Below, one piece after another: positions 1 through 7,037 of a stretch of 7,037 bases of DNA. Under the pieces are notes generated by a model. The model had not been told where the DNA came from and made no database searches. It saw nothing but the letters and a program-made list of their open reading frames with translations. The stretch covers positions 1-7,037 of IMG/VR virus record IMGVR_UViG_3300045988_000192, one strand, 5' to 3'. Positions within the stretch are counted from its first letter, which is position 1. The number at the start of each line of letters is the position of its first letter. The DNA is from a virus. The position numbers and the translations under genes were made by a program.

Positions 1-55
1 TACTGGTTACATTTCTTCTATTCAATCTACCGTTCAAAGCGAAAAACTTGCTGGT
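1..55. repeat. Terminal redundancy of the window. Positions 1-55 are identical to 6983-7037, which marks a circular (or concatemeric) replicon of 6982 nt.
   Basis: Direct reading: tactggttacatttcttctattcaatctaccgttcaaagcgaaaaacttgctggt occurs at both ends. Confidence 0.95.
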
Positions 56-910
56 TTTACTGGTGATTTGTTTGCTACTGGTTCTTTGAAAATTTCTGCC
101 TTGCGTTCTGCCACTGCATTACAGAAGTACAAAGAAGTACAAAATAGCAATGACCCCGATTTTGCTAATCAAGTCTTGGCACATTTTGGTATTAAGCCAA
201 AGGTTGATGCCCGCACATCAATTTTTATTGGTGGTGATGATAAAACTTTAAGCATTAACCCTCAAGTAAATACCAATTTCCTTGATGGTGGTCAGCCAGA
301 TATTAAGGCTATAGGTGTTGGTGATTTATCTGCGGGTTGTAAATTTACAGCTACTACTTATGGTATGATTATCGGTATATATCGTGCCGTTCCGCAGTTG
401 GATTATGCACATGTTGGTATTGATAGAAATTTGTTTAAGACTGATGCAACCGATTTTCCTATCCCTGAATTGGATTCTATCGGTATGCAGACACAATTCA
501 GATGTGAGTTGAGTGCTCCTTTTATTGGTACGTCTGATAAAGTTGTGCCTTTTGATACTTATCGAACTGCTATTAATATGGGTCTTACTTACGGCTATGC
601 ACCTCGTTATGCTGAATTAAAAAGTGCTCGTGATTATTACGAAGGTGGTTTTATTGGTTCTTATTCGTCTTGGGTTACTGGCTATAATAATTCGTTCCTC
701 AGTCGTTGGCGTGCAGATGTTGGAACTGTGTCAGTTTCTTCTTATGTTGGTATTGATGACTTATTTAAGTGTCGTCCGTCTTTACTCTATCCTATCTTTG
801 TAAATCAATGGTCGGGTACTGTTAATGATGATAAGTTGCTTATCGGTAGTGTTAATACATGTGTTGCAGTCCGTCCATTCAGTATGTACGGTTTGCCTTA
901 CTCTAAATAA
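1..910 (+). CDS. Major capsid protein VP1, 3' portion. Codons start at position 2 and the stop is TAA at 908-910. Same gene as 5841..7037.
   Basis: Frame continuity across the 55-nt terminal overlap: ...STNLTQSDTGYISSIQSTVQSEKLAG | FTGDLFATGSLKISALRS.... The track's start at 68 is a TTG artefact. The length and composition fit a jelly-roll capsid protein with large insertion loops. Confidence 0.9.
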   Translation, partial: TGYISSIQSTVQSEKLAGFTGDLFATGSLKISALRSATALQKYKEVQNSNDPDFANQVLAHFGIKPKVDARTSIFIGGDDKTLSINPQVNTNFLDGGQPDIKAIGVGDLSAGCKFTATTYGMIIGIYRAVPQLDYAHVGIDRNLFKTDATDFPIPELDSIGMQTQFRCELSAPFIGTSDKVVPFDTYRTAINMGLTYGYAPRYAELKSARDYYEGGFIGSYSSWVTGYNNSFLSRWRADVGTVSVSSYVGIDDLFKCRPSLLYPIFVNQWSGTVNDDKLLIGSVNTCVAVRPFSMYGLPYSK

Positions 911-927
911 TTTAAAATTGTTTGATT

Positions 928-1377
928 ATGAAAGCTAAAAATAAAGTAGTTTATGTTCCTCCTGTATATGAGGAAGTTCAGCACGAAGTTACGTCTGTTG
1001 ATGATAATAATAATCCTTTACGTACTTCTTTTCATACCGATGTTTCTTTGTTGCAGCGTATAGACAATATGCGTGCTGATGCTCAGACATTGCGAGAAAT
1101 TAAAGAGTCTCTTCAGCCTATGATTGATAACTCTAATTTCCGCTCTCAGTTTGAGGAGACTTTCGGTTCCCTGACTGATGATGAGTTGATTAATTCATGC
1201 CCTAGTCGTTATACGCAAACGGCTAGTGAAAAAATGAGTTATTTGAAAGAACTTGCTGCAAAAGATAAGGAAGCCCGAGAAAAGGCGGCTGCTGCGGCAA
1301 AGGAAAAGGAAGAGAAAGATAGACTTGATAAAGAAAATCAAGAGTTTCAGTCTCGTCTTATGGACATCTTTAAATAA
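928..1377 (+). CDS. Hypothetical 149-aa protein between VP1 and VP2. Acidic middle, K/E-rich predicted coiled-coil C-terminus. Possibly an internal scaffolding (VP3/B-like) or DNA-associated protein.
   Basis: ATG at 928; the track's start at 922 is TTG. The frame is open to TAA 1375-1377. Codon usage is similar to the neighbouring genes. It is tightly packed: 17 nt after the VP1 stop and 8 nt before the VP2 start. C-terminal tail: KDKEAREKAAAAAKEKEEKDRLDKENQEFQSRLMDIFK. Confidence 0.55.
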   Translation: MKAKNKVVYVPPVYEEVQHEVTSVDDNNNPLRTSFHTDVSLLQRIDNMRADAQTLREIKESLQPMIDNSNFRSQFEETFGSLTDDELINSCPSRYTQTASEKMSYLKELAAKDKEAREKAAAAAKEKEEKDRLDKENQEFQSRLMDIFK

Positions 1378-1385
1378 TTTCGCTT

Positions 1386-2843
1386 ATGTTATCTAATATT
1401 ATTATTCGGAGTACTGCCGCTTTTGGCGGTACTCCTTTTCGTTTAAATAAGTGTACTGCTCTCGGTTCTGCTGGTACTGGTGCCGCTGCTGGTGCTGCTG
1501 CTGGTGGTGTTCCTGGTGCTCTTGTAGGTGGTGCTTTAGGTATCGCTAGTTCGTTAGTTGGTGGTTTGTTCGGTAAACACAATACTGATAAAACTAATGC
1601 GATGAACTATAAAATTATGCAAGAGCAGAATAAATTCAATGCTGCAGAAGCCCAAAAACTTAGAGATTGGCAAGAAATGATGTATCGTATGTTTGGCACA
1701 TCTTCAGCTAAAGCCAATGATATGCGTGCCGCAGGTCTTAATGCTCTTCTTGGTGACGTTTCTGCAAGTGGTAATGTCGGTAGTGGTGCTTCTGCTTCTG
1801 CTGCGGAATCCGCTCAGATGATGCCTACTGATTATTCCTTTGTTGGTGACGCTGCTCAGCGTGGTTTGGCTGCTTACAATACTACTCGCTCTGTTGACGC
1901 TTCTGTTTCTCTCCAAAAGTCTCAAGAGAATGTGAATAAGTCTATTGAGGGTGTCAATATGGCTCAGAAAGGTTTTATGGAATCTCAAACCGATATGCAA
2001 AAAATGACTTATAAATTTGCCATGGATACTTACCAGAATAGACTGTTGCAAGAACAATTTAAGGCCGAATTGGCTAATTGGCAAGGATTTGATGCTATGT
2101 ATGATGCACGGTTAAAGGCTTTTAGTCTTTATAACGTCATGCCACAGGAAGTCGAAAAGAATGTTGCTCAAACAATGTCTTTCTATGCATCTGCCTTTCG
2201 TGATATCGCTGACGGTAAATATACGCTCAAGCAAACAGAGAATTATGGCAAGTGGTTATCTATTCAGCAGACTTTTGCACATGCTGCTACTGTTCAAGGT
2301 CAAGCCGCTTTAATGCAAGGTCGTGCAGCTCTTACTAATGCTAGCACAAATGCGAGTTACCTTAAACAGTTAGGCGGATATTATGGCTCTTTGACTTCGG
2401 GACAAAATATGTCAAATGATATGCAACGTTATTATACCGATTTCATGCTCGGTAAAATGCCTATTGGTAAAGCCGAAAATATTCTTCGTCAGACACCTTA
2501 CAAACATTTACTTGATTTGAACATCCAACAAAATGAGTGGTCTTTAAATAAGTTGATGCAAGAGCCCGATTTGATACGTTCCCTTAGTGGTATGTACAAA
2601 TCAGAGACTTCTCTTACTAATAAGCGTGTTGATAGTTATGATACCGATAAAATCTTTGAGCGTGGCGAATCTGTTTCCCGTATGGTTAAAAATATCTCTG
2701 ATGGTATTAGTAACTTTACGCCTAAACCTAGATTTAACAAAGGTTCTTCTTCGGGTGCAAAAACGACACCGCCACCGAGTGGTAAATCTTGGCTCGATGC
2801 TTATCGTGAAAACCCTAATTATAATCCTACAGGTTATATATAA
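1386..2843 (+). CDS. VP2 / H-like minor capsid (DNA pilot) protein, 485 aa.
   Basis: First in-frame ATG after an upstream TAA. The N-terminal Gly/Ala-rich hydrophobic segment (GSAGTGAAAGAAAGGVPGALVGGALGIASSLVGGLFG) is followed by long Q/N/A-rich predicted helical regions. That is the hallmark architecture of microvirus pilot proteins. It sits directly after VP1 and a small ORF, as in gokushovirus- and Alpavirinae-type genomes. Confidence 0.75.
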   Translation: MLSNIIIRSTAAFGGTPFRLNKCTALGSAGTGAAAGAAAGGVPGALVGGALGIASSLVGGLFGKHNTDKTNAMNYKIMQEQNKFNAAEAQKLRDWQEMMYRMFGTSSAKANDMRAAGLNALLGDVSASGNVGSGASASAAESAQMMPTDYSFVGDAAQRGLAAYNTTRSVDASVSLQKSQENVNKSIEGVNMAQKGFMESQTDMQKMTYKFAMDTYQNRLLQEQFKAELANWQGFDAMYDARLKAFSLYNVMPQEVEKNVAQTMSFYASAFRDIADGKYTLKQTENYGKWLSIQQTFAHAATVQGQAALMQGRAALTNASTNASYLKQLGGYYGSLTSGQNMSNDMQRYYTDFMLGKMPIGKAENILRQTPYKHLLDLNIQQNEWSLNKLMQEPDLIRSLSGMYKSETSLTNKRVDSYDTDKIFERGESVSRMVKNISDGISNFTPKPRFNKGSSSGAKTTPPPSGKSWLDAYRENPNYNPTGYI

Positions 2844-2849
2844 TAATTT

Positions 2850-2885
2850 GGGCGCAAAGGTTAAATCCTCTGCGCCCTTTTTATT
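2850..2885 (+). terminator. Rho-independent terminator downstream of VP2.
   Basis: Stem GGGCGCAAAGG (2850-2860), loop TTAAAT, stem CCTCTGCGCCC (2867-2877) with one mismatch in 11 bp, followed by TTTTTATT. It is GC-rich in an otherwise AT-rich genome and lies 7 nt after the VP2 stop. Confidence 0.7.
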
Positions 2886-2946
2886 CTTATGAAATAATAA
2901 AAATTTATATTATACTCTTAATGTATCTGTTTTGTATTTGTGTTCG

Positions 2947-2982
2947 TGCGCATTTTATACGTACGTACACAATTTAATTAAA
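2947..2982. promoter_or_regulatory. Cluster of short perfect palindromes in the AT-rich intergenic DNA: TGCGCA (2947-2952), TACGTACGTA (2958-2967), TTTAATTAAA (2973-2982).
   Basis: Read directly. Three palindromes lie within 36 bp, downstream of the terminator. Candidate protein-binding or promoter-proximal sites; function unknown. Confidence 0.3.
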
Positions 2983-3115
2983 CAGATACCTTATTTTGGT
3001 TTGTCTGCTAGAAAACCTTAGCTTTGCGCGGAAAAGTTATAACATGCTACTAACTACCTTTTTATGAAAATTTTCTTTGAAAATTCCTACTCTCTTGTTT
3101 GAGGTAGGCAAAAGT

Positions 3116-3131
3116 GGGAATACATATTCCC
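3116..3131. promoter_or_regulatory. 16-bp near-perfect palindrome GGGAATAcaTATTCCC. Candidate operator for a dimeric DNA-binding protein.
   Basis: The 7-bp arms GGGAATA / TATTCCC are exact reverse complements separated by 2 nt. An adjacent imperfect palindrome CCTAC(N13)GTAGG lies at 3088-3110. Confidence 0.4.
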
Positions 3132-3157
3132 TAGTTACTGCACTTTTGTTCCTCTTG

Positions 3158-3187
3158 TCTGAGCGCAACATAATAGACGCTATGACA
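3158..3187 (+). repeat. 30-bp direct repeat, copy 1 (tctgagcgcaacataatagacgCtatgaca).
   Basis: 29/30 identical to 3344-3373. A degenerate similarity extends about 10 nt on each side. Confidence 0.85.
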
Positions 3188-3214
3188 ATACTTATGAAAA
3201 ACACTAGCCTTTTG

Positions 3215-3330
3215 GTTCTTTTGGGCAATGCCAAAAGAACACCCTCGGTAGAGCCCGCGGAGCGTAAACGCGCTCGGTTCCGCGCGCTAGGCGGAACTCA
3301 GGTTATAGGGCTGAAAGCCCTAATCGCCAG
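3215..3330 (+). other. GC-rich cluster of four consecutive stem-loops between the two direct repeats. Candidate ssDNA complementary-strand origin (ssi) or small structured RNA.
   Basis: Hairpin 1: gttcttttgg (3215-3224) pairs with ccaaaagaac (3231-3240). Hairpin 2: gagcg-taaacg-cgctc. Hairpin 3: gttccgc-gcgctag-gcggaac. Hairpin 4: tagggc-tgaaa-gcccta. Local GC is about 60% against about 38% genome-wide. No protein-coding potential is convincing here; the only open frame, the 87-aa track ORF 3077..3340, runs straight through the hairpins and repeats. Confidence 0.5.
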
Positions 3331-3343
3331 TTATCGTTAGTTC

Positions 3344-3373
3344 TCTGAGCGCAACATAATAGACGTTATGACA
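3344..3373 (+). repeat. 30-bp direct repeat, copy 2 (tctgagcgcaacataatagacgTtatgaca). It also forms the left arm of a long imperfect palindrome.
   Basis: See copy 1. The period between copies is 186 nt. Confidence 0.85.
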
Positions 3374-3432
3374 TTAGAAAATTCTGCGTAGGCAAATTTT
3401 CCATGTCGTAACGTTTATTATGTTGTGCGTTC
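3347..3432. repeat. 86-nt imperfect palindrome. The left arm 3347-3374 pairs with the right arm 3403-3432, and the spacer itself contains gaaaatt (3377-3383) paired with aattttc (3395-3401). It would fold into a hairpin of about 38 bp with an 11-nt loop on single-stranded DNA.
   Basis: Left arm: gagcgca-acataatagacgttatgacat. Reverse complement of right arm: gaacgcacaacataataaacgttacgacat. There are 3 mismatches and 1 indel over about 30 positions. The right arm is an inverted third copy of the 30-bp repeat. Confidence 0.75.
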
Positions 3433-3574
3433 GGCGAAGCAGAAAAAGGACAATAATTTTGTCGTTTGAATTGCGGCGAAGGCGCTTTTCAAACGTCAAA
3501 ATTATGTTCTTTTTCACATTTTCGTTGGTCGAACACTCAAGCAAGTGAAGCGTGCGAAGCACGAAAAATATGCA

Positions 3575-3598
3575 AAGTCGGGTTACTTTCCCCGACTT
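3575..3598 (+). terminator. Stem-loop aagtcggg-ttactttc-cccgactt followed by a pyrimidine-rich tract. A weak terminator or attenuator candidate about 80 nt upstream of the small membrane protein gene.
   Basis: 8-bp perfect stem and 8-nt loop. The downstream ctccttcctcttg is U/C-rich but not a clean U-run. Confidence 0.3.
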
Positions 3599-3677
3599 CT
3601 CCTTCCTCTTGTAATTATTTTCTTAAATAGTGTTAACAAATTTGGTGCTTTCAAGTTTTTTATTTTATCTTTGCACC

Positions 3678-3896
3678 ATGAAAAAGGATATTATCAAAAT
3701 TATCATCAAAGTTGCATTGTATGCACTTGGTTTGATAGCTGCTTATTTTGGTGTCTCAACCATGACATCATGCAGTACGTCCCACAATGTAGATGCCAGT
3801 GGTCGCACTACTATTGTTACAGTTGATACCACAATTGTTAAACATAACGGCATTGTCCGTTCTAAAAATTTTAAGCCTTATGGTGAAATTGAATAG
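3678..3896 (+). CDS. Small secreted or membrane-anchored protein, 72 aa. It has an N-terminal signal peptide and a possible lipoprotein (SPII) cleavage site MTS|C at Cys32, followed by a Thr/Val-rich 40-aa extracytoplasmic tail.
   Basis: ATG at 3678 is preferred over the track's GTG at 3630. The n-region MKKDIIKIIIK is followed by the hydrophobic core VALYALGLIAAYFGVSTM, then CSTSHNVD. The frame is open to TAG 3894-3896. A TAtcTTTG motif (Bacteroidetes -7-box-like) lies at 3666-3673, but only about 5 nt before the ATG. Confidence 0.55.
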   Translation: MKKDIIKIIIKVALYALGLIAAYFGVSTMTSCSTSHNVDASGRTTIVTVDTTIVKHNGIVRSKNFKPYGEIE

Positions 3897-3909
3897 TCGT
3901 TGTTATATT

Positions 3910-3923
3910 GTCAAGGTCTTGAC
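3910..3923. promoter_or_regulatory. Palindrome GTCAAGgtCTTGAC in the intergenic region upstream of the ORF82-Rep-VP1 gene block. It overlaps a TTGACT hexamer.
   Basis: 6-bp arms are exact reverse complements separated by 2 nt. A -35-like TTGACT at 3918-3923 is followed 18 nt later by tatggt, a poor -10. A promoter call is speculative. Confidence 0.25.
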
Positions 3924-4030
3924 TGTTCAGTATCTTGTTAAGTATGGTCACTTAGATGAGTTTGTTGCTTTGTTTATGCCTAGTGTTGTTCATATCTTGA
4001 ATATGACAACTGCGCCTGTTTCTTGGGTGC

Positions 4031-4279
4031 ATGAATATCAGTGGTACAAACGTGTTTAGTTTTTTGCGTATGACAGCTAAAGATTATTTGACTGCTCTCA
4101 AAGTTATTAGAGAGATTCAGCGGAAGCAGGCATATTGTAGTGGTCAATCTAAACCCTATCTTGCTGAAACGTTGAAAGAGATTGAAATGTATTGTCCCTT
4201 GGATTTTTCCAAAAGTGGCGGTCGTGTTACTGAAAAGGTTATTTTAAGTTGTTATAACGGTAATTTATTTAGTACATAA
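4031..4279 (+). CDS. Small hypothetical protein, 82 aa (or 69 aa from the alternative ATG at 4070), immediately upstream of rep.
   Basis: Open frame ending at TAA 4277-4279, only 2 nt before the rep ATG (taaTTatg), which suggests translational coupling. Predicted helical, with mixed charge and four Cys. Same strand and similar codon usage as rep. Confidence 0.45.
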   Translation: MNISGTNVFSFLRMTAKDYLTALKVIREIQRKQAYCSGQSKPYLAETLKEIEMYCPLDFSKSGGRVTEKVILSCYNGNLFST

Positions 4280-4281
4280 TT

Positions 4282-5835
4282 ATGGCTTTATTCCCTCGGT
4301 GTAATAATCCTGTTCCTGTTGTTGGTCGACATGGTGTTACTCTTGTTGGCTGCCATTCGTGCATTCAATGTCGTGTTGCTGCTCAGGAATATCTTTGCAA
4401 GCTACTCGAGGTTGAAGCTTCTAAACATAAATATGTTGAATTCATCACAAACACTTATGATGATAAACACCTCCCTTATATAGATACTTCTTACCTATAT
4501 CCTTTTGGATATGCTTTGCGCATTCCTAATCGGGTAATTAAAAAATATAATCGTAGGACTAAAGAATTTTATTATGTAGAGGATAAAATTTCTAAGTCTT
4601 TTCGGCTTACCGATTTTGGGACTATTGACACAGCTTCTATGCTTCGTGATTACTATGCACGTATTGACAAATATTATAGTAGATTTCCGTTTCGGTCACG
4701 GGGCATACGTAATAATTCAGTTATCCCCATACTTTGGTATGATGATATTAGAAAATATATAGGTCGTTTAAGAAAATGGTTTTTAAAAGAATATGGTGAA
4801 AAAATACGCTACTACATTATTTGCGAGTACGGAACACAATCATTCCGTCCGCATTATCATATCCTACTATTCCACGATTCGCCTAGAGCGAGAGCGGATT
4901 TTAGGACTGTTCGGTCTTTGCCAATGTCCACAAGAGACAATCCGAGAGAAGTTTGTATTAAACTCGATTTGGCTCAATTATGGCTCTATGGTGATACGAC
5001 TACAAAGGTTACCGATGGAAATATGCAAGAATACGTGTCTAAGTATCTTACACAACATTCTGATTTCCCTCGAGTGCTTGACAAGTTTCCACAAAGGAGT
5101 TTTCACTCAATCTTATTGGGTTCAAAGAGCAAATCAGAGGTTAAAGAACTTTTTACCTCTAGAGACTTCGAAGCACTTACAACAGATTATGTTGTTAACA
5201 AAAAAGGTATCAGACGCCTTATTTCCATGTCAGATGCGTATTACTCTCAACTGTCCGTCAGATTTACAGGCTCTTCCTTTTTTGATGTTAACGCAACTTC
5301 TTCCTTATTTCGTTCGGTGGTATTCTGCGCCCGTCGATTCTTCTGCTCATCTGGAGAAATCTATGATGACGCAAGTGTAAGGGAGTTTTTGTTGTGGTTA
5401 CTTAACCCCGATACTTCTGCGTTATATAAACATATTTATCAGTTCCGTGCTGTCTATAGGTATGTAGAGGAATTTGCGAAGCTTATTTATAACAGTTCCG
5501 GTTCTGTAAACCCTTTAAAATCACTGCTTTATGCTGCACACCATCACTATTCGTTATCCTCCTGTTTAGGTTTGGATTCGTACACATGTTTAAAGTTACG
5601 TTTTGATTTCATTGCGTGGAAGGACTATCAAAATCTGGTTCAGTATTTCCAAGCTTTGGAAGATGATAAACTCTTTGCGTATGAAAATTATGCAAGTATG
5701 TCGCCTTTTACTGGTACTTATGATTTTAATATTTTAAAAACTCGCTCTATTTTTCAGTATCAAGTTCAACAGGCAAATATGTCTTATACTGAGAATATTA
5801 AACATAGGGCTATTGTAGATTCTTATAAAAATTAA
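4282..5835 (+). CDS. Replication initiation protein VP4 (phiX174 gene A-like HUH rolling-circle endonuclease), 517 aa.
   Basis: The N-terminal Cys-rich segment GCHSCIQCR resembles the conserved VP4 zinc-finger-like motif. Motif I-like EFITNTY. Motif II HUH: PHYHILLFH (nt 4847-4873). Motif III with two catalytic tyrosines EYVSKYLTQ (nt 5028-5054), compare phiX174 gpA YVAKYV. The stop TAA 5833-5835 lies 5 nt before the VP1 ATG. Confidence 0.92.
   Translation: MALFPRCNNPVPVVGRHGVTLVGCHSCIQCRVAAQEYLCKLLEVEASKHKYVEFITNTYDDKHLPYIDTSYLYPFGYALRIPNRVIKKYNRRTKEFYYVEDKISKSFRLTDFGTIDTASMLRDYYARIDKYYSRFPFRSRGIRNNSVIPILWYDDIRKYIGRLRKWFLKEYGEKIRYYIICEYGTQSFRPHYHILLFHDSPRARADFRTVRSLPMSTRDNPREVCIKLDLAQLWLYGDTTTKVTDGNMQEYVSKYLTQHSDFPRVLDKFPQRSFHSILLGSKSKSEVKELFTSRDFEALTTDYVVNKKGIRRLISMSDAYYSQLSVRFTGSSFFDVNATSSLFRSVVFCARRFFCSSGEIYDDASVREFLLWLLNPDTSALYKHIYQFRAVYRYVEEFAKLIYNSSGSVNPLKSLLYAAHHHYSLSSCLGLDSYTCLKLRFDFIAWKDYQNLVQYFQALEDDKLFAYENYASMSPFTGTYDFNILKTRSIFQYQVQQANMSYTENIKHRAIVDSYKN
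4793..5380 (+). CDS. Possible overprinted gene inside rep, in an alternative frame, 195 aa. Speculative.
   Basis: An uninterrupted 195-codon frame in AT-rich DNA, entirely within rep. Microviridae have precedent for overprinted genes (phiX174 B and K inside A; E inside D). There is no independent evidence of expression. Confidence 0.15.
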   Translation: MVKKYATTLFASTEHNHSVRIIISYYSTIRLERERILGLFGLCQCPQETIREKFVLNSIWLNYGSMVIRLQRLPMEICKNTCLSILHNILISLECLTSFHKGVFTQSYWVQRANQRLKNFLPLETSKHLQQIMLLTKKVSDALFPCQMRITLNCPSDLQALPFLMLTQLLPYFVRWYSAPVDSSAHLEKSMMTQV

Positions 5836-5840
5836 TTATT

Positions 5841-7037
5841 ATGGCTAATAAAGTTTTAGGTATGCATCGCCTTAAGAATAAGGTTAATCGCAATGCTTTT
5901 GATTTGTCTCATCGGCACATGTTTACCGCTCAAGTCGGTGAATTGCTGCCTGTATTTACTCAGTGGGTTAATCCTAATGAAACGTTTAAGATTGGATATA
6001 ACGGTAAAACTCGTACCGCTGCCCTTAACACTGATGCGTTTACTCGTATACGTGAAAATATCCAGTATTATTTCGTACCTTTTCAATCGCTTTGGAAGTA
6101 TTTTGAGCAACAGGTGAATAATATGACTAAGGGTGATGCTGGTCAGAATATTTCTAAGTTTGCAGATAGTTCGACAGAAGCTTCCAAGATTTCTACTTCT
6201 CTTCCCTATATTTCTTATGTTGATTTGGGGGATTGGCTTCATGTAATGTATCAACAATCTCTTGATGCTCTTGATGCTTATATGAAGAAGTATGAAAATC
6301 CCTCGGCTCGTTCTGCTGTAGATTTTAAAACATTTTGTGACCGTTCAAATGTATATTCGGATATTTTTGTTTGTGATGGTTACCGCCTTTGTCGTGCGGC
6401 TAAACTTCTTATGGCTTTAGGTTATGGCAATTTTTCGGTTATCATTCAGTTTGATATTTATTCTATGGCTGAACGTTTTGTTGCTGCTGGTAATCCTTGG
6501 GACGTTTCTGAATTTCAGGACTCTAGTTATGCTTTGGATTTTTCTTCATTTGAAACTCCTACTATTGTTAACAGTCCTAATTTGTCTATTTTGCCTTTAC
6601 TGGCTTATCATAAGATTTGTAATGACCATTACCGCAATGAAAAGTGGCAACCTTTCGAACCTTGGACTTGTAATATTGATTATTTGAGCCCTACGGATAA
6701 TATGAACGCAAAAACTTTTATCCAGTCTTCTACGTTTAATTCTGCTATGACTTCCTTAATTGATTTGGAGAATTCTAATTTACCTATTGATTATTTCACT
6801 TCTGTGTTGCCTCGTGCGCAATATGGTGACGAGTCTGCAGCTATGGTTGATATTCAGAGTCCTTCTAAACTGCTCTTTGATAATTCGGGTTCTACTCCTA
6901 AATCGGGTGCTCTTTTCGATGGTCCTTCTTTTGGTCCGAATGATACACTTATTAGGAGTAGCACTAATTTAACGCAGTCTGATACTGGTTACATTTCTTC
7001 TATTCAATCTACCGTTCAAAGCGAAAAACTTGCTGGT
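5841..7037 (+). CDS. Major capsid protein VP1 (phiX174 F-like), 5' portion. The gene has no stop inside the window and continues around the circular junction into 2..910.
   Basis: ATG at 5841 is the first in-frame start; the codon before the run is TAA at 5826-5828. The N-terminus MANKVLGMHRLKNKVNRNAFDLSHRHMFTAQVGELLPV is the typical Microviridae VP1 start. The frame stays open to 7037. The 6983-7037 = 1-55 identity puts the reading frame in register with the track's ORF 68..910, giving about 2052 nt (683 aa). Missing from the ORF track only because no stop falls inside the window. Confidence 0.9.
   Translation, partial: MANKVLGMHRLKNKVNRNAFDLSHRHMFTAQVGELLPVFTQWVNPNETFKIGYNGKTRTAALNTDAFTRIRENIQYYFVPFQSLWKYFEQQVNNMTKGDAGQNISKFADSSTEASKISTSLPYISYVDLGDWLHVMYQQSLDALDAYMKKYENPSARSAVDFKTFCDRSNVYSDIFVCDGYRLCRAAKLLMALGYGNFSVIIQFDIYSMAERFVAAGNPWDVSEFQDSSYALDFSSFETPTIVNSPNLSILPLLAYHKICNDHYRNEKWQPFEPWTCNIDYLSPTDNMNAKTFIQSSTFNSAMTSLIDLENSNLPIDYFTSVLPRAQYGDESAAMVDIQSPSKLLFDNSGSTPKSGALFDGPSFGPNDTLIRSSTNLTQSDTGYISSIQSTVQSEKLAG

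Follow-up and report, generated by a model that had tools for sequence, protein, structure and literature searches.

To our knowledge, the signals that start the complementary strand and the viral-strand origin are essentially unknown for microviruses outside the phiX174/G4 group. The ssoA, ssoU and ssoT elements of rolling-circle plasmids, the minus-strand origin of M13/f1, and the single-stranded Frpo/ssi promoters of conjugative plasmids are long imperfect hairpins that function as folded ssDNA in one orientation only. Such elements are dispensable in some hosts and are swapped between replicons as cassettes. A review locates DNA mini-hairpins of the GCGNAGC type where primase acts in the complementary-strand origins of G4, St-1, and alpha3, as well as in RSF1010 ssiA, and reports far lower stability for their RNA counterparts (PMC13037366). 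Microvirus intergenic hairpins with compensatory changes have been proposed as negative-strand origins, and those of the reekeekee- and roodoodoo-microviruses were tentatively assigned to negative-strand initiation (PMC9865509). Recombination of rolling-circle ssDNA viruses has a hot spot at the v-ori, and template switching induced by secondary structure at 5-10-nt repeats leads to duplications (PMC3187698). Bacteroidetes microviruses are thought to integrate via dif-like sites, to which a second site in inverted orientation is sometimes added (PMC3091885), and a gokushovirus has been shown to integrate in a Xer-dependent manner (PMC7062461).

The locus described here belongs to a gut microvirus of the Alpavirinae type, whose host is probably a member of the Bacteroidales. 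The window, which is the whole 7,037-nt stretch analyzed, consists of a circular 6982-nt genome and a 55-nt terminal overlap. A 30-mer occurs three times in one of its non-coding regions. The account that we consider likely is that these copies are the two arms of a hairpin and a stray copy of one arm, all carried by a structured cassette that was acquired horizontally. The locus provides an alignable candidate signal, a covarying 135-nt module with C-GNA-G hairpins that is absent from Rfam. It is also a natural gain-of-cassette experiment, with one genome carrying the cassette and 36 close relatives lacking it at the same site.

Repeats, insert and donor lineage

The features of the locus, in window coordinates and all on the + strand, are as follows.

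3085-3148, +: resident conserved element CTCTTGTT-N9-GCAAAAGTG-hairpin-TAGTTACTGCACTTTTG, common to the window and donor lineages
3149-3158, +: left junction repeat TTCCTCTTGT, the recipient side of the insertion site (comparison with relatives)
3158-3187, +: copy 1 of the 30-mer, TCTGAGCGCAACATAATAGACGCTATGACA (29/30 against copy 2)
3186-3612, +: acquired non-coding cassette, homologous to the donor lineage (identity to L100, L099, L105, and L110)
3344-3373, +: copy 2 of the 30-mer, ending ...GACGTTATGACA, the 5' arm of a long hairpin (sequence match and fold)
3404-3430, +: inverted copy, the 3' arm of the same hairpin (22/27 against the reverse complement of copy 2)
3603-3612, +: right junction repeat TTCCTCTTGT (comparison with donors)
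3641-3673, +: Bacteroidetes-type promoter, with TTTG at 3641-3644, 21 nt, and TATCTTTG at 3666-3673 (Bacteroides promoter consensus TTTG / TAnnTTTG)

An earlier sequence-only reading had reported two direct repeats and an inverted third copy, in non-coding DNA and in a number unlikely by chance. All of this was confirmed. The start-to-start offset of copies 1 and 2 is 186 nt, and with its flanks the direct repeat covers 36 nt (33/36 identical, 3155-3190 against 3341-3376). The repeat search placed the arms of the inverted repeat at 3349-3383 and 3394-3428. The longest exact direct repeat genome-wide is 22 nt, whereas 200 shuffles averaged 12.5 nt and never exceeded 15, so the repeat is far beyond chance. 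G+C is 51% in the 156 nt separating the direct copies, compared with 38% genome-wide, with 58% seen in 100-nt windows. The repeat region is non-coding. A small protein of 48 aa from the ORF at 3194-3340, which has a conserved ATG, was considered and rejected: the homologues read the conserved nucleotide motifs in all three frames, and the ORF from this ATG varies from 15 to 100 aa among them.

All three copies lie in an insert of 454 nt (3159-3612; copy 1 starts at 3158) bounded by the two copies of TTCCTCTTGT. The insert is absent from all 36 window-lineage relatives with a readable site, in which TTCCTCTGT, TTCCTTGT, or TTCCCCCTGT is followed directly by AACTATT; PV067919 and MG945894 are also without it. 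The anchor-to-anchor distance is 122-126 nt in these 36 relatives (once 216 nt) and 579 nt in the window. Their Rep proteins are 82-95% identical to that of the window, and a covariance model of the module (below) found 0 matches in 42 window-lineage loci. No 30-mer was found at the empty sites of the 36 relatives, where the earlier reading would have expected a single repeat. That reading had proposed a duplication and the insertion of a GC-rich element of 155 nt. Both the duplication and the arrival of foreign DNA hold up; the size and the boundaries do not, since the inserted piece is the full 454 nt. Since 36 relatives lack it, the cassette is not essential to the window lineage.

The insertion site lies directly 3' of the resident element at 3085-3148, and the left junction repeat adjoins the conserved stem-loop that ends at 3148. 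The stem of this element covaries from GTG/CAC to GCG/CGC inside the window lineage, and the element is a candidate viral-strand origin. Candidate Rep nick-site sequences are CTCTCTTGTTTGAGG (3089-3103), TTCCTCTTGTCTG, and TTCCTCTTGTAAT. The motif CTCTTGT is present inside both copies of TTCCTCTTGT, and the same motif opens the origin-like element in both lineages.

Positions 3186-3612 match a distantly related temperate microvirus lineage at 423 of 427 positions in L100 and at 421-422 of 427 in L099, L105, and L110. The proteins of these donors are much less similar to those of the window, with about 26% amino acid identity for Rep and about 42% for the capsid protein (MCP), so the non-coding DNA was transferred horizontally. 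The window phage appears, from these comparisons, to have gained the cassette recently from the distant lineage. It is a clear case of non-coding DNA at about 99% identity having moved between phages with 26-42% identical proteins. The cassette differs at 4 or more positions from each sampled donor, and one of these differences completes a pair in the second hairpin, at its apex (3476 and 3483). In the donors, the counterpart of 3186-3612 is part of a non-coding control region. Conserved non-coding sequence extends upstream of 3186 there and was not transferred, and no promoter came along with the cassette. The right crossover falls inside 8-9 nt of identity to the donor TCCCTCTTGT, which opens the conserved CTCTTGTT...GCAAAAGTG element. 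The breakpoints point to this element as the likely origin motif.

In bacterial genomes, the sole match to the module pattern was a prophage in a MAG labelled Lachnospiraceae, and these genomes gave no sign of the module as a host gene. In the plasmid collection, the sole match was a mislabelled microvirus of 6.3 kb, deposited as a plasmid of Pseudomonas aeruginosa. There is no link to plasmid sso elements.

Folded elements and possible function

The cassette consists of the following folded elements, again on the + strand.

3194-3328, +: GC-rich module, a conserved multi-stem element of 135 nt (RNAalifold, covariance model R1)
3205-3210/3300-3305, +: closing helix of the module, with a conserved G.U pair
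3215-3224/3231-3240, +: module hairpin with the invariant loop GCAATG
within 3194-3328, +: two short variable stems of the module
3277-3283/3291-3297, +: module hairpin
3306-3312/3316-3322, +: module 3' hairpin
3349-3387 paired with 3392-3428, +: long hairpin, 36 bp, with conserved G.T wobbles (fold and covariation)
3434-3440, +: mini-hairpin GCGAAGC (C-GNA-G type), directly 3' of the long hairpin (variant GCGGAGC in L030 and L032)
3442-3515, +: second long hairpin of 31 bp, its apex (3477-3481) being C-GAA-G (fold and covariation)
3551-3563, +: mini-hairpin CGTGC-GAA-GCACG, which covaries with CTGGC-GAA-GCCAG (GTA loop in L020)
3575-3598, +: last hairpin, AAGTCGGG / CCCGACTT, which covaries with GCGAG/CTCGC

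At least 48 gut microvirus genomes, including the window, carry the module, and a search with covariance model R1 returned 45 matches, spread over 43 loci. The module was aligned by the covariance model; a whole-family MAFFT alignment misplaced the variable stems. In this alignment, 98.3% of the cells are paired and 18 of the 33 pairs show changes on both sides, which was equalled by 0 of 500 shuffles. The invariant single-stranded stretches are ATGAAAAACAC and CCCTAATCGCC. The loop sequence GGCAAT, which is invariant, could form a pseudoknot with a 3' ATYGCC. A scan of the whole window and of 3100-3660 against Rfam 15 at E <= 10 found no relevant family, with matches restricted to miRNA precursor models, hit as generic hairpins at no more than 27 bits, compared with gathering scores of at least 80. 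ARAGORN found no tRNA or tmRNA in the window.

Copy 2 pairs with the inverted copy, and together they make up the arms of a single conserved 36-bp hairpin. Its stem shows compensatory changes at many positions in 12 homologues, and MG945191 keeps the pairing with a different sequence. Throughout the hairpin half of the cassette, compensatory changes were seen in 28 of 84 pairs (12 sequences). The many G.T wobbles and few A.C mismatches indicate that the + strand is the one that folds, and the cassette has the orientation of the genes in all genomes examined. When the insert was folded as ssDNA, the z-score was -9.6. By these measures, the structure of the cassette is under selection. The apex of the second long hairpin varies among CGAAG, CGGAG, CGTAG, and CGCAG, and in the four C-GNA-G loops of the cassette N varies (A, G, T, or C), with the G, the A, and the closing C-G constant. 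Genome-wide, GCGNAGC has 4 matches, 3 of them inside the insert. Read on the minus strand, the hairpin at 3575-3598 resembles an intrinsic terminator.

As its most likely function, we tentatively suggest that the cassette is an ssDNA origin or priming signal, a reading that we hold to be possible but short of probable. The cassette would act as folded single-stranded DNA through the 135-nt module, the two long hairpins, and the several C-GNA-G mini-hairpins. This SSB-resistant fold would be recognized by the host primase or RNA polymerase, and recognition would start complementary-strand synthesis on the incoming genome, as at G4-type or sso-type origins. The cassette may also be an exchangeable module, like the sso cassettes among rolling-circle plasmids. 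Two properties of complementary-strand origins are found here: the DNA is non-coding and folds extensively in the packaged strand, and C-GNA-G / GCGNAGC mini-hairpins are present. Given that its relatives dispense with the cassette, either the window lineage has another complementary-strand signal or the cassette has a different role.

Another explanation is that RNA, either structured non-coding or cis-regulatory, is the active form of the cassette or at least of its 135-nt module. The transcript would come from read-through of the capsid operon or from an unrecognized promoter, and the long hairpin would be an RNA stem. Because the mRNA is of the same sense as the packaged strand, DNA and RNA folding cannot be told apart by covariation, and the fold is on the mRNA-sense strand. 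The multi-branch fold of the module has strong covariation and conserved G.U pairs, its 3' hairpin loops GAAA and GCAA are GNRA-like, and its RNA fold is stabler than shuffles (z = -2.7). On the other hand, no Rfam family was matched even at E <= 10, and the cassette stands after the post-VP2 terminator (about 2850-2884) and before the promoter at 3641-3673, which precedes an ORF with its ATG at 3678. The transfer brought in no promoter. No Bacteroidetes-type promoter was seen by eye ahead of the module, and a sigma-70 scan was uninformative (4 sites compared with 2.9 expected). Also, the four C-GNA-G triloops, whose middle base is free to vary, represent a motif of DNA stability that is weak in RNA. 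We regard an RNA role as somewhat unlikely. It would change only the acting molecule and leave the identity of the three repeats as it is.

A bolder and improbable possibility is that the cassette is a self-contained mobile replication accessory. It would represent an undescribed class of folded ssDNA (or RNA) with the 135-nt module as its core, and Rep-mediated strand transfer at CTCTTG|T would spread it among unrelated microviruses. If this were true, the cassette could, for example, provide efficient complementary-strand priming in a new host. The window would then be a fresh transfer that still shows its junction scars, namely copy 1 and the two TTCCTCTTGT repeats, and the DNA from one CTCTTGT motif to the other might be releasable as a 454-nt ssDNA circle.

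Origin of the insert and of copy 1

Copy 1 repeats 30 nt of the long hairpin's left arm, and its position coincides exactly with the left junction of the insert. It is fused to the front of the acquired cassette and is present in the window alone among the 48 module-bearing genomes, which identifies it as a partial duplication associated with the junction. The 22-mer across the junction of copy 1 and the module was not found in IMG/VR or the JGI metagenomes. The arm variant of the window was not found in IMG/VR but was found in a metagenome scan. Copies 1 and 2 have in common the donor-specific variant TATGACA. The possibility that copy 1 was templated by the complement of the 3' arm was rejected, with 5-6 differences from the reverse complement of that arm compared with 1 from copy 2. 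The sole substitution between copies 1 and 2 breaks a pair in copy 1. Pairing of the inverted arm with copy 1 is less favorable than with copy 2, by 22 kcal/mol under DNA parameters and by 26 under RNA parameters. Copy 1, known from one genome, is therefore predicted to be probably functionless and inert.

We infer that the cassette was captured by template switching or illegitimate recombination, which would have produced the insert. The joints show microhomology, with CA/ACA at 3185-3187, T(G/C)TCTGAG on the left, and CCTCTTGT on the right. On the right, the breakpoint falls at the candidate (+) origin motif of the donor, as in other rolling-circle ssDNA viruses. A plausible setting is a lysogen of the donor prophage superinfected by the ancestor of the window. 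Copy 1 could have arisen in a single event with multiple switches. Alternatively, a 186-nt tandem duplication could have been trimmed later by the left breakpoint.

A different explanation for the junctions is that the insert entered as a discrete mobile element, such as a Rep-mobilized ssDNA segment or minicircle, at the nick-site-like CTCTTG|T and left the TTCCTCTTGT pair as duplicated or hybrid target sites. HUH Rep proteins are able to cut and rejoin such sites. The insert is flanked by identical 10-nt direct repeats that both contain CTCTTGT, and the right breakpoint is exactly at this motif of the donor. However, the flanking 10-nt repeat is equally explained by microhomology with the donor TCCCTCTTGT. 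The donor cassette is not bounded, as the homology there has no element-like boundaries, and terminal inverted repeats are absent. A second such insertion was found neither in the 42 window-lineage loci nor elsewhere, and the left end, a rearranged internal fragment, suits an accident of copying better than a precise excision. A variant of this explanation, already raised by the sequence-only reading, takes the 30-mers as a target-site duplication around the module; it fails since 47 other genomes carry the module without flanking 30-mers. Overall, we judge entry as a discrete element to be quite improbable.

Still less probable is that the insert or copy 1 is an artefact, either a chimeric assembly or a multiple-displacement amplification chimera of two co-occurring microviruses. 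The arrangement is known from one contig. Template switching in vitro, too, typically leaves joints with microhomology and hairpin arms that were copied again. Against this, the homologies at the joints are 2-10 nt, which is far below an assembler k-mer (the terminal overlap is 55 nt), and the insert landed cleanly between two conserved elements without damaging either. The 4 or more differences from each sampled donor, including the one that completes a base pair, and the one-base difference between copies 1 and 2, which is unexpected from an in-vitro duplication, also argue against an artefact.

The suggestion that the 30-mers are XerC/XerD (dif-like) sites, with copy 2 and the inverted copy as a CTX-phi-like attP hairpin and copy 1 as an extra site (the sequence-only reading had also raised an extra Xer half site), is largely refuted. 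It draws on CATAA-N6-TTAT in copy 2, an inner palindrome typical of Xer sites, and on a match by eye of about 16/26 positions between copy 2 and the true att of related prophages. The prophages examined were L075, L020, and L085 (host flanks) and L099, L100, L105, and L110 (short flanks). These prophages of cassette phages have another dif-like site, TTACCATAATACCGGTTA(T/G)AA(T/A), at their borders. It lies about 390 nt downstream of the 30-mer hairpin, which they contain in intact form. Since donor-type prophages end at a different dif-like site, the 30-mer is not an att site. The att 20-mer of the donors had no match in the window with up to 3 mismatches. The CATAA-N6-TTAT core occurs in copy 2 only, in the window and its closest donors; the TTAT half is absent from copy 1 (CTAT) and from most homologues (TTGCG, TTACG, TCACG). 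Distant homologues conserve the pairing and not the sequence, the hairpin has no unpaired central region, and two direct Xer sites would delete the module.

Finally, iterons or operators for the phage Rep or another sequence-specific DNA-binding protein, as also suggested earlier from three copies of a 27-30-mer in non-coding DNA near a candidate origin motif, are scarcely tenable, since relatives with 82-95% identical Rep have no copies, the donors (Rep about 26% identical) have just the two hairpin arms, one direct and one inverted, the arms covary to preserve pairing, and the spacings of 186 and 57 nt in mixed orientation are not array-like. The preferred account, of hairpin arms and a stray arm copy, carries a warning: in ssDNA phages, intergenic repeats should not be named iterons or att sites until it has been checked whether they are arms of hairpins or scars of recombination.

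Comparison with known systems

The closest parallels in microviruses are the primase-dependent (ssi) complementary-strand origins of G4, St-1, and alpha3 and the primosome assembly hairpin of phiX174, each of which is likewise an intergenic cluster of stable hairpins in the packaged strand. Mini-hairpins of the GCG(N)NAGC type are common to the cassette and the G4-type origins (PMC13037366), and both vary between related phages as a module. The cassette differs in its length of about 430 nt, compared with about 140, in having no sequence similarity to these origins, in its 135-nt multi-branch element, which is not known from G4, and in its host, which is probably one of the Bacteroidales. Compared with the sso-type origins, the cassette has no identifiable RSB or CS-6-like motifs and no -35/-10 mimic.

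The intergenic hairpins of the reekeekee- and roodoodoo-microviruses likewise show compensatory substitutions and conserved loops (PMC9865509). They belong to other clades, have other sequences, and are single hairpins of 13-64 nt with no horizontal transfer reported, whereas the cassette here spans 430 nt. The forked attP(+) hairpin of CTX-phi and the dif-like att sites of Bacteroidetes microvirus prophages (PMC3091885) and enterogokushoviruses (PMC7062461) are similar in that an inverted pair of about 28 nt folds in an ssDNA phage. In contrast to CTX-phi attP(+), the hairpin of the cassette is fully paired with no central bubble, and its Xer-like core is not conserved.

For the transfer itself, the nearest parallels are recombinants of geminiviruses, circoviruses, and parvoviruses, in which one breakpoint is likewise at the v-ori (PMC3187698); here it is at the candidate motif. 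The other joints here, with 2-10-nt microhomology by strong hairpins and a local duplication, likewise resemble the structure-induced template switches at short repeats in those recombinants. In contrast to those recombinants, the piece transferred here is purely non-coding and passed between phages with about 26% Rep identity.

The non-coding region and its insertion

Bases 1-55 of the window recur at 6983-7037, giving a circular genome of 6982 nt. The large genes all lie on the + strand. The genome belongs to the Microviridae, and its closest GenBank records are faecal Microviridae with 83-85% nucleotide identity. The repeats sit in a non-coding stretch of about 790 nt, which runs from the VP2 terminator (about 2850-2884) to the promoter before an ORF at 3678.

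Main features of the window
1386-2843, + strand: pilot protein VP2
3159-3612, 454 nt: insert, between identical TTCCTCTTGT decamers at 3149-3158 and 3603-3612
3194-3328, about 135 nt: GC-rich module, a conserved folded element
3641-3673: Bacteroidetes-type promoter (TTTG at 3641-3644, 21 nt, TATCTTTG at 3666-3673), 4 nt upstream of the ATG at 3678
4282-5835, + strand: replication initiator (Rep)
Spanning the circular junction, + strand: major capsid protein

The promoter was called by the Bacteroidetes-type consensus. Its conservation in all relatives (3641-3680) supports a Bacteroidales host. The ORF starting at 3678 is small and lipoprotein-like (MKKDIIKIIIK...).

Compared to its two closest GenBank relatives, the window carries extra DNA between ...GCACTTTTGTTCCT and GTAA(C/T)TATT.... 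Forty more relatives were fetched through the Rep protein (82-95% amino-acid identity). Two conserved anchors lie 122-126 nt apart (once 216 nt) in 36/36 relatives with a readable site; in the window they are 579 nt apart. None of 42 window-lineage loci was matched by a covariance model of the GC-rich module, so the insertion is derived and has so far been found in this genome alone. Since 36 relatives do without the cassette, the donor-homologous part of the insert (3186-3612), it is not essential to the window lineage.

Otherwise unrelated Microviridae in GenBank share pieces of the insert, and a further 47 module-bearing genomes came from pattern scans of IMG/VR, metagenomes and one genome collection. 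The metagenomic contigs L099, L100, L105 and L110 (the donors) are identical to window 3186-3612 at 421-423 of 427 positions, and their proteins are far from those of the window (Rep about 26% and capsid about 42% identical, VP2 barely alignable). Non-coding DNA has thus moved horizontally between distantly related microviruses. The donor cassette is embedded in a longer conserved non-coding region, of which the portion upstream of 3186 was not transferred. At the right junction, the donors read ...CTTCTCC TCCCTCTTGT followed by TCATTTATAGCAAAAGTGACAC and the window reads ...CTTCTCC TTCCTCTTGT followed by AATTATT, which places the right crossover within 8-9 identical bases. The cassette is caught here shortly after transfer.

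The window cassette has four differences from L100, the nearest donor, and two of them (3476 and 3483) fall in the second hairpin's apex. There, GCGACGAAGGAGC becomes GCGGCGAAGGCGC, with A to C at 3483 adding a G-C pair under a C-GAA-G loop. These apex changes suggest that the structure is still under selection, either after transfer or in an unsampled donor.

The stretch just past the VP2 terminator (window 2885-2930) is a length hot spot in the window lineage, ranging from 79 to 687 nt, with 95 nt in the window. The matching stretch of one relative, L015 (PV067919, 4023-4460), holds an 85-aa minus-strand ORF (4024-4281), which is unusual in a microvirus and absent from the window. At window 2919-2993, a long hairpin (TAATGTATCTGTTT ... 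AAACAGATACCTTA) encloses an alternating GTGCGCATTTTATACGTACGTACAC. It is conserved above the level of coding DNA in the window lineage, and a similar GCGCGTGTGCGATTTAACGTACGCGCGC hairpin lies upstream of the cassette in the donor lineage.

Folded structures of the cassette

The sequence-only reading had described two direct copies and one inverted copy of a 30-mer, and this observation holds: copies 1 (3158-3187) and 2 (3344-3373) match at 29/30 positions and are 186 nt apart, with an inverted copy at 3404-3430. The longest exact direct repeat is 22 nt, compared to at most 15 nt in 200 shuffles. The 156 nt between the direct copies are GC-rich, as had been noted (51% G+C vs 38% in the genome). 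Copy 2, the inverted copy and the short loop region between them fold into one 36-bp hairpin (3349-3387 with 3392-3428), and the same hairpin is present in related elements of other microviruses. When 12 related elements were aligned, double-sided changes with pairing kept were seen at many stem positions. Several conserved G.T wobble positions and few A.C mismatches indicate that the + strand is the folding strand. The most distant homologue, MG945191, retains the hairpin despite largely different arm sequences. Because it forms this hairpin with copy 2 and the pairing is conserved, the inverted copy is the partner strand of copy 2 and not a third site.

The fold of the GC-rich module consists of a closing helix, a 10-bp hairpin whose loop is invariant, two short stems that vary, another hairpin of 7 bp with a 7-nt loop, and a hairpin at the 3' end, with ATGAAAAACAC and CCCTAATCGCC as invariant single-stranded stretches. 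In an alignment of 45 matches that was built on the model, and so is fitted to it, pairing holds in 98.3% of cells and double changes are seen in 18/33 pairs; no shuffle or slid control comes close. The module has no Rfam match and is not coding sequence.

Module variants were also seen. L027 (7386-7517) lacks about 22 nt, corresponding to the short stems after the first hairpin, and L011 (MT135455, 1-142 and 6363-6441) has a different first hairpin. In MT135455, the module's first ~65 nt occur a second time, as a direct repeat immediately upstream of the full copy, across the record start. L114 (NZ_CP050055.1, 6313 nt) is deposited as an unnamed Pseudomonas aeruginosa plasmid but represents a whole microvirus genome, with a major capsid gene and, at about 4919, the module; the record is probably a contaminant or a mislabelled phage.

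The cassette is placed between a terminator and the next promoter, and it folds strongly as ssDNA on the packaged strand (z = -9.6). It contains four C-GNA-G loops, in which the middle base is free and the G, the A and the closing C-G pair are kept; 3/4 of the GCGNAGC matches in the genome fall within it. As DNA, such mini-hairpins have exceptional stability, which is far lower in their RNA form; they are found in RSF1010 ssiA and where primase acts in the complementary-strand origins of G4, St-1 and alpha3 (PMC13037366). For other microviruses, intergenic hairpins that show compensatory changes have been put forward as negative-strand origins (PMC9865509). Based on the fold, the placement, the loops and these precedents, we tentatively favor the view that the cassette acts as folded ssDNA to signal complementary-strand priming and can be exchanged in the way that plasmid sso cassettes are. 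A structured RNA is a serious, though less likely, rival, since the mRNA and the packaged strand have the same sense and the module looks RNA-like.

Read on the minus strand, the last cassette hairpin (3574-3599) has a T-rich tail after it and is scored as an intrinsic terminator. Its stem covaries among homologues (GTCGGG/CCCGAC vs GCGAG/CTCGC).

The cassette merits attention: it is a covarying and horizontally mobile non-coding element, found in gut microviruses, that had not been described.

Copy 1 and the breakpoints

A recognisable 30-mer was found in 25/48 module-bearing genomes, always ~130-155 nt downstream of the module start. Only the window, among these 48, has an upstream 30-mer, and the junction of copy 1 with the module was found in no contig when IMG/VR and JGI were searched. 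Both copies have the TATGACA variant specific to the L099/L100 donor group, so copy 1 derives from the cassette's own left arm and no other source. The single difference between them is a T-to-C change in copy 1, which loses one base pair with the inverted arm. Microhomology at the joints consists of 2-3 nt (CA/ACA) and T(G/C)TCTGAG. The simplest account is that copy 1 would be a copying accident during cassette capture. The polymerase may have stalled at the hairpin and then switched template, or a 186-nt tandem duplication may have had its first unit cut by the left breakpoint. With copy 2 blocked, the fold is less stable than the native hairpin by 22 kcal/mol under DNA parameters and by 26 kcal/mol under RNA parameters; given this predicted penalty, copy 1 is not expected to compete with copy 2 for pairing.

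Copy 1 had also been proposed to be an extra Xer (attP-like) half site. This idea was reasonable: dif-like sites flank the prophages of Bacteroidetes microviruses (PMC3091885), and a gokushovirus has been shown to integrate in an Xer-dependent way (PMC7062461). It was not borne out: the donor-lineage prophages are bounded by another site, with the hairpin intact inside. L075 is an integrated prophage with host flanks and TTACCATAATACCGGTTA(T/G)AAT boundaries at 241-269 and 6810-6838. The same pair of sites, including the variant form TTACCATAATACCGGTTA(T/G)AA(T/A), lies 6.3-6.6 kb apart in L020, L085, L099, L100, L105 and L110. In L075 and these six loci, the 30-mer hairpin is intact ~390 nt inside the right end. 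Two other loci, L018 and L103, have single copies of the TTACCATAATACCGGTTA(T/G)AA(T/A) site. Neither the window nor its lineage has the donor-type dif-like att site, and the CATAA-N6-TTAT core is present in copy 2 only.

The L075 flanks are bacterial: on the left is a gene's C-terminal end, and on the right an ATPase-like gene in which a GSNASGKTT P-loop motif was recognised by eye. This record (CAVBFV010000077.1) is binned as Lachnospiraceae. The bin assignment may be wrong, since the promoters of the phage and the flanking gene look Bacteroidetes-type (TTTG ... TAnnTTTG).

The sequence-only reading had itself named modules without flanking repeats as evidence against a target-site duplication around the GC-rich element, and that explanation is rejected because the module is present elsewhere without the upstream 30-mer. 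Iterons are dismissed as well: the repeats are absent from the cognate Rep lineage, the donors have the hairpin arms only, and it is the pairing that is conserved, not the sequence. The repeat is genuine, yet what it represents is a hairpin together with a recombination scar, neither an iteron array nor an att site.

The motif at the donor right breakpoint is the start of an element, CTCTTGTT-N9-GCAAAAGTG-hairpin-TAGTTAC(T/G)GCACTTTTG.

Copies of the origin-like element
3085-3148 (also delimited as 3092-3148): window copy; the stem covaries from GTG/CAC to GCG/CGC
Donor loci: immediately downstream of the cassette, e.g. L075 6672-6760

The element is common to two lineages with Rep only ~26% identical. 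Since it is among the few non-coding sequences seen in both, we take it as the candidate viral-strand origin. It resembles the phiX174 origin (CAACTTG|ATA...). The non-coding region contains three copies of CTCTTGT, at 3092, 3152 and 3606. Recombinants of rolling-circle ssDNA viruses have a breakpoint at the origin and others at short repeats beside strong hairpins (PMC3187698). The window insert is like these recombinants, with one breakpoint at the candidate origin and others at short repeats near strong hairpins.

What the first reader, a model, noticed from the sequence alone, without database searches (positions are those of the whole stretch)
3215..3330. GC-rich island of four back-to-back hairpins (about 60% GC in a roughly 38% GC genome). 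Candidate complementary-strand origin or small structured RNA.
ssDNA phages need a structured site on the packaged strand for host primase, RNA polymerase or PriA to start (-) strand synthesis (G4 oric, M13 ori and the phiX174 PAS are all hairpin clusters). This is the only strongly structured GC-rich block in the genome, and it lies in an intergenic region immediately upstream of the big palindrome. For Microviridae outside the phiX group the (-) origin is essentially undefined, so this is a concrete candidate. Alternatively it could be transcribed as a small RNA. The 8-bp stem-loop at 3575-3598 downstream could act as its terminator.
Basis: partly seen in the sequence, partly recalled or inferred. 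Interest (0 to 1): 0.6.

Follow-up and report, generated by a model that had tools for sequence, protein, structure and literature searches.

The report
Borrowed hairpin cassette in a microvirus
The GC-rich hairpin cluster is real and belongs to a conserved family of folded non-coding DNA shared by many gut microviruses, but this phage picked it up recently from an unrelated microvirus and none of its 46 close relatives examined carries this insert (one has a different variant elsewhere), so it is at most a spare, not the required, start site for second-strand synthesis.

Summary
Observation confirmed. Window 3215-3330 is 58.6% GC against 37.8% for the genome. It folds into P1, two mini-hairpins, P3 and P4.

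A covariance model finds the element in over 100 gut microvirus loci. In that alignment 98% of cells are paired and 18 of 31 pairs carry compensatory changes. It lies on the gene (packaged) strand in 111 of 111 loci.

It matches no Rfam family, tRNA or conserved ORF, and has no conserved upstream promoter.

Context changes the reading. The island sits in a 454-nt insertion (3154-3607; 10-nt repeat TTCCTCTTGT at both ends). That insertion is absent from about 36 close relatives that cover the site, and no island was found in 45 searched. One further relative, L178, carries a different island variant at another junction.

Positions 3186-3612 are 99% identical to microviruses whose Rep and capsid proteins, measured on sister carriers, are only about 25-50% identical. 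The window copy lacks the family's usual 5' part.

On the plus strand only, 44% of triloop hairpins have G-N-A loops, against 3-6% in controls. These loops are the DNA mini-hairpin type known at G4, St-1 and alpha3 priming sites.

Best reading: a mobile, Rep-independent ssDNA element, most likely a complementary-strand initiation cassette like a plasmid sso. It is redundant here. The function is inferred, not shown.

The parts
3154..3607 (+). 454-nt insertion relative to all close relatives that cover the site. It could equally be placed at 3159-3612, because the 10-nt repeat makes the exact boundary ambiguous.
   Evidence: Alignments to L001, L002 and about 33 IMG/VR relatives jump from 3151-3158 straight to 3603-3612. 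L178 also lacks it.
3149..3158 (+). Left copy of the direct repeat TTCCTCTTGT. This is the recipient's own motif at the empty site.
   Evidence: D10. Relatives read GTTCCTCTGTAAC or GTTCCTTGTAAC at the empty site.
3603..3612 (+). Right copy of TTCCTCTTGT. It is a hybrid of the donor's end motif CTCC(T/C)CCTCTTGT and the recipient's motif, and homology to all donors ends here.
3159..3185 (+). 27-nt partial duplicate of 3345-3371, the left arm of the big palindrome. It replaces the family's normal 5' flank.
   Evidence: D1, 92% identical. Donor homology starts only at 3185/3186.
3186..3332 (+). The island: the family unit matched end to end by covariance model R1.
   Evidence: 181 bits, E = 3e-48. 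Covariation.
3194..3209 (+). Invariant 5' motif ATGAAAAACACTAGCC. The ORF that starts here is not conserved.
   Evidence: Across carriers the ORF is 15-117 aa long and the 3' motif falls in all three frames.
3215..3240 (+). P1 hairpin: 10-bp stem with the invariant loop GCAATG.
   Evidence: I18. 4 of 7 modelled pairs covary.
3244..3253 (+). Mini-hairpin CTC-GGTA-GAG, with a G-N-N-A loop.
   Evidence: Swaps to GTC-GGCA-GAC and GCC-GGTA-GGC in relatives.
3256..3264 (+). Mini-hairpin CGC-GGA-GCG, with a G-N-A triloop closed by C-G.
   Evidence: Middle pair is G-C in 6 sequences and A-U in 6.
3276..3298 (+). P3 hairpin: 8 bp, with a loop holding C-GCTA-G.
   Evidence: 6 of 8 pairs covary.
3306..3322 (+). 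P4 hairpin TAGGGCT-GAA-AGCCCTA, inside the conserved flanks GGTTATAGGG and CCCTAATCGCC.
   Evidence: 6 of 7 pairs covary. Stem length and loop vary across the family.
3349..3428 (+). Big palindrome in the same mobile block. Its arms resemble dif sites (GCGCAACATAA-TAGACG-TTATGAC).
   Evidence: I1. The resemblance to dif was judged by eye. The palindrome is intact inside prophages.
3444..3514 (+). Second palindrome in the same block, with apex C-GAA-G.
   Evidence: (I2).
3519..3567 (+). Third hairpin region, containing GTGC-GAA-GCAC at 3550-3560.
   Evidence: (I7).
3575..3598 (+). Terminal hairpin of the block. Some relatives have it directly after the island.
   Evidence: L019 and L032. No + strand T-run.

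Best explanation
What it is (well supported). The island is one module of a 427-nt non-coding block, 3186-3612. The block is native to temperate gut microviruses that integrate into chromosomes, probably of Prevotella-like Bacteroidales. It entered this phage lineage recently by recombination at short microhomologies.

The module is a cluster of stable hairpins that is selected on the packaged (+) strand. It is always in the same orientation. It is exchanged among phages whose Rep proteins are unrelated in sequence, so it must work with host factors rather than with a particular Rep.

How it most likely works (inferred, not shown). On the incoming single-stranded genome, the GC-rich stems capped by d(GNA)/d(GNNA) mini-hairpin loops stay folded and free of SSB. 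They present a landmark where a host enzyme (primase, RNA polymerase or PriA primosome) lays down the primer for the complementary strand. This is the role played by the oric of G4, St-1 and alpha3 and by the sso cassettes of rolling-circle plasmids.

In this genome the copy is an extra, 5'-truncated one. The lineage does not need it.
For: Insertion and transfer.
- The insertion is absent from about 36 close relatives that cover the site, and no island was found in the 45 searched with the model.
- 3186-3612 is 98.6-99.1% identical to L134, L122 and L147, with no other megablast match between those genomes and the window.
- Carriers share 86-97% identical blocks while their Rep is 22-44% and their capsid 28-65% identical.
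- The junctions show microhomology.

Structure.
- 98% of cells are paired and 18 of 31 pairs have compensatory changes. Controls with the 3' partner slid by 1-3 columns give 36-58% paired.
- The + strand folds significantly better than shuffles; the - strand does not.

Strand specificity.
- 111 of 111 loci have the island on the gene strand.

DNA-level signature.
- 44% of triloop hairpins in 96 distinct blocks are G-N-A (GAA, GCA, GTA, mostly closed by C-G). The reverse complement gives 3% and coding controls 5-6%.
- 103 of 114 carriers have a CC/GC-GNNA-GG/GC mini-hairpin just upstream.
- Such mini-hairpins are far more stable as DNA than as RNA, bind SSB poorly, and occur at the G4, St-1 and alpha3 priming sites and in RSF1010 ssiA (PMC13037366).

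Not RNA or protein by the available tests.
- No Rfam match, no tRNA, ORF not conserved, no conserved upstream promoter.
- In native context it follows a terminator-like hairpin.

Not a host element.
- One hit in 185,579 species genomes, and that contig is itself microvirus-like.
Against: - No experiment supports the function, and there is no sequence similarity to any characterised origin.
- Covariation cannot tell ssDNA from RNA of the same sense. In this window a Bacteroidetes-type promoter match at 2995-3026 could transcribe through the island.
- The proposed closing helix P0 has two G-T pairs and no compensatory change. It appears only with RNA parameters.
- The window copy lacks the upstream mini-hairpin present in 90% of carriers.
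- The lineage manages without the element.
- The family co-occurs with a dif-like attachment site (87 of 114 loci), so a role in lysogeny is equally compatible with its distribution.
- The loci are related sequences, so the counts are not independent events.
Confidence: 0.4

Rival explanations
1. The island is a structured RNA. It would be either a small regulatory RNA or a structured leader or 3' UTR element of phage transcripts, acting on phage or host gene expression, for example in control of lysogeny.
For: - Same sense as all genes, with strong covariation.
- The RNA minimum-free-energy fold includes a multiloop closed by conserved TAGCC/GGTTA with G-U pairs.
- The loop GCAATG and the 5' motif are invariant and could be recognition sites.
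- In this window a TTTG-N20-TAGCTTTG promoter match lies 160 nt upstream.
Against: - No Rfam family matches in the window or in 9 other carriers.
- No promoter sits at a conserved position upstream across 43 carriers.
- The native copy follows a terminator-like hairpin.
- No + strand terminator follows the island.
- No conserved complementarity of the invariant loops to phage transcripts.
- The loops are GNA triloops and GNNA tetraloops, often with a pyrimidine at position 3. That is the DNA mini-hairpin pattern, not the RNA GNRA pattern.
Confidence: 0.2
2. The island is part of the integration and lysogeny apparatus. It would be a folded ssDNA element that works with the neighbouring dif-like palindrome and the downstream attachment site, for example by guiding host XerC/D or by delaying second-strand synthesis so that the single strand can integrate.
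For: - It travels in one block with an inverted pair of dif-like sites.
- 96 of 114 carriers have the CACGTG palindrome downstream, and 87 also have a dif-like site.
- Prophages in long contigs end about 550-600 nt downstream of the island at such a site.
- Bacteroidetes microviruses were proposed to use XerC/D, some with an extra inverted dif-like site (PMC3091885).
Against: - The palindrome is intact inside prophages, so it is not the crossover point there.
- Some carriers have the island without the palindromes: L019, L032 and L148.
- The window lineage has no attachment site of this type, yet keeps the block 99% intact.
- Xer accessory sequences act as duplex DNA and would not need hairpin covariation.
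Confidence: 0.15
3. The island is a selfish or passive passenger. It would be a hairpin-rich mobile non-coding element (MITE-, REP- or PATE-like) that spreads among microviruses by recombination or by Rep or transposase action, without benefit to the phage.
For: - Recent horizontal arrival here.
- A second, different variant in the same lineage, L178.
- Duplicated copies in L007, L104 and L123.
- The insertion is flanked by a 10-nt direct repeat.
Against: - No terminal inverted repeats and no matching subterminal hairpins at both ends.
- The repeat is the donor's own conserved end motif plus recipient microhomology, not a target duplication.
- The position is always the VP2-to-Rep non-coding region and the orientation is always the same.
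- Stems are maintained by compensatory change across very divergent phages with tight genome-size limits.
Confidence: 0.1
4. The island is the viral-strand (+) origin, or a Rep-binding or packaging site.
For: - Repeated GTTAT-type units flank P4: GGTTATAGGG, and AGTTATCGTT repeated up to three times in L012 and L021. These are reminiscent of iterons.
- The block ends at a conserved CTCTTGT motif that recalls the phiX174 nick sequence. That similarity is recalled from memory and was not tested.
Against: - Near-identical islands serve phages whose Rep is 22-44% identical.
- 45 relatives with a Rep 84-87% identical to this phage's (measured on L001 and L002) have no island.
- An essential (+) origin cannot be absent.
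Confidence: 0.05

Closest known systems
Primase-dependent complementary-strand origins (oric) of microviruses G4, St-1 and alpha3
   Same: - Non-coding site on the packaged strand of a microvirus.
- A cluster of stable hairpins.
- d(GCGNNAGC)/d(GNA)-type mini-hairpins, which are poor SSB substrates (PMC13037366). The family's upstream mini-hairpin even includes GCGTTAGC, the St-1/alpha3 sequence.
   Different: - No sequence similarity. BLAST against 50,697 phage records returned only gut microviruses.
- Different position in the genome (VP2-to-Rep region), and a different host phylum.
- It has an invariant 5' motif and an invariant loop.
- It is exchanged between distant phages and is missing from close relatives.
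- Priming has never been tested.
Single-strand origins (ssoA, ssoU, ssoT, ssoW) of rolling-circle plasmids
   Same: They are orientation-specific, non-coding and highly folded. They depend on host enzymes, are not strictly essential, and are distributed as interchangeable cassettes independent of the Rep type. This description of sso elements comes from established knowledge, not from a tool.
   Different: - The ssoA hallmark CS-6 (TAGCGT/A) is not visible in the island when the sequence is read by eye. The RSB motif was not examined.
- No hit in 72,556 plasmids, apart from one 6.3-kb record that looks like a microvirus.
- The carrier is a phage, not a plasmid.
phiX174 primosome assembly site and the M13/fd minus-strand origin
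   Same: Hairpin landmarks on an SSB-coated viral strand that recruit PriA or RNA polymerase.
   Different: - No similarity in sequence.
- No Bacteroidetes -33/-7 promoter mimic could be recognised in the stems (and reading by eye).
- PriA dependence cannot be tested here.
Conserved intergenic hairpins of reekeekee- and roodoodoo-microviruses (PMC9865509)
   Same: Conserved intergenic hairpins with compensatory substitutions in uncultured microviruses. They were proposed, without proof, as minus-strand initiation sites.
   Different: - Those are one or two simple hairpins inherited vertically within a clade.
- This is a multi-hairpin module with invariant motifs, and it moves between clades.
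CTXphi folded attP (inverted dif-like sites). This concerns the neighbouring palindrome, not the island itself.
   Same: An inverted pair of dif-like sites that can fold on the single strand. Bacteroidetes microviruses are thought to use XerC/D (PMC3091885).
   Different: In the prophages seen here the crossover lies at another dif-like site further downstream, and the palindrome is intact.

Membership tests
G4-type complementary-strand origin / single-strand initiation (ssi) signal | Lies on the packaged strand in non-coding DNA and is orientation-specific. | tested here: met
   Located between the VP2-like gene and the next promoter. 111 of 111 loci are on the gene strand.
G4-type complementary-strand origin / single-strand initiation (ssi) signal | A cluster of stable hairpins, maintained by selection. 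| tested here: met
   z = -3.4 as DNA. 18 of 31 pairs have compensatory change.
G4-type complementary-strand origin / single-strand initiation (ssi) signal | DNA mini-hairpin (GCGNNAGC or GNA loop) at or near the priming site. | tested here: inconclusive
   The loops are present and strand-specifically enriched. The priming site is unknown, and the window copy lacks the upstream GNNA mini-hairpin.
G4-type complementary-strand origin / single-strand initiation (ssi) signal | Sequence homology to the oric of G4, St-1 or alpha3. | tested here: not met
   BLAST against the phage collection returned only uncultured gut microviruses.
G4-type complementary-strand origin / single-strand initiation (ssi) signal | Supports primer synthesis or rescues an ori-deleted ssDNA replicon. 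| not testable with these tools
   Needs an ssi assay or in vitro priming.
Rolling-circle plasmid sso (ssoA type) | Cassette-like distribution, independent of the Rep type. | tested here: met
   Blocks are 86-97% identical between phages whose Rep is 22-44% identical.
Rolling-circle plasmid sso (ssoA type) | Conserved RSB and CS-6 (TAGCGT/A) motifs. | tested here: not met
   No TAGCGT/A in 3186-3332 on reading the sequence. RSB was not examined. No plasmid homologues.
Any described RNA family (Rfam 15), tRNA or tmRNA | Match to a curated covariance model, or an ARAGORN call. | tested here: not met
   Nothing over the island at E <= 10 in the window or E <= 1 in 9 other carriers. No tRNA or tmRNA.
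Small protein gene | Reading frame and length conserved among homologues. | tested here: not met
   ORFs run 15-117 aa. P1 is read in all three frames and stops are scattered. No Pfam hit.
Transposable element (MITE or IS200/IS605-derived) | Terminal inverted repeats or matching subterminal hairpins, with a target-site signature. | tested here: not met
   No such ends. The flanking repeat is explained by donor/recipient microhomology.
Viral-strand origin or Rep binding site | Co-varies with Rep and is present in every genome with that Rep. | tested here: not met

The most novel reading that the evidence does not exclude
Gut microviruses of Bacteroidales would share a horizontally exchanged, host-enzyme-dependent complementary-strand origin cassette built from DNA mini-hairpins. 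This would be the first defined minus-strand origin family outside the phiX/G4 group, and a phage counterpart of plasmid sso cassettes. It would be captured repeatedly by unrelated lineages, including this one.
Probability: 0.35. Interest if true: 0.7.

Novelty: new member of a known kind. Interest (0 to 1): 0.5.

Why it matters
How microviruses outside the phiX/G4 group start their second strand is unknown. These phages are among the most abundant viruses of the human gut.

This work turns one odd GC-rich patch into a family of more than 100 members, with a consensus structure, invariant motifs and natural presence/absence variants. Those variants include a natural insertion, a 5'-truncated copy, and copies with and without the adjacent palindromes. 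This is the material needed for a clean ssi or priming test.

It also shows that the non-coding region of these tiny genomes is a mosaic of modules exchanged between very distant phages.

For the window itself the result is sobering. The element is a recent import, and the lineage does not need it.

Tried and rejected
- **Known RNAs.** An Rfam scan of the window gave only chance microRNA-like hits on the palindromes. A scan of 9 other carriers gave nothing over the island. ARAGORN found no tRNA or tmRNA.
- **Protein-coding reading of the ATG at 3194.** Rejected: frame and length are not conserved and there is no Pfam hit.
- **Host origin.** A scan of 185,579 species genomes gave one hit, and that contig is itself microvirus-like. 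The plasmid database gave one 6.3-kb "Pseudomonas plasmid" that matches only the 5' part and is probably a microvirus.
- **Conserved Bacteroidetes promoter upstream of the island.** Not found.
- **sRNA target search.** The invariant loops show no conserved complementarity within carrier genomes.
- **Transposon reading.** The 10-nt flanking repeat is explained by microhomology.
- **Tiny Xer-integrated element.** I considered that the 36-nt direct repeat (3155-3190 / 3341-3376) marks such an element. Rejected: donors have only the downstream copy, and family homology continues upstream of the island.
- **Big palindrome as the prophage crossover site.** Rejected: it is intact in the prophages.
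- **L178 as a genome with only the island in its intergenic region.** I hoped to use it this way, but the contig is not demonstrably circular and may be broken there.
- **Covariation test of the lineage's own hairpin at 2923-2989.** Not possible: it is almost invariant.

Full report
**1. The genome.**
The window is a complete circular microvirus. Its two ends repeat 55 nt, so the true length is 6982 nt. All recognisable genes are on the + strand:
- The capsid gene runs across the ends.
- A 151-aa ORF lies at 922-1377.
- A VP2-like gene lies at 1386-2843.
- Rep lies at 4282-5835.

By the rule for Microviridae, the + strand is the packaged strand. The stretch 2844-3680 is non-coding.

**2. The observation.**
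3215-3330 is 58.6% GC against 37.8% for the genome, and it contains the GC-richest 116-nt window. The + strand folds better than all 200 shuffles, both as RNA (z = -3.2) and as DNA (z = -3.4). The - strand does not (z = -1.9).

The hairpins are P1 (3215-3240), two 3-bp mini-hairpins (3244-3253 and 3256-3264), P3 (3276-3298) and P4 (3306-3322).

It is not the most structured part of the genome. The palindromes just downstream and the region 2851-3000 score higher.

**3. It is a family with covariation.**
BLAST against phage records hit the island in otherwise unrelated gut microviruses. Two conserved motifs were used as search patterns:
- 5' motif: ATGAAAAACACTAGCC, followed by a hairpin with loop GGGCAATGCC.
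- 3' motif: GGTTATAGGG-hairpin-CCCTAATYGCC.

These patterns retrieved 37 IMG/VR contigs and 91 metagenome contigs. A covariance model built from 16 sequences matched 103 sites in 100 loci.

On that alignment (90 distinct rows) 98% of cells form standard pairs and 18 of 31 pairs show changes on both sides. Sliding the 3' partner by 1-3 columns drops pairing to 36-58%. One caveat: this alignment was fitted to the model. However, RNAalifold on an independent MAFFT alignment gave the same helices, with 8 compensatory pairs.

The middle of the element is modular. P1 and the 5' motif are nearly constant, while the following GC-rich hairpins are swapped among several types.

The overlapping mini-hairpin CGC-GGA-GCG has a true G-C to A-U swap.

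**4. What it is not.**
- It is not a described RNA.
- It is not a gene. The ORF from the conserved ATG is 15-117 aa long, P1 is read in all three frames, and the 3' motif falls in all three frames.
- It is not a host sequence. One hit was found in 185,579 species genomes, and that contig is microvirus-like.
- It is not plasmid-borne.

**5. In this genome it is a recent import.**
The two closest GenBank genomes align up to 3153 and resume at 3603 or 3608. A search with the VP2-like protein gave 43 relatives, 84-95% identical. Every one that covers the site makes the same jump. The covariance model finds no island in any of 45 relatives searched.

The missing 454 nt are bounded by the 10-nt repeat TTCCTCTTGT. 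Within them, 3186-3612 is 98.6-99.1% identical to L134, L122, L168 and L147, and 81-97% identical to many others. Homology always stops exactly at 3185/3186 and at 3612. For the carriers whose Rep and capsid were compared (L009, L011, L015, L036 and others), those proteins are only about 25-50% identical to the window's. L134, L122 and L147 share no other megablast-level similarity with the window.

Among carriers generally, blocks are 86-97% identical where Rep is 22-44% identical.

The junctions show microhomology:
- The recipient reads GTTCCTCTTGT and the donor reads CTCCCTCTTGT.
- The donor also reads GTTCTCTGAGCGC.

The first 27 nt of the insert (3159-3185) duplicate 3345-3371. This explains the 36-nt direct repeat flanking the island.

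As a result, the window copy lacks the family's normal 5' flank. That flank includes a CC/GC-GNNA-GG/GC mini-hairpin present in 103 of 114 carriers.

One more lineage member, L178, carries a different island variant (79% identical) at a different junction. Capture has therefore happened at least twice.

**6. Native context.**
In donors the order of elements is:
1. the VP2-like gene,
2. a terminator-like hairpin,
3. an upstream hairpin,
4. the mini-hairpin,
5. the island,
6. the palindromes (optional),
7. the terminal hairpin,
8. the CTCTTGT motif,
9. a Y-shaped stem,
10. a TTTCACGTGAAA palindrome,
11. a dif-like site,
12. a promoter, then small ORFs and Rep.

Several hits lie inside long contigs, where the phage part is followed by bacterial genes: AAA-ATPase/PDDEXK_9, McrBC and restriction-modification genes. 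One of these host proteins is 80% identical to a protein named from an uncultured Prevotella. The family is therefore native to temperate microviruses, of the kind described by Krupovic and Forterre (PMC3091885).

Phage-to-host homology ends at the downstream dif-like site, not in the big palindrome. The window has neither that site nor the CACGTG palindrome.

**7. RNA or DNA?**
Covariation cannot decide this, because mRNA and the packaged strand have the same sense. Three observations lean towards DNA.
- No Bacteroidetes-type promoter (TTTG-N19-21-TAnnTTTG) sits at a conserved place upstream. Such matches do recur downstream, before the small ORFs. The native copy also follows a terminator-like hairpin.
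- In 96 distinct blocks, 44% of triloop hairpins with stems of 4 bp or more have G-N-A loops on the + strand (C-GAA-G, T-GAA-A, C-GCA-G, C-GTA-G). The reverse complement gives 3% and coding controls give 5-6%. The tetraloops are G-N-N-A, often with a pyrimidine at position 3, which does not fit the RNA GNRA rule.
- The Hirao review reports that d(GCGNAGC) and d(GCGNNAGC) mini-hairpins are extraordinarily stable as DNA and much less so as RNA. It also reports that they bind SSB poorly and occur where primase starts on G4, St-1 and alpha3 ssDNA, in RSF1010 ssiA and in N4 hairpin promoters (PMC13037366).

Against this, the window has a promoter match at 2995-3026 that could read through the island. 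In addition, the closing helix P0 is predicted only with RNA parameters.

**8. Mechanism.**
The features are strand specificity (111 of 111 loci), independence from the Rep type, non-coding position, stable SSB-resistant hairpins, and dispensability with replacement by other modules. These are the features of plasmid single-strand origins and of phage ssi signals.

I therefore take a complementary-strand initiation cassette as the most likely function, at roughly 35-40%. A structured RNA, a role in Xer-mediated lysogeny, and a selfish passenger remain open. A Rep-specific origin is nearly excluded.

For this lineage, the near-invariant hairpin at 2923-2989 (ssDNA z = -5.6; present in all relatives that cover it) is the better candidate for whatever cis function is essential.

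**9.
The proposed terminator at 3575-3598 has no T-run on the + strand. It is the conserved terminal hairpin of the block.

No published description of this element was found in the paper searches. The nearest is the report of conserved intergenic hairpins in other microvirus clades (PMC9865509).

Noticed in passing
window 1-55 and 6983-7037: The window's ends are an exact 55-nt direct repeat. The genome is therefore circular and really 6982 nt long. This also explains the apparent frame break in the capsid gene at the junction.
   Followed up: partly
window 2884/2885: Every close relative carries an extra 100-580 nt here, just after the VP2 terminator-like hairpin; the window has none. In PV067919.1 (L001 4024-4281) the insert holds an 85-aa ORF on the opposite strand. 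This looks like a hot spot for variable cargo.
   Followed up: partly
window 2923-2989: A long imperfect hairpin (ssDNA z = -5.6) that is almost invariant in the 29 close relatives retrieved (27 distinct sequences). It is the best-conserved non-coding element of this lineage, and a better candidate for an essential cis site than the island.
   Followed up: partly
window 3092-3100, 3152-3158, 3606-3612: The motif C(T)CTTGT occurs three times. In donors it ends the mobile block and precedes a Y-shaped stem (GCAAAAGTG ... CACTTTTGT). It recalls the phiX174 nick sequence CAACTTG (recalled from memory), so it might be the Rep nick site. That would explain why recombination junctions fall here.
   Followed up: no
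window 3155-3190, 3341-3376, 3404-3428: Three copies (two direct, one inverted) of a dif-like sequence, GCGCAACATAA-TAGACG-TTATGAC. The first copy could pair with the right arm of the big palindrome and loop out the island, giving an alternative fold.
   Followed up: partly
window 2995-3026 and 3641-3672: Two full matches to the Bacteroidetes promoter consensus TTTG-N19-21-TAnnTTTG. The second lies just before the ORF starting at 3679. This fits a Bacteroidales host.
   Followed up: partly
L162 about 1170-1222; L170 about 2080-2108: In prophages, phage-to-host homology ends at a dif-like site, (T)TCGTTAYCATAA-N6-TTAGAATTAAA, next to a TTTCACGTGAAA palindrome. Many 6.6-6.7-kb contigs (L009, L017, L112, L152) break at this very point. 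This is probably the real attachment site.
   Followed up: partly
L015, L011, L042 (IMG/VR contigs of 7.2-7.9 kb): These contigs, labelled viral, carry the start of a bacterial AAA-ATPase/PDDEXK_9 gene beyond the attachment site. They are therefore prophage fragments with host flank, not free genomes.
   Followed up: partly
L178 (6490 nt, metagenome contig OCIU01004638.1): A member of the window's lineage (about 83% identical) that carries a different, shorter island variant directly before the promoter, with none of the window's 2844-3612 backbone downstream of it. The contig may be incomplete at this point.
   Followed up: partly
L007 1-135 and 6363-6441; L104 747-1122; L123 243-406 and 6624-6713: Some carriers have the 5' part of the element, or the whole element, in two copies. 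In L007 this is a tandem duplication of about 77 nt.
   Followed up: no
NZ_CP050055.1 (6313-bp 'Pseudomonas aeruginosa plasmid') 4919-4970; L045 (Lachnospiraceae MAG contig): Both records contain the element, and L045 has a full microvirus gene set. They are probably microvirus genomes filed under the wrong organism.
   Followed up: no
L027 (11,666 nt): This contig carries two different capsid and Rep sets in series, with the island between them. It is either a co-integrate of two microviruses or an assembly chimera.
   Followed up: no

Follow-up and report, generated by a model that had tools for sequence, protein, structure and literature searches.

A conserved small lipoprotein gene upstream of Rep in Bacteroidales-infecting microviruses: a candidate progeny-release gene

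How do the microviruses that infect Bacteroidales leave the cell, and does a 72-aa ORF located upstream of Rep take part in this step? To our knowledge, protein E of phiX174 is the only microvirus exit protein that has been worked out. Among the Alpavirinae the majority have no M15 peptidase; the few that carry one (M15_3) were earlier proposed to use it as endolysin (Roux et al. 2012, PMC3394797). The window (the whole stretch of 7037 nt that was analysed) has a 55-nt terminal repeat and thus represents a complete circular microvirus genome of 6982 nt, in which profile searches identified VP1, VP2 and Rep. A six-frame scan of the window with the M15 profile gave no match, and Pfam revealed no cell-wall enzyme among its 15 longest ORFs, as expected from a preliminary description of this DNA that had seen neither endolysin nor peptidase. 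Besides VP2 and the gene discussed below, there is no real membrane-protein gene in the window. The lineage is present as prophages in Bacteroidales, one of them in a scaffold of Prevotella sp. CAG:1185 where this gene directly adjoins attL; the virus had been rightly taken for a member of a temperate lineage.

The coordinates and the sequence of the ORF (72 aa, Cys32 after M-T-S) were confirmed as initially described:

3678..3896 (stop codon included), + strand: prolipoprotein gene, 72 aa (dN/dS 0.23; family HMM)

The gene starts with ATG (3678-3680) and ends with TAG (3894-3896). Its product is composed of MKKDIIKIIIKVALYALGLIAAYFGVSTMTSC and, from Cys32 on (codon TGC, 3771-3773), STSHNVDASGRTTIVTVDTTIVKHNGIVRSKNFKPYGEIE. 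This small ORF is a genuine gene under purifying selection. Comparison with 39 relatives gave a dN/dS of 0.23 in its own frame, against 1.2 and 2.1 in the alternative frames. Integrity of the frame in close relatives had been suggested as a check, and the frame was intact in 39 of the 40 sequences where the gene was found (the window and 39 loci); the single exception, L039, is truncated and has a divergent C-terminus. Database clusters (at 90% identity) matching the ORF at E ≤ 0.01 numbered 818, and a single matching cluster holds 1670 member sequences. When the family HMM was run on the window, this ORF was detected with E = 9e-33 and nothing else matched. In GenBank 20 records carry the gene, mostly without annotation of it. 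Longer gene calls of 87, 88 or 124 aa are artefacts in which translation of the promoter region adds an unconserved N-terminal extension; the 88-aa version, starting from GTG at 3630, was ruled out as its extension is not conserved as protein.

The region upstream of the start codon contains a promoter motif of the type used in the host phylum:

3641..3673, + strand: Bacteroidetes-type promoter motif, one of two full bipartite matches in the window

The motif consists of a −33 element TTTG (3641-3644), a 21-nt spacer and a −7 element TATCTTTG (3666-3673), following the −33/−7 consensus that Bacteroidetes promoters reportedly share. The two bipartite matches compare with 0.55 expected by chance, and 20 of 200 shuffled sequences reached two. 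Of the 37 distinct upstream regions in the window's clade, 36 have this motif ahead of the ATG, at a distance of 4 nt (5 nt in one case); the promoter bases are at least 90% conserved. Since the promoter ends 4 nt before the ATG, the mRNA would be leaderless or nearly so. A scan for sigma-70 promoters was uninformative with regard to a Bacteroidetes host.

The following features define the putative transcription unit:

2850..2877, + strand: terminator just 3′ of VP2, a strong GC-rich hairpin with a T run behind it
3880..4059, + strand: ORF59, conserved 59-aa ORF (61 loci, 56-92% identity over full length)
4031..4279, + strand: ORF82, conserved 82-aa ORF (60 loci, 71-95% identity)
4282-5835: Rep/VP4, directly 3′ of ORF82

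ORF59 begins inside the lipoprotein gene, with a 17-nt overlap, and so appears to follow it within one transcription unit; a database protein (P0163) starts with the ORF59 sequence. An overlapping 88-aa ORF (3793-4059) was rejected as a whole, with only its 3′ part, from the ATG at 3880, being conserved. Neither ORF59 nor ORF82 has a transmembrane segment. In the scan the terminator hairpin was assigned to the minus strand; in the plus-strand reading, TTTTTATTCTT follows it. No other clear terminator was found within 2800-4400, including the region after the lipoprotein gene. With the sole terminator located after VP2, the lipoprotein gene would be the first gene of a genome-length operon. No tRNA was found, and Rfam matches in the intergenic region were below-threshold miRNA families, i.e. 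generic hairpins.

The N-terminal part of the product has the organization of a lipoprotein signal:

3678..3770, + strand: signal peptide, residues 1-31 (hydropathy, AlphaFold helix, dN/dS)
3762..3773, + strand: lipobox M29-T30-S31-C32 (Cys invariant in 48/48 and 66/66 sequences)

The n-region, MKKDIIKIIIK, is Lys-rich (K2, K3, K7 and K11, four Lys within residues 2-11), the h-region is VALYALGLIAAYFGV, and a polar STMTS stretch follows. On the Kyte-Doolittle scale the protein is hydrophobic up to about residue 30 (mean values up to 2.13 in 19-residue windows starting at residues 3-12). AlphaFold predicted a helix at residues 3-31, with block means of pLDDT of 85, 95 and 87 across residues 1-30. 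Eleven positions of the signal peptide are invariant in 48 sequences (V12, A13, Y15, A16, L17, G18, L19, A21, A22, G25 and V26). The dN/dS of the signal peptide is 0.156, lower than that of the mature part (0.334), and its dS is as high as 0.44, thus the constraint acts on the signal-peptide protein rather than on the DNA. The PROSITE PS51257-type rule for a lipobox calls for [LVIMF..]-[ASTG..]-[GAS]-Cys, the Cys being located no further than ∼35 residues from the N-terminus; applied as a regular expression, it matched M-T-S-C, where the Cys is residue 32. Variants found in the family (MTSC, LTSC, LSSC, VTSC, LASC, FTSC and similar) are all compatible with a lipobox, and a PROSITE-style lipobox Cys is present in 80 of 92 family representatives. 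The charge of the n-region and the h-region are likewise those of a signal peptidase II substrate. On these rules and comparisons we predict a signal peptide, as the preliminary description did; Cys32 would be the lipid-modified residue +1 after cleavage by signal peptidase II.

Cleavage at this site would leave a short peptide:

3771..3893, + strand: mature peptide C32-E72, 41 aa (no D/E at +2 to +5)
3786..3860, + strand: predicted long two-stranded beta-hairpin, residues 37-47 and 51-61 (AlphaFold2)

The 41 residues include six Thr and five Val. The lipoprotein export signal of Bacteroidota has acidic residues at +3/+4, i.e. CS(D/E)2, K-(D/E)2 or Q-A-(D/E)2 (PMC6222051). Such a signal, which the preliminary description suggested looking for directly after the Cys, is absent from the window's peptide (C-S-T-S-H), and the peptide does not qualify as a surface-exposed lipoprotein. 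The same holds across the family: D/E is absent from +2 to +5 in 64 of 66 representatives and from +3/+4 in 65 of 66. The mature peptide is therefore predicted to face the periplasm, and superinfection exclusion, if any, would have to operate from the periplasmic side, as with Llp and Rtp45.

The mature part is 31-52 aa long (median 35) in the 66 intact representatives and has a motif, G-[KR]-x-x-[IV]-[IV]-T-x-D-T-T-x-[IV]-x-H-x-G, with the DTT 18 residues from the Cys in 51 of them. In the window's protein the predicted hairpin carries the motif residues G42-R43, D50-T51-T52, H56 and G58. A usable AlphaFold2 model was obtained only with a broad alignment: with 61 sequences (alignment A3) the mean pLDDT was 79 (86 for residues 41-50 and 81 for residues 51-60), and with a shallow clade-only alignment pLDDT was below 50 over most of the mature part (31-53, 62-72). 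The C-terminus is polar and basic (…RSKNFKPYGEIE), family members having ends such as K-x-K, and the 72-aa protein has no second hydrophobic segment. Nothing reached E ≤ 0.001 in Foldseek searches of PDB and BFVD. The hairpin resembled stem hairpins of CDTb, iota Ib and lysenin, as well as TraT, with low rmsd and E of 5-9; any long hairpin would align in this way, so we do not consider the resemblance to pore-forming toxins or TraT as evidence. A sequence profile search of PDB returned chance matches to antibody light chains only.

To delineate the family we searched 1.84 billion proteins with a profile derived solely from the window's own clade. The search retrieved ∼92 clusters (at 50% identity) of a family without annotation. 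The lipobox and the DTT motif with fixed Cys-to-D spacing are present in 66 of the 92 representatives. The N-terminal regions, from 14 to ∼45 residues long, are diverse in sequence and always end in the lipobox; the conserved domain of the family begins at the Cys.

The position of the gene was surveyed in 80 contigs chosen by VP1 alone, 65 of which retain the region upstream of Rep. This slot is occupied by the lipoprotein gene in 53 contigs, by an M15 peptidase gene in 10 and by another lipobox ORF in 2; it is empty in 0 of 65, and the lipoprotein and M15 occur together in 0 of 65. The M15 gene in the slot is a Pfam-confirmed Peptidase_M15_3 ORF of ∼102 aa that overlaps the start of Rep. Some apparent deviations were set aside. 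L084 seemed to have both genes, with the M15 located outside the microvirus, by a DUF2612 gene in flanking tailed-phage-like DNA; L081, L086, L090, L098 and L101, seemingly with neither gene, lack the region upstream of Rep. Between clades the lipoproteins are 43-53% identical, compared with 25-47% for VP1, 24-32% for Rep and at most 26% for VP2; within the window's clade they are 80-97% identical. Thus, conservation of the lipoprotein exceeds that of Rep and VP2 and usually also that of VP1. The variation in presence and the rapid turnover typical of hypervariable cargo were not seen among close relatives, and the suggestion that the gene belongs to such an accessory region did not hold. The lipoprotein gene is a core gene with a fixed position upstream of Rep in Bacteroidales-infecting microviruses.

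Distant members of the family occur in phi29-like podoviruses with genomes of ∼10.7 kb. In five phi29-like contigs, whose lipoproteins fall into four clusters with mutual identities below 50% (L041; L052 and L053; L054; L121), the lipoprotein gene is paired with a gene for a signal-less M15_3 endolysin: it either overlaps the end of the endolysin gene by 4 nt or follows it after 3 nt. Inspection of L052 by eye showed that a Bacteroidetes-type −7 box precedes the pair and that a hairpin with a T run comes after it. In podoviruses of another type (L042-L044) the gene is located at the other end of the genome, among early-looking genes upstream of the DNA polymerase gene. The signal peptides of the podovirus members are short, generic and unrelated (e.g. 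MKKIIVLLMVVLTVSAC and MKPLILILISFLSSC), with the Cys and the mature motif kept. The podoviruses also encode, elsewhere among structural genes, a protein of 64-68 aa in which a transmembrane segment is combined with a helical tail.

Searches of Pfam, PHROGs, NCBIfam and PADLOC assigned the 72-aa protein to no significant family. Matches below the respective cutoffs, all due to the hydrophobic or lipobox region, were rejected: DUF3185, the only Pfam match at E ≤ 1 (E = 0.044); phrog_301 ‘secreted protein’ (E = 0.042) and MamI; and YgdI/YgdR (NCBIfam NF033216; 14.3 bits versus a cutoff of 42, E = 0.029), aligned over the signal peptide and lipobox. A match to phrog_35642 (E = 0.0076), rejected as well, covered the signal-peptide part only.

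What does this protein do? We consider it to be, with a probability of about 0.5, the lysis (progeny-release) effector of the microvirus lineage, its role and target being suggested by gene content, position and conservation. The promoter abutting the start codon would transcribe the lipoprotein gene as the first gene of a single long operon, and the 31-residue signal peptide would bring the precursor into the inner membrane. Following lipid modification of Cys32 and removal of the signal peptide by signal peptidase II, a lipid-anchored, periplasm-facing peptide of 41 aa with a core of one long beta-hairpin would remain. Its copies would build up during rolling-circle replication, and the peptide would compromise the envelope from the periplasmic side. 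The lipoprotein would thereby fill the job done by the M15 peptidase in sister microviruses and act as a partner of the M15 endolysin in the small podoviruses. Conservation of one face of the hairpin suggests docking on a conserved host envelope protein and makes detergent-like damage less likely. The slot shared with M15, the linkage to M15 in podoviruses and the lack of another lysis candidate in the window suggest lysis as the favoured role. Of the two functions initially offered, the lysis alternative gained from this evidence, in contrast to the notion of accessory cargo and to a relationship with Llp, Cor or phiX174 E, for which no sequence or profile support was found.

Several observations speak against lysis. 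Searches of Pfam, PHROGs, NCBIfam and PDB revealed no homology to any known lysis protein. The pattern of replacement and mutual exclusivity reflects few independent events, the M15 microviruses being essentially one clade, and the VP2-VP4 gap is a common landing site, the usual one for any acquired microvirus gene (PMC3394797). Co-occurrence of the lipoprotein with M15 in podoviruses indicates that the two are not simply interchangeable. If the lipoprotein disrupts only the outer membrane in podoviruses, it could not by itself free the 25-30 nm virions of a microvirus through intact peptidoglycan. The gene of L042-L044 sits with early-looking genes, and a lytic first gene behind a consensus promoter would be awkward for a lineage with prophages. 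Finally, periplasm-facing lipoproteins this small represent the classic design for superinfection exclusion.

Exclusion is the main alternative, even if we regard it as rather unlikely. A lipoprotein similar in action to Llp or Rtp45 would bind the phage's outer-membrane receptor from the periplasm; its hairpin, lying in the inner leaflet of the outer membrane, would alter the surface loops of the receptor, so that virions would no longer be bound by cells already infected or lysogenic, nor by debris or vesicles that carry the receptor after lysis. Llp (T5), Cor (phi80/N15) and Rtp45 (Rtp) are small phage lipoproteins of the periplasmic leaflet of the outer membrane, as would be the case here, and the size, lipid anchor and predicted periplasmic orientation of our protein match those of Llp and Rtp45. 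Families of the Cor type are common to unrelated phages that use one receptor, which counts in favour of exclusion. So does the position of the gene, first in the operon and directly beside attL in the Prevotella prophage, and among early-looking genes in podoviruses of the L042 type; shielding of progeny from debris and vesicles could even explain co-expression with an endolysin. Rtp45, a periplasm-facing protein of ∼6 kDa, and Llp bind their outer-membrane protein partly by beta-strand pairing (PMC9586334, PMC12685063). Still, PHROGs, Pfam, NCBIfam and PADLOC gave no profile match to Llp, Cor, Rtp45 or any other exclusion or defence family, and PDB sequence and fold searches gave nothing significant even though complexes of Llp and Rtp45 are deposited there. 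The gene, unlike those of Llp, Cor and Rtp45, is not beside a receptor-binding gene; it is a core gene, highly conserved across clades and two virus realms, whose place is taken by a peptidase in sister genomes. As a rule, exclusion factors are fast-evolving and follow receptor specificity, but here one motif is kept across clades with VP1 only 25-47% identical, and in podoviruses with a different virion, and the lipoprotein outconserves Rep, VP2 and usually the capsid protein. The slot is universally filled rather than patchy, with a cell-wall peptidase, and not nothing, as the replacement, and translational coupling to a late endolysin gene is atypical of exclusion genes. A further comparison concerns the defensive regions of gokushoviruses (Kirchberger et al. 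2021), in the form in which PMC9239249 cites them: these also are small genes of microvirus prophages proposed to affect superinfection, but they are described there as hypervariable, while in its genomes few genes are as conserved as the lipoprotein gene.

Activity of an uncleaved precursor in the manner of phiX174 E, with the N-terminal helix binding a membrane enzyme that makes or flips cell-wall precursors (a target similar to MraY or MurJ) and the C-terminal part being secondary, seems to us quite improbable. In the microviruses this helix is indeed more constrained than the mature part (0.156 versus 0.334, at high dS), its invariant Y15, G18, A21, A22 and G25 resemble helix-packing motifs, 31 residues is long for a lipoprotein signal, and the family is without another lysis gene. 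Like E and the amurins, the protein is small, membrane-targeted and possibly the sole lysis gene product of a tiny genome lacking an endolysin. Yet the podovirus members keep the Cys and mature motif behind unrelated short signal peptides; therefore, the unit conserved family-wide is the lipobox with the hairpin, located after the cleavage site, and not the helix. The Cys is invariant at fixed spacing (66/66), there is no match to the Pfam family of phiX174 lysis protein E, and the gene for E, a transmembrane protein that is not cleaved, is overprinted within gene D, whereas ours is a stand-alone lipobox ORF. Some other periplasmic role (envelope physiology, inhibition of a hydrolase of the host or a competitor, or interference with an envelope-located defence) is improbable, though less so. 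Homology assigns no function, and the association with M15 could mean regulation or inhibition of an enzyme instead of cooperation; small lipoproteins that inhibit lysozyme, MliC/PliC, do exist. On the other hand, the lipoprotein-bearing microviruses have no M15 to regulate, and universal retention in a genome of 6-7 kb argues for an essential step of the cycle.

The lysis reading has partial parallels among known release systems. Colicin lysis proteins are made as lipobox precursors of a few dozen residues and processed to a lipopeptide of ∼30 residues; one such protein alone suffices to permeabilise the Gram-negative envelope and release cytoplasmic macromolecules. Quasi-lysis by these proteins requires outer-membrane phospholipase A as well as lipid modification. 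Their signal peptide itself is reportedly stable and active, a property that would fit the unusually conserved signal peptide observed here. Our protein shares with colicin lysis proteins (Lysis_col), bacteriocin release proteins and entericidin B a small lipobox precursor, with a mature part of 41 aa. There is no sequence relationship, however (no match to Pfam Lysis_col at E ≤ 1), and it is encoded by phages of Bacteroidota rather than by enterobacterial plasmids and has a specific conserved beta-hairpin motif. With regard to spanins as defined in PMC6139136, the podovirus relatives are similar to an o-spanin such as lambda Rz1 in being small, putative outer-membrane lipoproteins encoded beside an endolysin, and the lipoprotein signal expected of an o-spanin is present in the 72-aa protein. 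The o-spanin location in a lysis cassette is seen in those podoviruses, not in the window with its lack of an endolysin; no gene for an i-spanin partner (a protein combining an N-terminal transmembrane segment and a periplasmic coiled coil), embedded, overlapping or adjacent, was found in the window. Unlike o-spanins, the protein is not proline-rich, has no conserved second Cys and occurs in microviruses without any endolysin; unlike the unimolecular spanin gp11 of T1, it has no C-terminal transmembrane domain.

A bolder version of the lysis reading, which we put forward tentatively and with less than even confidence, is that a lipid-anchored beta-hairpin of 35-41 aa may be the sole lysis protein of the Alpavirinae type and the first ‘protein antibiotic’ that is a lipoprotein. 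It would dock in the periplasm, probably by beta-strand pairing, on a conserved, essential machine of the Bacteroidota envelope; candidate targets are a component of cell-wall synthesis or of outer-membrane biogenesis, and a host autolysin hijacked by the phage. ssDNA microviruses and dsDNA phi29-like podoviruses would have passed the module between them.

For annotation, the consequence is that the gene is missed or mis-called in GenBank and that many metagenomic gene calls (87/124 aa) wrongly span its promoter. For biology, a conserved 72-aa gene offers a concrete and cheaply testable candidate for the exit route of the abundant Bacteroides and Prevotella gut microviruses. If receptor masking is true, the gene would point to a receptor common to two very different phage types and to a factor that shapes phage-host dynamics in the gut. 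New antibiotic targets have repeatedly been found through single-gene lysis proteins; if lysis by action in the periplasm is true, our protein would reveal an accessible target in Bacteroidota, a phylum with few genetic handles.

The window ends in a 55-nt direct repeat (1-55 and 6983-7037), which shows it to be a complete, circularly permuted microvirus genome of 6982 nt, with VP1 crossing the circular junction.

Features of the window genome
Both window ends: VP1 capsid gene
922-1377: scaffold-like ORF
1386-2843: VP2 pilot protein
2995-3026, + strand: Bacteroidetes-type promoter motif, TTTG-N20-TAGCTTTG
3641-3644 (-33, TTTG) and, after 21 nt, 3666-3673 (-7, TATCTTTG), + strand: Bacteroidetes-type bipartite promoter directly upstream of the lipoprotein ATG
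3678-3896, + strand: lipoprotein ORF (ATG 3678, TAG 3894-3896), 72-aa product MKKDIIKIIIKVALYALGLIAAYFGVSTMTSC/STSHNVDASGRTTIVTVDTTIVKHNGIVRSKNFKPYGEIE
3771-3773: TGC codon of Cys32, with 41 residues from Cys through the C-terminus
3880-4059: conserved 59-aa ORF, its start overlapped by the lipoprotein ORF
4031-4279: conserved 82-aa ORF, followed by Rep
4282-5835: Rep/VP4 replication protein

Translation bore out all details of the preliminary description of the ORF (coordinates, 72-aa length, lipobox Cys and 41-aa mature part). The 59-aa and 82-aa ORFs, which overlap each other between the lipoprotein gene and Rep, are specific to the window's clade and kept in ~60 relatives at 56-92% and 71-95% identity, respectively; they had no family match in profile libraries and no transmembrane segment.

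Searching 5.8 billion clustered proteins with the ORF gave 818 matching clusters at E<=0.01. The best 120 of these show 80-97% identity to it, and their longest recorded contigs reach ~7.3 kb, the size of a microvirus genome, with one of 13 kb. The matching proteins are concordant from MKK onward. Longer gene calls (87, 88 and 124 aa) were rejected, as their N-terminal extensions lack conservation; ATG 3678 is therefore the true start, and the conserved 'YLC' of the over-long calls is the -7 promoter box in translation. An intact frame in the closest relatives had been named beforehand as a check: besides the window, the ORF was located in all 39 loci first collected (37 IMG/VR loci and two GenBank genomes), one of which, L039, has a truncated and divergent C-terminus and was excluded from the pairwise analysis. 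Pooled Nei-Gojobori estimates from 741 pairs gave dN/dS of 0.23 (dS 0.32) over codons 1-66, 0.156 (dS 0.44) for the signal peptide (codons 1-31) and 0.334 (dS 0.24) for the mature part (codons 32-66); frames +1 and +2 gave 1.2 (dS 0.11) and 2.1 (dS 0.06). Variation in the alignment is greatest at third codon positions.

The signal peptide and lipobox proposed earlier stood up to comparison. Under a PROSITE-type lipoprotein rule the ORF qualifies by its n-region Lys, uncharged stretch and M-T-S-C with Cys at position 32. A profile built from the window's own clade only (alignment A1) was searched against 1.84 billion representative proteins and retrieved 92 clusters at 50% identity. A rule-conforming lipobox Cys is present in 80 of the 92; 66 have both the lipobox and a DTT motif, the Cys-to-Asp spacing being exactly 18 residues in 51 of these. 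The remaining clusters resemble, on inspection, fragments, frameshifts or assembly chimeras. All 66 intact representatives keep the Cys, and the lipobox variants (LSSC, MTSC, LTSC, LVSC, FTSC, LQGC and others) are all compatible. The N-terminal part varies, some members having textbook short signals (MKKIIVLLMVVLTVSAC, MKPLILILISFLSSC) and others as many as 31-45 residues, while conservation restarts at the Cys, with the motif C-[ST]-x-x-[RHK]-x5-G-[KR]-[TA]-x-[IV]-[IV]-T-x-D-T-T-x-[IV]-x-H-x-G and then a tail of alternating hydrophobic and basic residues; the mature peptide has a median length of 35 and a median net charge of +2. A leader that varies, followed by an invariant Cys and a domain conserved from position +1, is the pattern expected of a cleaved lipoprotein family. 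On this rule-based and comparative case the ORF product should be a lipoprotein precursor. One match to the profile, the predicted protein P0153 (254 aa), has five tandem ~50-aa units with ATSHNVSA(R/T)GR, matching part of the lipoprotein; it is probably tandemly repeated or misassembled microvirus DNA read in frame.

The Bacteroides surface-export signal consists of acidic residues at +3/+4, CS(D/E)2 (PMC6222051). This signal, which the preliminary description had advised looking for right after the Cys, is absent from the window's lipoprotein and from 65 of the 66 representatives. Lacking it, the peptide is predicted to stay on the periplasmic side, and its mature part should face the periplasm. 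AlphaFold2 with a shallow alignment was confident for the helix only; with the 61-sequence family-wide alignment (A3) mean pLDDT rose to 79. The latter model has a helix (residues 3-31), a long two-stranded beta-hairpin (37-47 and 51-61; block-mean pLDDT 81-86 over residues 41-60) and a C-terminal tail of lower confidence without regular secondary structure. Foldseek (PDB, BFVD) and a PDB sequence-profile search found no significant relatives.

Only two Bacteroidetes-type promoter motifs occur in the window, both on the + strand in the intergenic region before the lipoprotein gene. Of 37 distinct sequences upstream of the gene in the clade, 36 have the proximal one at an identical 4-nt distance from the ATG (once 5 nt), a spacing which implies that the mRNA would be leaderless or nearly so. 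No terminator was found 3' of the ORF, the single strong one lying after VP2 (2850-2877); given also the overlapping and following ORFs and Rep, we read the lipoprotein gene as the first of a genome-length operon.

The distal promoter motif lies upstream of a non-coding element (3065-3157) whose conservation, 90% or more in every clade member, exceeds that of coding DNA. Within it lie GAAAATTTTC…GAAAATTCC and a set of nested hairpins (CAAAAGTG … GGGAATAcaTATTCCC … CACTTTTG), and it could be a replication origin or a regulatory structure; in relatives its counterpart adjoins the lipoprotein promoter on the upstream side. Copies of TTCCTCTTGT (3150-3159 and 3602-3611), which may be a 10-nt target duplication, flank a ~427-nt non-coding module (3186-3612). 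None of the 34 aligned relatives within the window's own clade has the module, which is 85-95% identical to a segment in a different microvirus clade with VP1 only ~41% identical (contigs L094, 94.6%, and L092, 93.4%; also L085, L086, L088, L090 and L091); it has the look of a non-coding element that moved horizontally and landed immediately before the lipoprotein promoter. Assigned to it is a repeat, GAGCGCAACATAATAGACG(C/T)TATGACA, with direct copies at 3158-3187 and 3344-3373 and an inverted partial copy at 3403-3425, whose core CATAA-N6-TTATG is similar to a dif/Xer site. The inverted copy gives rise to a long hairpin (3341-3438), where Rfam returned sub-threshold miRNA matches alone. The repeat-bearing module is a candidate integration (attP) module.

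The preliminary description had placed the gene in an accessory region and asked whether it is hypervariable cargo or conserved. To avoid selecting on the lipoprotein gene itself, we used VP1 similarity (identity from 95% to 30%) to choose 80 distinct IMG/VR contigs, and searched each with HMMs for the lipoprotein, for Rep and for the M15 peptidase.

Occupants of the slot upstream of Rep in 80 contigs
Slot off the contig (no Rep, or Rep within ~400 nt of the contig end): 15
This lipoprotein: 53
~102-aa ORF with a 4-nt overlap at the Rep start (Pfam confirmed Peptidase_M15_3 in two examples): 10
Different lipobox ORF (…VLFIQSC/TVSLSV…VDST.I…): 2
Empty: 0
Both lipoprotein and M15: 0

The lipoprotein thus fills 53 of the 65 retained slots. 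Between the window and other-clade members it is 43-53% identical, as against 25-47% for VP1, 24-32% for Rep and at most 26%, or undetectable, for VP2. It is a core gene at a fixed slot, the opposite of hypervariable cargo. In the window's clade the gene ends ~385 nt before Rep, with the two small ORFs intervening; in other clades it overlaps or abuts Rep (offsets -15 to +4). Roux et al. (2012) described M15_3 in six Alpavirinae, between VP2 and VP4 or VP4 and VP1, proposed it as an endolysin and made no mention of the present lipoprotein gene (PMC3394797).

The different lipobox ORF (67-69 aa; L114 164-373, L120 1748-1951) belongs to two microviruses that lack both the family lipoprotein and M15; it may be a very divergent family member, or a small lipoprotein that arose independently in that position. 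Contig L084 (15.7 kb) was rejected as a case of both genes, its M15 lying in flanking tailed-phage-like DNA. At this site (6101-7496, minus strand) a microvirus of the 41%-VP1 clade directly adjoins tailed-phage-like genes, for an M15_3 peptidase of 265 aa and for a DUF2612 protein; it is either integrated next to or inside another prophage, or a chimeric assembly.

A relative at 50% identity, with the lipobox VTSMTSC, lies within an integrated microvirus (L040) on Prevotella sp. CAG:1185 scaffold HF992559, which supports the temperate lifestyle suggested earlier. This prophage has the order lipoprotein, small ORF, Rep, VP1, scaffold, VP2, the lipoprotein gene being first after the left junction; the direct repeat TAATGCCGATTAGT marks its two ends, and its neighbours on either side are putative uvrA and lepA ORFs, judged from translations. 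Its repeat differs from the dif-like copies of the window module. Several further relatives are within contigs >10 kb. Together with the Prevotella prophage and the promoter type, these assign the lineage to Alpavirinae-like microviruses of Bacteroidales.

The clade-only profile also retrieved members (whole-library E 2e-5 to 4e-4, matches covering the mature part) on contigs of ~10.5-11 kb that encode protein-primed DNA polymerase B, Gp16 packaging ATPase, connector and phi29-type capsid protein; such contigs are small podoviruses. Five of them (L041; L052 and L053; L054; L121), forming four lipoprotein clusters with mutual identity <50%, carry the lipoprotein gene (51-55 aa) in a 4-nt overlap with, or 3 nt after, a Peptidase_M15_3 gene (137-140 aa), which is apparently frameshifted in L041. 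The L052 enzyme begins MIPKYFTLEE… and on inspection has no signal sequence; the L052 pair, transcribed opposite to the remaining genome, has a Bacteroidetes-type -7 box TATCTTTG upstream and, by eye, a hairpin then a T run downstream. L121 (1-10699; 12 called genes) is apparently a near-complete genome. The structural genes include a holin candidate, a conserved protein of 64-68 aa that has a single transmembrane segment and a helical tail. The lipoprotein of a second podovirus type (L042-L044) is extended at its N-terminus by a long amphipathic stretch, and its gene is first at the opposite genome end, upstream of the DNA polymerase. The family thus crosses virus realms and in some podoviruses sits in a lysis cassette. 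These ~10.7-kb gut-metagenome phi29-like podoviruses (L121, L052, L054, L041, L042) are apparently an undescribed group, with no member in the GenBank phage collection searched.

Profile libraries, including a defence set, gave no functional assignment for the lipoprotein, so the argument on function is contextual. The preliminary description had put superinfection exclusion first and lysis second; context favours the lysis alternative, and exclusion is kept as the main rival. We put the probability that the lipoprotein acts from the periplasm as an effector of lysis or release at about 0.5, on the tight conserved coupling to the endolysin in podoviruses, the slot shared in strict either/or distribution with the M15 peptidase of sister microviruses, and universality under strong constraint in genomes without another lysis candidate. 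The conserved hairpin face suggests a specific host partner. Colicin lysis proteins are small lipopeptides that permeabilise the whole envelope, their signal peptide being active as well, and the lipoprotein might act likewise; it might instead be a periplasmic 'protein antibiotic' blocking envelope or cell-wall biogenesis, or might activate host autolysins. Against a role in lysis, the replacement of lipoprotein by M15 may stem from very few evolutionary events, the VP2-VP4 gap is a general landing site of acquired genes, and the joint presence of both genes in podoviruses means that they are not simple equivalents. Moreover, action on the outer membrane only could not free virions through intact murein, and a prophage is an awkward setting for a lytic gene that comes first after a consensus promoter.

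The position of the gene, beside the prophage junction and at the operon start, suits a periplasm-facing lipoprotein that masks the receptor, an explanation we hold tentatively and well below lysis. T5 Llp and Rtp45 bind FhuA or LptD from the periplasm, partly via beta-sheet pairing (PMC9586334, PMC12685063), and the lipoprotein is like them in size, anchor and predicted orientation; late co-expression could be explained as shielding progeny from debris or vesicles. However, the gene is universal, its sequence is conserved between clades and between virion types whose capsids differ, its replacement encodes a cell-wall hydrolase, and it has no homology to exclusion families. It is quite improbable that the conserved N-terminal helix stays uncleaved and is itself the active part, like phiX174 E: the signal peptide's low dN/dS speaks for this, but the podovirus members have generic short signals.

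Small envelope lipoproteins of phages and plasmids are a known kind, represented by spanins, colicin lysis proteins and Llp/Cor. The present family is in none of the profile libraries, and full-text literature searches found no account of any microvirus lipoprotein. In all, 20 GenBank Microviridae records (human, pig, dog, chicken and lemur gut) encode it, most without annotation and the rest as 'hypothetical'. It is a new family unrelated to those three, and its architecture, a lipid anchor plus a single hairpin, is new in a virus family with none known before. The question of host lysis in the Alpavirinae thereby becomes a one-gene experiment.
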